Part shown: piece by piece, positions 1-64,000 of the stretch
Numbering within the stretch: the stretch's first letter is position 1
Layout: every line of letters starts with the position of its first letter
DNA from: Pseudogymnoascus verrucosus
Lineage: Eukaryota
DNA length: 64,000 nucleotides
Strand: one strand, 5' to 3'
Assembly: GCA_001662655.1 (NCBI GenBank)
Contig: KV460215.1
The notes under the pieces: generated by a model
Database searches by the model: none
Told to the model about the DNA's origin: nothing
The model's input: only the letters and a program-made list of their open reading frames with translations
Position numbers and translations under genes: made by a program

Positions 1-66
1 ACCTAAATCTAACCCTAACCCTAACCCTAACCCTAACCCTAACCCTAACCCTAACCCTAACCCTAA
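1..66. repeat. Telomeric repeat tract (CCCTAA)n, i.e. TTAGGG on the minus strand; chromosome end
   Basis: Nine perfect CCCTAA units at 13-66 plus two variant units (ACCTAA, ATCTAA) at 1-12, at the very start of the window. Confidence 0.97.
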
Positions 67-795
67 GAATATATATAGGTACTAGGGGTAATTATTCCTT
101 AATATATCTAACTTAGTTAATTCCTATTCTATTTTTACCTTGTCTATAAGCTTAGATTCTTCTATAGTTATATATAATCTTTCTATGTCCCTATCTATAG
201 GTTTATAACTTATAGTAGCTTTATCTACTTATAGTTCCTAGGGTTTAGGTCCCTAAGTGTTGTCCTACTATTTATCTTATATATTGTATTCTATAAGCTT
301 GTATTTTAACTATATAGTAGCTTCCTTAGAGGTATAGTTTACTCCTTAGAGCTCCCTTCCTTATAGGTACCTAAGGCAACACCTTATAGTATAAACTATA
401 ACTTTCTAGTCTTATTAAGTACCTATCTATCCTATTAGGGGTAGTAGTATAGGAATTACTTAGGGAGTTCCTTTATAGAGTATACTTTACCTATAGATAT
501 CTACTACTTCTAGTAGGTTCTCCTTAAAGGTAATCTCCTTTATATCTTCTTTAAACTCTTTTAGCTAGAGTTTCTAAGATTCTATTAATCCCTTGTTTAG
601 GAGTTTGTTCTTAACTTTAAGCAATATGTTAAACTTATTAAGATCCTTATTATCTAAGCTTTACCCTTTTAGGGTACTAATACTATTAATTCCCTAATTA
701 GGTTTATTTGTAAATGTAGCGTTTAGTTGTCCTTTCTAGGTAGCATTAAGCTACTTTCTAAACTTATACCCTTTATTCCCCTTCCTTAGTTATTT

Positions 796-1560
796 ATAGT
801 CTTAGGCTAAGTAGCTAGGCTTATTATAATTAAAGTACAATTATTCCTTAATTTACTTTTCCTTTTAGGGGTTATAGGGTCTTTTGTTTTTAAATGTAGC
901 ATTAAGTTCTATAAGATCTAACTATCTATTATCTTATTAGTAGTTGTCTTATCTTTAGCCTTTGTTCTTTTAGTAGCTATTATACTTCTTTAGTTTATTA
1001 TAGTTCCTTTTTTCTTTCTAGAACTTATATAGCTAGTTATTGATTTAGACTATATATTTAATTAGCAACACTATATCTATAGGCTAATTCTCTATTTATA
1101 TAAGTTCTAGGTAGATATAACTCTTTAAGCTATAGTAGTAGTAGCTAATAAGCGCTTTTATATCCTAGTAGGTTTAGTTACTATACCTTTAGAATTTAGT
1201 AGAGTACGTTAATATGCTTCCTATCTGTTTTAATAGGTATAGGTAGTCCTCTATAGTCTGTTAATGTTACTAAATATACATTATATTTCTTTCTTAAATC
1301 CCTTTTATTTACTAAAGATAATGTTAGTTATAGCTATTATACTTATTATATCTTTATAAGCAAAGTAGTCTTTAAGGAATAGTTTAATCTATTAGAGGGC
1401 TTCTCCTCTTAGGTAAGAGGCTATCTATATAGTATAGCTTTTAGTAGTAGGAAACTTGTTATTGTTAAAGTGTTAATATAGCTTAACCTATAGTAGGAAC
1501 ACTTTAAGTTCCTTTCTATTACTAGAGAACATATTAGGGAGCTTAACTTAAAGAGTCTCC
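796..1560 (-). pseudogene. gag relic (capsid domain + CX2CX4HX4C nucleocapsid knuckle)
   Basis: Literal translation near 1550-1385: KLPNMFSSNRKELKVFLL*VKLY*HFNNNKFPTTKSYTI*IASYLRGEAL**I, matching the Gypsy gag pattern P..F.G....L..FL.Q...Y......F..........SYL.G.A..W. At 837-796 it reads YFNYNKPSYLA*DY, which reverts to CFNCxKPGHLARDC by transition reversal alone. Confidence 0.85.
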
Positions 1561-1783
1561 TTAAGCTCTAACATAATAGGTAGTACATCTAGTATCTCTT
1601 TATTCTTAAGTAGGATGTTTTATAATAACTATAGGGTTAGTATATTAAGTTGTCTAATAACACTCTCTCTTAGGCTTAGAACATTTAGAGCTATAGTTAC
1701 TTTAGTGTATAAGCTAGTACCTTATAGAAGTAGTGCTTAAAGTGTAATGCTAGGTCTTAAACTTATAAGACTTATAGAGGTTT

Positions 1784-2325
1784 TGTTACATTAGTTTACT
1801 TAATAGAGAAGGTAGGGGATTAGATACTAAAGGCTTTTATAAAATACATTATAGTATATAATAAATACTATATTAAGTTAAGCACAAAGCTCCTATCTAA
1901 GAAATAACTATCTACTTATATAGTAGTGTTATACTAAAGGGGATAGTTAGAATAGTAGACTCTTTAACTATTCTTACTATTCCTACTATTCTAATTATAT
2001 ATATATTCTATAAGAGGTGCTATACTTATTGTAGATACTAATTCCTATAGGTGCCCTTTTAAAGAGGCACCTTACTCTATATAAGTGCCTTTCTTAATAA
2101 GCACCTCTCTTTTACTAGGTACCTTCTAAGAAAGGTACCTTTTCCTAAAGATGCCCTTATTAACTAAGCTACCTATAATCTCTATGTCTATTTCCTACTA
2201 CTAATTAGCTATAAGCTATTTTACCTTATTACTCCCTCTTATAGCATATAGGTTGTATGTTTTAGCTATAAAATACTTTTAGTAAAGGGGTAAGACTGCC
2301 TAGAGATCCCTAAGTAGTTATAACA
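1784..2325 (-). repeat. Putative 5' LTR (542 bp)
   Basis: Bounded by inverted TGTTA (1784) and TAACA (2325) and lies just upstream of gag. Contains a repeated AGGTGCC/AGGCACC/AGGTACC-TT motif cluster (~2014-2160) and a (TA)n TATA-like run near 2000. No second LTR is in the window to confirm it. Confidence 0.55.
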
Positions 2326-3567
2326 ACTATTAAACTAGCTAGCTTTATAATTTAGATTATAGAGAGTCTAGTGTAAGTAGAGCCTATATAGACAAAGACT
2401 ATAGGCGCTTACTTAAGCTATTATAGCTTTATACTAGCTTTAGATTTAAGGAAGGGAAGGGGAAGGCTAAGGTAGACATTAAGCACTACTATAGCTGTTA
2501 CTGCTAAAACCCTATATGTCGTTGCATCCTCGTTGTTAACTCCCTTAGGTATCTTCTATGCTAAATCACCATTAATCTTTAGGTATTTAGCAAACGCCCT
2601 GTAGTCGTAGTACATGCTACATGTACAACGCCTGCTACGCGATCGCCCTGCCTCTATCCCCCCGGCGCTGACTTACTGACCTCGACGACCTCGCTAGCGT
2701 AGTCACAACTAATGATACGATTTGAGGGGGCTATAAAGTCAATATGCATAAAGTCGGTTAGGTTGAGGCCGACTGCGTAGACCTTGCCGAGTCCTAGGTT
2801 GGCTAATCGCGTGGCAATGATTCGATTTGAAACTAGAGCTCTTATTGTGGCTGCGTGAATACGTACGGATCGGATGAAGGCTTTGATGAAAAATTTAGAA
2901 GAGACTGTAATGAGAGGGGATCTCGTGTTGGAGAAGTGACTAGGTGGCGCAAGTCCATTAAGTGCATTAGAAATAGCTTCGTCATTTGTCTAAACTCGTC
3001 GAACCGGCCAACGGCGCAACAATTGTGCCGTTAATGATTAAGAATCATGTTGCATCACTTGCTAGTATGTTTCTTAAAATTTAGAACCACTTATATTTTT
3101 GATGGGCGAGGTCGTTATTAGGTCATTAGGTATAGCCCATCATTACTTGAGACATACGATTACTGATCGCCCCGATATGTATTAAGCGATTAGTAATTGC
3201 AAGTCCTAAGCCGTTAATGTGCGACTGCCGATTGGTATGAGAGCCAATCTGTCTAGACTTTAGTAGGAAATCTAGAGTTTGATATCGGGAGACGCATTGT
3301 ACCGACTGTCCGCATGCGAATGCTTAATTTCGGTTTTCGGTTCGTTACCATAACCATCTGGTCCGAATGGGCCCGCGATGTAATGAGCAGACAGCATCAC
3401 CCGGCTGAAGGTGGCGGTTACTAAGCCAACTGGAAGAATATCGAATTATTCAATCGCCTGATCCTGTCAGAAGGAGGTGTCTGCTTTAAAAAGAGAAAGC
3501 CTTCACTAAAGGACCCATTAGATAAACCTTAGTTCCACATCCTATATCTTACAGTTCCATTGCAATC

Positions 3568-4676
3568 ATGACTTCGATCTCAGCAATCCGCGCCCAGTTG
3601 CAGCCCATTCCCCTTCCTACGCAGTCATTCGCAGACCAGACAATCATCGTCACAGGATCCAACACTGGCCTCGGTTTTGAAGCGGCGCTACACTTCGTAC
3701 GACTCAATGCGGCGCGAGTAATCCTTGCAGTGAGATCTGTAAAGAAAGGCGATGACGCAAAAGCCTCTATTGAAACCTCCACGAACCGCAAAAATGTTAT
3801 CGAGGTGTGGCAGGTCGACATGTCCGACTACGATTCCATTAAAGCCTTTGCAACAAGGTGTGATTCGCTGGACAGGTTAGACGCTGTCATTGCAAATGCA
3901 GGTGTTTTGAGAAACACTTACGAGGAGTCTGATGGGACCGAGATTACCATCAAGGTGAATGTTATCGGGACGTTTTTGCTTGCAATCAACCTCTTTCCGG
4001 TTCTGAGGAGATCAGGAGCAAAAGTCGGAAAAGCATCTAGGCTAGTGGTCACAAGTTCTGTCATGCACGAAGAAGTATGTCTCTCTAGACTCTCGGGTTG
4101 GTCATTTTAAAAGTTAATCATTAATAAATAGGCAAAATTCCTAGAGCGAAAAGAACCCTCGATTTTCCAAGCGTTTAACAAGAACAAGAAGTCGTACATC
4201 GGAGATCGATACAGCACCTCTAAACTCCTCGAAGTTTTTCTAGTCCGTTCCTTAGCCGCAGCTATTCGGAAAGGTCCTCACGCCACAGAGCCCTTGATTC
4301 TTAATGATGTCAACCCAGGTTTATGCCATTCGGAACTCGATAAGGAAGCTAAGGTAATCACGGATTTCTGGCTATTCTTATTCTCACTCTTGAACCCAAC
4401 GCTGACCTTGTTGATTAATCATAGGGAATCGCTAGCTATATCCTCTCAGTCGCCAAAGCCCTGATGGCTCGAACAACGGAGGTTGGAGGCCGTACGCTTG
4501 TTCACAGTGCTGCTGCTGGGACCGAAAGTCACGGGCAATACATGAGCGAAGCCAAGGTCAAGGAGCCGAGCACGTTTGTCAGGAGCGCCGAGGGAGCCAA
4601 GACTCAAGAACGTGTGCATAAGGAGTTGATGGATATTCTGGAGACGATCCAACCAGGGATCACTGACAAGATATAA
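3568..4676 (+). CDS. Short-chain dehydrogenase/reductase, retinol dehydrogenase/WWOX-like (3 exons)
   Basis: TGSNTGLG cofactor motif, ANAG, and catalytic YSTSK in exon 2. Introns 4075-4131 and 4354-4424 (GT..AG) join the ORF pieces in frame. Confidence 0.92.
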
Positions 4677-5120
4677 TTAGGGGGTTTCTAGGCGTTGTTG
4701 CGACGACTAGAGTAGTAATTCTATTTAACGATGTGACGGCTAGGAGGCTGCTGAAAATGGCAGCTTTCGTCGCTGTTTTACGTAGCTTACTTGCCTACTT
4801 TTCAATACTCCCACGCCCTAAACTTAATCGCCGCACACCTATTGTGCCTTAGGTTCATACACAACTGCTAAAAGACACTTTCTAAGAAAGCATGTTAGAA
4901 TTAATCTAACTTCCCTATAAAGATCTATATAACTTAGTCTACACCTTTAGGAAAGTGACTTACTCTACTACATAGGTAGTAGTGATTTGTGCCTATTAAC
5001 CTATGCACTAGTAAGGTAGTATATACACATATAAATCAATTCCGGTTATCTATTTCAAAGCCATCACGCGCTTTCAAAATGGTAGATGTCTTCTAGCAAT
5101 CGATCCGGCAGGCACGATCC

Positions 5121-6518
5121 CTACAAACACTGCGAGTACCACTGATTCGACACTTTACATGTATACCCACTCGCGCAGACCGTCGGTCCCGTCCATCCTT
5201 GCCCGCCACACTGATCCCAGTGAGCAGCCGTTCCGCCATTGCCTGTCCCCGTCCCAGGGTTCGTGGGAGTTCCGCCGCCACTCGGATTCCCCAATCCCGC
5301 GCCAGGATTGACTCCAGTGACCGGATTGTTGCCTGGCAGAGCAGCGAGCCCTATACAGTCAGCGAGAACAAGTAGAACCAAAGCACACTTACATCCGTCC
5401 ACCTCCTCGTTGACAGAGCGAGCCTTTGAGCAGGCATTCCCCGCGGCGATCGACTGCTCCGAGAGCGCGGCACAGGGCCCGGGCTGGCAGTTGGTGTCCA
5501 TGGCCTGCTGCAGCGACGTATCCTTCCAGCCAAAGACATAATCGCCATGCGTTCCGTAGCCGGTCGGGTCACCATAACTCCAGATGAAAGGCTGGCTGCC
5601 GTCTGAGGGCCAGAGGGCTCTGTCATTGTAGGGCGTCGTGTCCCATATGACCTCGTAGAAGAGCTGTGGGAGCTTGACGGGGTGGGATGCTGGACAAGGT
5701 CCGTTGCTCTCAAATGTCCCGCTAGATGGGTAGGCGACATGGGTCGTGTGGTCTGCGCTGTCAAGGTTGACTCCGTCCCAGCATCTTATCTGTTAGCCAG
5801 CACAACAAAGAAGAAGAAGACTCACGTCGGAAACCTGACGTTGGACATGATACCAGCAGGACACGGCAGCACTGGCATATTCGTTGTCTCGCCAGTCCTC
5901 GTCGAAGCGTCCTGTAGACATGTAAATGTGAGCTGGCGGTTCTTTGATGATTCAGCAGCAGTCCGGTACATCGGGCTGCCGACGACCATGCGGAATCCCT
6001 TCTTGAAGGCAGTGACCTTGCTCCCATCGTATGGTTGGGAGTAATAGACAGTCATGCCGCCCTTTGCCGACTCAAAGCCTTGGTTCCCCTTTTGCTTGAC
6101 GCGGATGAAGCTTCCGTTTCGGGCTTGAAAGTACAGCGTTGCAGTCCAGTAGTTGGAGAAGTCTTGCGTGAAGGTGCAGGTGGTGCAGGTAGATGCAGTC
6201 GGGAGATCAATCGCCGGATCCATGGTGGCGTTCATTGCATTCTAAAAAGTAAGCGGCGAAAATTATCAGGGCAAAACACTCACCCCTCCAATAAACTAAA
6301 CTGTCAGCATGATTCATAAAAGGGACAGGCGACTAACCTGGTGAACATGAGGCGACGGAATACTCCCAGGAAAGACCAGGCTACCAACGTCAGCAGGATC
6401 CACAACACAGAAAGGCTTCATACGGATCCAGACGCTCAGTCACCAGCTCCGAGCAGGAGAAACGAAGAATGGCATGGACGCTTGGCGCAAAAGCCGCGAG
6501 GAGAACTGTCCACTGCAT
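5121..6518 (-). CDS. Secreted DUF1996-domain protein with C-terminal CBM1 cellulose-binding module
   Basis: Signal peptide [19 protein letters not shown]1996 motifs [38 protein letters not shown]-rich linker; terminal [33 protein letters not shown]. Multi-exon, including a 12-nt exon at 6284-6295. Confidence 0.9.
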
Positions 6519-8006
6519 CTTGAATTCTATGGAGATGGGACGAAAAGTGAGAACGAAGCATCAGGCCGGCCCTCCTTATAAGCACTTTGTTTGATGAGAA
6601 GCTTATTCCCACGTGCTGCCAGGTCTTAATCCCCGCATTAATCAAGAGTGCCGGAGAATAAAGGCTAAACGGTTAATCGTTCGGAGGCTTAAATGGAGAT
6701 CTTATATCTCCCTGATGGGAAACGTGTCGGCGGATAAGATACCATACAAATTAAAATCGAGTCACAGGATAGACGCAGCTTCTCGAAGAGGACGGTTTGA
6801 CGTTGGATGGCTTGATAAAATCCATTTCACATATCGGCCTAAAGGAAGGCTGTCCTCGACTTCAAGCGCCTGACTTGATATAATATTCTGAGATGGATTT
6901 GTATCCGGCTGCTTTCCCATGGTCGCCGAGGAAGTTTGAGAATCCAATGAATCCACGCTTATTAGGCACGGGAAAGCGCTCCGTAAAAGAGCTGTCATTT
7001 AAGAGAATGCTTCCGACTATGAGAATGAAGCCGGCGAGGATGATTTAAGAAGTGATAACGCCACATATTACCATCCGGCTATGTGGAGCCGAAGCTGCAG
7101 TACCGCTTTAGGTTTATTAAAAGAGTAATCCCGGCATATTCCCGCACGGGACATCCTTCCCCACAAACAAGAAGCAGGCCAAGCTTTCCAACTTCTCCAA
7201 AGAGTAAGTGGCACTTTCTAACCTGCCATCCGGATAATGAGAGGCAAATAGTTTAGACAGAATGGGACGAGCCACGTCTCTTTACAACCCTATTCGAGAC
7301 CAATATTACACATAGGCTAATGAAATCTTTCATATATCAAACTTACAGGCTGAAGCCGGGCAGATGGCAAAGGCATCATTTGGCAATTTGGCAATGCCTC
7401 ACATGTCCGGTCCGTAGTGAACGGGCTCGCAATCCGAAGTCGCTCTCGTCCTGGGATGCGCTTACAGACATGCTATTAAATGCTCACGCCGAAAAATTCA
7501 CCCGTAATTCCTGACGCCGTATAATACTCACGCCATATGATGCCCTCGCCGCCGCCACGGTCGCTTGGCCGTGCGCGCTTACGCTGTGGTGAAGTTCTCA
7601 CTGTGTCGGATGCGCGCTTACGCTATTCTCACGCCGCGAATGCACTCGCAGTCTCTCATGTTATGTGGTTGCTCATAGAACGCAGACTGCCATGAGCAGT
7701 CGTCGATGTTGTGGAGATACTCCCTCCACATGACCCGCCGCCGCATCGTCCCGCATTCTACCCGCCATCACTCCCTTCCCCACCTGCCGCCTTCCCCGCT
7801 TCGCCTTCTCCGCCTCATAAAGCATCGAGAAATCAGACCTACATGGTGTGATCGGAATCTTGTCGAATAAGATCGTGCGACGATCCTAGCACTCATACAA
7901 GGTTTGGCCGTTTTATGATCCTGGCTAGCGCTTACGTTCCAAAGAGTAAACCTCGCCGTTGGCGCAATCGTTCCCCTCAAACTGACTCGTACACAATCAA
8001 GCCATC

Positions 8007-9127
8007 ATGCCTTCACCAGTCGCTCAGAGCCCGCCTAAGGCGGAGGAAGCCGAGGCCGTAGCCCATCAAGCTGAGACAACCATTGAAGTCGGCGGATCTG
8101 AGAGTGACACCGGGTACGAAAGTGAGTGGGCATCGAGTGTGTCAACGTCGGTATCATCGAGCGTGCGGGATTACACTTTTGAAAATGGGCGGCGATACCA
8201 CAAATATAGCGAAGGCAGATACCTGTTCCCCAACGATGAATCGGAGCAGGAGCGTGAGGATATGAAGCATGCGATGGTTCTTAACCTCTGTGGCGGACGA
8301 CTACATTATGCGCCACTAGATAACCCACAGAGTGTTCTAGATATCGGGACTGGGACGGGAATATGGGCTATTGACTGTGAGTCAGCCATAGACATCTCTT
8401 TCAATACTAACGCGTCCAGTTGGCGATGAGTATCCAAGCGCATCGGTTTTGGGAGTCGACTTGAGCCCTATCCAACCCTCTTGGGTCCCCCCAAACGTGA
8501 AGTTCATGGTAGATGATGCCGAGAGCCCTTGGATATACCCTATCAACAACTTCGACTTCATCCATCTACGCCATTTAGCCTCTTCCCTCAAGGATACGCC
8601 AGCGTTGATAAACCAAGCAATGGTGTAAGTGCTCTCGTCGCTCGGCGTCAATATCTAACATGGCCAGCAACCTAAAACCCGGTGGTTGGATCGAGATGCA
8701 AGAACTGTATTTCGATCTTTCTAGCGATGACGACAGCATCCCAGAAGCTCATGCATTCTCAAAGTGGCTCACGTTCGTGCGCCAAGGCCTCGAAACCTTT
8801 GGCGTCGATCTTCTCAGTCCTGCGAAGACCCAGGACCGACTAAAGGACGCTGGGTTTGAGAATGTGACAGAGCGCATCTTCAAGGTGCCAATCGGCACGT
8901 GGCCTAAGAACCAGACACTGGCCAAAGTCGGCCTGTACGGCCAGGCAATGTGCGTGGATGGACTCCAAGGAAATAGTATGAAGACTTTCACAAAAGGATT
9001 AGGATGGACGGCAGACGAAGTCGAGGTGTTTTTGGTCGACGTGAGAGACTCATTCAAGGATCGGAAGGTGCATTCCTACCTTACGTTCCGTGTCTGCTAC
9101 GGACAGAAGCCGGTGGGAGGAGTTTAG
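8007..9127 (+). CDS. Class I SAM-dependent methyltransferase, fungal LaeA-like/TAM family (3 exons)
   Basis: ENGRRYH, YLFPNDE, VLDIGTGTGIWA, DLSPIQP and LKPGGWIE motifs; two short introns near 8377-8419 and 8625-8667. Confidence 0.9.
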
Positions 9128-9339
9128 TTGGCAGACACTTATTTATTGTTCATATAGTCTCCGTAGATATTGATCGCACGCTAATCTCGGGCGCACCCAC
9201 AACGCGGGGTTATGCTTACTAAGCTGTTAGCGGGGATGTAATATTTGGACCTTTTGGTGGGGTTGCCACATAGAATCCAGAACACATCCAGAACTCTTCG
9301 ACGAATCCATACTCCCCATCTACACAATCAATCGACATC

Positions 9340-10404
9340 ATGGCGACTCACGAGCAACTCCCGTCTACCTCCTCCCGGCCTCCACTCGACCCCACCATCA
9401 CGGGGCCCACAACCAACACGGTCAACATTGGCACCAGAAGGTCGAAGCTTGCGCTCATACAAGCCCAGATTGTGCACGATGCCCTCAAAGCCGCCCACCC
9501 CGAGACCGAGTTCAAGATTCACGCCATGGCAACAATGGGCGACAAGAACCAAGTAACTCCGCTGCACAGTTTTGGCGCGAAATCCCTCTGGACGTTCGAG
9601 CTTGAGCATGGCCTCCTCGACGGCTCGCTGGATCTCATCGTGCACAGCCTGAAAGATATGCCGACCCAGCTCCCACCACAGTGCAAGATCGGCGCCATCA
9701 CGAGCCGCGAAAATGCACGAGACGTGGTGGTCATGAAGCCAAGCCTCCCATACAAGAGCATTGCCGAACTTCCCGCCGGATCCGTCGTGGGGACGAGCAG
9801 CGTGAGGAGAAGCGCACAGATTGCGAGGAAATTCCCAAGCTTAAAATTCAAGGACGTGAGGGGGAACTTGGGGACGAGACTGGAGAAACTCGACGCCGAA
9901 GATGGCGAATACGCCTGTTTGATTTTGGCGGCGGCAGGGTTGGAGCGGGTTGGCCTCGCCGATAGAATCACGCAGCATCTCGATTCGAAGACCCCGGGAG
10001 GAGGAATACTTCATGCCGTCGGACAGGGTGCTCTGGGTATTGAGATCCGGAGTGACGACACAAAGACTCAGTCGCTTCTTACGAAGTTAATAGACAATGA
10101 TGCTCTGCTGGCATGTCTGGCTGAAAGAAGCTTGCTGAGAACCCTGGAAGGTGGTTGCAGTGTACCAATAGGCGTGGAGACTGAATGGATTGAGAAGGGC
10201 AAGCTGCTGATGAGGTCAATTGTTGTTAGCTTGGATGGGACGGAGGCCGTAGAAGCGGAGACGCTCGCCGAGGTCCTTTCGGAGAAGGAAGCTGAGGAGT
10301 TTGGCTTGGCTGTAGCTCAGGATCTGATTGCCAAGGGTGCGTCCAACATTTTGCAGGCAATCAACCTCACCAAAGATGTAGTCGTGGATGGGCCTGCTGC
10401 ATAG
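9340..10404 (+). CDS. HEM3: Porphobilinogen deaminase (hydroxymethylbilane synthase)
   Basis: IGTRRSKLA, VHSLKDMPT, GTSSVRR, RGNLGTRL and LEGGCSVPIG motifs; intronless, 354 aa. Confidence 0.97.
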   Translation: MATHEQLPSTSSRPPLDPTITGPTTNTVNIGTRRSKLALIQAQIVHDALKAAHPETEFKIHAMATMGDKNQVTPLHSFGAKSLWTFELEHGLLDGSLDLIVHSLKDMPTQLPPQCKIGAITSRENARDVVVMKPSLPYKSIAELPAGSVVGTSSVRRSAQIARKFPSLKFKDVRGNLGTRLEKLDAEDGEYACLILAAAGLERVGLADRITQHLDSKTPGGGILHAVGQGALGIEIRSDDTKTQSLLTKLIDNDALLACLAERSLLRTLEGGCSVPIGVETEWIEKGKLLMRSIVVSLDGTEAVEAETLAEVLSEKEAEEFGLAVAQDLIAKGASNILQAINLTKDVVVDGPAA

Positions 10405-10611
10405 ATTGGTCATTGCAGAGGTGGTTGCTTCTAATTGCCGGGTGTGCGAGGCCGATATGTAGAGACGCGGCGTTTCAGATAGAGCTTTGCTTCAATGTCA
10501 CCAATACGTCACACACTTTAATGAAAATCAACCCAATTCTAAAGCCGAAAACTCTTTGTATTGTCGACTGTCCAACAGATATACACTAATCTACCCAAGC
10601 CATCTCCCTAT

Positions 10612-11169
10612 TTATTCCGATGCCGAAAACTCCTTGTATGCAGCCGCATCCATCAGCCCCTCCAAATCCTTAAGTCCCTGCTCTCCAATCTCAACCTTTG
10701 CAATCCATCCGCCGCCAGCGCCAGTATCCTCGGGTGCGTTGTTGATGGTTCCTGGCTTCTCCTCCAGAATGTTGTTGACCTCTGTGATTGTGCAGGTGAT
10801 CGGGGAGTTGATGTCCGATGCAGACTTGACCGACTCGACGGCTCCGATGGTATCGCCGGCCTCAACCTCCATTGGAAGAGTTGGGAGCTCGACGTAGACA
10901 ACATCGCCAAGGGCGTGCGCTGCGTAGTCGGAGATTCCCAAGGTTCCAGTCTTTCCATCCTCCGACACATCAACCCATTCGTGCTCGGTAGTGAACTTCT
11001 TTGCAGGTGCTAGAATTGTGAGCTTCAATCGACCGACTGTAGGGATCAACTAACCAGCGCTTCGTGCAGAGAATGAGCGGACCGCAAAGTTCTGGGTGCG
11101 AACACCGGAGGTGGTGCGAGCAGCAAACCTCGAGGCCACTGGGCGGAGGGATCTCATGATTGAAGCCAT
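10612..11169 (-). CDS. GCV3: Glycine cleavage system H protein, mitochondrial
   Basis: FTTEHEW, GISDYAAHALGDVVYVELP and lipoyl-Lys motif VESVKSAS. Arg/Ser-rich presequence exon from ATG 11169; one intron ~11012-11055. Confidence 0.95.
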
Positions 11170-11786
11170 TTTGGATGCGTATGAAAAACTACAACGTTGC
11201 GATGACGACGATGTGGCGGCAAAATGAGTGAACCGTCGAGCAAGAAGTAAAGATCAATTGATCAGAGTGATGTTTTATTGTATGCGGGGATTGTGTATAT
11301 AAAAGGCGACTATTCCATGAAATATATCAATATCTCTCCGCCAATGTCGGAGTTCATCCCCGACGGGGCGGATTGGCGCGTCTAATTGGCTTTTGCCGAC
11401 CAAGTATGACGCGGGTAGGCCCTAAACAAGAACCCGATGGCTGATCGCGAAAGTACCGAGGGGGAAACACTTTAATATGCACGTGTGTCGCGTGTATCGC
11501 GTTTACCTTGCCAGCTGAACTTCCGCGTAACAGGAACAGGATTGGGCCAGGCGTTTGTACCGCGACTGTCAACAAAACGAAGCGTAACAACTGTCAAATC
11601 ACTCGTCACCCAACATCTCACCTCATCATCCTCATGGTCTCCGAATAGAGCCCCTAACACTTCGGTGATAGCCCTAAGACCCTGTGGAACAACACCCAAT
11701 CACACTCCAACCACTCGCCCGTCAATCTGGATTCATCAACTCTCTCTGCTGGGTCGCCAGCTCAATATCACGACGCCGTTGACACA

Positions 11787-12882
11787 ATGGGCCACGATCT
11801 CTACCAAACGGCTCGGGAGCCTCAACAGGCCGAGCAGCAAGACGACTCCATGGGGGGTCTCGAGCAATCACAGACACCAACACCACAGTCCGGCCATGAC
11901 GTTCGACACCAACAATCCCAGTCTGACCCTTCGGGCCACGAATTTCGCCATCAACAATCTCAATCCGACCCTTCGGCATTCCAGTCATCTTACCAGCCTC
12001 AACAACAGCTCTATGAACAGCAGATGAATGCCGACCCTGCTGAACCCCGCTTCCCTGCTCCACAAGCCCCAGCAAACAACATCCCGCGTCCTACTTCTGG
12101 CCTCTCTGGCGGGGGTGACCGATATGGTAATATGGGAACCACCTACCAGGAACAAAACTCTCGCGGTTCGTCTACCGCGGCGACAGATACGGGCCGGAAC
12201 AAGAACAGTGTGGTGATTAAGGTCGGAATGGTTGGGGATGCACAGATTGGCAAGACCTCCCTCATGGTGAAGTATGTCGAAGGCTCCTGGGACGAGGACT
12301 ACATTCAGACGCTGGGCGTGAACTTCATGGAGAAGACGATTTCAATCCGCAACACAGAGATTACGTTCTCGATTTGGGATTTGGGGGGCCAGCGAGAGTT
12401 CGTAAACATGTTGCCCCTGGTGTGTAACGACGCCGTGGCAATTTTGTTCATGTTCGACTTGACAAGGAAGAGCACGCTTAACAGCATCAAAGAGTGGTAT
12501 CGCCAAGGTCGAGGCTTCAACAAGACGGCAATTCCGTTCTTGGTGGGAACAAAGTACGACCACTTCGTCAACTTCCCCAGAGAAGACCAAGAGGAGATTT
12601 CTAACCAGGTTTGTTACCTCCAATACATGTATGTACCCCTATCTAACCGCAGACAGGCCCGTCGTTTTGCAAAAGCGATGCGTGCAAGTCTCATCTTCAG
12701 CAGCACAAGCCACAGCATCAATGTTCAGAAGGTAAGTCCACCTTGACACGTCACGATGATCAGCACTAATTGATGCTTAGATCTTCAAAATTGTTCTTTC
12801 CAAGGCATTCGATCTGAAGTGCACCATTCCCGAAATCGAGAATATCGGCGAGCCACTCCTCATCTACCAATCAGTCGGTTGA
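11787..12882 (+). CDS. SPG1: Septation-initiation/mitotic-exit GTPase Spg1/Tem1
   Basis: [25 protein letters not shown] and GTKYD motifs. Introns ~12609-12656 and 12732-12780; last exon [19 protein letters not shown]. Confidence 0.95.
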
Positions 12883-13346
12883 ATGACCTGATAAACCGGC
12901 GAAGAGACGATTGGATGCGTGAAATGGCCTCATCATGGCTGAAACGACCTGATATACGAAGGGATGAGGAACGAGGAGCATGATTTATGGCTGACTGGCT
13001 TTATTGTGACCCTATGGATGCTCTGGAAATAGTTGACAAAAATAGTAAGTCACGGGGATGGATGTAAAACGCGTCTCTCTCTGGGTAACGTTTTTCTGTA
13101 CTCTACGGCGATCAAGGGTGCATTGTCAATGGAGTTTTAGCTAGTCCAGCAATATAGGGGATAGCTTAGGTTATTGCATGATCCATTGGGATGTAACAGT
13201 AATCACAAATCTCAGCGAGAGAATACATCAGTATGTTCCATTGTCTTGCAATCAGTGTGGATTTATAAAGAATGAAACCCCCATTTAGTTTGCCAAAGTT
13301 TTCTCCTCATCGATGCCCCTTTCTCGGGTGCAATTATACACGCAGC

Positions 13347-15903
13347 CTACGACTTGGCCTTTGCTGTTTCTGCCGCGGCACGTATTTTTCTGTTCCTTCT
13401 ATTCCGAGATTTCTTTGACCTTTTTCTCATCCCCATTGGATTTTCAACTTTGTCAGTCGGCTGCGAAGTAGAAGCCTTGGAGGTTTGGCCTTCCCCTTCG
13501 GCATTCGAGCGGCTGGTGGCCGTCGCCGGCTCGTCGGAATGTGTCGCAGTTTCGGGGGCCTTGGGCTCTTCGGACTGCGTCGTACTTTCGGCGGCTGTTT
13601 GCTCGTCGGATTGTGTCTTGGTTTCGGAGGTTGCGGCGTCCGGTATACTACAGGAATTCCCAGCGTCCATTTCAATTTCAGGTGCCAACGATACTACCAC
13701 ATGACCCTCATCCATGGTCTCATGTGCGACATGGTATACATCCGACATGTGTTGCTCCGCAGAGATGAAATCACAGTCTGATGACAGCAAATCCTTATCA
13801 GGCGTAGGTTGTCCAGCGGCCCTTAAGTCGGCCGATCCAAGGCTGGTTGGAAAGGTCTCTGGGGAGCTCACTTCGATCCAATCATCAGTTACGCTATCGA
13901 GGGTTTTCGAGGTGGAGCCAGTAAACTCGGTGGCAGAAGATTCGCCGCGTTGCAACCTGTATGCAGTCTCGGGAGCCATGATATCCTTAACAGCAGGACT
14001 GTTGGCACCTTCAAGGGTACCTCCCACGACATCATTGTTCACGTTGTCGAACAGATCAGTGCAACCCTTTGGCAAACGGTCATCGACTATATCTTCTTCC
14101 ACTATATCCGAACCTCTCGGGACCTCTATGATACTCTTGAACGAGTCATTCGATGGGTCGGTGGACTGTCCCCTCGGAGTATTGGATGAATCTTTGGCCC
14201 ATTCTGTCGGGATATTCAAAAACTTATCAATGTCAATGAGGTATCTTATCAAAGACTCAGCTCGTCCGAGGGACCTGGGGGCCTTCACGCCATCATCTTG
14301 ATGTGTTACTTCTGAAGTATAATTTGACACCTGCGCATTGCAGCTATCATGCAGCATCTCTAAGGGGGTAATAGAAAAGCGCCGGAGTATCGTTGTTGGT
14401 GTCGATAATGGAGCAAATAATTCCTCGTCATGCATCTGATCACCACATTCCCCAACGTCTGCCTCTCCAGTATTCAACCCACAGTTGCACTCCTCCGCAT
14501 CTCCGTCATCTTCGTCGACACTGTCAAGTCCTCCTGCAACACCGTCCAATCTAACCATCTGGGTGCCATTGAGCTCCGGCGTCAATGGGCGAGACCGGGG
14601 GAAATCTGAAAGCCGATGATGTTGCGGCCTATCCTCGTGCCCATAATAAACGATGACAGACTCGTCGGCCCTGGTATCACTGCGTTCTTGACGAAGGGAA
14701 GAGCTCGAGTATATTGATCCCAAGGCGAAAGACTTTACCCCAACATCCGAACGGATAGATGGGCTGAAGTCCTCACTCTTTGCTTCTTCTTTTATTGTGC
14801 CAGCCCCCGCTGGCATCTCCAGTATTCCGTCGGTTCCCTTTCCTTTCGACCTGTAGCTCAAGAAATTAGGCGATGGGTATGTAACTGGTGAAACTAGAGC
14901 ATTCGGACGGGCTGGGTTTGTGGCACTTCTTTGAGGGAGCTTTGAATCGCTCGACCATCCCCTGAGATCTGCCGAGCTGCTCCTCCTGGTGATTGGATTC
15001 AAGGCAGAACCTATAGGCGATGATTTCCTCACTGCCAGTTTGCGGGGACCGTAGCCCGGTTGTCGAGGCTTATTATGGGAAGCTACACCTTCGCCTGAGT
15101 TTTGCGGGCGTTCCTGGTGGCTGGCATCTTGTAGGAGAGGCTCGTTGACATTCGTTTCTTCTTCTCCGGGGCTGGTAGGTACGGTTTCGATCATATGGCC
15201 ACTTACAGCCATTGGTCTGAAGAATTCTGGTACCTCCTCAAACAAGTTCGATGTGGAATATCTCATCTGCTGTTGTTGACCAGGCTGTTTGTTGATTTCG
15301 GTTTCCCTTCGTTCCAAAAGAATCCTTTCCTCGCGGGCAACAACCTCCCACTCATCCTGCATGAGGGTGCACCTCGAACAAAAAAAAGATTGGACACAGT
15401 CCCCACCAGCCGTACCATCGATATTATATGTAGCTCGGATGCGAGAGTGCTGTAACATCACTATAAACCCTGACGATGCCATCAGTACTTCCAAAGGCAG
15501 CCGCTCAGACAGGATACTCACAATCAAATCCGACGCAACACATTATCATCCCAAACATCCAACACGGCCCATTGCAAATGTGTCGCCGTGACAAATCCAG
15601 AGGGTCCTCCCCTTCGGCCATCTGCTTGAGCCGGTATTGAGTCTTGCCGTAAATAACACATGGCATACAGGAGCCTGTGCACAACGTTGTGATGTCGTGA
15701 TTCCGTGGCCGGAAGAGCTTTGTTATCCAAGGACCAGGCTTGCGGCGAGCAAACCCATTATAGGCAGTATTGCCCCAGCTTGACACCTGCTGGAAGTATC
15801 GCGGGCGGTCAAGGTAGGGCCCAGTCCCAGCGTCAGGGTTTATAGCATTGAGCGGGTATGATAGTGACGGGCGGTGGGTAATGGGAGACAAGAAGTTATC
15901 CAT
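13347..15903 (-). CDS. PLAC8/DUF614 Cys-rich domain protein with long disordered acidic C-terminus
   Basis: CTGSCMPCVIYGKTQYRL ... RSRIRATYNIDG...DC...FFCSRCTLMQ matches PLAC8. Intron 15521-15470 joins the two ORFs in frame; basic NLS-like tail. Confidence 0.75.
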
Positions 15904-16472
15904 CTCCTCAGCCTAATGAGAACAGGACTCCTCCTCGTACTGGCAAGTTGTTTGGTTTCCAACTACCATAGAATAATAAAGATATCGCTTTGAAGCACTA
16001 ATCAATGAGCAGAATATAATATGTTGATGCATTGTAGTTCGCAAGGAGAATAGTTCGCGACAGCGTGTATTCTGTCTGTCACATATATGGAAGCAACAAG
16101 GGTGTTGGATATAAACGGAAGCTGCGACGGAGATGGAAAATATTGGAAGGCAAGTGCGAGGGCGACAAGTAAACATGTCATGCCCATACGTAAATGAATA
16201 AAGCTCTAGCAGCGCTTCTAGCGGCCTCTCAAAGCTCTGCAGGGCAAGTACACCCATCGACAAGCATGTAAGAGGGAAACAGAACTTCAGGCGCATCTTT
16301 GTTGGCAACCAGCTTTCCAGCACACATGATTCAAATATGAGTTATACAGTATGTACAGGAATAGACCGACGCCAAGTGACAATGCCACAAATCTTCAATG
16401 CCCCCGATCGGTCTCCTTGCTTCTGGAGGATGGCCAACTTTATCTATGAGCCACGGCAACCTAACGAGACGA

Positions 16473-17165
16473 TTAGTTCGAAGGTTTGGACACATCGACG
16501 GTATCTTTGGACTTCGATGTCTCTGGGGTTCCTTCGGCCTTCTGGCTGACATCGGAGTCTCCGCCAACATCCGTGGAATGCTTGGCATCCGTAGTTGGCT
16601 ATATAGGTTAGTACATGTTAGACAATGTCTAGATCTGTAAATACCTTCTCGGCAGCCTCAGTGGTATCCTTTCCCTCGTCCTCCGACTTGGAAGCATCAG
16701 CGCTCGGCTTCTCCTCCTCGTTGTCGGTGGTGGAAGCCTCGGCCTCGGCCTCGGCCTTTGGCTCCTCTTCCTTGGATTCCTCTTCCTTGGGTGCTTCTTC
16801 CTTGGTCTCCTCCTCCTTTGCCTCCTCCTCAGCCTCAGCCTCGGGCTCCGCGTGTGCCTCTACCTTGTGGGGAACGTGAAGGTGGTGGGCTTCGGCGGGA
16901 GACTCCTTGAGAAGGTACCAGCAAGCAGGGACGGTGACGGCGACAGCTCCGGCAGCCCTGTAATCCAATTTTGTCAGCCTGCCATTCCCCATGAAGCTCC
17001 AATCGTACAGCGAGCAACTTACCATGGCAGGTCGCTGCTAGCCTCTGGCCCATGGCCACTGGAGTATCCGCGTCTGGCCGAGTGGCGCACCAATTGGGCT
17101 CTTGCGCCACCAATGGACAGGCGTGCGGAGCGAAGAGCTCCAAAGGCGGATCTTGCGAAAGACAT
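16473..17165 (-). CDS. Hypothetical mitochondrial single-pass membrane protein with Glu-rich tail (3 exons)
   Basis: Presequence MSFARSAFGALRSARL..RRGYSS, SDLPW plus a hydrophobic segment, E/K/A-rich region. Introns ~17021-16959 and ~16644-16599; last exon PTTDAKHSTD..KPSN*. Confidence 0.7.
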
Positions 17166-17735
17166 TGTCGGAGAGATTGAAGCAATTGAGCTATTAACAA
17201 GTACCTAAAGTAGATATCAGTATTAATTGATTGTCACATGCAAGTTTAGACAGACTTTACTGGATTTGTGCACGTCGTGGACTCGATTGAGCTGTGACGA
17301 AGAAAGAGGCCGGGAGGAGGGAACAGAACATAACCGGGCACGGCATCGGAATATTGTAGTTCCTGGCGGGATCACCGCATCCCACGTTGGAGCTCCACTG
17401 CCATTTCCCCCCACTACGACATGCTTCAGGTGTCTTCGTTCTCCTACCATATCCCCCCCTCTACACCTTTTTCTACATTTTAACCTCACTTCTTAACTTT
17501 GGTGTCGCTCAGGATCTGGTTAGATTTCACCAGACCTACTCGTGAACACAAACACTACTGAGTGTGAGTTTGTTCACAGGGTACGGTTGCGTTGGTCCAT
17601 TATAGACCAATGCGAAGTTTGGCTGAGGCAACCACTCGCTCACAGCTCCAACTTCAACAGCTGTAACATAACAGCCTCAAGACAAGCTCCATACAAGCTC
17701 GACAAGTCCCTGTAGCCTCAATACAGGCTACCATC

Positions 17736-20700
17736 ATGTCGAGCACTATTCCCACAAACCCAAACGCACAGACCGTGGCAGCGTTGTTGCCCAAGCTCCA
17801 AGATCCAGACCCGGACTATCGGTACATGTCGCTGAACGATCTGTTCCAAGTCCTCACCATAGGTCGCCCGGATTTCTTATACAATGACTACAACACCGCT
17901 GCCAGAGCAGTAGACGGCATCATCAATACGTTAGACGACCAGAATGGCGAAGTCCAGAATCTGGCTATCAAATGGTGAGATCCCCCCACCCGAAACACCC
18001 ATTCCATCCTAACACTATTGGCAGCCTTGCACCCCTCGTTACTAAAATCCCAAACACGATGCTGGCACCTCTTATCGAAAAGCTCTCCAGCCTCACCACT
18101 GAGAATTCCGTTGACAACTCTATCCCAGCCACTGCGCTCCGCATGGTCGTCATTACCCTCCCTCGCCCAGTCCCGGGTGTGGCTCCTACAAAAGAAGTCA
18201 TTGAAGCATATACTGCAATGAGCCGTGTTCTCATCCCCAGGCTTATTGGACATCTTGTTGTTGCCCCATCCGGGCGTTCGAACCAGCCAGCGCCGCCTGG
18301 GATGCTTCAGATCGGCTCCAAGAAGGAGGTGGACGCTGAGGCAGTAGACGTCTTGATCGAAGTTGCCAGGTGCTTTGGTCCCATGTTGCAGCAGCCTGAA
18401 GTTGCAGCGTTGCAAGAAGCAATCGTTGGAATAATCGAGAATGAAAAGGCCAGCTCGGTCGTCAAGAAACGGGCCGTCGTGGCCATTTCTATTCTGGCGG
18501 TTTACCTTTCGGACAGTTCTCTCAGCGCCTTCATTCAACATCTTATTGAGAGCTTCAGAAATGTGCACATAACTCCCATCCAGCAACGACTATACATCAC
18601 CATTCTCGGCTCGATGGCTCGGTCGATTCCCCTGCGCTTCGGCCCTTACCTGAAGGGCATTGCTCCATTCGTCCTGTCTACGCTAAGCCAGCAAGAGCTC
18701 GATAACCAGCTCGAAGAAGCAGCTGATGATGGTGAGCCAAACCCAGAAGTTGATGATGTGAGGGAGGCCGCGCTTGTGGCTCTCGAAGCATTCATCTCCT
18801 CATGTGGCAACGAGATGCGATTGTACACTGAAGAGATAATTTCTTCGGCAATACGCTTTCTCAAATACGACCCCAATTATGTCGATGACGATGAGGATGA
18901 TGAGGAGATGGGCGGAACACAGTCCAACGATGACGATGACAGCGTTGGCGACGACGATGATTTTGAAGACGATGCCGGATTTGATGACGACGATGATGAT
19001 GCAAGCTGGAAAGTGCGGCGTTGCGCCTCCAAGGTGCTATACACTCTGATCGGAACGAGAGCTAGTGGAGACCTTCTCGAAGATGGGACATTGTACTCGC
19101 AAGTTGCACCCGTGCTGATTAGCCGGTTTAATGAGAGGGAACAGAACGTTCGACTGGAGGTCATTTCGGCCATGGCTCTGCTTATTCGAAAGACAGGAGA
19201 AGGCTCGGCCGCTCTTCAGGCTAACGAAGGGAGTCTGGACTACATGTCCCAGCCGACGAGTCGTAAGCGTAGACGAGACAGCTCGATAACCTTTGATACC
19301 AAACCTCTGATTACAATGTCAGCTGGGCTTACTTCCCCCATCATCGAGCCTCTCCCTCCATCGGGACCGAGAGCAGACCTGTCCAGGCTCAGCCCAACTT
19401 TAGTCAAGGCAGTGGCGAAGCAACTCAAGGGCACTTCTATTCCCACGAAGCAAGCGGTAATCAATCTTCTCGCGAACCTTGTGTCCGTGCAGCATGGTGG
19501 CCTTTCAGAGTACTTTTCTCAGCTCGTCGACCCTGTAGTCGATGCCATCAAGGGCACGGGTGCTTCTTCCGCGCCATCCTCGGGCGTAGTCACTACTGGC
19601 TCTGCTTCGGCAACAGTCAGCACACTGCGCGTCTCTGCTCTCAAACTCATAAGCGACCTTTGCGAGACACACTCTTCTAGCGTCCTTCAGCCTTTCCTCC
19701 CAAAGATCGTTCCGGGGGTTGTGTCTGCCGTCAAGGATCGATACTACAAGATTTCAGCAGAAGCTATCGTGACAGTTGAGCAGCTCGTAAAGGCTTTGAC
19801 GCCACCTCGGTCACGCATGGTCGGTGCCAAACATCAAACCGATATACAGAATCTCTACGATGTCATAATAAACCGCGTTTCTTCCAACGATGCCGATCTG
19901 GAGGTTCGATCCCGCGCTATCCACGCTCTCGGTATCTTGCTGGCGCGCACTACCAGTGGCGATGGTGCCAAGCTTCTCTCCCAGGATGATAGGGATGAGG
20001 CTTTACAGCTGCTGAAGGATAGATTGAAGAACGAGACTACCAGGATTGCATCGGTTCGTGCCATCGACACTGTTGCTGCCTTGAGCACTGGCAAGGATCA
20101 GCTGAAGCCGGACTGGGTCCGAGAGGTATCCTTGGAGCTAGCAGCCCAGCTTCGAAAGGCCGACCGCTCTCTTCGTGGCGCAAGCTTAGCTGCCCTCAAA
20201 AACCTGATCGTCACGCCGGCGGCGAGAAATAGCATGGACCATTCCACCATAAGTGACCTGGTCGCATCTCTCTTGCCTCTGCTGAACACAAACGACCTCC
20301 ACCTATTGGGTCCTGCTCTGCTTGTCACTGCCTACTTGGTTGAGGATGATGCCAAGACTGTCGTGTCTCCTGGTTTGAACAAGGCTCTTTGTGACCTTCT
20401 AATGACGCCTCTAGGAGGAGCCGTCCTCGATGCTTTGCTCGTACTGGTCAAGAATATTGCCGGCAAGGGTTCCGGTCAGCCTCTGATGGGCGGCCTCCTT
20501 CAAGAAGTCAGCATAAATGGAGATCCAACTGTCGTTGGCAAAGTCATCGGCACGCTTCTCGTATATGGAGGTCCTTCTGTTGGCGTCACTATAGATATGT
20601 TCATCCAAGAGCTTGATGGAAGCTCTGACGATATTCGGAAGAGTCTGGCCCTGTCTGTCCTGGGCGAGGCAACCCTTCGTATGGGGCCAAATTCGCCGTT

Positions 20701-21885
20701 GAAACCCGAAACTTTCATGTCTCATTTCACATCTGAATACACAAAACTTCCGCTGGCTGCAGCGGTCGCCCTAGGACGTGCCGGGGCTGGAAATACGGCG
20801 TTGTATTTGCCTGCCATTCTTAATAAGATGAACGAAGGAGGGAATACGCAGTATCTTTTACTCCATTCTATCAAGGAAATTTTGCTAGAGGCTGGTAGCA
20901 ATTCTATGGATATTGGTTCTCAGTCAAAGGCCATTTGGGATAGATTAACTCTCGCCTCCCAGGTAGAGGATAACAAAGCAGTTGGCGCCGAGTGCATTGG
21001 AAGATTAGCCATTCTCGACCCGAAGCTGTACATGCCAAAGCTGCAGGTATGTACAAGTCATCAACCCATAGTTCTCACACTAACCGTCATTAGGCCTACC
21101 TTCAAGATCCTTCCCCATCCATCCGTGCCATGGGTATCCAGGCCATTCGTTACACCTTACCAGATAGCGACGAAACTTTCGATGCCATCTTGAAGCACTC
21201 GCTGATTGACATGCTTACGACAATGCTCAACGATACGGAACTCGAGAATAGAAGACTTGCTTTGACAACCCTCAATTCTGCTGCGCACAACAAGTCGGAT
21301 ATACTTCTTCCGCGCCTAGGACAATTGATGCCGCTGGTGTTGAGAGCATCCGTCATACAACCAGAGCTGATTCGAGAAGTCATGATGGGCCCTTTCAAGC
21401 ACAAGGTGGACGACGGCCTTGAAGTCCGCAAAAGCGCATACGAAACTCTCTATGCGCTTATGGAGACTTCCTTCTCGCGCATCAATATCCTAGACTTTTA
21501 TGACAGGGTCATCGCTGGGTTAAACGACGAGCATGACATCCGCTCTTTATGTAACTTGATGCTTACGAAGCTGGTTGTATTGGATTCGGAGGAGACCGCC
21601 AGGAGGCTCGACTCGATTGCCGAATGTTTCCGAACGATCCTTTCGACCAAGTTGAAGGACAATGCTGTGAAACAGGAGATCGAGAAGCAAGATGAGGCAC
21701 GCAAAGGGGTTCTACGCGTTAGTCTTCTGTTGCACAATGCCATCCCAGCGGCCTCTTCAAACATGGGCATAGCAACTGGTCAACACCAGACTTGGCGGAC
21801 ATTTTGGGAGTGGGTGGAGAAAGATTATGAGCCACAGCTTCGTCACATCCGTGATGAGGGGCGTGAAACCGGTCCTACTTATTAG
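17736..21885 (+). CDS. CAND1: Cullin-associated NEDD8-dissociated protein 1 (TIP120)
   Basis: DPDYRYMSLNDL, DQNGEVQNLAIK, YDPNY, DDDASWKVRRCA, RFNERE and MGPFKHKVDDGLEVRKSAYE motifs; introns near 17975-18023 and 21047-21093. Confidence 0.97.
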
Positions 21886-22440
21886 CTTTAGCGGCCTATC
21901 TACTATGAATTTGATGAGACATGAACTCAACGATAGATACCACAATACAAGATTGGTATGAACAACTGGTGTTGTTTGTTAATTGATGTAGTTCCCGTGA
22001 TGTGATTTCGTGACAGTATCCTATAAAGGCGAGCTTACTCGAATAAATCGGTCTGTAATGCAACAACCCATCCTACCCACCACGGAAAAATTGATTCAGG
22101 TCACCACAAGTTTCAATTCACAGTAAAAATTACTAAGGAGGTAAGTACGTTCCATTAATGTTCATGTAAATACTTTCGGGTGATCCACCTCTTAATGTTC
22201 CCTTTGTGGCATCATCCTAGGTTTCAAAAATCAAGACCTTGGGCCTCAATAACAAGAAGTAGCAATCTCCGGGGCTTAGAGTGAGCGAATAACATCAAAG
22301 GTCCCAAACACCATGGCTACCCACAATAGTCTCTAGGCGGACGCCTTCAAACCAGGAGGCAAAAACCAGCATGGCAAGATCAAGTTTCTAGCATAACAGT
22401 AGCACAGGTTCTGTTTCACGGCACAGGCGATGTCTCCCGC

Positions 22441-24247
22441 TTACTGATCCCACTCGGCATTCTTCTCTGCTTCGATCCGAGCTCTCTCTTCCTCCTGCTT
22501 CTGTTCGCGTTCTCGGATTCTTGCTAACCGATACTCAGGGTCTTGGACAGCATTGACAATCACCTCTTCTTTGGCCTCGTGGACGGTATCAAGCGGAAGC
22601 TTTGGAACTATCTGCGCCGAATAGTATCGGTGCGTGTTATCGTCATGGATGCCGGCTGTGTCAATCATACCCGCGGCAACCTGGTCCATTAGTTGACTAA
22701 ACCGACGATCGTCCCGAGCATTACATCTGTTAGTTTGGGATTCGAGATGCTGCGTAATGGCAGAAGCACTGCGAAATTGGTTGAAACAGAATGGGCACGA
22801 GTAGAGGTCGGTAAGGTGCGCGTTCGACTTGAGATGCATGTACAAGGCCTGGCTTGAATTGAGGAGCTTTCTAGACACAGGTATTGGTATTTAAGAAATG
22901 GTAGGTGGAAATATAGCTACTTACGAGCAACCAGCGAAAGCACAATTGTACTTTCTGCTGAAAGGATTTCGATGTTTCTCCAAGTTATAACCCGGCTGGT
23001 CCGGATCGTACTGATGGTAATATTTTGGAGGTGGCTTCTCGGGGGTCGACTCGCTAGTTTCGGCTGCCAGTTGTGGCCTCTCCAGCTTAAGTCCTTGAAG
23101 CGATTTCAGAACATTCAAGGGCTTTGATGGTGCTCCAAGGTCAGGTCCGGCATGTGTAAGCATCGGAGATCGAAGGCTCAACGGCTGGCTTGATGGGTTA
23201 GAATTGTCGGTAACAGGGCCTGAGAACTTCGAGGAACGCGCTGGTGGTGGGGAAATCTTTGGTGCTTCCTTCTCCCATGGCATATTCTCAGCGCCTCCGG
23301 CTGCAATGTTGAATGGTTTCAGTCCGGCGAGGTTGGACCAGGCGCGCTTGGGAACATTTCTATTCGGTGACATCTCTATCAAATCCTCTTCGGCTTTGCC
23401 TTTCGGGGGGAGGTCCATGCCCGTAGGTTTCTTAAGGATGGAAACGTTATCTGTCGAGCCCACGCCAGGCTTTTGAATCGTCAAAGCCGGGAAGTTTCTC
23501 TTAAATTCTTGGTACTCAGCCTCCTTGCTTGGGGTTTCGAAATCGGTCATGATGTCCCTCGGCGTAACATGACTTGCAGGGCCAGCGGAAACGTTATCAA
23601 CTTCAGACTGTACTCGGCTTGCAGGGGCAGCAAAGACTTTGTCAAGTTCAGATTGAACTCGGCGTGCGGGAGCAGCAAAGACTTCGTCTACTTCGGATTG
23701 AACTCGGCGTGCGAGAGCAGCGGAAACTTTGCCAACTTCGGATTGAGCTGTGCCTGCAGGAGCTGGAGAAGCTTCAAGGACTTCCAACGGAACACAACTT
23801 GCATTGGCAGTATGGACTTTGTCAATGGCATCAGCAGTTGTGGCAGTGTTTTGCTTCTTGGGTACGCCCATCTTCTTGTAATAGTCATCATTGGCGTCTC
23901 GAATCCTTTCGAACGCCAGTTTGCGAAACACGGGACATCCATCGATCTCAACATGTTGTACTAAACTCCCGCATCGAGTGAATTCCTTGTGGCAGCCGCT
24001 GCAGATCAGACTCTGGTCGGGTGGATGCGCCTGAGGCTGTCAGTATGGTAACAGAGGGGCTCGGTGAGGTCCAAACCTGGCGTTGATGGGTCTGCCTGCC
24101 CTCCTCAGACTGAAATTCCTGCCCACAAGTAGCACAAGCGTGTGGATGGTTATCGCTCACGATCATATGTCTGATGTAGGCCTTCCAGTCATCAAACTGC
24201 TGGTCACATGGAATGCATACCTCAGATTGCTCTGTGGGACTCGCCAT
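22441..24247 (-). CDS. C2H2 zinc-finger protein (N- and C-terminal finger clusters, disordered middle)
   Basis: CIPC..HMIVSDNH, CATC..HQRQ.H, CAFAGC..HLKSNAH and CPFC..HLES fingers; two short introns (~24076-24032 and ~22924-22870). Confidence 0.8.
23583..23762 (-). repeat. Coding tandem repeat, 4 x 45 bp (15 aa, xPARRVQSEVDxVxA)
   Basis: Units start at 23583, 23628, 23673 and 23718 (plus-strand CAGC[GA]...). Confidence 0.9.
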
Positions 24248-24385
24248 AGCCGTAGAATATTGAGATGAAGATGATCGGGGCAGTTGTGGTGGTGTAGATG
24301 GTGGGTATGGTGCAGAATTTTGTGACAAGAGAGGTTGTTAGAGCAGTTGTGGTGATATATAGAGGTTGGGTGCAAGTTCGGAGTA

Positions 24386-24520
24386 TGAAAGAAGTTGAGA
24401 GTATAAGAGAAGTTGAGGGTCTGAAAGAAGTTCAGAGTATAAAATAAGTTTAGAGAAATTGAGGGTATAAGAGAAGTTGAGGATATGAAAGAAGTTCAGA
24501 GTATAAAAGAAGTTCAGAGT
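24386..24520. repeat. Degenerate ~18-bp tandem repeat (AT[GA]A[AG]AGAAGTT[CG]AG[AG]GT), about 7-8 copies
   Basis: Direct reading; lies upstream of the C2H2 gene in the region divergent with PFA3. Confidence 0.85.
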
Positions 24521-25159
24521 GTTGACAGTTACGTAGATGAACTCATATATAGTTCCAGACAGAGAGAAAAAAGGCTGGTCAAAGCTGTGGTTTTCTACAT
24601 CTTCCCAATCTTCCCAATCTCCCCGTGTAATAGCCTCCCAAAAACATGGGATGGGCCAAGATATCTGTGTGAACTAACACTGATATATTCTGCTACTACA
24701 TTAACCTCATGACAGGATTTTAACGTCGACAAGACATTGGGAGAAAGCTCAAAGTTGGAACTACTCAGTCTGGTGTTCAGGTTTAGCCCACAACTAGAGG
24801 TCCTGCAATTAGTCAGGGGAGATAGAAAGGCGTTTTCTCGTCAATCGCTAACGTGGCAAAGCCTGCAACTCTCGGATTGTACAGTAAAGAGTCGTTTATC
24901 ATTGTCTATCATCGTCGCCATCGTCAAAATCATGATATTGGTAGCCTCGTCGTCTGTGCGCGTCGGGGGTTTCGGGAAGAACGATACACCGAGGTCAGTC
25001 AGGGTAAGGCTGCGCCTCCTGAGGCTTACTGTACGTCGTGGCTGCCGCCTCACCTCCCCCGTCTCATGTCCACGAGCACGCACTCGTGCCCCAATCAACA
25101 AACCCTCGTTCAAATATCCTCATTATGCCGTGTGGTAGTGCTTTTGGTAACAAGATGTG

Positions 25160-26803
25160 ATGGAGGAAATTTCAGCACCATCCACGAGCCCACGATCTCT
25201 ATCAAATATGGCGGGCGTTCGCAAACTGATCCGGAAGTGCGAGCGATATTGCTGCTTGACCTTCACCTACTTTCCTTTGGCCTTCGTCTACAGCATTACC
25301 ACCTGGGCAGTATGGGTTGAGGCCACGATAGGTTTCAATCCCTCCCAGAGTGCCTGGATAGGTTAGTTCTTTGAACCCTCAACTACGAAGGATTTAATTG
25401 CTGACGCTCGGGCAGGGTCGGGAACTTCATTTCTCGGCATCGCCCTCTACATCCTTCTCAACTGGTCATATACCACCGCCGTCTTCACTTCTCCAGGATC
25501 GACTACCGACCTACATAATGGCTATTCCTCACTTCCCACCCAAGCAGCCCCTGCTGCCACCTCCTTCACCGTCAAATCAACGGGTGAGCTTCGCTTTTGT
25601 AAGAAGTGCCAGGCACGGAAGCCCGACCGCGCCCATCACTGCTCGACTTGCAACCGCTGCGTACTCAAAATGGACCACCACTGCCCCTGGCTCGCAACTT
25701 GCGTTGGGCTAAGGAACTACAAGGCTTTCCTGCTTTTCTTGTCATACACGACAATCTTCTGCTTCGTCTGCTTTGGAGTGAGCGCAACGTGGGTGTGGAC
25801 CGAGATTTTGCGTGATGGGCAATACGAGGATAACCTAACCCCCATAAATTACATGATGCTTGCTGTTATTTCAGGAATGATTGGGCTTGTTCTTGCATTT
25901 TTCACTGGCTGGCACATCATGCTCGCGAGTCGCGGACAAACCACCATTGAGTGCCTTGAAAAGACCCGGTATCTGTCGCCCGTTCGACGCGCGATGCAAC
26001 ACCAACATATTGCACAACACCGCTCCCATGAGCCGCCGAGCTACGGACAGCAGCTGCGCGATATACACACCAACGCCCTACCGGGCGTGACTCGGCCTGA
26101 AGAGGGCGCCACGCCTCCTGCGGAACCACGGTATAGAACGTATGAGGACCTCGAGCGTCAGCGGGCTCGAGATAGGTATCAAGAATACCTCGATGAGCAA
26201 GACTCAGAAAAGCTCCCCAACGCCTTTGACCTCGGCTGGCGGCGCAACTTGTATGTTTTGTTCGGGCCAAAGAAATTGCTCTGGTTCGTACCAATCTGCA
26301 ACAGCATTGGTGATGGCTGGAGCTGGGAACCGTCTCCAAAATGGATTGCGATGCGAGAATACATGCGCAAAGAGCGTGACGAGCAGTTAGAGCGGGAACG
26401 GAATGCCGGATGGGGGACGGCGAGTGGGGGTTGGGAGGGGGAACCAGAGCCCGTGCAGATCACGAGGCACTATCTCAACGCGCCGTCTCCGACAACACCT
26501 TCGGGGCAGCGCAGCCCTAGCAAAGCCGACAGAGTGTTGGGCAGAGACCCCGGTAGTTATCTCGAGGAGCCCAATGATGGGCATAATATACGGATGGAGA
26601 GCCTAAGCCGAAACAGAATTGGCAAGGAAGAAGACGACGATGATTATGATACGAGTAGCGATGAAATGGAGACGCCGCGGCCAGGCCTAGTGCAGCACTT
26701 TAGTGGTTTCGGCGCGCAGCGGACATTCGGAGGGATGAAGATGGGTCTTGGCCAGGCACAGAAGCCAGAGGGAGACGAGGAGGATGGAGATAGTGTGGAC
26801 TGA
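25160..26803 (+). CDS. PFA3: DHHC palmitoyltransferase, Pfa3-like
   Basis: [36 protein letters not shown] and FDLGWRRN motifs; four TM segments; intron ~25363-25415. The start could instead be ATG 25208. Confidence 0.9.
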
Positions 26804-27750
26804 AAAATATGATGGAGTGTTGGATTTGTATTGATACTGCATGCCAGAAGGGCATTTATGACGTTTCATGAGCGCGATCTATCTGAGCGTTGCAGAGGCT
26901 TCTGGAGTTAAATCGGCATGGGCATTTGTAAAAGGCGGATTTCTGTATTTTGTACATTTATAGGGACGTTCTATCTAGAAACCCTCTAGCGTGAGCCAAG
27001 AGCCAGAGGCATTTAAGTCCATCGCCAATATTTGATTTTCGACTAAATGTATAAAATGGACATAAGGTTTATTTACAGATTCCCGAAAGAATATTGTGAA
27101 ACGTTCAAATTACAAATACCTAATATTTTTTTATTTTTGTCAACTGAAATATTTTTGCTAAGGATAAATTCGCGTTGTTCAGAGCCTCAGCGAGGCTACA
27201 ATGTTTCACGCAATTCACACATCTCACATTCACATCCAAGGTTTGCGGTGGCAGCCGTTGAGGCACCTATATTCCACCTGCACTACAGTCTATATCTATG
27301 ATGGCCCCATCCGGCCGAATCCATCGCAGTGTCAGGTATTTCCGCCCAACGCTAGGACATAATGCCCAGCTCATCCGCCTATCCCACCTCCATCCCTCCC
27401 CACTGGTGTGTATAGACGCCGCCTCCAGCGACTCGGCGTTCTATCCGCCTATCTCCGGAGCAGAAACCGTACTGCGATGCTCTGCATGCCTTACTTCCCG
27501 CCCACCCGAGTAAAAAACAAGTAAAAAAAGAACTCCGACGCAATGCTATCACCGGGCCATGCTGAAAGATGCACAAAGTTCGCCAGTCGCAGCTGTGCTG
27601 TCGCACTGGACGAGGAGACTCCGACGTGTCGTCAGGTCTGTAGTGTATTATAATCTTATAATGAAAGGTTGATTTCTATTTCGACTTTTGTTTTCATCGA
27701 AAACAAATTTGGCTGACCCGCTTGGGCGAGTTCAGCACAGAGAGAATGAA

Positions 27751-29815
27751 TCAGGCCAACGGATGGAAGGTCGGCTGAGGAAGTGAAGGATAGTGTTGGT
27801 AAACCGGATTAGCAGCGTATTCCGGCACCACCCCCGAACGATAGTCATTTCGCTTGCCCAAAGGCTGATAGTGCATCTGATCGATGCCAGGCTGGAAATG
27901 CTGGTAACTGGACTGGGGTGGTGGGTAGAGAAGCGTATTCGGAAGTCGAATCGGCTTGTATGGCGAGTTTCGCTGCTGGAGGAAGATCGAAGGAGAGTTG
28001 AGGTCGTGTACAGCGGCGGGGAAGATGCCAGAGATCGGCGACGAGTTCATGGAATGCACACCAATCGACCGAGGGCTGTGTCGCCTTGAGGGAGTGCCGT
28101 GATTTGAGCCAGGCAGGCTGTAGGCTTGCTGAGCCTGTGGCGGCATACCCGAAGAAGGGACATTTACCTGTGGGGTAGGAGCCCAGCTTGGCGTCGCAGG
28201 AAAGACTTGCGACATTGCACGCCCATTCAGCGGAGGCAAAGGAGGAAGCGTTTGTGCGAATGTTGGGTAACCCGCACCAGTGCTTGTCGAAATCGACAAC
28301 TGTGGCACTGGCAGCCTTGGTGCCTGCTGACGTGGGACAGCAACCTGTGAATTCGGGACCATGACGGCAGGAATGTGGGCGGCAGAAATGGTCGCAGGCC
28401 TCTTGGATGGGGGCTCAACCCACAAGTCGTCAAAGGCTCGCTTTTTCGTGGCCTGTGGTGGTTGCGGAAGTGGTTGTGATGAGGTGTATTGAGATGGCCA
28501 TTGCTGGTTCAACTCAAACGACGAGTTTGATAGATGTGTAGATGAAATAGGAGAATGCGATTGTACTCGTGTTGGTGAGGGTAGCTTGGACGATGGGAAC
28601 GTATTGCTGACCGGCGACGGCAATGGTAGTGGCAGCTTTGACGCCCGTTCGAAGTAGTCTCCGAACTTGCCCAGCTTTATCTGCCACTCCGCCCATTGTT
28701 CCTTGGAGGCCAGCAGGCTGTATCGCATGCTGCCCAGAAACTCGACCTCCATCACATGGATTTCAACCACCGAGATCCCAGACACCTCAGCCCACGTCTT
28801 GTTCGTATAGGTGTTGTCGTCGAGGACTGGTAGACTGTTAGTTCGATCTACTTTCTGTCGAGATGTGCGAACTTACATTTATTCCCCAGCATCAACGCCA
28901 CGGTCAGGAGCCTGTATTCGCTGCCTGCCTTGCCTTTCACGGTTGGGTTTAGCGTCTTCAGTCGATATATGAACATGAGTGCCAGGAGGATGACATTCGG
29001 TGTAACCTGTGTAGTCGATAATATCGTGAGGACCCATTTTCTGAACGTGGCCGTGGGTATGGCATCAGGAGCAATCCTTTCGACTGGTGAAGAGCTTGGC
29101 GTCCAGTTCTCAGCCTTTCGAAGAGTCTCGGTGGTCTCAAACCAGAAGAGGCAGGTTAACTATCACGCTATTAGCACGTCTATCGTATGTAGTGGTGGCT
29201 GTTCCATACCTGTGCTGCAAGCTCCCCAATACTACTTCCATTCACAGGTGGAGTTGCTTGCACGCTCGAGTGGATCGATTCCTTGCGAGGAACAACCTCC
29301 TGTACTCTCTCCTCGATCCCATTTGTGACTCCATTATGTGACCGGTCGTCATACAGTTGAGACGCCGAGCTGCTGGCCGAGCTTCCCAGCCTGAGTGTTT
29401 CCGCCGCTCGAGATGCGAAGTTGTATGGGTAGGCCAGTGCGGACGCTGATGTCTGGTATGATGCTATCGAAGGGAAGTTAATGCCCTGTCGAACCCCGTT
29501 GGTAGTGCTCTGCTGCGGCTGGTGCACACTCATGTCGTCGGCAGGCGGGGTGGGCAGCCTGCCGCGTGTCGAGATGGCTGGTATGTTTGATGCGTACTGT
29601 AGCCAACGTTCACGGTCTGCCACAGACGGACCTAAGCCAGCTGATCGACAGGTTGAGTCGGGGGTGGCGTAGCGATGGACGGGGGCGTTCGTGGGAGGGA
29701 GGAGAGATCGTGGCCAGCCAGTCTGAGTGTATGTTGAGGGGTAGTGTGAGTTGTAGAGGTTTCGTGACGGCGGAAGGAAATCGAGGCCAGTCGAGGATGC
29801 TGAAGCTTGATGCAT
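27751..29815 (-). CDS. CLG1: Pho85-family cyclin-like protein (Clg1/Mug80-like)
   Basis: Cyclin box CLFWFE..FRKWV..ILSTTQVTPNVILLALMFIYRLK..GSEYRLLTVALMLGNK|FLDDNTYTNKTWAEVSGI; two introns; Pro/Ser-rich termini. Confidence 0.85.
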
Positions 29816-32800
29816 GGAGGCTGTTCGTTTGTCTGGCGAAGCGTCCTAATCCAGAGGGAGAGCTGGGTCGAAGCTGCTCTGCTCAGTTGAATGATAGATC
29901 GCAGGTAGCCAGCCCCATATGATTCAACGGCAATAGATCCTAGCGAGAAGTCCCATCTGATGCAGACTCAAGCTGGTGAAGAGGCCATATGCTGGATGTG
30001 AAGAGTGTTGCTTGTGAGATTGTGAGATGAGAGTAGTCGCGGGGGGGAAAAGTGAGATCTGGTTGTTAATGGGCGGTGGAATTGGTCGAAGTGAATAGGC
30101 TATTCGAGAAGGACAGACGATAATATAAGGAAACCAGATTTATTATTGTAGGTGGAGAATGAAGTTGAGGTGGGGGGGGCGTTGAAGTTGGTGTTGTTGG
30201 TTGGGGGGGTGGTGGTTTGTCTGTTTGGAGGATAGAGTGGATGGATAAGTGAACATATGAGTTGAGGTCCAAACAGTTCGTTCGGTTATCTCTGGTACTC
30301 TCTTATACACTCTTATACACTCTTACTCTTCTCTCTTTCTCAATAACCCAGTAAGCAGCAACCCCGTAAAGTAAACCTAGTAACTAAATCCTCAGTTAGC
30401 CAGCAAGCTATAGAATAGTACAATTACAATAGCCAATACACAATACTCAATACAGTACAAAGCCAACAGGCGCGTTGAGGAAACAGTGGTAACCAGAAAG
30501 TAAGTGGCTATAAGTACAAGGGTACATACATACAATTTAAATGTAAGAGTTAGACCTCCAAGGGGTGGTGGCTGCTGATCTGAAAGACGTGGGATTTAAA
30601 TCCCCCCCAAAAAATGAGCACGGATCTATGTATGCTATGTATTCTATGTATTCCATGTATTCTATGAAATGCTCTCTCTGTTATGTATTTATTCTATATA
30701 CGGCATCTATGCCGTGAAGAGGAAGGTATAAAGGCGGCCGGGTTTGAGCTGGATGCGGAAGTGATAATAATGGATAGATACGCCCTACGCCAACACCGTG
30801 GCGCGGCAACAATCACCCAGAATGTTCTCGGAATTCACGTCAGAAATGATAATAATACTATATAAATTACTATAAATACCATAAAGGAAATGTATTGCTT
30901 ATGGAGATGCAAACGTTGTAGTACTGTCCTGTCCTGCAATTAGCAACTTAGCACTCAGAACATGGCCCCGTCTTCTCGTCTCCTCCTCCTGTATCCCCCC
31001 GGCGACAAAAAAGACAAAAGGACACAAGCCGCGCTTGGTTCAAAAGGTGCTAACTTCTGCACGCACTCCACAAAAATCAGTTTGGATACTCGTTCAAAAT
31101 GTACAGGGTACTGGAGAGTATGGAGACACAGAGTGGCATGGGGGCGGTGCCTGCTCAAAACTGGTCCTGTACCACTACTGGATAGAAGAGTACCCGTAAC
31201 ATCTCCATCATCTCCATAGCAGATACATCCTTTGCAGCCTTTGCAAGAGTGATGGTGGTGGTGGTAATACTGTGATGCACCGCGGCCGGCCGGTGGAGTC
31301 GTCGCTGGAGGGGGTACGGGGGGTGACTGAACAAGCTCCAAAGAAAGCCTCCCTCCATCTCGTTGGTCCATTCTATCTATTCTCCGCTGGTCGGTGTCTG
31401 GTCACTGGTGGTGTGAGAGTCTGAACAAGGGATAGCCTGGTAGTTGGTTAGTGGTGGTGGTGGTGGTGGGGGAAGTTGGTTGGTCCTTGGTCCGAAGTAG
31501 AGAGTCAAACCACACCCACCAAAGACAGCCGATACAGCCAATTGCTCTCTATTCCTGGTCACGAATGGGGGGCTAATTGTTCTCTTTTTCTGTCATTAAT
31601 TCCCAGGGTTCCATCGCTTCTCAGAATTCCCTTCACGAAGTGTACGGAGCTACCTTCGTGATCTCCTTTTTGCGACCATTCTTGCGAGAGCCTGACCTCC
31701 TAGCGTCGTCTTGGATGGTATGGGGCCATGGGCCATAACTCGTACTGTGGTAGTTTGTCCACACTTTCCGTCCTCTCCGTACGCTCCCTCCTTGCGTACA
31801 TGGGGGTATCGTATCGGTCATGGCAAGGAGGAAAGTGGAGGCTGATCTCTTGCGCTTTCAAGACCAGGAGCATGGAGTCGTCAATAAAAAACCCCGCGTG
31901 CAAATGGAAACCCCTGCATTCTCCTCCGTCCCAAGCCATACAGAGCCATGCACAGCTGTATGGCTCCATGCTTTTAGCCCAGACAACATCATTACGCGAC
32001 TCCATATGTTTCTCCTCACTCTTTGGCTGATGTCACTGGCCACGCCAGGTCACCATCAGGCTCCGGCCGATATACCTTCGTAGTCCATGACCTCCTGGAC
32101 CCTTCCCTGCCGCGGCGCAGAACTGCAACTGTACTGCCTGTACTATACTATGTACGTACGTACGTACGGAGCACAGGATAATGCTCCATCTTTGTGTGGC
32201 GGGCGAGACGCATCCTTTCTCGTCACAATCGGGTTTGGTGGCTGGCTAGCCTTGGCTGCGGCTGGAAGGCTGCGTACGTACATAAGATGATCATACTCAT
32301 GAATCCATTCCAAGCCAAGGCATCCGACTCAACCTGACTCTGGCACGGCGGATCGAGTGAAGTGGCAAGGTAAGGCGAGGCAAGGCAGCAGGCATGTGAG
32401 TGAGATCATATGCAACAACTTCCCGGCCGACATTTGAGTGTCTGCGACACCATGACATATCAAGGCTCCAAAGTGAACTGCGGTGAGCCAACAAGGCTTC
32501 TTCCCTGAAACGGGCGCGGGATGAGCAATAACGAGCTCGATGGGTCAGTTTGGCGTTGGAGTCCCTCGCCTGTGTGTGCGAAGCACGGCTCCTGGTCTGT
32601 CCGAGGAGAGGAGGCTTACTCGCGCCCCTGCAGACTCAGGCTTGTGATTGAAAGGGGGTGGGATTACTCTACAAGTGCATCAATCATCCTGATCATCCTA
32701 GAGACATGGAAGAACCGGAAAGTGATGGTCTCTAGTTCACGGATGGCGCGGTTTTCCTTCGCCCCCCTAAGATCAGTAGTGGTACATGCCAGTGGCGGAG

Positions 32801-35800
32801 AAGGAGAAGGAGCAGAACACCAACCAGTACACGCGGCGGCTCGGACGACAGTACCAGTATGGTTTTTTTTCCTTCTGTGATTTTGTACCGCACAGTACGG
32901 TAGAGCACTCACTTATTTGTGCCTAGTGCCGCTTGAGCTTTCCCTTCAAGTCAGCGCAAGACTAGGTAGTTTTGGTGGGGCTGGGCGCACTTGCCGCACT
33001 TACCAAGGACAGCACAATGGCGGTTGTGAACAAATTGCAAACGCGCATACAACAAAAAAAGTTCGAGATGTGGGCGCGGAACACGGAATGACCAACTGTA
33101 CGCATACCAGACTTGATGTGCTCCATCTTTGCTCCAATAATACACTCCACAGGGAAGGTGAAGGAGCGATGAACGAGGTTCCGCAAAAAGTTGGCCCGCA
33201 CCCAGGGTACACTGGTCTGAATCAGCAACCTCCGAAATGTTTGATCCTGCCGAAGCACCGTACTGTATTGTGGTAGCATTTGCTCGTCGTAGTGTGGTCG
33301 CCTAGCGCAATAATCGTCGAAACAGTGGTTCCATTGTGCTGTAAAGCAGTAAATTAGCGTGGCTGTGTTGGTTTGGTGGCCTTGGCCGGCCCCCCAGCCA
33401 TCCCACACTCTCTTGAAAATGTATATGCGTAATCCCCAAACACACATTCTCACTGGACGCCTCCAATCGCGATGGGGCCGAGGATCAAGCCTGGAAAAAA
33501 AGCAGGACGCCTAAGACCGGGAGGAAGGTGAACCGCGCACATAATGTCCATGCAAGGCAAAGAAGGCATCATACAGTTGTCACCAGGCAATCAGCTCCCT
33601 TTGGTATCGGAGAACTCCAAGGGTGTCTCGGGTTGGTGACGGCCTGCGCCCGGAACATTGCACATGAACCCAGTCTGTGAACAAGTCACGATTCACCAGA
33701 GCCATTTATTGATGCGCGTCTCGTTTGCTTCCGGCGATACCCAACTCCCAGCAAGATCCTGCCTCCACGTATGAAGAGACAGGGGGTCCCGTTAAAAGGC
33801 TGTCACTTCGGCCATTATCAAGGTGAGTATATGGCTTCATGCGACTGTTGATGGACACCCGCGAAACGATGCCATAACCAATCAGAAACAACTCGAGCCC
33901 GATCTCCACGATTTACCAATGCTGCGACGGTGGTACGGAGCAGGCAGGAGCATCGATGCCGCCACGTACAAGAGCGAGACACGCACAGGGTGTAAGTACG
34001 CTATTGACGGTCTATCCGGCAAGTGAAAGAGGCTTTCGCTCCAGTGTAATGCGAGTGAGGTAAAAGGTGAGCATTCTAGACACAAACCAAATGGCGTGGC
34101 GTCGAGAACTAAGAGAATGATTCGCTCTCTAAACCTTCTGTGCCGACTTCCTGTTGGCATTTGTGGGATAGGACAGCGCCAAACGTAACCTCTGGACAAG
34201 CAAATTCTGTCCCACCGGTGCATCTCCGAAAGCCGAACCCCTCTAGTCTTTGTAATGTGCTGTACTAAACATTTGAAGGTAGGGTCACTCACTCCACCAT
34301 CCCACATTCCACAGCCGCATGCACCATGGTCAGCTATTAGATCCATCGAATAGTCACGGTGCCGTATTCAGTCTCCAATCCAAGCAATTCCCTCGTATTT
34401 GTTAAACGGTGCAAGGCTGAGTGTTTGCTTATTGGGCACGACCCTATTCCTGTTCCACGGCGGGTACTTTGGCGACTCGCCTCGTTGCCTCCCCGATATT
34501 TGCGATATAGGACGGCATTTGATACGGGCTGCGAAAGGCTGAGACTCCGATTCATCACGTAGTACTCTGCATGCCGTAGAGAAATGAACCGACGATGGTG
34601 TGATCTGCACTGGAGGAAATACGGATGAGATAGCTGGGCTTTGCGCGCAAGACCTGTTTTAATTTGCTGGAGATGGAAGATCCAAAAGATCCTCTTAATC
34701 AGCTAATCCCAGGCAGGCCAATATCGAGACGCGGCCCACGAAAGCCGGCCTGACTGACCATACTTGCTGTGATAAAAATGGATCGTCACTAGTCCAAGCC
34801 TTTGGAGCCAGGCAGGCCTGAGTGATGACCCTTGGCTTAGGTGGTCGGCCGGTCGGTCAGTCGTCTCACCATTTTTATTGTGGTGACAAGAGCACTAGAG
34901 ATTTTAGCTGGTCTCAACCAACGCCAGGCGCGGAGCCGTCAATATCTGCATGTCATGTACAGTGGTAATATTGTGGTGTCTTGATGCTTGTCGTGCGCTC
35001 CAATATTCATGCTGATCCAATGGAATCGTCCAATGGGACACTTGCCATATTCGACAGTCAGTTGCTGGATTCATGGACGCAACAAGTTTGCGAACTAAAA
35101 TTCAAATCCAGGCAGGAGCCACGATGGTAAGAGTCCAGGCGTTTCTCATGGGCCACCCCATCCGCATAAGCCAAACCAAGGAAAAAGACCCTCTCCGATT
35201 CGAAGAGGCCACAATCGATTTCTGGTTGTTTGCCTGAAAGCGTTTGACGTCGGTGAAGCCTCCCGCCAGACCACAGATGTTACCCTATGCACAGCTGTCT
35301 TGATGCATGCCGCGACTGCTCATCCCGCGCCGGTTGAATGCAGATGTGAATGTTTTACCATGATAAGGCCTATTCGACTAAACAATCTCCTCAGCTGTAG
35401 CCTGCTTCTTTGGTCTCTTTCCGCTAGGATCTTACCTCTGAGCTATAGAAAATTGATACATGTATGTGGCAGGCTCCGAGTGTCTCCACCATCTCCGAAT
35501 CACCACCCTCCGTTCGATAGAGATCGCCTCTGGGGCAATATAAATCTGTAAATCTGTTGTGTACTGCTTGTCGACGGCAGTTCAGACCGCCCTTTTGTCA
35601 TGGTTGCGTAGCCTGCAGCATTTTGCATCATCTTTGGTGTCATCGTTGATGCCAGTGGATTGGATTGAATGGTGTCACAGAGTTCATAGCTTCAACAATG
35701 CAACAATATCTGCTGCCAGATTTGTTATCTTCAGCTTTCCCAGTCTTGCATGGTCATCTCGGAAGCCTCGAACTGGAAACCGGCCTATAATAATTCAAAT

Positions 35801-36369
35801 CTACAGAAGCAAGAAATGAGTATGTGTACGAGTACGAGTAAGAGTATGGATGAGTATGATGAGTATGGATGAGCGACGACGAGGCTGTGAAATGATAAAA
35901 GGCTGGAGATATTTGGCGGGGTAGTCGTGGACAATGTCTGTACGGTGGCCAATTCACGACACCAATGCAACTCACATGACTTGGATATTTTAGAGCAGGC
36001 AGAAATTCTTAGTCATGTGACTTTTCAGGGGACCTGGGGCTCCGTTTCGCTGCCAACGGGGCCTGCCAAGGCTCAGCTATACGAGCAAATAACCTCCATA
36101 CATACCAAATCTGTACATACACAACGGAACTTTTATACGTCCCAACAACACCACGCTCGTTCATTTGCACTCATCCGCTCATACTGCAGCAGTCGTATGG
36201 AGTAGTGGATTTGCCTGTCGTCTCTCTACGTCCACGAACCTACAAATCCCCTGAAGATATCGCCCATAAGAGACACCCTGGACCCTTCTCGCCGCGCCGC
36301 AACCCCTCGCTCCAGGCGCAGCATCATCTCTCCCCTCGACATCTATCAGCACCGGTACCCGCTTGCAGG

Positions 36370-37479
36370 ATGGGCTTTGGAGACTTCGATACGATCTGCC
36401 GCAATGCGCCCATACCATTGTGCGCCCTCGTGGGCAGCATCAGCAACATCGACCTGGGCGTCGGGATAGAGCCTGACTGTTATGCCCGCAATGTCGAGCT
36501 CGCGAACACCATCATCTTCCAGCCCGCCACGTCCTTTGCCCATATTGCCGCCCTCATCATGGCCGTCATAATGGTCCTCCACGTCCGCTCCAAGTTCACC
36601 GCAGTTGGTACGTTGTGTTTACCCTACCCCAAACCGTTTCCCGTGTCAGCGCGCTCATGTTCTATAAATAGGTCGCAAAGAAATCACGACGTTTTTCTAC
36701 ATCTACATGCTCCTGACCTTCATATCGCTGTGCATCGACTCCGGCGTCGTCCCTCCAGGATCGGATCCGTATTCCTACTTTGTAGCGGTGCAGGCTGGCC
36801 TCGCGTCGGCGTTGTGTGTGTGCCTGCTCATCAACGGTTTCGTGGGGTTCCAGCTGTATGAGGACGGCACCACGCTCTCTGTCTGGCTCCTACGCAGCAT
36901 CTCCTTCGCCTTCTTCGTCATCACGTTCCTCGTCTCACTGGCGACGTTCAAGAGCTGGGCCGGCCTCGGTCCCACCAAGACCATCGGCCTCTTCGTGGTC
37001 CTGTACCTTATCTCGGCCATCTGCCTCGCCGTATACATCGTCATGCAGTTCATCCTCGTCCTCAACACCCTGCAAGACCGCTGGCCACTTGGCGACCTCT
37101 CCTTCGGCGCGGGCTTCCTCATCATTGGTCAGGTCATCCTATATGCCGTCTCCAACACCATCTGCCACAAAGTCCAGCACTACCTCGACGGCGTCTTCTT
37201 CACCACCATCTGCAATCTTCTCGCCGTTATGATGGTATACAAGGTAATTTTCCCTCCTTCTGTCATATATTCCAATCTAACGCGACTCAGTACTGGGACT
37301 CCATCACGCGTGAGGACCTCGAGTTCTCAGTAGGCACAAAAGCCAACAACTGGGAGGTCAAGGGCCTCCTCCCCGACGATGATCCCCGCCGCACAACCAT
37401 CTACCAGGACGGCGACTACGCCAGCAGCTTTGCCGGTGCACCGCCGCGGAACTCGAATTATGGCGGTTTCAGCTATTAA
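36370..37479 (+). CDS. CHS7: Chitin synthase export chaperone
   Basis: MGFGDF..C...P.PLC, CYARN, SKFTAVG|RKE, GFVGFQLYEDGT and MMVYK|YWDSIT.EDLEFSV motifs; introns ~36608-36671 and 37243-37290. Confidence 0.96.
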
Positions 37480-38278
37480 GCGCGTTGTCCATCCATTTCG
37501 CTCTTTGCATCTTTCTTTCGAGTCAGCGAGCATGCCGCGTTTGAAACTCGCCCGTTTTTAAGAATAGCACGCGCCAGCGTCGTCGGATCTTTACTTCTCG
37601 CCTTCTCCTTTCTCATACTTGCATAGCGCGGCTCAACGGCGTTTTCGGACTTTCTTTTCTATAAACCGGCCAGTAAACTCGGCTACTTTTAATCATACAT
37701 GCCCACGATAATCGGCACACTCGAACTCATGATATTTCTTCTGGCTGCTTTTCCTTCTTCTTGGTAACGACTTTTGTAATTCGGCGTGCGTGTATCACGT
37801 CTGTGTTTCGCTGGGATGGGCGGTGCATTTTTTGGGACCTGTATGGATTGTTTGGGACTTGCGATTGGGAACCCTCTTGTGTATAGGCATTATAGCCATG
37901 GGTGCGTGGATGGTGGCGGCATGGGTGGTGCGAAATACAAAGTAGTGATAGATAGTATAGGATAGGATAGGATAAGAAAAGAATCCATAACGATTGACAT
38001 CTATAGGTTCTGGCCCCTCCGCATCAGTTGTGTTGACTGCAACATTCTCAGTATGAAGGATGATAATAAAAACGAGGACGAACGCCTTTAGTATTTCACT
38101 CCACAAGATCCGTCTGTATGTATGCTACACATGTCCGCCTACCCATTTCCGGAACCGCCAGTATACAAAGGAAAAAATGCATCTACGCCGTGCCTTACCG
38201 CCTCTTCAGTCCAGTCTGTCTGGTACTAGTACAAGCGCCTTAATTATACCTTCCTCACAACCCTCTCTCAGTAAACAC

Positions 38279-39873
38279 TCACTCCTTTTGCCCCAAAACA
38301 TTGACTCCCTCCCCTCCAACAACCAATACCCTCCTCGCCTTTGCTCCCCACCCCACCGCACTGCCCCTGACTGCACTCCTCAGCCCCTCCTCCCACTTCT
38401 TCTCCTTCTTCAGCCACGCCTGCACCACAACGCCTTCCTTGCCCACGAATCCCAAGAACTGTCCCGAGTAATCCCACTGCACGCCGCTAATACCACTTCC
38501 CTCAAACTCCTTGACGACGGCCTCCGCGCCCTCCTTCCGAAGGTCAAAGACTGTGACGCCGGACGCGGTGGCGGCGGCGACCCAGATGCCGTTTTGGTTG
38601 AAAGAGATGGCAGAGATAAGGGCGGGGGAGGAGAGAGGGAAGGAGGCTGCGAAGGTGAGAGTGGTGGTGTGGTACATGCTGAGGGTACCTTGGTGTGCAA
38701 CGGCAAGGAGGTGGCCGTCTGGGTGGAAGGCGCAGGCTGTGAGTTCTGGGGGGTGTTAGCATTTCTCTCCTTTCCGATTAGTGGAGTGAAAGGGGACTCA
38801 CCATTCTCAGTATATACCTGCGCGACCGCCTTCGTACTCTCGAGGTCATACACAACGAAACTCTTATCCTTGCCAACCGACGCCACAACGTCGCCCGTCG
38901 GGTGCACCGCAACGCCATTCACAGGGCCCGCATGCGCCGCGATGGAACCAACCTCCTTTGCACCCTCAAACACCTTCACCACGCCCCCATTTCCAGCTTT
39001 AACAAGCAGCACGGTTTTTTCGCCGGCCCACGCACCAGCCGAGACTGATTCTCCCTTCGCTAGCGTCTCTGTGACCGCCCCGGTCTCAACGTCCACCACA
39101 GCTGCTCCATCGCTGCCTCCCACAAGCGCCTGCGCACCTGCGGCATCCACATCCACGAAAGCCGCGTCGCCGGTCTCGGCCTTTGCTACGGCTTCATACG
39201 CCGCCACGTCCGCGCGGGTAGCCCATCCGGCTGGGACAGCGCGCTTCCTGCGTCCCTTCGACAGACGACCCTGTGCCTCCTCAACACGCTCGACGATTTC
39301 GGACGGGAGTCCCGCGTTATCGATTTGCATCGCCTCGCCTGCGCCAGAGGGCGCAATTCCTACATTCGAGAGAGCCTCGCGGGCCTCGTCGCGCTCGCGG
39401 GTGAGGCGTGCGACGACGCGGACGGCGGCGTCGTGGTGGTAGAGCGCTGTTGCGAGTTCCTGGCGGGTCTGCGCGAGTTGCTGGCGGAGAGTGAAGGAGT
39501 CGAGAGCGAGGGCGTCCCATTCGGATTGGAAGGTTGAGAGGAGGGCGGGGATGGAGGTATGGGTTGGAGGCCGGGGGGGGGCGATGCGGGAGGTCTTGAT
39601 GGGGATGAGGTCGTCTACGGTGAGGGGCTCCGAGGTGATTGGGTCGGTGCCGTGGGTGGAGATGTGGGATTCGATGAGGGCGCGGGAGAAGACGTTGCCT
39701 GGGGAGGAGTTAGATAGCTGAGCTTTGGGAGAGGTGAACTGGTGGAGGAATCATACCTGATTTCGTGGAGACCACAGGGTCCTGCGGCGCTTCGCCGGAA
39801 ACTACAGACAGGTGCATTAGACGCGTCCCCATATCTCATCGCCAATTGAATGCCACTTACTTGCGCACAACAT
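38279..39873 (-). CDS. PRP19: Pre-mRNA-processing factor 19 (U-box, coiled coil, WD40)
   Basis: MLCA|ISGEAPQDPVVS, GTDPIT.EPL, TSIPALLSTFQSEWDA, LYHHDAAVRVVARL and WD repeats; three introns. Confidence 0.95.
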
Positions 39874-40217
39874 ATTTGGTCTCGTAGTAAATCAGTGCCT
39901 GTTGTTGAAGGTTGTGGTGGAGTTGCGAGTGTGCTTCGTGCTTCGTCACCTAGTCCAGCCAGCTTCAGGCCATAAACAATCTTTCGACGTCGCAGTCGCG
40001 GATTTCGGCGCTAGTGCGAATTCAGCTTAGGCGAGTTCCGAGGCGTGCATTGAGTGAAGTGGGGGGGATTTTATCATATAAACCTCCCCGCATGCGCTGT
40101 AGATAAGTATTTATTTATTTCATTTATCCTCAATCCAATCCGATCCAAATCTCCTTATCATTTATACAACCGGAATCACCCATATATCTATCAATTCACA
40201 CACACCACCCAAGAACA

Positions 40218-40848
40218 ATGTCCCCGCTGCCACCCGCAACCACCCTCCCTTCCCTGCCCCCAACCGATCAAACCCACATCCTCGACCTGCTCTTTGAGCC
40301 CTCTCCCCCTCTACATTCGCTCTCCCTCCCTCTCTTCACCCGCCCTGTTTCCTCCTACCCTGCCCTCATCGCCGCCATCCGCTCCCAGCTCACTGCACTC
40401 TCCACATCCAGCTCCCCAGCAGACGCCAAGCAGCTCGATGCAATCCTAGGCGCCCACCCCCGTCTCGGTGCTAAGAAGGTGGATAGCGCGCAGTCAGCTG
40501 CTGAGCAGGCGCAGTTAGGTGGTGGCGAGGAGGAGGCTCGGCAATTGGCGGCGCTGAATGCGGAGTATGAGTCCAAGTTCCCGGGGTTGCGGTATGTGGT
40601 GTTTGTTAATGGGCGGGGGAGGGGAGAGATTATGAAGAATATGCGGGAGAGGATTGATAGGGGTGATGGGGGACTGGAGAGGGAAGAGGGAATTAAAGTG
40701 TGTATCCTATTCTGTCATTATCTGGCGGCGCCTACTGCATGGGGTGCTGTCAACTGGGGGATGGTGATGGGGTGAAGTGATGTGCTGACAAGAGTAGGCA
40801 ATGTGCGATATCGCGCTCGACAGGACAGAGAAGCTATTGAATCAGTAG
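40218..40848 (+). CDS. OHCU decarboxylase family protein (purine/urate catabolism)
   Basis: LFEPSP, ILGAHPRLG, S..EQ and LNAEYESKFPGLRYVVFVNGR motifs; intron 40698-40797; last exon AMCDIALDR..*. Confidence 0.9.
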
Positions 40849-41059
40849 AGGGAAGGAAATAAAGAATATATCAGCCAAGGCCAAGTCTCGAGACAGACGA
40901 AGTGTGGGTATCAAAACAGGAATGTCATTTTTATCCTACTCCGTTCATTCATGCAGGGGAGACCCCAACTCCCAGCTTTTCCTCATTTCCATGTCCATGC
41001 AATGATCCCCATGCTGCCTGCCGCCTGTCGCCAATCCATGAAGATGTCCACCCACTCAA

Positions 41060-41953
41060 CTACGCCAGTACATATGCCCCCGCTCCGTGAGCTCCCCCCG
41101 CAATATAGACATCCATCCCCACCTCCGCCTTCTCATCCAGTTGCCTCGCCTCCGCCTTTGCAATCGATAATGGCGGCAGCTGCGGCAACGGTGGTGGTTC
41201 CTCCGCCAGCGATAAGGGTGGAATCCCATCCAGCTCGTCGAGGTAATCGTAGTCCTCCCCTTCCGGGCGCGGGGACCGCCTGACGCTGAAATCGCTATAG
41301 TATCCGCGGCCACACCCACTCATATCTGCATCGATGTCCTCTCCCTCCCTATCCATCCCTAGCCCCTCCTCCTCCTCCAGATCGAGCGCGTCATAATTTG
41401 ACAGCCCAAGCGGCGAAGGCGGAAGGTGGGATGGAACCTCGTATGTCCTCGCCATCGGTGCTACGACGTCGCGCAGTGCAAGTGCAGAGACGAGCTGCGA
41501 GTGTGTCCGTTTCTGTGGGACGCTAGCGGGTGGCGGCGGTTTAGCCTGTGCCGCTTTCAAGACACTCAGGCGCTGGCGGACGCGGTTCATGATGGCGGCC
41601 TTGCGGAGTTCGTTCTTCTCAGGCCGGCGGGAGACGGGCCATGAAGCAGAGCCGATACGGGCGACGCCGCGGTCGGCGATGTTGCTCGCCGGAGAGGAGT
41701 AGGGGCGGGAGAGGCGGGAGGTGACGAGACCTAGGCGCAGGCGGCGCTTCTTCTTTGTGGGGTGTGGGGAGCCATCGACGTCCCAGAGGGGCCGGCGGCG
41801 TTTGAATGGAGCGGGGCGGGGTGGTGCGGGGGGTAGTTTGGAAGTAAACGTATATTTGCTAGAGGGTGTGAGGACGAAGGTGAAGGTGAAGGTTGTCGGG
41901 GTGAGGGAGGAGGTGAGGGTGTTGACCCAGTGGTAGGTGGTGGTCGTGCTCAT
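41060..41953 (-). CDS. Hypothetical protein, probably nuclear
   Basis: 297-aa ORF with KRRR..DVDG..KKKRRLRLGLVTSRLSRPYSSPASNI, LRKAAIMNR and PPSPLGLSNYDALD blocks resembling a conserved fungal hypothetical family; start uncertain. Confidence 0.7.
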   Translation of the reverse strand: MSTTTTYHWVNTLTSSLTPTTFTFTFVLTPSSKYTFTSKLPPAPPRPAPFKRRRPLWDVDGSPHPTKKKRRLRLGLVTSRLSRPYSSPASNIADRGVARIGSASWPVSRRPEKNELRKAAIMNRVRQRLSVLKAAQAKPPPPASVPQKRTHSQLVSALALRDVVAPMARTYEVPSHLPPSPLGLSNYDALDLEEEEGLGMDREGEDIDADMSGCGRGYYSDFSVRRSPRPEGEDYDYLDELDGIPPLSLAEEPPPLPQLPPLSIAKAEARQLDEKAEVGMDVYIAGGAHGAGAYVLA

Positions 41954-44900
41954 GCCGGTGTTTCGGTATGTGGTTATGGTTTTGGTTCTTTTGGGCCGCT
42001 ATATGCGGGCGAAGTGGTGCTATAGAGGCGTGTTCATCGCCTCAACAAAGACGAGGACACGATCCCGCTCACTCATTGGTGGTCTGCTGCGGAGTGGTTG
42101 TGTGGTGAAAGGTGAGGGGTGCCGTCAGAGAATATAACTCGATTCGTTGTCGTCGATGGTATAGATGGATATAGTGCACTGAAGACGAAGCAGATATGAG
42201 GCCGTGAGGATGAGGAGAGAGTAGAGGGTGTAGGGTCACAGATAACAGCGTCGTCGGGGTAGTCGTGAGGTGGTCGTGTGCCTGTTGGTGATGGGTAGTG
42301 GAGCAGAGTGGTTAGTAGTCTGGTAAAGTAGTCGCATTGGGCAGAACCAGCATCTTAAGGTATGAACCGCGACTAGGAGCATGACAGGCTCACACCAAGG
42401 ATACTAGCCAGACATCAGCCAGGCCGTATTAGGACGAAGAGGCGAGAAAGATGGAAAGAGGCGAGGAGAGACGAGGGGAACGTCGCATCGCTAGCTGCCG
42501 CAAGGGCTGTGAGTGGACGAAAGGGGAGAAGGAGGAGGGAAGAAGGGTGGAGTTGAGAAAAGCCAAGAGAGAGGGATTAGTAGTTAGTACAGTAGCATAT
42601 GCTGTAGTAGTACTATACATTCAAAAGTATAGTATGGGGATGGGAGGGATGGGAGGGATGAGAGGGATTAGAGAGGGGAGATGCATCGGGGACTGGGGGG
42701 AGGACTGGGAACGGGGGACTGGGGCCAACGCGGAGTGCGGGGAAGGGAAGGGAGGAGGGAGTTGATGGTGGAGAACGAACTCGGGAGGGAAGGGACGGGG
42801 AGCGGGGCGGTCATTTCCGCTCCTGGGAGTTGACTGGCGGCACTCTGGCTGTCAAGTAGAGTACTTTTGGGATTCCACAGCCAGTCCACAGCCAGTCCGC
42901 GAATCAGGGGTCGAACAAAAGAAAGAAAACATCGGAAAAATACGGCCCGTCGTGGGTTCTGGGAGAGTTGCTTGGCCTGGGTCCACCAAGTCCACCATAT
43001 CCACCATATCCACTCATAGTAGTAAGGTAGTAAGGTCTGGGCGTCGGTTGTTGGATCGATGCGGATCGAGCCTGCGAGTAAGCAGCTGGGCAATTGGGAG
43101 TGGTCACGCGCCCATGCTTCTCGCTCTGGCTCTCTTCGTGTGGCTCTGTCGGCGCTGCGGCCAATCACTGTCGACACGGCTGAAGATGATCGCCAGGATG
43201 AGAGAGGGGGTGGTGTGGGAAGGGATGGGAGGCGATGTGAAGGGGTGTGGGAAGTTATGGCCTGTGCATACGTACTGTACTTGTGTGCATGCTGTACTGG
43301 GTCGTTGTAGTATTGGATACAGTATCACTCTGTTCTGTGGGAAAGAGCGATGTTGTGTCCAATACCAACCACACGAAGAGTATCACCAGTACTGCCTGCC
43401 AAGTCATGCTCGAGTTGAGCAGACGCTCATAACCCAGAGTACAGTGAACTCGGCGCACACAAAACACCACCCACGGCCATCCCTCACAACATCCCTTCAA
43501 TACCGATCCCATCCCAACCGAGACCAGTTTGATGAACCGACCAGCACATCCCAGTCCCTTCCCAGTCCCACTGGCACTCCCTGTCCCACCTCCCTTCTTC
43601 CCCGACCCCCGCCGAGGCGTTCTCGCTTGCCCATTCACTGCTGATTCCAGCCTACTCCAGCCAACTCCCATCGATCCCAGTCTGAGCGACTTTCCAATGT
43701 GGCGTCTGTGGCTTCCAACAAGATGAACAGGGACATTCACTAACTCGCCCCCTCATCGTCCCAACCCAACCCATCGGCATCGGGGAAAATCCCTCGCTCT
43801 TTGGCGTCAGGCTTACGAGACAACACCTGGAAGCCGACGTCTAACTCCAACCACCACCCCCCGCCTCTTCTGAATAGGGACGCCGGCATACGTGAGCCTT
43901 GGAGACGGCGGCATGCCTGTAGTGTACTGTACGTACACCGTACACCGCGTTGGGGGTGTCATTCCGGGGAAGAGACGAGTATGAGCACCAGAGTACTCGG
44001 TTTACTATGGCATGTAGGGGAGACCCTGTTGTTTCTCACCTGCTTGGTTGGAATCCCAGTGGACAGACGATTGGCATCTTTGGGAGTGTGGATAGACATC
44101 CTCTGCGACTACTGTATGAATGGACATCCTCCAAGACTATGGATGGGCAATACTTCAGCGCCGCGGACATAAGTTGGAACGAACAAACGTACGTATGCGC
44201 GCTGGGCGCGTCAAATTTCCATTTCTAACACACCACCACTCCGACTCCCCTGCGGCTGGGTCTATTTGTGGAGCAACCGATGAGTTGGACGTTTTTGTTT
44301 CAGGTCGCCTCCACCTGCAACAAAACAAAACATAATATAAGAGAGAGAAAAAAAAGATTTGCCTCCGGGGCGAATGCCAGAAGGGGATGACAGGGACGCT
44401 GAGTATTGGATTTGATGGCCTGTACAGCTGGCCAGATACGCTGTTGACTGCGAAGTCTTGTGTCTTGAGTTTGTTGGTTGGAGCCCCGTGTCTGGAGTCT
44501 GTGGTCTGTGAGGCTGTGATTAGCAAGATCTGCCTTCTATAGGGCTTGCGGTCTCAATATCTTGGCAAACTGTGATCAGCAGAGACTGCGGTCCGTGAGG
44601 CTTCATGTCTCAATATCTGGGGCCTGGCTGGGAAGACTGGAGTATGATATGCGAGTAGTCTCCAATCTATGAGGCCTCTCCAATCTGTAGGTCTGTTGTC
44701 TCCAAGGTCCCCAATCTGTAATCTCCAGTCCCTAAGATCTATCACTTAGAGGCCAACCCGTTGAAAGCCGTGAATATCGCCACGGCAATTCACTGTGTTG
44801 ATTCACGCTGATTCACACTCGTTCACGCTCCAATTCAAGCACATGATTCATGATTCGCACAATATATATTCACGTGATTTGATTTACCAATAAAAGCGTG

Positions 44901-45440
44901 ACCAACCTCGACGACTTCAACCGATCACGTGCTGCACGTGCTCCTGGAAGAATTTCTTTCAAAATCATCGCCGCTCTTATCGCCAATCATAAGCGAGCCA
45001 GGCTTCACTTCACTCCAACATCCAATCCAAGGTACTTCACACGCCATTTTACAGTACAAAAGTACTTCCTTCTCTCTAATTCCACAATTCCACCGGCGGC
45101 AGTGGCCACTGCTGGACCAGAAAGGCGGACCGAAGGCGACCATCTCCGACCACGCCTGGAGAAACAACCACCGCCTACGCCTACGGCGATAAGCGCTACA
45201 TCCATCCACCACCAACCCTTCACTCCACAACCCACATACCACATACCACTTCCACCTTAACAACGTCGACGACCACCAACGACCACCAACGACCGCCAAC
45301 GACAGCCAAACGCCACTTCGGATTCTCCGTATATTCACTCTGTCGACAACAACGCCCTACAACGCTCTACGCCACCCAAGTCGCCGACTGTAACTCTCGC
45401 GTCTGAGGCACATAAGGGAATGAGATGAGCCGTCTCTACA

Positions 45441-46751
45441 ATGACGGAAAGCCAACGCAGCCACAATAAGGTATGTAGCCCCCAGACCTCCTCCCTGCGG
45501 AAACAAGACCACAGGACTAACAAACTCTTCCCAGCGAACATTCGGCGAGATGTCGAGCTCAATATCCATGGCCAGACGCCCCTCGGCCGACCCCTCGCCA
45601 TCCTTCCCCGGCTCGACCTTCACCTTCCCCACCCCTCCGCCACCACAGACACAAACACACTCCCAAGGCCAGCGCCGCACGCCGCATCCGCACAACCCTC
45701 CACGCTCCTCGCCCTTCAGCGTCATGCTCGACCCACGGCATCCCCCTTCTCGCCCGAGCCTTGACCGCCAGCCCACCGTCATCGATCTGACAGACGACCA
45801 CCATGAGCGCGCGCCCTCACAATCACGGCGCTCGTCACAGCGCTCTACTCTTCCCCCGCAGCTGGAGCGGTCGGATTACACGACACTTGGGGACGTCATC
45901 AGCATCGAATCCGACGACGATGACGACGAGGTCGAGATCGTATCCTCGCGAGCCCTCCCGTCACGACGACCCTCGGCCCCTCCTTCACGACTGCGGCTCC
46001 CCCGCCCACCTCGATCACCACGCCAACACGCCGGCCACCCGTGGCCTCATCTCCCCAGTATGCTCCCGCCGATGGACGCCCCGGAATCGATACTGGACAA
46101 TCCAAGCCTCCTTTTCGGCGGGCTCGCGGACATGTTCCCAGGCAGTTGGCGCAATCTGCAGGGAAACATGGAGCGGTACGTGTTGGGGCGGCAATCCGAA
46201 ATAGGGCCCATCCCGGTGCATATGCGTGGCGCGTCGATGAGGTTCCGTACATTTCCGCTCCATGAGCATGTGAGACAGGAGCCGAGGAAGGCAGAGCATG
46301 TGCCGCCGCCGCCGGTGGGTGAAGGATTCACGCGCTCGCCCAAGGAGGATGACGTGATTGTTTGTCCAGCGTGCGACGAGGAGTTGGTGGTTGGACCTGA
46401 GGAGCCGGCTGCGGGGACGACGCCTTCGTCGACGGGGAAGACGGCGGCAAAGGCAAAAGCTAGGAGTAGGAAGGATAGGGAGGAGCATCCATTTTGGGTG
46501 GTGAGGGAATGCGGTCATGTAAGTGTATTTCCCTTGCTCTCATTAAATCCGTTGAGATAGTGCATGTGCTAACATAGTACCAGGTCTACTGCAACAAATG
46601 CTACCAGAGCCGCAAGCCAGACACGAAGTCAACGAGCAAGAACTTATTCCCCGAGGTGCAGAGTGGCGCGAGGAAGGTCCCGCTGTGTGCGGTCGATGAC
46701 TGCACGAGCGAGGTTGGGGATAAGAAGTTCTGGGTTGGAGTATTTATGTGA
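45441..46751 (+). CDS. SIM-containing RING protein, SUMO-targeted ubiquitin ligase-like (Slx5/Rfp/RNF4 type)
   Basis: SIM-like VIDLTDD and VISIESDDDDDEVEIV; RING CPAC..(insert)..CGH|VYCNKC..CAVDDC. In-frame introns 45471-45534 and ~46519-46583. Confidence 0.75.
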
Positions 46752-48213
46752 CGAGTTTACGTTGCCGCGGACAAATGGGTTCGTTTTATGACGACTCGCC
46801 GATTTTTCGGCGCGGATTGTGTGGAGTATTCAAGAGGTACAGACAGAAAGGGATGGGTTACCATCTCTACGGCGTGGTATATGGACTGCGTTCCCATTCA
46901 GCACTCGACTGCTTTCGATCTCTGTGTTTGGTAAGGGTAACGGCAGTGGCCGTAGAACAGGAAGGGACAGGACAGGAGTCAACATCGGATTATCGACTAT
47001 TGGCTTCTATAAACCATGCATTGCATACAGCGCGGCGTACTACACTTTTGCTCTTTAGTTACTCTTCTCGGTGTTATTGGTTGTGGTTTTGTTATTTTAC
47101 GGTATGCTGGGGTGGGAAGGGGGCGGCTTATTTTTGGGAAAGGGGTGCTCACTTGGGCATTGGTAGATGGGAAGGGGGGACACAGCGAGTGATGGTATGG
47201 TCTTGAGTGGTGGCTATAGCTAGGGCGAAGAGTATGAAGTTTCTTCAGCTATGTGATAATTTTATGTGTATGATGGTGATCGATACGGCTTCGTTTTAAT
47301 AGTTACGAGTATGAGATATCTGTTAAACCGCTACTAATGTCCAAGTTCTAGGCTAGAGCTTCTGTTAATGAAGAAGCGGCTTATGCGCACTATCCCTTCA
47401 AAGAGGAAGAATGGTCACTTATGTCCAAGCCCTGAAGTAGAATTGCCTTTACTGAAGAAATAGATCCTAGGCACTGTTCTCTTAATTAGACAGGAGAGGT
47501 ATTGTAATAAAAATATATGACGTATGAATGAATTTATTGTGTATATTGTATCTTTTATTTTTATCATAGTGAGAATGAGAATATATTTTATTTTCCACAA
47601 CAACACATCAACCACCACCTAAAAACTATATTTTCCTCATCTATATCTCCTGTAGAAGGCATTACAAGAATATAGATAAACTCCCCTCTATTCTCCTTCC
47701 AAAGAACCACTTACCACTCACTCAAATGTCTATTGCGCACGTGACCAACGCACCTAATAAGGCGTGAGATGAGGTGAGGCTGAAGTCACAAACCCCAGCA
47801 CGGACGGGACTGTTAGTGGCAGGTACCTAGTCCAGCCCCGCGACCCCGCCTCATGCCCACTTCTTTTCCAGTACTATTCGGAGTTATACATACAAAGCTA
47901 CAGCCACCGCAGAGAAGGACAAAGAGTTGAAAGAAAGTGAAGTTGAAGGAAGTGAAGCGAATAGAAGGACGGAAGAGGATAGGGCATTCGACGACCAGGG
48001 CGTCTTTCGAGATCGACGTTTTAGACGCGGCTACTACTGTGCACTGCCAGATACCTTCGTGGGCGATCTACTTGTGAAAGCTGCACTGCGAATAGTACGG
48101 AACGACTTGGGCTTCTTAAGCAATACCGCACGACAAAGGACGTACAGGAGCGAGTGAGGGCATAGCTGCCGCGACACGACAACAACGAGGAGGACGATTC
48201 GAAAACTGACGCC

Positions 48214-51200
48214 ATGCCGAGCAGTACTACGATTAGGAATGCGGTGGCGCAGATGATGGGGATAACGGGGGCGTCGGAGAGGGTGGCCAGCAGTGTGAGT
48301 TTTGCCCTCTGAGCTGGAAGTTTTGGAGAGGGTGGAGGTGGGGAAGAGGGTGGTATGGTGTGGATGACGTGAGTCGTGGAGAATGTGTGCTGATGCTGGG
48401 GTGTGCAGGTGCTGAAGAAGCATAATTATAAGCTTGATGCTGCATGTGATGCGTAAGTGGATCTGTGTTTCTTTTGTTTATTTGCAATGCTGGAGGATGG
48501 GTGGTGGGAGAGATGAGATCGAGGAGGAGGATGAGTGTGTTGCTCGTACTCGGACGATTGAGCATACGGGACCCCGCACATGCGGAAGGAAGGAACAACC
48601 CGATCTTCGAACAAAAGGATGGAGGAGAAAAGAGCGACAGGAATGGAACCTAGGTTTGAGAGGGCTGCTCTTTCCATTTGGCTTGGTGGTGGAGCGAAAA
48701 CAGGCTATGATGCAACAGAAGCTGGGAAGGGAAGCTGCGACGCCGGCACAGGACCCAGGACGGAAGCTACGACGGGAGGTGGCAACCATGATATGAACCG
48801 GAGGAAGCTACGATGGTGGCTGCGGCCATACCATAAACAGAGGAAGCGACGATAGTGACTGCGGCCATATCGAGAACCAGAGAAGCTACGACTTGACTAC
48901 AGAGATATCGACAAATGGGGAAAGTACGATGATTCCCTCACGTCCTGAACTGAGGGAAACCACAACAATGGCACAGGTCAAAATTCGGTGAACTACCCAG
49001 GACGCAAAGTGACTCAGGTCTGGACCACATATTTTTATCGACCCATGCTTTGTCAGTTATATGCTGGCTGAAAGAGGGGACAGGACTCGCAAATCGCAGA
49101 ACTGCACGACGCACGGCGCAATTGATCTTGGAGCGCAGGAGCAGGAGACACATTCGTCGGTACAGGCGTAAGGAATTTGACAAACACCGCGCTCTGGTGA
49201 AGACTCAGGGAGCACCCCATGAAGCGTCATGGTTGACCCGAAGGGATTAAAGAGGCTGTTCAGCGATGTACTGCAGGAACAGGAGGAACTCCTTGAGAAC
49301 AGTGAGGTTATTCTCGATTCGGAGTCACCTTCGGAATTTGCTTCGAGGGTCTATGGCGACCAACCGGAATCACAATCGCGAAAGCGACGGCGTGCTTCCA
49401 TACCAGAGCAAACCGAGCTCAACGCCAACATCGCCCGCTTTGATCATATCCCTCAGGACGAAACAAGTTTCAATCCCACTGCAGCTTCCTTGCCTCCGAA
49501 CCAACTTGTACCCCCTTCAAATCTGACCGCCAGGCCGGTTTTTCCACACCGGACTTTACCACTGCCAGTTCCAACTGCCGCGCCGCGACACGACCCATTT
49601 ACCGCTGCCACGAATGCGCTGTCACGCCCAGCGCCACCTCCAAATTCCTTGGGAATACCCTCTCCACATACGGGGCTGTCTCAACCACCAAGGACCCATC
49701 CATATCCTTCAAACATGGTATCAGCAACTCCTGAAAACGAGGGATCGCACAGGACCCCGACTCGTACACCACTGCCAACTATGCCAACTACGCAGGTTGT
49801 ACCTCCGACTGCTCAAGATACATGGTTAGGAGTTGTATTACAATCGACGGATCTTTCTATACATCAGCCGAGAGCCCGATCTGTTAGTATGCCACACGTT
49901 TTGTCTTACGGATCAAGTTCGAGCCTGGAACCTCGAGTAGAGGGTGCTGTTGCGGTTGCGGATGAAGTTGCGGATGCAGTTGCGGATGCAGATGTAGACG
50001 CTGTTGCGGATGCGGATGCCCAACCATCGACACTTCAAAATGCTGACCCAACTTTGCCGAGAGCGCAATCATTATCACCATTTCAAAATGCCCGCCTATA
50101 TCGTCAAAGAGCGCAATCGTCGCCTTTGTCGATGCGGGGCGGGGCATTATGGACAGCTGCCTCGACTCCTTATCAGAATGGTCAGACACCTGTCCAAAAT
50201 ACCCCACTCCCATTTCAGCATGGCCAGTTTTACTATCAGAATGGCTATTCTCAGGATGCTCAGCCTTGCTCTCAGAATGACTACGTCCAGAATGCCCAGA
50301 ATTACTCACAGAATGGCTACGTTCAGAATTGCTACGCTCAGCCGTACGATCATAATCGTTTGGCTTTGTTCCAGAATTACCCAAGTCACTTTCCGAATTA
50401 TTCGCTTCCATTTTCACACTCCAGCGGGGTGACGGCTCGGCAAGCCTCCCGTTCTCCAAGCAGTGGGGGTTATAGTTCAAGCAGTGGAGGTCATAGTTCT
50501 CCAAGTCGTCGAAGTTATAGTCCTCCACCAGCTCCTCGTCGTCCTTATCGGGAACGGATAGCCCCTAGTTCACCAGTCCCTGTCGTGCCGCCCGTTTTAG
50601 GTTGGCTTTCCAAGCAAGAGCAACTGTTTGGTCCCCCTATCGGAATTATGCGTCACTTATACTTGATTTGGAGATCCGCTAACGCCTTGGGTCTACAGAT
50701 ACTATGCCTCAGGCGGCAAGCCGGCCGTTGCTCCTACTCCAGTCGAAGATAAGTCGCTGGCAAGTTTGAGTAACTTATTCGAGAAATACAGAGGTATGTA
50801 TCAAGGCAACAAACATAGAGGTACCCTATAGCCCTCTCTGACTTCTGATGGTAGGGTCGGATGATGAAAAAGATTCCATCAGCGTTGACGGCACGATGGC
50901 ATATCTCACAGACCTCGCTGTTAATCTCGAAGATGCTTCGTCCCTCATTCCACTAGAAATTGTCCAGGCTCCGGCAATTGGGGAGATGACGAGAGATGGG
51001 TTTGTAAAGGGCTGGCAGAAGGCTGGGTAAGTTCACCTCCTTGTTCCTACAAGAAGTTACTGACCCGATCCAGAGTCGACTCTAGAAGCACGTTAGACAC
51101 AATACCCAAGCAAAAAGCATACATAGCTAGCCAGACAAAACTCCTCTCCTCCGACACCGCCCTTTTCAAGCGTGTCTACAAACACACCTTTGTCTGCTCC

Positions 51201-51527
51201 AAAGAGCGTAGTCAGAAAGCGCTACCTCTCGAGAACGCCCTTGTGTACTGGGAGATGCTCTTCTCAAGCCCTGGCATGTGCTGGGCTTCTGGGACGACGG
51301 ACTGGCTGAAGCTGTGGCTCGAGTTCCTGAACGCCAAGTGGACGAAGACCGTTAATAAGGACATGTGGAACCAGACGCTTGAGTTCTTCACCAAGAGCAG
51401 GGAAGACGAGACGATGAGCTTTTGGTCTGAGGAGGGTGCGTGGCCGAGCGTCATTGACGACTTCGTCGTCTGGGTCCGAGAGAAGAGGGGCGGCGGAGCA
51501 GTGGCAGATAATATGGAGACGGATTAA
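48214..51527 (+). CDS. DCN1: Defective in cullin neddylation protein 1 (UBA-like + PONY/DUF298)
   Basis: Exons 48214-48294 (MPSSTTIRNAVAQMMGITGASERVASS), 48409-48452 (VLKKHNYKLDAACDA), 50699-50793 (YYASGG..LFEKYR), 50855-51026 and 51074-51527 (FKRVYKHTF..QKAL..KDMWNQ..EGAWPSVIDDFV). All junction phases are consistent. Confidence 0.9.
49229..50752 (+). CDS. 507-codon low-complexity ORF nested in DCN1 intron 2 (orphan gene or alternative exon)
   Basis: Uninterrupted ATG-initiated ORF; Pro-rich, with (VAD[AE])n, QNG/Y repeats and an RS-rich end; no recognisable domain. Confidence 0.5.
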   Translation: MVDPKGLKRLFSDVLQEQEELLENSEVILDSESPSEFASRVYGDQPESQSRKRRRASIPEQTELNANIARFDHIPQDETSFNPTAASLPPNQLVPPSNLTARPVFPHRTLPLPVPTAAPRHDPFTAATNALSRPAPPPNSLGIPSPHTGLSQPPRTHPYPSNMVSATPENEGSHRTPTRTPLPTMPTTQVVPPTAQDTWLGVVLQSTDLSIHQPRARSVSMPHVLSYGSSSSLEPRVEGAVAVADEVADAVADADVDAVADADAQPSTLQNADPTLPRAQSLSPFQNARLYRQRAQSSPLSMRGGALWTAASTPYQNGQTPVQNTPLPFQHGQFYYQNGYSQDAQPCSQNDYVQNAQNYSQNGYVQNCYAQPYDHNRLALFQNYPSHFPNYSLPFSHSSGVTARQASRSPSSGGYSSSSGGHSSPSRRSYSPPPAPRRPYRERIAPSSPVPVVPPVLGWLSKQEQLFGPPIGIMRHLYLIWRSANALGLQILCLRRQAGRCSYSSRR

Positions 51528-51842
51528 GGGGTTCTCGACTCTCGAGTAATAAGGTATTTGAGGCTGGGCTGGTTATGATGCAATGTGGCATATGCTCATG
51601 ATGAACATATTTCCTTTGCGGTCGAGCGAGCATTCGAGGCGTCTCATGGGTAATGCGCAGGGGGGAGGTCCTATTCTAGATGACAGTATCGGTAAACAGT
51701 TGCCAGATCATTAAGACGAAGTACTGCTAAGTGAATGCTGAGTTTATAAATCGAATCCCATTCGCCAATAATGCACATAATATACAGCCAGTCTTACAAT
51801 ATCTTTGCAAGCATTCCCACGCTCTTTGTCTTCCCCAATGGC

Positions 51843-52322
51843 CTACGACCTGCGCTCCCTCACCGACCACGGAATCGACCCCCCTATCCTCGCCAGCGTA
51901 TCCAGCTTTCCATCCCCGAGCTTCACGCTCCCGAACTTGATCATTCGCGGGTCGAGACTGAGCGTCTTGCGCACCTGGTCCTGCACGGCGCTGTTGGCGT
52001 CGTAGCGCAGGACGAAGTGGTGTCCGTCGTGGTAGACTGCCTGATGCTTGGTGGTGCGTTTCGGGAGCGCGGTGACGCCCCAGTTTGTGATTCCGCGAAT
52101 CGTGCCGCCGTTTTGGAGGATGAGGGATCCTGCTGTGCGGGCAATACTGGGGAGGGTTAGTGGGCGAAAGAGGCGCGGGTGAATGGGGGCTGAGATGGGG
52201 GAGGACGAACTCTTTCACCTCGGCGAGGCTGCCGGGGCGGACCTGGAGGGAAATTAGCAATTGGTTCGTGCGGACATAGACGGATAGCTATAGCTTACCA
52301 CCGCAATCAATTCGTATAACAT
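51843..52322 (-). CDS. MRP17: Mitochondrial ribosomal protein bS6m
   Basis: MLYELIAV|VRPGSLAEVKE|IARTAG.LIL..GGTIRGITNWG...GHHFVLRYD..L.LDPRMIK; two introns. Confidence 0.92.
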
Positions 52323-52548
52323 GGCTGAGGTGTGAGCGCAACTGATGTCGTCGTCGTGGTAGTCCTGCACGCCTCGAAAAGTATCGAAGGGCGGATTAAC
52401 CATCATCCGTGCGACGCCGGGGGATGCGGCCGCCTCTTAAAAAAGTTGGGTCCCGCGAACATGGCGATAGTCGATAACGAAAAAGTACAACATCAACCCC
52501 GCCAATTCAGATTTTTGCTTTTTTCGTCCAACCACAACTGGGAATACG

Positions 52549-54070
52549 ATGTCAAAAAGAGCTGCGGAGGAATTCGAGAGGGGCAACGCCCCGTTGAAGG
52601 GAGGAAAGAGAGTTGAGAAGGCAGATGATGTAGACGGTCTGGAGTTTGAGGACGAGTTCGAGGATGAGTTTGAGAGCGAGGATGAGATTTTAGAAGCTGG
52701 AGTGGATGGGAGACCAGATGCCGAGAGGGAAGCAGAAGAAAAAGCTGGTATGTTTATTTTTTGCGCCTCTATGCTGTCTGGCGCAAAGCTAATTATTCCC
52801 AGAGGCGATGGAGGTAGACCAACAGACGTTCATAGTCGGGCGAAACAAGCTCGAGCCTGGCCAGACGCTCTCCCCTGATCTCTCAACATACGAAATGCTG
52901 CACGCTCTCAGCACTCCCTGGCCCTGCCTGTCCTTCGATATTATCAAAGACAACCTCGGCGATAACCGTACCTCGTTCCCCGCAACCATGTACGCTGTTG
53001 CAGGCACGCAGGCCGATGCCAAGCGCGAGAAAGAGAACCAGATCATGGTTATGAAGTTCAGCGGCCTTTCCCGCAACGAACGCGACCAAGACTCTGAGTC
53101 TGACTCCGACGAGGATGAAGATTCGGATCCCATCCTCGAATCAGCCTCTATCCCGCTCAACACCACCACAAACCGCATCCGCGCCCACCAAACCCCAGCG
53201 TCGGACTCCTCCCGCCCCCCTACGACTCTCACAGCCACAATGACAGAGGCAGGCCAAGTCCTGATCCACGATGTCACGCCACACCTTACCTCCTTTGACA
53301 CCCCAGGCTTCACTATCACCCCCCAGCACAACAAGCCCCTATCGACTCTGCGCATGCACAAGGCCGAAGGGTACGCCGTGGACTGGTCCCCTCTCATCCC
53401 GACGGGCAAGCTCGTAACCGGTGATAACACTGGTTCTATTTATGTCACTACCCGGACCCAAGGCGAGGGCTGGGCCACCGACTCCCGCGCCCTGACTGGC
53501 CACACGGGCTCCGTTGAGGAGCTCCAGTGGTCGCCTTCGGAGCGCAACGTCTTCGCCTCTGCGTCTAGCGACGGCACCATCAAAGTCTGGGATGTGCGCT
53601 CCAAGTCTCGCTCCGCAGCCATGAGCGTCCAGGTTTCGGAAACAGATGTGAACGTCATGTCCTGGTCGCCGCTTACGACGCATCTCCTCGCGTCTGGCGC
53701 CGATGACGGTGTCTGGGCTGTTTGGGATCTGCGCAATTGGAAGCCGGCGCCTACACCAGGAGCAAGCTCGAAGCCTACCCCTGTCGCGAGCTTTGGGTTC
53801 CACAAGGAGCAGATTACGAGTGTGGAGTGGCATCCGACCGAGGACTCGATTGTGGCTGTTGCTGCTGGAGACGACACGCTTACACTGTGGGATCTGGCCG
53901 TGGAACTTGATGAAGAGGAAGCGAGGGGTGGAGAGGAGGGTGTGCCGCCGCAGCTGCTGTTTGTGCATTATTTGGAGAGAGTAAAGGAGGCGCATTGGCA
54001 CCCGCAGATCCCAGGCGCGCTGATTGGAACGGGAGAGAGCTTTAATGTCTTCAAGACGATTAGTGTTTAG
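52549..54070 (+). CDS. RRB1: Ribosome assembly WD40 protein Rrb1/GRWD1
   Basis: Acidic N-terminus, YEMLH..WPCLSFD, GYAVDWS, SVEELQWSP and PPQLLFVH motifs; intron 52748-52802. Confidence 0.95.
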
Positions 54071-54328
54071 ATTGGTGATCAAGATCAACTACAATTATTC
54101 ATCAAGAAGTGCTAGCGCTCAAAATAGACTAATTTATGAATTTTTATTGATTTGATACACCGTTGAGCGTGATATGGACTCCCGAGTACAAACGCCTGGT
54201 ATCTTCCCACCCTACATAAAATCATAACCATGCGCCAGTCCCGTTAACTCCTAAAGAAAGCCAACATCATCAACCAACGCGCAATTATCCTCCAAACTCC
54301 AGATAGTACATCCCATTCCCAAGCGCCA

Positions 54329-57300
54329 TCAGATCTTCCCTGCAACCCACCACCACCACTCCCCAACGGTCCACCCTTCGATCCCCGTCCCAGGTGCAAC
54401 CTCTTTCAACGCATCCACCCCAAATGCCCACTCCAGCGCCAATCTTGCCTCCCATTCTTCCAGCGCCGGACTGAGCAGCCGTGTAACTTCCTTAGCCTCA
54501 ATACCCGGCCTCTGCATAATCGTCGCCAGCACTGCTCCCATGACCTTGCGCCACAAACCCGGGATAAGCTGATCGTTGATATCATACCACAGAGGCAGCG
54601 CCCCGTCGTGCGGTTTCGGCGGTGGGTTGTGCTGGACGGACAACATATTTGAGCGGATCAGAGGGTGTGTGTCATCATAGACGTAGGTATCCGAAGGCGA
54701 AATTTGGATATCAAACAGTAACTTGGTCTTATCCATCTTTTTGGTCTGGTAATTCCCCTCCGTCAACCCAAACTTATTCATTGGAATCCTGTGTCCAGTC
54801 TGAACGATCCGTTGCGCACTCTGTAAATTTGTCGTAGCAAGAATTTCTCCCTCGCTCGCCGTATATTCCAGCATAACTATCTCGTCCTTCCTGAAAGCCT
54901 CATCGAGGCACGCCTTGTAAGCTACCGCCTCATTATAATGAGCTTGTGTCAGAATACGCGATAGAGCCGCCGTAAGGACATCGGTGGCTTCAAAGCCGCG
55001 GCCTGGCGCCGGACGGCCTTTGTTTACTGGCATGATGACCTTTGCTTCGACCAGTTGCGAAATCGCGTCGCGCATGATTTCTGGGCCAAGACCCCGTAAT
55101 TTAGCGGATGCAGTGGTGGCATTAAAGCTATCGACTGGTGTAAGCGTGCTTGCTCTTGCCCATGATCGAGCGATGCGGAGCATGTCGTCTTGAGGACCTT
55201 GGGGCGCCTCAGGAGGTTGTGAGGCTGGCAATGTTAAGTTGCTAGCGGATGCGTGAGCAATACGCTTATGCACTGGCAGTGTACTAGAGAAATAAGAATC
55301 CCTCCAGTTTTTCTCTTCGACGTCCTGCAACTCATACATCTCATCGAATTTCTCTCGAGTACTTGGCAAGTCCACGGTAGCCGTCCTGACGAGCTGTGTG
55401 CGTTTCATAGCCCAGTCGATAAGTGCATCCCAATCGTAATCAAGGAGATGGTCGTAGTCCATTCTAGGAAGTTCCCCAGACTCATAAGCAGCTAAATACG
55501 CCGTCTGGAAATCTTCCGTCATTTTGATTAATCGCTTTGCATGTTTATCCGCGAGAACATTGAAGTGCCGACGAACCCAGTTCATGGTACACTGTGGAAA
55601 GAGTCTTGATACGAGGACCCAGTCTACACTCTGGTCAAGGCCGCCAGTCAGGGTCCGTATAACGACAACGGCGACGATGAGGCGGTCATCAAGAGCCTCA
55701 GAGATAACGGTCCGTTCATTTGTACGTTTACGGTGACCGGATATTCCGTGATAGGAAATAGATACCTCGAAATCGGGATCGTTGAGAGGTATATCGAGGC
55801 CTTGGATATCAACAGGCAAAGACGTGTGGCGACGCACGCGGAAGTCTTTCGACTGAGCTGCACGGCGATAAGGCCGTTTGAGGCGGGGCTGGCCGATCAA
55901 CTGGCTGCCAGGCAACTTTCGCTTGCGTGAGAGATAATCAAAGTCAGATTTCGTGGCCTCCACCATTCCAAAGAATGATGAGGCTTGTTCTGTTCTCTGG
56001 CGTTTTTGATAGCCCCGTCTAGGTTTGCTCTTTACAGTCGTCGAAAGGAGTTGTTGTACGGGATCGACAACAAGAAGTTCGTAAGGCAGAGTTTCCAAAG
56101 TAAAGGAGTTATCAGCCAGCCAGGATAGGGTAGCTGGTTCGGTGGTTTGAGGTCCCCTTAGCTCTTCAGTAGTGTGGTTGATATAAATATGGTCTGGCGC
56201 AATATTTCCCATCCCCAATAAAGTTCTGCCTCCGATGGTTTGTTCCCATTCTTCTGTTGTAATGATTTTGGCCATGAAATCTGTGTATGAGGATCCTTCC
56301 CTCGTGTCGAGCTCAAACCCTTTAGCTTTCATCTGAGACATGATGCTTTCAAGGTCCTTGGGCAGCATATCTTTGAACGAGGCAGCAGATCTTGAGAACA
56401 GACCTTTGGATGCTGCCCAGGAGCCCACATCTGCTGCTGCGATAGAACTGTCAGGGGTACCGATCCTTTCAACTGGTGATTTACTGGGAAGACTAAAGCC
56501 CGGTGCTTGTTGTATAAGAGAATCGAGCCCAGGGTTGTTAGTCCACTCTGGCATGACAGACTTTGTCCTCAATCTGCTGTCAGGGAGTGGTAGTGGCTTG
56601 AAGTCGGGCCAGGGCATCTCTTCGCCTGTGACCGTAAGGCCATACGGACGCAGGTCGTCCGACTCATCGTCCCATCTAACAGATTTTGGTTTCTTTGGAG
56701 TAAGCCCCCCTGAAAAATTTGACCCTCGCCCATGATTCCAAGAACCTACGGTGTCCTGGCCGAAGTTTTGTCCTGCAAGCTGGTCTCTGGCTCCAATTCT
56801 CGTCTTGCGCTTTGATTTGTGAACGATAACTGGGCGGAATATGTTACCAGGTGACTTCAGCTGTTGCTGGACTGCTCCACGCTTTGCTGACATGACATGA
56901 ATGGCGTTGACGCCGTGACCAAATGGCCGGAAAGTCCAAGCTGGGTTGTCGGCGGTTTGCATATAAGTCACTGGCTCTGGTAAGTCGGATTTGCGAATAT
57001 GGATCTTTGCCTGCATCTGCTTTGATGGTCCTTTGCCCCATGACCCATCTGTGTTTTGGAGGAACGATGGTGCTGTTTGCCAACCATGGAGCTGAACATA
57101 GTCTGCCTGCTTTTGCTCTTCAGCAGTGAGAGGTTGCTTTTCAGGTTCAACATCTGAAGATATGAAGTCAGAACCCGACTCATCTAAAGACTCGCCTACC
57201 ACATCGCCATTTAAACGTCGGTCTTTTAATGTGACGCCCTGAGCCTTCAGCGACGCCCATAGCGCTTTCATTCGTGATGACTGTCCTTCTCTGAAGCTAT

Positions 57301-60300
57301 CACTACGTCTGTGATACAAGCCATTCTTCCGTCTCCTTCGTCGTCGTCCCATATAATACTCCACGTCAGTCTCGCCCTCAGCATCTGGGTCAGGGATGTA
57401 GAATGGCGCATTGAGAAGAACAATCTCATTCTCGTCATCCGAATCTTGTTCTCCGTTGTTTGTCGTTTGCTTTTGTGCTTCCACAATACTTGATATAATA
57501 CGGGCTTCTTTCAAGGCCTCGGCTTCCTTTGCAGCGCGAATCCTTGGATCCTCTTCCCTTTCTTTCGCAAGCATGCGCCTCTGTCGTTCTTCTTCGGAAG
57601 GTCTCGACTCTCTGGCCTCGAGCATTGATAGCACCGCCTCAGGTGGCTCAAAGTCAGGCGGACAGTAATACCTCGGAAACACCTCTTTAATATTTGCTTT
57701 GATATCATTTACCAAAGGGCTCAGTGGATTGACCCCCTTTTTTGTGACAACAGTGCGCGTACGCATACGGCCGGTTCGATCTCTGAACGAGAACTTGACC
57801 TTTGTTACAAAGCCACCGTCTTCGAGAAGCCCGACAGCCTGATTGCAGTACTTGTAATCTTGGATCAGAGAGTCTGGGTACTTCTGCATCCACGCTGCAT
57901 GCATTGCAAACCACAGCCCTTGGTCGCCTGGGAACGCACCGCCGTTCGCTTCTAACAGATCTAGTATAACTTCTTTACGCTTCTGAGTGATTACCGGGCC
58001 TGTTCTCCTCTCGATGTTGTCCCTGTCATTTGCCGTTGGGTATTTCAGTTTCATCCTGGCGGCGAGCATGGCGCGTTTCTCAGGAGTAGCAAATTTTGAA
58101 GGGCTTTCATCAATAGCTGTCACGGCCGCCGTATCGGCTGGGATTGGAGTTCCAATTCGATGCGAAGGCAAGCTCTGAGCCCCAGGTTCTTCGAGGTTAG
58201 TGGTTTCTCTGAGCTCTTCGGATTCGACGGTCTGTTTACGACGATATTGTCGGCGCTTTGGGCGACCACCATCGTCATGAAGTGACCAACCACCATCTTG
58301 ATCCCTTTGAGCACTGACAAGAGCAGCTTCTTCTGGTGTAAGATCACCAAGGGCAAACGATTCCCTGCTTCTCTTTCTTCTCTCTTCGGGTGGAGGAGGT
58401 GTCGGAGGCCGAGTCCAATTTGGATTGCAAGTCACCTTGGCCTTGGTCTTGTGGTACTTGACGCCTTCGTAATTCTTCCAGGCGCCTTCACATTGGTCGC
58501 ACTTGAATGGTTTCGGGCCGCCATCCGGCACTGGGAATGCCCAGGGTGGTAATGGTATTCTCTTGTTCTTTGGTTTTTTCCTTCGCATCGCTGTGCCAAT
58601 TTTGGCTACGAAAGTTGTGGCAGCCTCAATCGACGTAGGATCGACGAGGAACTTAACTTCTTTTTCCGCGGTCTCGTCAGATTCCTCTTGAGTTTCTTTA
58701 ACCACAACAACTATCTCGGAAGTTTCTGTGTCTACGGCAGGAAACACCGAGATTTTGGATATTTCGATCATCCATTTAGATGTCAAGTCTTCTGTATCGA
58801 GTGGAAGGAATTCAAGTTGTGTCTCGATGTCATTCAGACACAGATTTCCAGCAATACCATCCTTGGAAGCAGAAATATGAATCAGTTCCTCTGCATCATC
58901 TCTGCCGGTTGGAATACCGGCCGTGTCCACATCCATTGCCTCTCCTTCATCAGGTAATGCAGTCTCATTACCATTCGCAACAGCTTCGGGGGCAGCGGCT
59001 TCGACCTCAGCTACAGGCTGGCTAATTATTTCCCCCTCGGGTAACAAAATATCCCCCTGAGCATTAGCTGAAGACTCAGGAGCTGTAGATTCGATTTCAG
59101 CCACAAGTTGGCTGGTCACCAGATCTTGGTGATCAGAGGCAGCTGGGGAAACTTCACGTGGAGGTGAGCTAGGGGAACGAATCGCAGCAGTGTATGGCGA
59201 CTTGTATAGCTTCGATTGAGCTGGTTGAGAAATGGACGAAGCCTGCAACACTGGAGACACCTGTGCTTCAGGCGAAACTGCTTTAGAAGGTCCAGCTGGG
59301 CCGTCAGTAGTGGTGTATGGCGATTTGTACTGGGGCGTAGCGCTTGGGTCGAGGCCAATCTGCAAAGTTTTGGGTGCCGGCGTCCCCATACTTTGCGGCT
59401 GGGGCGCTGGCGTTTTGGAAATTTCTGGTGACTTTGCATATGGCGAGTTGTATCCTCTAGCATATGGTGATACGTAGGCGGATGGTTGCGAGGAGTCTGG
59501 TACTTGGGGGCCATTGGCTACCGCCGCCTTGGTCTGGCTGCTAAGAGATGCAAGCCTTGGGACGGACGGTGTTATGGGAACGTTTGGATACGGCGATGTA
59601 TACGTAGACGTTGAGATAGTTTCTTTTCTAGAACTGTCGATCAAGTCTTTCTTTGTAATCTCTTCACTGTATTGGGCATTGGCAACTGGTGTTGCTACGG
59701 CTGAAGCAACTTGATCTTCAAGGTTGTCATCGCCTGCGGCCTCTGGGATTTGGGATATGACTTCCTCGGCCTCGACGGAGGCTTTATCTTGTGCCTTCGG
59801 AGGCCTTGGAGCTAAATCCAACTCCTTTAATCTCTTAGACTTAATCATCATCATCATCCGCTTTGGTTTTCGCCCCCTTTGGAGCAATCCTGACGGCCCT
59901 CGAATCTGTTCCGGAACTGGAAAATCGGGAAGGTCAAAATAAGCACCAGGAATACCAGCCTCTCGTTCAAGCTGGTCATTGGACGTGTACGTGACTGTCT
60001 TGGCTTCCGTTTTCCTAGGTCTGCCTCGGGGCCTCTTTGGAGTTTCGGGCTGTGATGGCATAGTAGTTCTAGACGGCGCCATTGTAGAAGGCCCCTTGAT
60101 AAGAGTGCTGGGTCGTGCTGCCTTAGTTTGCTTTGAACTTCCTTCTCCCTTTCGAGGAACAATATCTGTGGTTGCTGTGCGTTGTTTTGTTTGTGGCGTA
60201 TCTGTACTTGCAATACCAAGCGACGACGCCAAAGGTTGAGGCGCAACAGTTGGATAATTGGAAACATCGGATATTCGTCCACTCGTTTGTGTAGGTCGGT

Positions 60301-62260
60301 GCAAAACAGTCGCGCCATCCCAGGATGATTCTCCGTTACTAACACGTCTCTCAAAGCTTGACATCATATAGTACTGGTAAATTTCCCTGCCGGACTTTGT
60401 AATAGGCTCCCGCACAATGCGTATCGTCTGTTTATCCGAATTCGACGCCGAGCTAATGTCAAACGGTGAAAACAGCGCAACAAGATCCTCATTTGATACA
60501 GTCTCGGCCTCTGCAAGTAAATCCTCTTCCGAAATTCCCTCATCTCCAGGGTTGGTTTCAATAACTTGCTCAATGATGTCCTCCACCGATTCTTTGGTAG
60601 TGGTCATGGGTGCTGGCTTTTCAGAAGCGTCATACGCTTCCTCGTCTTCTCCATCAAAGAAGTATCCATCAGACACTTCGCTTTCCTCGGCTTCGACATC
60701 ATCGAATGCATCTTCACTCAAGTCTTCCACAGCATATTTGCTAGGCTTACCCTTTGTGCGTTTCCTTGCTCTTGGCTTATGCTCGCTCTTTGGCTTCGCT
60801 CTCGATGGCCTATTCTTGAAACCTTGGCTCGTGAGTCTCTTTTTGAAATGAGACCACTCATCTTCCGTAGGATCCCGGAGAAATTTTATGCAATCTTTGA
60901 AAATCTTTGGATTGTTTGGCAGGAGAGCGCTGACTCGTTTACAGACTTTAAGCTCGAAAAGCTTACGCATAATCCGTTCCAGAGTCTTCCTTAGTCGAAG
61001 ATCATTGATATTCATCTTTGCTAATATGTGAGTACGTCGGATCACTCCCCATGCACGCATAATGGCCACTGCAGTGCGGGCGACCATCTCAATGTCAACG
61101 AATAGGCCGGACCAGTGCTCATGACCAGGGACGGGCTTGAGATCCTGGGTCAGCGTGCTTGCCGGCAGCTCAGATGGGTTGATAATATCTCGTTGCGCAG
61201 CATTTGCCTCCAAGAAAATCTTATGCGTGAGAAGGCTAGTCTTTTGGTTGAAAGCTAGTACCTGCTTTTTCTCGATATACCCCTTTTGCGCAAGGAAATC
61301 TGTGCGCCGTGGAACAGATCTTTTATCTTGCCCGGTGGTATTGCGAGCCTCTGCTTGGAGTATCCCCTTATTTCCTGCGGCTGCAATGGCGAGCAGTAGC
61401 TGCCACTCGGAAAAGGGGAGCTTCGTCTTATCCACATCATGGCCGGTGAGAACAAGCCATAAGCGTCTTTGATTGACATGGACTCGAGGCTGATACTCGA
61501 TAGTTGGGACCCCTGTTTCTGCTTCCGGTGGAGGCTCGAGAAGAAGAGCAGGGTCGATTGCATTGTTGAGTTCATCTTGGGCTTCCTCTTTTATAGGCAG
61601 GGCCTCTGCTTCGTCCAAAGACAGCTCTCTTCCTTCGCCGACAATGATATCATCACGTGCAACCAAAGTATCCCAGACTCTGGCCTGGAAGCTGCGGTCA
61701 ATGATGGGCCTTTGTGATACTTCAGGTTCCGGTACGGGAGTCAGGAATTGCTCTCCATTTTCATCACCGACATCTTCATGCTTGGCGTCGAGTTTGGTCT
61801 TCTCCAGGTTATCATAGAAGGTCTCAATGCGACCGAGCAACTCAGAGACAGAGAGGCCTATGAATCAGGTTAGAAAAGTTCCGCATATCGATTTCCAAGC
61901 TTGGCAAAAAATATAATAGCAAAAGCAAAAACGGTCCTGCGAGGGGATTGAACCCCGCACTACGGGGCTATGATAATGTGTCAGGAGCGACAGCTCCCAT
62001 CAGACCAAGTAGCCACATAATTTGTGCACTGCCCAGAAATCCGCGAGTGTATACTCCACCAATGGAATACCATATAAATTCATGTTTATTCCATCCCTGA
62101 TGAGGGCTTGTGATAATAGCTAGACCTTCCCCTCCAGCAAGGCTGACGAACGGACTCGCAAGGCTGTGGGCGCATTACCTTTATTCCAATCATTGATGGC
62201 AAGCTCCTGGACCAGGAAGTCAATCAGGCCCTCAAAATCATCGGCTTCTGAGTTCTCCAT
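54329..62260 (-). CDS. TFC3: RNA polymerase III transcription factor TFIIIC B-box-binding subunit (Tfc3/Sfc3/GTF3C1-like)
   Basis: B-block winged-helix region LLLAIAAAGNKGILQ..TGQDKRSVPRRTDFLAQKGYIEK, AT-hook-like KRPRGRPRK, and a Sfc3-like C-terminus (RTLTGGLDQSVDW..GWTVGEWWWW). Exon 1 62260-62179, intron 62178-61858, exon 2 61857-54329. Confidence 0.88.
61927..61931 (-). terminator. Pol III-type oligo-T terminator after the tRNA-like element
   Basis: TTTTT one base after the 3' acceptor strand, followed by further T4/T6 runs. Confidence 0.55.
61933..62071 (-). tRNA. Degenerate tRNA-like element / Pol III internal promoter in TFC3 intron 1 (probably not a functional tRNA)
   Basis: A-box-like TGGTGGAGT (62061-62053), B-box GGTTCAATCCC (61954-61944), D-stem GGTG/CACT, imperfect acceptor stem (GGTATTCC/GCAGGACC) and anticodon stem (GCGGA/CCCGT), ~70-nt insert at the tRNA-intron position. 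Confidence 0.65.
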
Positions 62261-62704
62261 CTTGCAAAGCGGTTTGCGATCATTCTTAGCGTCGTGGAAA
62301 AGGTTTCTGTGAAAATGGTTCCGGAGGTCGAACTCGAGCGCTTTTGGTGGTTTGATGTGAATTTGAAGCCGTTATGCCACTTTTTTCTTGTGGCGGATTT
62401 TAGGCGAGGCCCAGCCATTGCATTTGCAGTACATTCATAACTATCACGTGACATTCCACTTTTCAGCACCAGCAATCTATCATGAGAATATGAAGAGGAT
62501 ATTAATAATAGATCTTAAAGCTCCAGATAAATGGCCTACATGCTCGATTAGGGACGTCTGGATAATTTCGTGGCACTCGAAGTTAATTCTCGGACCGGCA
62601 CAGACTCTACGAGGAAAATATTACAGGAACCCCTAAGTTTGAGATCGAATAACTGCAATGATATTTGTCCTGACCCATGAATTTCTATATTTTGAATCTG
62701 CCTC

Positions 62705-63733
62705 TCAGTCCTTCTTACTCCTCAGAGCCGCCGCCTCGCGGTTTTCCTTCATCATTTGCCTGTACCCTTCAACAACGCTCTGTCTCACCTCACCCAACTC
62801 CTCTCTCCTCCTCAAACTTCCTGACGCTTTCGGCACATCCTCGACCTCCACTCTTGCCCCTCTGACCTTGAATTTCTCCTTGGGTATCTTTGTAAATGTC
62901 GGTGGCGCTTGGTAAACATCGCTAAGTCTGTTCGGGCCTTCATTCCTCGTTTTCTTCAATATTGCCCATGGGTCGTCGTTTCCATCATCAATCTCTCCAA
63001 TCGCCTTCTTCTTCTTTCCCTTTCCATTCTTTTTCTTCCCAGTCTGGACAGTATCCTCAGGGTCGAGTTTCCACTTCACTCTTCCCTCGTCGTCCAGCTC
63101 CTCTTCCTCAGCCAACTCCATGGCCTCCTGCCGTCTATCCTGTATCTTTTGCTCCTGTTCACGCCATTCCGCATACATTCTATGCATTCTCTTCTCTGTC
63201 TTGGTTCGCCCCACCTTCAACCCTAATGGATCCTTGCCGTCCTTCCCAGTCTTATTGATCAACCCAGAAATCGGCAGTGCGGCGTCCACCCTAGCGGAGA
63301 ATTCTGACATCTTCTCTCCCGGCTTAATCCTTGGTATCTCAACCTGTTCAGGATCGACCTTGGGTGCCTGCGGCTTATTCCCCTTCTCTGCTGCCGCCGC
63401 AGCCTGCTTTTGCTTTTTCGTCGGCTTTATGCCATCGTCAAGGCCTGAAGGGAGCTTCTTGCCCTGCTGAAACATCATCAGGCGCGCAAATGCCCTCGGA
63501 GTATCATCCGCATCATCTCTGCGCTTCCTCTTGTTTGGCTTCCGCGCCGGTGCGCTATCCGAGCTGAATATGCCATTCGATTTTGCGCCTCTGGCAACTG
63601 CGAGTGGTTTTGCGACTTCGGATGGAGGGAGATCGGCGCTGCACTCATTAGTATTGTGATAGGTAGAAGAAAATAGAGCAGCTCACGTTAGACCGTCATC
63701 CTCAGCTTTACTGCGCTTGTGTTTCGTCGGCAT
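62705..63733 (-). CDS. Conserved Lys-rich, probably nucleolar protein (CCDC137-like)
   Basis: MPTKHKR, DLPP, DDTPRAFARLM, PRIKPGEKMSEFSARVD, DDPW and R..VVEGYR..M motifs; one intron ~63686-63639. Confidence 0.75.
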
Positions 63734-64000
63734 CTTTTAAATTTGTAAATTTGGTAGTTGCGACGGTGAATGGCGAGGCTGAGATTGAATTTTATCAGGG
63801 TGGTCGATTAGATCTCTTGGCGCCGTTTTTGGCGTGGCTGGCCGACTTTCCCGTGTGGGCCTCAGCCTTGTGGGACTGGCTATCTCTTGAACTTCGAAGG
63901 CGCAACTAAAGTTGACGTTTGCACATCAAGTGCGATTGTTCAACTTTGACCGTTTTAAAATTAGACATATGGTCTGTGTTATTTCAATTGCTGGAATTTG

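What the first reader, a model, noticed from the sequence alone, without database searches (positions are those of the whole stretch)
48453..50698. DCN1 split by a 2,246-nt intron that hosts a same-strand 507-codon ORF
Seen: the UBA-like exon ends ...GATGC|GTAAGT (48452) and the frame resumes only at GCTAAC..CTACAG|ATACTAT (50699), giving DAACDA-YYASGG. That intron is roughly 20-50 times longer than the typical introns here. Inside it is an intact ORF (49229-50752) whose end overlaps exon 3 in another frame. Phase-2 sites flank most of it: acceptor TTCAG| at 49263 and donor |GTTTGG at 50626. It could therefore be an in-frame 454-codon cassette between the UBA and PONY domains, an alternative first exon replacing the UBA, or an independent nested gene. 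Inference: an isoform switch giving a neddylation E3 a large disordered region, or an orphan gene born in an intron. Both internal splice sites are weak and could be chance.
Basis: partly seen in the sequence, partly recalled or inferred. Interest (0 to 1): 0.8.

Follow-up and report, generated by a model that had tools for sequence, protein, structure and literature searches.

The report
Giant DCN1 intron hosts orphan gene
A fungal neddylation gene (DCN1) really is interrupted by a 2.2-kb intron that is spliced out in RNA, and this intron carries a genus-specific gene for a disordered protein that public annotations fuse to DCN1 in several contradictory ways.

Summary
An RNA-derived contig (run X1) joins 48294>48409, 48452>50699 (GT..AG, 2,246 nt skipped), 50793>50855 and 51026>51074. 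This gives a canonical 281-aa UBA+PONY DCN1.

The 507-codon ORF (49229-50752) is not chance: 0 of 2000 shuffles reach 470 codons. It has no known domain and is predicted to be disordered. Every named homologue is from Pseudogymnoascus: 12 hits among 1.84 billion representatives. Wherever a public model shows context, the ORF lies in the same DCN1 intron.

A second RNA contig (X2) runs unbroken from the ORF's 3' part into exon 3 and is then spliced to exon 4. ORF-bearing RNA therefore exists and shares DCN1's downstream exons.

Most likely this is a young, fast-evolving nested gene. Its reading frame is kept, but dN/dS is about 0.6-0.9 among close strains. It is 3'-co-terminal with its host.

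The RefSeq model for this species (705 aa, ORF fused to PONY through a 73-nt mini-intron) was not seen in RNA. The cassette reading has no support. The frame is broken in P. destructans.

The parts
48214..48294 (+). DCN1 exon 1 (start codon, first part of the UBA-like domain)
   Evidence: Model. Pfam UBA_4 0.0039 on this exon alone. Junction 48294>48409 in RNA contig X1 record 1.
48295..48408 (+). DCN1 intron 1 (114 nt, GT..AG)
   Evidence: Joint 48294>48409 in X1.
48409..48452 (+). DCN1 exon 2 (44 nt, end of the UBA-like domain, ...DAACDA)
   Evidence: The 44 letters between the two joints of X1 record 1 (record positions 382-425) fit this exon exactly.
48453..50698 (+). DCN1 intron 2, 2,246 nt. 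GTAAGT donor, CTAAC at 50679-50683, CAG acceptor.
   Evidence: Joint 48452>50699, 'skips 2246', GT..AG, in X1 record 1. Sequence.
48801..48891 (.). 39-nt tandem repeat (2.3 copies) in the non-coding 5' part of the intron. The GGAAGCTACGA motif occurs 5 times between 48730 and 48931.
   Evidence: This part has no coding signal in any + strand frame.
49229..50752 (+). Intronic ORF, 507 codons plus stop. The last 18 codons overlap exon 3 in another frame.
   Evidence: 0 of 2000 shuffles as long. Homologues. Frame-specific codon score +0.105 against -0.21 and -0.29 in the other frames. Predicted disordered.
50626..50698 (+). Candidate 73-nt mini-intron (donor GTTTGG) used by the public 705-aa model. 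It is also the ORF's most conserved tail (LFGPPIGIMRHLY...).
   Evidence: P0038 maps to 49229-~50625 and then exon 3. The stretch is retained in RNA contig X2 record 16. Conservation. Predicted helix 471-486.
49263..49264 (+). Proposed phase-2 acceptor TTCAG|C for a cassette exon
   Evidence: Phase checked on the sequence. No RNA contig shows a joint here.
50699..50793 (+). DCN1 exon 3
   Evidence: X1 record 1 and X2 record 16.
50794..50854 (+). DCN1 intron 3 (61 nt)
   Evidence: Joint 50791>50853 (cut +2) in X1 and X2.
50855..51026 (+). DCN1 exon 4
51027..51073 (+). DCN1 intron 4 (47 nt)
   Evidence: Joint 51025>51073 (cut +1) in X1.
51074..51527 (+). DCN1 exon 5 coding part (PONY/Cullin_binding domain; stop TAA at 51525-51527)
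   Evidence: Pfam PF03556 3.7e-34. Matches solved DCNL1/2 and yeast Dcn1 chains at 6e-18 to 7e-11.

Best explanation
The window is from Pseudogymnoascus verrucosus or a near-identical strain. Its DCN1 gene (UBA-like plus PONY domain, a cullin neddylation co-E3) has a genuine 2,246-nt second intron, which is removed to give the canonical 281-aa protein. This is shown.

Inside the intron, on the same strand, lies a protein-coding ORF restricted to the genus. It encodes a Pro/Ser/Gln-rich, almost wholly disordered protein of 507 aa with short conserved motifs. The frame stays open across many diverged species while the sequence drifts almost freely. This too is shown.

RNA carrying the ORF exists. 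It runs straight through the 3' splice site into exon 3 and is then spliced to exon 4. This is shown for the ORF's last 410 nt.

My reading, by inference, is a young nested gene. It is transcribed from a start inside the intron, probably in the last ~170 nt before ATG 49229, the only leader with few upstream ATGs. It has no terminator of its own and uses DCN1 exons 3-5 as its 3' UTR. In this species the protein ends 18 codons into exon 3, out of frame, and is not fused to the PONY domain. In most relatives it appears to end right at the host's 3' splice site.

Splicing of intron 2 and expression of the ORF are then mutually exclusive fates of RNA from this locus.
For: Intron and host gene:
- X1 record 1 (1,795 nt) carries all four GT..AG junctions, including 48452>50699.
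- The model translates to 281 aa, with Cullin_binding at 3.7e-34.
- A public 281-aa model of the same architecture exists in VKM F-3775 (P0050; UBA_4 1.1e-10, Cullin_binding 6e-33).

The ORF is real:
- 0 of 2000 shuffles reach 470 open codons.
- The frame-specific codon score is +0.105 against -0.206 and -0.289, inside the 0.056-0.302 range of 13 long ORFs of the window.
- A close relative's DNA (X19) differs in the ORF by 14 substitutions and one 12-nt in-frame deletion, with no frameshift. Its two 1-nt deletions lie outside the ORF.
- Homologues at 45-66% aligned identity (35-54% by BLASTP) with many indels are still open.
- Conservation is clustered in islands (0 of 2000 column shuffles as uneven).

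Restricted family, fixed position:
- 10 hits among 8000 scored candidates, and 12 hits in 1.84 billion representatives.
- All named members are Pseudogymnoascus.
- Public models that fuse the ORF to DCN1 exons show it lies in this intron in 24MN13, F-4519, WSF 3629, F-4513, F-3557/F-4514, F-4515/F-4517, 23342-1-I1, 03VT05 and P. destructans.

RNA:
- X2 record 16 covers 50343-50791 unbroken and then joins 50853-50996.
- Small contigs of X1 and X2 lie at 48588-48746, 49059-49250, 50041-50281 and 50265-50515.

Translation logic:
- 18 ATGs lie between the 5' splice site and ATG 49229, but only one lies after 49062.

Not a transposon:
- No Pfam family, no second copy in the 64-kb window, one copy per species in the searches.
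Against: - Among close strains the ORF shows no detectable constraint on its amino acids. There are 16 non-synonymous against 6 synonymous unique differences, dN/dS 0.88 (p=0.81 against neutral). For X19 alone it is 9:5, dN/dS 0.59 (p=0.36). DCN1 exons give 2:6, dN/dS 0.09 (p=0.002).
- GC3 is 0.43, below all 13 reference ORFs (0.47-0.71).
- The ancestral frame is broken in P. destructans. A ~340-nt segment is inverted and the frame changes (P0004, P0123). It also seems broken in two unnamed lineages (P0013, P0014).
- No transcription start, strand or poly(A) site can be read from contigs. Contigs at 48588-48746 (X1, and X24, which looks like DNA) lie far upstream of the ORF. They fit plain unspliced pre-mRNA as well as an internal promoter.
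- Translation is not shown.
- The conserved tail is read in another frame in WSF 3629. This suggests that its conservation may be at the nucleotide level.
Confidence: 0.5

Rival explanations
1. Alternative-promoter isoform fused to the PONY domain. Transcription starts in intron 2, translation starts at ATG 49229, and a 73-nt mini-intron (50626-50698; donor GTTTGG, with the same CTAAC and acceptor as the long intron) is removed. This gives a 705-aa protein in which a disordered N-terminus replaces the UBA domain. It is the current RefSeq/GenBank model for this species (XP_059319876.1 / OBT98677.2, 'Scaffold-type E3 ligase').
For: - Phase 2 on both sides.
- P0038 is identical to the window's ORF over residues 1-466 and then continues with exon 3.
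- The Leu-Phe pair that supplies the GT is kept in 9 of 9 sequences that reach the tail.
- Gene predictors chose the same L|F donor in F-3557 and F-4515.
- The stretch after it tolerates a frameshift in WSF 3629, as an intron would.
- An RNA with the ORF's 3' part joined to exons 3-4 exists.
- The annotation project did produce poly(A) RNA-seq to help annotation (PMC5750222, passages seen). Its Supplementary Methods, which I did not see, may say whether this model had RNA support.
Against: - The one RNA contig that crosses the place keeps the 73 nt (X2 record 16).
- The donor GTTTGG is weak by the usual fungal GTRWGT consensus, which I recall and did not compute.
- Three near-identical genomes received three different ORF-to-exon 3 junctions: ~50625 (P0038), ~50347 (P0002) and ~50599>50673 (P0043). 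That is the mark of ab initio prediction.
- None of these models found the UBA exons that the RNA contig proves.
- The tail stays open to the splice site in 8 of 9 sequences and is predicted helical.
Confidence: 0.2
2. No functional product. The ORF is a decaying relic, or a frame kept open only by its repeat-rich, stop-poor composition. The intronic RNA contigs are unspliced DCN1 pre-mRNA.
For: - dN/dS is not distinguishable from 1 among close strains.
- GC3 is low.
- Part of the region (about 49884-50432) is open in three of six frames.
- The + strand frames have only 9 and 15 stops across the ORF.
- The frame is broken in P. destructans and apparently in P0013 and P0014.
- Intron contigs lie upstream of the ORF too.
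- No domain and no fold.
Against: - The shuffles keep the composition and never exceed 274 codons (0 of 2000 reach 470).
- The frame is open end to end in at least six diverged lineages despite dozens of indels.
- The start codon region (MVDPKGLK, MVDSKGSK, MINPWESK, MVNPIESK) and short motif islands are conserved.
- Substitutions are fewer in the ORF (14 in 1524 nt) than in the non-coding part of the intron (11 in 776 nt) in X19.
Confidence: 0.15
3. In-frame cassette exon. Most of the ORF (49264-50625) is sometimes included between the UBA exons and exon 3. This gives a DCN1 with a 454-residue disordered linker, as in the public models of F-4515 (904 aa) and F-3557 (766 aa).
For: - Both proposed sites are in phase 2.
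- Two public models in other species have UBA + whole ORF + PONY (P0028 and P0011).
Against: - No RNA contig shows 48452>49264 or any joint into the ORF.
- The acceptor differs between species' models (before the ATG in P0011 and P0028, after it here).
- An in-frame stop sits three codons upstream of ATG 49229 in the window.
- I recall that exon skipping of a 1.4-kb exon is unusual in filamentous fungi. I did not test this.
Confidence: 0.05

Closest known systems
DCN1 / DCUN1D1-2 (yeast Dcn1, human DCNL1/2): UBA-like N-terminus plus PONY (Cullin_binding) domain
   Same: The spliced host gene has this architecture. Cullin_binding scores 3.7e-34. UBA_4 scores 1.1e-10 on the P0050 proxy, whose first 53 residues are identical. 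The length of 281 aa is similar to other Leotiomycete DCN1 proteins, mostly 262-284 aa. It aligns to solved DCNL1/2 chains, including the D..WN, GAWP and IDDF motifs.
   Different: In the named public models I saw outside the genus, lengths are mostly 262-333 aa, with a few longer models that I did not inspect. I could not see their intron sizes. In Pseudogymnoascus the boundary between the UBA and PONY parts carries a 2.2-kb intron with a coding ORF.
Host/nested gene pairs (a gene lying wholly inside an intron of another), well described in Drosophila and mammals
   Same: A coding sequence lies inside a host intron, and the host mRNA is made by splicing it out. Abstracts of PMC3814207, PMC5174743 and PMC11694760, seen in search listings, describe this class and note that nested genes tend to be young.
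   Different: - It is in a filamentous fungus whose other introns in this gene are 47-114 nt.
- It is on the same strand as the host.
- It has no room for its own 3' end. The ORF ends at or just past the host's 3' splice site, and the RNA seen runs on into the host's exons.
- My two literature searches for nested genes in fungi or Pseudogymnoascus listed no fungal case. They cover only the held library.
Mammalian DCNL3, DCNL4 and DCNL5: PONY domain with an unstructured N-terminus instead of UBA
   Same: If the fused isoform exists, it would be a PONY domain behind a long disordered N-terminus, like DCNL3-5. [quoted passage not shown]
   Different: - There the variants are separate genes. Here it would be one gene with two promoters.
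- The fusion is not seen in RNA.
- The RKRRR stretch of the window's ORF is not conserved among homologues.
Polycistronic or read-through transcripts in fungi
   Same: One RNA carries the nested ORF followed by DCN1 exons 3-5. The abstract of PMC4503453, seen in a listing, reports polycistronic mRNAs in mushroom-forming fungi.
   Different: Those are neighbouring whole genes in basidiomycetes. Here the downstream part is only the 3' two-thirds of the host's coding sequence and starts in the middle of it.
Taxonomically restricted (orphan, possibly de novo) genes
   Same: It is restricted to one genus in all searches, has no domain, is disordered, has low GC3 and weak codon bias, and has a high dN/dS.
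   Different: De novo origin needs the non-coding ancestral state in an outgroup, which I could not examine.

Membership tests
DCN1 / DCUN1D (host gene) | C-terminal PONY (Pfam Cullin_binding, PF03556) domain | tested here: met
   Exon 5 scores 3.7e-34, 118 bits, covering the full 118-position profile. PDB DCNL1/2 chains match at 6e-18 to 2e-17.
DCN1 / DCUN1D (host gene) | N-terminal UBA-like domain (DCN1, DCNL1/2 subtype) | tested here: met
   Exon 1 alone scores UBA_4 0.0039, below the cut-off. P0050, identical to the window's model over residues 1-53 by eye, scores UBA_4 1.1e-10, above the cut-off. The joined window protein itself was not submitted.
DCN1 / DCUN1D (host gene) | DAD-patch residues that bind the cullin | tested here: inconclusive
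   The alignment to DCNL1/2 keeps D in kDmWN, A in GAWP and D in IDDF. That these are the DAD-patch positions is my recollection, helped by the passage in PMC4886823. No residue numbering was checked.
Intronic nested gene (host/nested pair) | The host intron containing the gene is spliced out of the host mRNA | tested here: met
   Joint 48452>50699 in X1 record 1.
Intronic nested gene (host/nested pair) | The nested coding sequence lies wholly within the intron | tested here: not met
   In the window the ORF's last 54 nt (18 codons plus stop) lie in exon 3 in another frame. In five relatives the protein ends at ...ANTLGL/P or ...ANALDL, matching the window's ...ANALGL just before the 3' splice site, so the ORF ends there. 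This is inferred from the proteins, since I saw no DNA.
Intronic nested gene (host/nested pair) | Own promoter and own transcript ends | not testable with these tools
   Only contigs were available, and these show no starts, ends or strand. The one informative contig runs on into host exons 3-4, so the gene has no 3' end of its own before exon 4.
Alternative first exon / alternative promoter isoform of DCN1 | The intron-derived 5' exon is in frame with the downstream DCN1 coding exons in the mature RNA | tested here: not met
   In X2 record 16 the sequence 50343-50791 is unbroken. In that form the ORF is out of frame with exon 3 and stops at 50750-50752. The frame-restoring junction 50625>50699 was seen in no contig. 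Contigs can miss minor forms.
Transposable element or multicopy insert | Several copies, element-type proteins, terminal repeats | tested here: not met
   No Pfam family. No second copy in the window by blastn or tblastx. Only 12 hits in 1.84 billion representatives, about one per species. No long terminal or inverted repeats. The whole genome was not available.
Taxonomically restricted / de novo gene | No homologue outside a narrow clade | tested here: met
   All named members are Pseudogymnoascus. Unnamed Logan and ENA members cannot be placed.
Taxonomically restricted / de novo gene | The orthologous place is non-coding in outgroups | not testable with these tools
   No eukaryotic genome collection is held. 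The single metagenome scan returned only a same-species contig.

The most novel reading that the evidence does not exclude
A single fungal DCN1 locus makes two neddylation co-E3 forms by choice of promoter and splice site. One is the canonical UBA-PONY protein, made when the 2.2-kb intron is removed. The other is a 705-aa form in which a fast-evolving disordered N-terminus replaces the UBA domain, made from an intronic promoter with the 73-nt mini-intron removed. One gene would then reproduce what mammals achieve with separate DCNL1/2 and DCNL3-5 genes. The N-terminal exon would itself have arisen within an intron in the Pseudogymnoascus lineage.
Probability: 0.2. Interest if true: 0.7.

Novelty: new variant of a known kind. 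Interest (0 to 1): 0.55.

Why it matters
1. It corrects a gene model. RNA shows the canonical UBA-PONY DCN1 in this species, while the public record and those of most sister genomes carry at least five mutually inconsistent fusion models. Only one genome, VKM F-3775, has the model that the RNA supports.

2. Introns in this gene are otherwise 47-114 nt. A conserved same-strand coding ORF inside a 2.2-kb intron, ending at the host's 3' splice site and sharing the host's downstream exons, is an unusual layout for a filamentous fungus. It forces a choice at the RNA level between making DCN1 and making the ORF's RNA.

3. It is a clean candidate for studying how a young, disordered protein gene arises and is kept. 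The frame is preserved, the sequence is nearly free, and it has decayed in the bat pathogen P. destructans. More than a dozen public genomes of one genus are available for a proper codon-level test.

Tried and rejected
- **Whole genome:** none is held. Copy number and genome-wide intron lengths could not be measured.
- **Relatives' DNA:** The single-protein scan of metagenome contigs gave one locus, L001, from the same species (99.6% over 3,152 nt). No codon-level comparison with diverged species was possible.
- **Function by likeness:**
  - Pfam: 0 families.
  - ESM Atlas: no usable hit.
  - PDB sequences: 0 hits.
  - AlphaFold2 on a 7-row alignment: mean pLDDT 43.7, with only helices 4-23 and 471-486. 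I ran no fold search on such a model.
- **Non-coding RNA in the intron:** Rfam at E up to 1 gave one sub-threshold SNORD46 match at 50854-50894 (21 bits against a gathering score of 40, E 0.35), which I take as chance.
- **Structure bridging the 5' splice site and the branch point:** inverted repeats I3 and I16 looked suggestive. The best duplex was no better than shuffles (z -1.05; 67 of 500 as good; 1 of 25 other intron pieces as good). Rejected.
- **Transposon or repeat:** no second copy in the window.
- **Parts of the stretch without RNA contigs:** X2 has nothing on 48124-49983 and X1 nothing on 49364-50231. I make nothing of these gaps, nor of contig depths.
- **X24:** it covers intron 4 unspliced (50838-51133), so it behaves as DNA and says nothing on RNA.
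- **Proteins carrying the fused junction:** a search with P0038 residues 425-525 among shorter proteins gave 3 hits, none spanning the junction (best coverage 58%, from the exon 3 side). No Logan-derived fused form appears among the cluster members listed. This is weak evidence, because contigs are short.
- **Cluster 10:** it also lists 383-397-aa proteins. The two I fetched (P0037 and P0046) are the upstream neighbour gene (window 45550-46560), not ORF homologues, so I left them out of all counts. I also left out P0015 and P0016, which are low-complexity matches.
- **Literature:** searches found no paper on this locus, on fungal DcnA gene structure (0 papers), or on nested genes in filamentous fungi.
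- **Earlier scan notes:** none exist for this genome.
Full report
**What is there.** The + strand between 48214 and 51527 holds a five-exon gene: 48214-48294, 48409-48452, 50699-50793, 50855-51026 and 51074-51527. All of its introns begin GT and end AG. They measure 114, 2,246, 61 and 47 nt. The spliced frame gives 281 residues reading ...KLDAACDA-YYASGGKP... across the long intron. Exon 5 is a full-length Cullin_binding (PONY) domain at 3.7e-34. It aligns to solved DCNL1, DCNL2 and yeast Dcn1 chains. Exon 1 alone gives only a weak UBA_4 match of 0.0039. P0050, a public 281-aa protein of Pseudogymnoascus sp. VKM F-3775, is identical to the window's model over residues 1-53 by eye. It scores UBA_4 at 1.1e-10 and Cullin_binding at 6e-33. 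The host gene is therefore an ordinary DCN1.

**The long intron is real.** I laid four public runs on 48000-51700. In run X1, one contig of 1,795 nt (record 1) covers 48000-48294, then 44 letters that fit exon 2 exactly, then 50699-50791, 50853-51025 and 51073-51700. Its joints are 48294>48409, 48452>50699 ('skips 2246', GT..AG), 50791>50853 and 51025>51073. The tool labels X1 as RNA only by guess. Four exact GT..AG joints in one contig show that it derives from spliced RNA. The contig is near-identical to the window, with 5 other letters in about 1,190 aligned.

Run X19 behaves as DNA of a close relative. One 3,017-nt contig covers 48414-51443 unspliced, so the layout is not a misassembly peculiar to this record. 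The metagenome contig L001, 99.6% identical over 3,152 nt, shows the same.

**The ORF is not chance.** The ORF listing gives 49229-50752, 507 codons.
- In 2000 dinucleotide-preserving shuffles of the intron, the longest open frame in six frames averaged 141 codons. The maximum was 274, and none reached 470.
- A frame-specific codon score, trained on 13 other long ORFs of the window, is +0.105 per codon in the ORF's frame. It is -0.206 and -0.289 in the other two. The training ORFs span 0.056-0.302. The 776 nt of intron upstream of the ORF score negative in all three frames.
- GC3 is 0.43, lower than in all 13 reference ORFs (0.47-0.71).

**Relatives.**
- A word-seeded search of 5.8 billion proteins gave 10 hits among 8000 scored candidates.
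- A profile of seven homologues, run against 1.84 billion representatives, gave 12 hits: 9 at 1e-10 or better and 8 at 1e-30 or better.
- The two weakest hits are unrelated low-complexity proteins by inspection.
- Every member that carries a name is a Pseudogymnoascus.
- There is no Pfam family, no Atlas neighbour and no solved relative.
- AlphaFold2 on the seven-row alignment gives mean pLDDT 43.7, with 394 of 507 residues under 50. Only two short helices appear, at 4-23 and 471-486.
- The protein is rich in Pro (13%) and Ser (12%). It has YQNG-type repeats and an Ala/Asp/Val repeat.

**The frame is kept while the sequence runs almost free.** Homologues share 45-66% aligned identity with the window's protein, or 35-54% by BLASTP, with many insertions and deletions. 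The frame is nevertheless open from the conserved start region to the conserved tail in the window, P0003, P0006, P0007, P0008 and P0018/P0011. The start region reads MVDPKGLK, MVDSKGSK, MINPWESK or MVNPIESK. P0005, P0010, P0012 and P0049 are open over most of that length. Conservation is patchy rather than even: 0 of 2000 column shuffles gave as uneven a profile. The islands are around NTPLPFQ, PNYSLPF and, strongest, LF(G/S)PP(I/V)GIMRHLY.

The close relative X19 differs in the ORF by 14 substitutions and one 12-nt in-frame deletion. Its two 1-nt deletions fall outside the ORF, at 48402 and 48774.

Against strong constraint, I pooled the differences seen in X19, X2, X24 and L001. They give 16 non-synonymous and 6 synonymous changes, dN/dS 0.88, not different from neutral (p=0.81). 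X19 alone gives 9:5, dN/dS 0.59 (p=0.36). The DCN1 exons give 2:6, dN/dS 0.09 (p=0.002).

The ancestral frame is broken in P. destructans. Both public models (P0004 and P0123) follow the window's frame only to about residue 268. They then match the minus strand of 50076-50420, and P0123 continues in another frame. Two unnamed contig-derived proteins (P0013, P0014) also change frame part-way. These could be real breaks or contig errors.

**Position is conserved.** Public gene models that fuse pieces of the ORF to DCN1 exons show that the ORF lies in this same intron in the following genomes:
- P. verrucosus (P0038)
- 24MN13 (P0002)
- VKM F-4519 (P0043)
- WSF 3629 (P0021)
- F-4513 (P0009)
- F-3557 and F-4514 (P0011, P0017)
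- F-4515 and F-4517 (P0028, P0029)
- 23342-1-I1 (P0049)
- 03VT05 (P0117)
- P. destructans (P0123)

Named DCN1 proteins of other Leotiomycetes and Sordariomycetes are mostly 262-333 aa, and I did not inspect the few longer models. So far as these searches reach, the ORF belongs to this genus alone.

**What the public records say.** P0038 (XP_059319876.1 / OBT98677.2, 'Scaffold-type E3 ligase', P. verrucosus, 705 aa) is identical to the window's ORF over residues 1-466. It then continues ...QEQL-YYASGG... into exons 3-5. This identity places the window in P. verrucosus or a near-identical strain.

The fusion models are unstable. Three near-identical genomes leave the ORF at about 50625 (P0038), 50347 (P0002) and 50599 (P0043). 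Others include the UBA exons plus the whole ORF (P0011, P0028) or read straight through (P0021). Only VKM F-3775 has the canonical 281-aa model (P0050).

The genome paper states that annotation used funannotate v0.1.8 and that poly(A) RNA-seq was made 'to assist with genome annotation' (PMC5750222, passages seen). The detailed methods are in a supplement that I did not see.

**RNA that carries the ORF.** In run X2, record 16 (593 nt) covers 50343-50791 without a break and then joins 50853-50996. This is an RNA-derived molecule, because intron 3 is spliced out. In it, the ORF's last 410 nt are continuous with exon 3 and the 73-nt candidate mini-intron is retained. In that form the ORF stops at 50750-50752, out of frame with DCN1.

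Small contigs of X1 and X2 also lie at 48588-48746, 49059-49250, 50041-50281 and 50265-50515. Contigs cannot show starts, ends, strand or minor forms. I therefore cannot tell an internal promoter from unspliced pre-mRNA. No contig shows 50625>50699 or 48452>49264.

One argument from the sequence favours an internal start if the ORF is translated. Eighteen ATGs lie between the 5' splice site and ATG 49229, but only one lies after 49062: 49219, a five-codon upstream ORF.

**The tail.** The last ~75 nt of the intron are the best-conserved part of the family. Five relatives end at ...ANTLGL...ANTLGP or ...ANALDL, matching the window's ...ANALGL just before the acceptor. I infer that their ORFs stop at or next to the host's 3' splice site. 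I saw no DNA for them. In the window the frame instead runs 18 codons into exon 3.

In WSF 3629 the same stretch is read in another frame (PLSELCVTYTGLGDPLTPWVY...). This fits the window's letters with one base fewer in the C-run, and that frame runs in phase into exon 3. This hints that the stretch is conserved as nucleotides, either as the 3' splice region of the long intron or as a mini-intron, rather than as protein.

A test for a duplex bridging the two ends of the intron was negative. I leave the tail unexplained.

**Verdict.** The best reading is a young, genus-restricted, same-strand nested gene for a disordered protein, whose RNA shares DCN1's downstream exons (confidence 0.5). The public fused isoform (0.2), a functionless relic plus pre-mRNA (0.15) and a cassette exon (0.05) remain open. 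Nested genes and alternative first exons are known kinds. What is unusual is a fungal case on the same strand, ending at the host's 3' splice site, conserved across a genus and mis-modelled in at least five ways.

Noticed in passing
window 50076-50420 (compared with P0004 and P0123): In P. destructans this ~340-nt piece of the ORF's repeat region appears inverted. Both public protein models there match the window's minus strand. In the window the same region is open in three of six frames.
   Followed up: partly
window 45550-46560 (+): The upstream neighbour is a 336-codon ORF whose homologues (P0037 and P0046, 397 aa) end in a Cys/His-rich stretch (CPACDEE...ECGHVYCNKCY), probably a RING-type zinc finger with an intron near its 3' end. 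These proteins were oddly listed in the same 90% cluster as the intronic ORF.
   Followed up: no
window 48730-48931: A GGAAGCTACGA motif occurs five times, with a 39-nt tandem repeat (2.3 copies) at 48801-48891, in the non-coding 5' part of the long intron. Its purpose is unknown. It could belong to a promoter or leader of the nested ORF.
   Followed up: no
window 48084-48206 and 48314-48406: The DNA-like run X19 has contigs that skip 121 nt (5' UTR) and 91 nt (inside intron 1) relative to the window, with non-GT..AG ends. These are probably length differences between strains.
   Followed up: no
window 50890-50917 and 51096-51122: Run X2 holds a contig (record 17) that matches only two short pieces of DCN1 exons 4-5, with 131 other letters between them and loose ends unlike the window. 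It is probably the DCN1 of another organism in a mixed sample.
   Followed up: no
window 52808-54070 (+) and 51771-52160: A 420-codon WD-repeat-like ORF lies downstream. The spliced X1 contig is 477 nt longer than the part laid up to 51700. The DCN1 3' UTR, or an overlapping neighbour's transcript, therefore reaches to about 52180.
   Followed up: no
window 49219-49236: A five-codon upstream ORF (ATG 49219, stop at 49234-49236) overlaps the ORF's start codon at 49229. An in-frame TGA lies three codons upstream of that start.
   Followed up: no

What the first reader, a model, noticed from the sequence alone, without database searches (positions are those of the whole stretch)
61858..62178. tRNA-mimic (A-box + B-box + T5) inside the first intron of the TFIIIC B-box-binding subunit gene: candidate autoregulatory circuit
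Seen: this intron is 321 nt, whereas most introns in the window are about 40-115 nt. On the gene's own strand it carries a tRNA-shaped element (62071-61933) with an A-box-like TGGTGGAGT, a consensus B-box GGTTCAATCCC and a TTTTT terminator. The acceptor, anticodon and T stems are mismatched and the D-loop GG is missing, so the promoter boxes look better preserved than the cloverleaf. A ~70-nt insert has its own hairpins (GGAGC-tgtc-GCTCC, CACA-aatta-TGTG), and GCCCCGT-agt-GCGGGGT overlaps the B-box. Known: Tfc3/Sfc3 is the B-box-binding subunit of TFIIIC; budding yeast TFC6 is autoregulated through the ETC6 B-box in its promoter; plant TFIIIA is controlled by a 5S rRNA mimic in its pre-mRNA. 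Inference: TFIIIC/Pol III binding, or processing of the tRNA-like RNA, about 200-300 nt after the start codon could feed back on Pol II transcription or splicing of TFC3. I know of no description of an intronic tRNA-derived sensor in this gene.
Basis: partly seen in the sequence, partly recalled or inferred. Interest (0 to 1): 0.9.

Follow-up and report, generated by a model that had tools for sequence, protein, structure and literature searches.

The report
TFIIIC-binding boxes in TFIIIC's own gene
The gene for the TFIIIC subunit that reads the tRNA-gene "B-box" carries B-boxes at its own 5' end, one in its first intron in this fungus and one about 90 bases before the start codon in nearly all sampled filamentous ascomycetes, which points to an old, so far undescribed self-regulation loop.

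Summary
Observation mostly confirmed. The window is from a Pseudogymnoascus species. The minus-strand gene is the TFIIIC B-block subunit (Tfc3/Sfc3). Its 321-nt intron 1 is real: a relative's RNA contig skips exactly these bases. The intron holds an exact B-box (61954-61944) followed by T5. The "tRNA shape" is not confirmed: ARAGORN and the Rfam tRNA model find nothing, and only a T-arm plus acceptor-like mini-helix scores weakly.

The main new result comes from 80 metagenome loci encoding Tfc3 relatives, which cluster into 55 non-redundant groups. GTTCGA lies 40-160 nt upstream of the start codon, on the gene strand, in 41 of 49 usable loci. It is the top hexamer of all 4096, and it extends to GTTCGAATCC, the canonical B-box. 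No A-box and no tRNA gene accompanies it, so these are ETC-like lone B-boxes. Intron 1 is the second hotspot (8 of 49). The window's own upstream site (62333-62323) is an off-consensus variant.

Best reading: TFIIIC binds its own subunit's gene and feeds back on it, as ETC6 does at yeast TFC6. Binding and effect are inferred. The intronic element is single-copy and conserved within the genus. An RNA-level "mimic" is unsupported. This is a new variant of a known kind.

The parts
54329..61857 (-). Exon 2 of the Tfc3/Sfc3 (TFIIIC tau138, B-block-binding subunit) gene, including the stop codon
   Evidence: Open frame 54329-61864. Pfam PF04182 and DUF6581. Relatives named Tfc3/sfc3.
61858..62178 (-). 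Intron 1, 321 nt, phase 1, GT..AG, branch-like TTCTAAC
   Evidence: Sequence. Same junction in annotated orthologues. RNA-derived contig of X15 skips exactly 321 nt. The intron position is shared by nearly all 75 loci in which exon 1 was found.
62179..62260 (-). Exon 1, 82 nt, MENSEADDFEGLIDFLVQELAINDWNK(G)
   Evidence: The peptide motif is conserved across the loci.
61944..61954 (-). Intronic B-box GGTTCAATCCC, exact consensus
   Evidence: Unchanged in relatives X9 and X12, which cover it.
61927..61931 (-). T5 run two bases after the acceptor-like 3' strand; a possible Pol III terminator
   Evidence: Sequence. Function inferred.
61933..61988 (-). T arm plus acceptor-like mini-helix (GCTCCTG ... 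CGGGG-TTCAATC-CCCuCG-CAGGACC)
   Evidence: Rfam mascRNA-like 13.9 bits, E 2-6, far below the gathering score. Weak.
61997..62007 (-). A-box-like TGGTCTGATGG, 53 nt before the B-box (my parse and ARAGORN's low-threshold parse)
   Evidence: It has 3 mismatches to TRGCNNAGTGG, which is background level. It aligns with TGGTGCAATGG (L001) and TGGCCCAGCGG (L002).
62048..62053 (-). TATACA block 46 nt before the A-box-like motif
   Evidence: The TATA-to-A-like spacing is 46, 47 and 47 nt in the window, L001 and L002. The pattern was defined post hoc, so this is suggestive only.
62053..62061 (-).
   Evidence: Present. Not better than chance (my count; controls).
62129..62145 (-). Conserved intronic block CAGCCTTGCTGGAGGGG, unexplained
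   Evidence: Shared with L001 and L002 as CAGCCTTGTTGGTGGGG. It drives the only significant intron k-mer sharing: L001 vs L002, 0 of 1000 shuffles.
62323..62333 (-). Upstream B-box-like variant GTTCGACCTCC, 73 nt before the ATG; the orthologue of the near-universal upstream B-box
   Evidence: Aligns with L001 GTTCGACCTCC and with L002's canonical GTTCGATTCC. It falls within the -160..-40 site class. It lies inside the X15 RNA contig, which reaches 62415.
62444..62451 (-). TCACGTGA (E-box) about 185-190 nt before the ATG
   Evidence: Sequence. CACGTG is among the top hexamers at -330..-130 (14 of 47 loci).

Best explanation
The 5' end of the Tfc3/Sfc3 gene carries binding sites (B-boxes) for TFIIIC, the complex whose B-box-reading subunit the gene encodes. 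In nearly all sampled Pezizomycotina a lone B-box (consensus GTTCGAATCC, no A-box, no tRNA gene) lies about 90 nt upstream of the start codon. In some lineages a second or alternative B-box lies in intron 1. In this Pseudogymnoascus the upstream copy is off-consensus (GTTCGACCTCC, 62333-62323). A perfect B-box sits in intron 1 (61954-61944) inside what looks like the remnant of a tRNA-type Pol III unit.

Proposed mechanism (inferred): when TFIIIC is abundant it occupies these sites. They lie downstream of the likely Pol II start, one in the 5' UTR and one about 300 nt into the gene. Bound TFIIIC hinders Pol II initiation or passage and so lowers TFC3 mRNA. This would be negative feedback, like ETC6 at yeast TFC6.

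Shown here: the motif, its position, its conservation, that it is single-copy, and that the intron is spliced. Inferred: TFIIIC occupancy, the sign of the effect, and any Pol III recruitment at the intronic unit.
For: (1) Unbiased hexamer count: GTTCGA lies on the gene strand at -160..-40 from the ATG in 41 of 49 non-redundant loci. The mean over all 4096 hexamers is 1.33 loci, and the next-ranked hexamers overlap GTTCGA.
(2) Position profile in 120-nt bins: 41 of 49 in that bin, 0-5 in other bins, and 8 of 49 at +80..+200, which is intron 1. The rate is 7.1e-3 per nt inside against 3.4e-4 outside.
(3) The bases after GTTCGA were not imposed by the search. They are A 22, T 25, C 37 and C 22 of 42, which gives GTTCGAATCC, the canonical B-box. 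Median position is -92.5, IQR -100..-85.
(4) The 10-mer GTTCRANNCC occurs in 26 of 51 loci on the gene strand, plus 4 loci inverted. 300 permuted motifs gave a mean of 1.55 loci. Flank controls gave 2 and 1 loci.
(5) The nearest named proteins place the loci in Leotio-, Sordario-, Eurotio- and Dothideomycetes, plus many unplaced.
(6) There is no A-box enrichment and no tRNA gene in any of the 80 loci, so these are lone B-boxes.
(7) Intronic B-boxes occur in other lineages: L034/L037, L039, L048/L050, with near-matches in L019 and L026.
(8) In this window the intronic B-box is exact and unchanged in relatives G and H. In relative H (94% identical overall) the 95-nt core 62021-61927 has 2 changes, while the flanking intron segments have 23.
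(9) The source run yields a single contig at >=80% likeness, and there is no second copy in the window or in the loci.
(10) The relative's mRNA contig starts at 62415, so both sites lie within the transcribed region.
(11) Precedent: TFIIIC binds the ETC6 B-box in the TFC6 promoter, and loss of binding raises the mRNA about twofold (passages of PMC3334521).
Against: No occupancy or expression data exist for any of these fungi, so binding and feedback are inferred.

The 49 loci are not phylogenetically independent; several are related lineages that share promoter flanks.

The window's upstream copy departs from the consensus at the position that is C in 37 of 42 sites. The closest outgroup, L001, has no canonical B-box at either place: GTTCGACCTCC upstream and GGTTCAACTGT in the intron. 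A perfect B-box is therefore not indispensable.

Homology of the intronic element beyond the genus is weak. blastn finds nothing at E<=1. K-mer sharing between the window and L001 or L002 is not significant (81 and 52 of 1000 shuffles). The TATA/A/B composite pattern was written after seeing the three sequences.

The within-genus conservation rests on one informative relative. By my Poisson estimate P is about 0.01-0.02, the segment boundaries were chosen post hoc, and up to 3 of its differences are not listed.

Contigs cannot show a transcription start, so '5' UTR' rests on one contig end.
Confidence: 0.55

Rival explanations
1. The intronic element is a neutral relic: the decaying 3' part of an old tRNA gene or tRNA-gene fragment that landed in a long intron. 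Its perfect B-box is a survivor with no role. Only the upstream site, if any, matters.
For: tRNA finders fail. The counterpart in L001 is degenerate, GGTTCAACTGT. No significant similarity to the L001 or L002 introns. The A-box-like motif is at background level.
Against: An exact 11-mer is rare: 0.54 expected in 128 kb of both strands. It lies in the one gene whose product reads it. Intron 1 is the second hotspot for GTTCGA in other lineages, 8 of 49 against 0-5 elsewhere. The core is much less changed than its intron flanks in relative H.
Confidence: 0.2
2. The intronic element is an active Pol III mini-gene (TATA about -30, A-like box, B-box, T5) that makes a roughly 95-100-nt tRNA-like RNA. 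Either the RNA itself or the assembled TFIIIB/Pol III complex is the functional entity. This can coexist with the feedback model and would make it a sensor of the whole Pol III machinery.
For: The order TATACA, then 46 nt, then TGGTCTGATGG, then 53 nt, then the B-box, then T5 two bases after the acceptor-like strand. The same order and a 47-nt TATA-to-A spacing occur in L001 and L002. L002's A-box is one mismatch from consensus. A TATA at -30/-24 is used by S. pombe and plant tRNA genes (passage of PMC7279448). The block conserved in relative H roughly coincides with the predicted transcript, and its two changes fit the hairpins: U.G to C-G at 61962, and one base added in a hairpin loop at 61991.
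Against: The pattern was defined post hoc. The window's A-like box lacks the invariant A14. There is no small-RNA data. The RNA sequence is not conserved outside the genus. L002 has no T run after its B-like box. It is unknown whether Pezizomycotina tRNA genes use a TATA: no tRNA gene lay in any held sequence, and the contigs behind L001 and L002 are not held.
Confidence: 0.15
3. The upstream GTTCGA motif is the site of some other Pol II transcription factor and only resembles a B-box.
For: G at position 52 is not preferred. 24 of 26 sites have G rather than A at position 57. Other promoter motifs (CACGTG, CCCCAC) accompany it.
Against: The unconstrained positions reproduce the B-box: T60 in 25 of 42 and C61 in 37 of 42. 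It is found at the gene for the B-box reader. I know of no other factor with this site (recalled knowledge only).
Confidence: 0.07
4. The element is one copy of a dispersed tRNA-derived SINE.
For: B-box plus T run is the usual SINE head and terminator layout (general knowledge).
Against: Only one contig of the source run (88,839 records, 32.7 M letters) lies on the stretch at >=80% likeness. The best non-self blastn hit in the 64-kb window has E 0.38, and there are none in the 80 loci.
Confidence: 0.02

Closest known systems
ETC6 B-box in the S. cerevisiae TFC6 promoter (TFIIIC autoregulation; Kleinschmidt et al. 2011, seen only through passages of the commentary PMC3334521 and of PMC4228148; the original is not held)
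   Same: A lone B-box at the 5' end of a gene for a B-box-contacting TFIIIC subunit, about 90-150 nt from the ATG. The expected logic is that TFIIIC limits its own synthesis.
   Different: A different subunit gene (TFC3/tau138, not TFC6/tau91) and a different subphylum. Here the site seems to lie downstream of the Pol II start (5' UTR) and, in some lineages including this one, inside intron 1. Conservation is shown across classes, but with no functional data.
ETC / COC sites (extra-TFIIIC sites of budding and fission yeast; abstract of PMC3395662)
   Same: A B-box without an A-box or a tRNA gene. Presumed TFIIIC binding without Pol III.
   Different: Occupancy is not shown here. The sites are tied to one particular gene across many lineages rather than scattered.
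tRNA genes and bound TFIIIC/TFIIIB as roadblocks to Pol II (recalled from the yeast literature; no paper read here)
   Same: The proposed way an intragenic site about 300 nt after the ATG could lower full-length mRNA.
   Different: No evidence here of pausing or premature termination. The element is not a recognisable tRNA gene.
Type-2 Pol III promoters with an upstream TATA (S. pombe and plant tRNA genes; passage of PMC7279448)
   Same: The order TATA, A-like box, B-box, T run in the intron, with a TATA-to-A spacing compatible with -30.
   Different: The A-like box is poor. No cloverleaf and no transcript are shown.
Plant TFIIIA pre-mRNA exon that mimics 5S rRNA
   Same: A Pol III factor gene that carries a copy of its own target.
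   Different: That device works at the RNA level through an RNA mimic and alternative splicing. Here the conserved unit is a short DNA motif that also occurs inverted, and no RNA mimic is supported.

Membership tests
ETC-type lone B-box / TFIIIC autoregulatory site (ETC6-TFC6 kind) | Match to the B-box consensus GGTTCGANTCC | tested here: met
   The intronic site is exact. Across the loci the upstream sites give GTTCGA + A/T/C/C. The window's own upstream copy deviates at C61.
ETC-type lone B-box / TFIIIC autoregulatory site (ETC6-TFC6 kind) | No A-box and no Pol III gene at the site | tested here: met
   For the upstream sites: best A-box matches are no better than the downstream or reverse-complement controls, and ARAGORN finds no tRNA in the 80 loci. 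For the window's intronic site this is inconclusive, because an A-like box and a TATA are present.
ETC-type lone B-box / TFIIIC autoregulatory site (ETC6-TFC6 kind) | Lies at the 5' end of a TFIIIC subunit gene | tested here: met
   Pfam PF04182. Positions relative to exon 1.
ETC-type lone B-box / TFIIIC autoregulatory site (ETC6-TFC6 kind) | TFIIIC occupancy in vivo, and a change in the gene's expression when the B-box is mutated | not testable with these tools
   Needs ChIP and mutagenesis.
tRNA gene or tRNA pseudogene | Cloverleaf recognised by tRNA models | tested here: not met
   ARAGORN: none. Rfam RF00005: none at E<=10. Only tRNA-Sec at 12.8 bits (gathering 47) and mascRNA at 13.9 bits (gathering 42.5).
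tRNA gene or tRNA pseudogene | A-box at 30-60 nt before the B-box | tested here: inconclusive
   TGGTCTGATGG lies 53 nt upstream, but with 3 mismatches to TRGCNNAGTGG, which is background level.
tRNA gene or tRNA pseudogene | B-box and an oligo-T terminator just after the 3' end | tested here: met
tRNA-derived SINE | Many dispersed copies in the genome | tested here: not met
   One contig only in the source run at >=80% likeness. No second copy in the window or the loci. No whole genome is held.
RNA mimic sensor (plant TFIIIA / 5S kind) | The transcribed element folds like the factor's RNA target, and covariation preserves the fold | tested here: not met
   No tRNA-model hit. Fold z is only -2.0 and the structure is not a cloverleaf. 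Too few diverged sequences for covariation. The upstream sites occur in both orientations.

The most novel reading that the evidence does not exclude
Filamentous ascomycetes share an ancient homeostat in which TFIIIC represses the gene of its own DNA-reading subunit through a B-box placed just after the Pol II start. In the Pseudogymnoascus lineage this has been extended by a complete miniature Pol III transcription unit (TATA, A, B, T5) inside intron 1. TFC3 output would then be gated by assembly of the whole TFIIIC-TFIIIB-Pol III machinery acting as a roadblock, not only by free TFIIIC. That would be a Pol III-activity sensor built into a Pol II gene.
Probability: 0.25. Interest if true: 0.85.

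Novelty: new variant of a known kind. Interest (0 to 1): 0.66.

Why it matters
TFIIIC sets the capacity for tRNA synthesis and also organises chromatin. How cells set its level is known for only one subunit gene in one yeast (TFC6/ETC6). The 2012 commentary on that work asks whether other TFIIIC subunits are also autoregulated (PMC3334521).

A B-box that is almost invariably present about 90 nt before the TFC3 start codon across several classes of Pezizomycotina suggests that self-control of TFIIIC is old and widespread, and that it acts through a different subunit gene than in budding yeast.

It gives a precise, mutable 10-bp target in model fungi such as Aspergillus nidulans or Neurospora. 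It also gives a natural series of variants: upstream only, intron only, both, inverted, or degenerate. These could be used to study how a Pol III factor interferes with Pol II.

Tried and rejected
- Whole-genome tests were not possible. No genome is held for the window, and the contigs behind L001 and L002 are not held for the genome search. I could therefore not measure how often B-boxes occur at other genes genome-wide, look at the other TFIIIC/TFIIIB genes, or collect real tRNA genes to learn whether this lineage uses an upstream TATA.
- No other Pol III factor gene lies in the 64-kb window. Pfam on 25 of the 39 stop-to-stop ORFs of >=180 aa found CAND1, porphobilinogen deaminase, Prp19, DHHC and similar housekeeping families.
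- SINE reading: rejected.
- snoRNA or another known RNA in the intron: no Rfam family at gathering score in the window, and none but the two weak tRNA-like rows at E<=10. A weak STnc480 row on the other strand (21.9 bits against gathering 72) is noise.
- The second exact B-box in the window (19903) lies in coding sequence, so I treated it as chance.
- A test for deep homology of the intronic element gave little. k-mer sharing was not significant for the window against L001 or L002, and blastn found nothing. ARAGORN found nothing credible in the L001 or L002 introns.
- Literature: five searches found no paper describing a B-box at TFC3/sfc3. The phrases 'TFC3 promoter' and 'sfc3 promoter' occur in no held paper. 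The library lacks most subscription journals, and Kleinschmidt 2011 itself is not held, so this is not proof of absence.
- Earlier scan notes held nothing on this genome and nothing on TFC3. Two notes on other genomes about B-boxes did not bear on this locus.
- In runs X9, X12 and X15, parts of the stretch without cover were not interpreted.
Full report
WHAT IS AT THE COORDINATES

The window comes from a Pseudogymnoascus species: the best protein hits are 88-96% identical to several Pseudogymnoascus spp.. On the minus strand, an 82-nt exon 1 (62260-62179) is followed by a 321-nt GT..AG intron (62178-61858). The intron has a TTCTAAC branch-like site. Behind it lies a 7.5-kb exon 2.

The exon-2 product hits Pfam B-block_TFIIIC (PF04182, E 1.7e-16) and DUF6581 (E 5.5e-124). 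Its relatives are annotated Tfc3, sfc3 or 'B-block binding subunit of TFIIIC'.

The splice is supported in two ways:
- Four annotated orthologues read ...AINDWNKG|LSVSELL across the same junction.
- A 7880-nt contig of run X15 (a relative, organism J) joins 62178 to 61856 and 'skips 321' with GT..AG ends. That contig begins at 62415, 155 nt before the ATG.

The intron contains an exact B-box, GGTTCAATCCC (61954-61944), with T5 at 61931-61927. GGTTCRANYCC has 0.54 expected matches in the window. The only other match lies inside a long coding ORF.

IS IT A tRNA MIMIC?

It is not by any detector.
- ARAGORN finds no tRNA in the window, with or without introns.
- At its 80% threshold ARAGORN draws an 89-nt figure (62021-61933).
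- Rfam gives no hit to the tRNA family at E<=10.
- Rfam does give a mascRNA-like mini-helix, that is a T arm plus an acceptor-like stem (61988-61933), at 13.9 bits against a gathering score of 42.5. It also gives tRNA-Sec at 12.8 bits against 47.
- The minimum-energy fold is a long hairpin plus the T-arm hairpin, with z -2.0.

The solid parts of the observation are therefore the gene, the intron, the B-box with its T arm, and the T run.

RELATED LOCI

A profile of the B-block domain (alignment A1) retrieved 80 metagenome loci encoding Tfc3 relatives. These form 55 clusters after merging upstream regions that are >=90% identical. The nearest named proteins place them in Leotiomycetes, Sordariomycetes, Eurotiomycetes and Dothideomycetes, and many are unplaced.

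The conserved exon-1 peptide (M..GLDELI..LL.EIAL.G..G) was found in 75 of 80 loci. It is followed almost always by a phase-1 GT intron at the same place as in the window. Rough intron-1 lengths in 46 loci have a median of about 186 nt, range 71-387.

THE MAIN RESULT

- The B-box core GTTCRANNCC lies on the gene strand within 1.3 kb upstream of the domain in 26 of 51 representative loci, and inverted in 4 more.
- 300 column-permuted motifs gave a mean of 1.55 loci. The maximum was 15, for a near-identical permutation.
- The neighbouring 1.6 kb upstream gave 2 loci and the 3.7 kb downstream gave 1.

Anchoring on the start codon and counting all 4096 hexamers without prior choice gave a sharper picture:
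- GTTCGA is present at -160..-40 on the gene strand in 41 of 49 loci. The mean hexamer is present in 1.33 loci, and the runners-up overlap GTTCGA.
- In 120-nt bins, every other bin holds 0-5 loci, except +80..+200 (intron 1), which holds 8 of 49.
- The four bases after GTTCGA were not part of the search. They are A (22 of 42), T (25), C (37) and C (22). The site is therefore GTTCGAATCC, the canonical B-box.
- The median position is -92.5, IQR -100..-85.
- Of the eight loci without a gene-strand GTTCGA there, four carry it inverted (L005, L042, L055, L058). Two have GTTCAA variants (L003, L080). One has its only B-box 12 nt into intron 1 (L039). One has none (L004).
- No A-box accompanies these sites, and no tRNA gene is found in any locus. 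They are lone, ETC-like B-boxes.

Caveat: the loci are not phylogenetically independent.

THE WINDOW IN THIS LIGHT

The window has the orthologue of the upstream site at 62333-62323, 73 nt before the ATG. Its sequence is GTTCGACCTCC.
- The nearest outgroup, L001, has the same variant.
- The next outgroup, L002, has the canonical GTTCGATTCC.
- The T at the C61 position is seen in only 1 of the 42 sites, and that one is L001.
- The site lies inside the relative's mRNA contig, so it is probably in the 5' UTR. Contigs cannot prove a start.

The perfect B-box of this species is thus the intronic one.

Other lineages also place B-boxes in intron 1: L034/L037 (both sites), L039, L048/L050, with near-matches in L019 and L026. 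My Poisson estimate is 3 non-redundant loci with the 10-mer in about 8.3 kb of intron 1 against about 0.2 expected. This is my own arithmetic.

IS THE INTRONIC ELEMENT CONSTRAINED?

It is single-copy. One contig of the source run lies on it at >=80% likeness. No second copy exists in the window or the loci.

In relative H (run X12, 38 differences and 3 gaps over 667 nt), the listed intron differences are as follows:

| Intron segment | Listed differences in relative H |
|---|---|
| 61862-61904 | 10 substitutions |
| 62031-62133 | 13 substitutions |
| 61905-62030 | 1 substitution (61962) and three 1-nt indels (61906, 61920, 61991) |
| Core 62021-61927 | 2 changes |

Both core changes fit the hairpins. 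One turns a U.G pair into C-G, and the other adds a base to a hairpin loop. My Poisson estimate for so few changes is about 0.01-0.02. The boundaries were chosen post hoc, and up to three of that contig's differences are not listed. The B-box is unchanged in relatives G and H, and the upstream variant is unchanged in G, H and J.

Beyond the genus the evidence is only suggestive.
- L001 and L002 also have long introns (about 387 and 371 nt).
- Both show, in the same order, a TATA block, then 47 nt later an A-box-like motif (TGGTGCAATGG; TGGCCCAGCGG), and then a B-like GTTCAA motif (GGTTCAACTGT; GTTCAAGCCG) about 95-110 nt before the 3' splice site.
- Against this: that composite was written after seeing the sequences. 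K-mer sharing with the window is not significant. blastn finds nothing.
- A separate block, CAGCCTTGYTGGWGGGG (window 62145-62129), is clearly shared by all three and is unexplained.

MECHANISM

Best-supported reading: these are TFIIIC-binding sites through which the complex limits expression of its own B-box-reading subunit.

The precedent is ETC6 in the TFC6 promoter of S. cerevisiae. There TFIIIC binding lowers promoter use, and loss of binding raises the mRNA about twofold (passages of PMC3334521; PMC4228148). The same commentary asks whether other TFIIIC subunits are autoregulated.

Here the sites appear to lie after the Pol II start, so a roadblock or start-site interference is the likely mode. 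This is inference.

The intronic element may in addition assemble TFIIIB and Pol III, given its TATA, A-like box and T5. A TATA at -30/-24 is used by S. pombe and plant tRNA genes (passage of PMC7279448). If so, it would sense the whole machinery, but no transcript is shown.

An RNA-level mimic, as in plant TFIIIA, is not supported. No tRNA-like fold is detected, and the conserved upstream site works in either orientation.

NOVELTY AND VERDICT

Five literature searches found no description of a B-box at TFC3/sfc3. The phrases 'TFC3 promoter' and 'sfc3 promoter' occur in no held paper. The library is incomplete, however, and the key 2011 paper could not be read.

I file this as a new variant of a known kind, namely TFIIIC self-regulation through an ETC-type B-box. 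What differs is the subunit gene, the clade, a position after the start site and in an intron, and conservation across classes. Binding and regulatory effect remain to be shown.

Noticed in passing
window 62129-62145 (-); L001 and L002 intron 1: A 17-nt block, CAGCCTTG(C/T)TGG(A/T)GGGG, near the 5' part of intron 1 is shared by the window and two distant relatives. A partial upstream repeat, CAGCCTTG, is also present. It contains an SYGGRG-like / AGGGG-like core (motif names recalled). Its function is unknown.
   Followed up: partly
window 62444-62451 (-); loci at -330..-130 from the ATG: TCACGTGA (E-box) lies about 190 nt before the Tfc3 ATG. CACGTG occurs in 14 of 47 loci, and CCCCAC / CCCACC in 22 and 20 of 47, upstream of the B-box. 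These are probably ordinary Pol II promoter elements of this gene.
   Followed up: partly
L001-L080, intron 1 of Tfc3: The position and phase of intron 1 (after the first base of the Gly codon that ends the N-terminal LDELI..LL.EIAL.G..G motif) are kept in nearly all loci. The intron is long for a fungal intron: rough median 186 nt, up to 387 nt.
   Followed up: partly
window 62708-63733 (-): The upstream neighbour is a small lysine-rich protein (MPTKHKRSKAEDDG...) with no Pfam hit. Two database models, P0005 and P0006 (2867 and 2870 aa), begin with this protein's N-terminus and are about 330 aa longer than P0001-P0004, so they look like fusions of it to Tfc3. This is probably an annotation artefact.
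   Followed up: no
window 19903-19913 (+): A second exact B-box match, GGTTCGATCCC, lies inside the coding sequence of a CAND1/TIP120-like gene. It is most likely chance.
   Followed up: yes
L042/L043, L055, L058/L059, L005: In a few lineages the upstream B-box is inverted at the same distance from the ATG (about -68 to -83). In three of them (all but L005) the flank is conserved: GTTCGACTCCTGG.
   Followed up: partly
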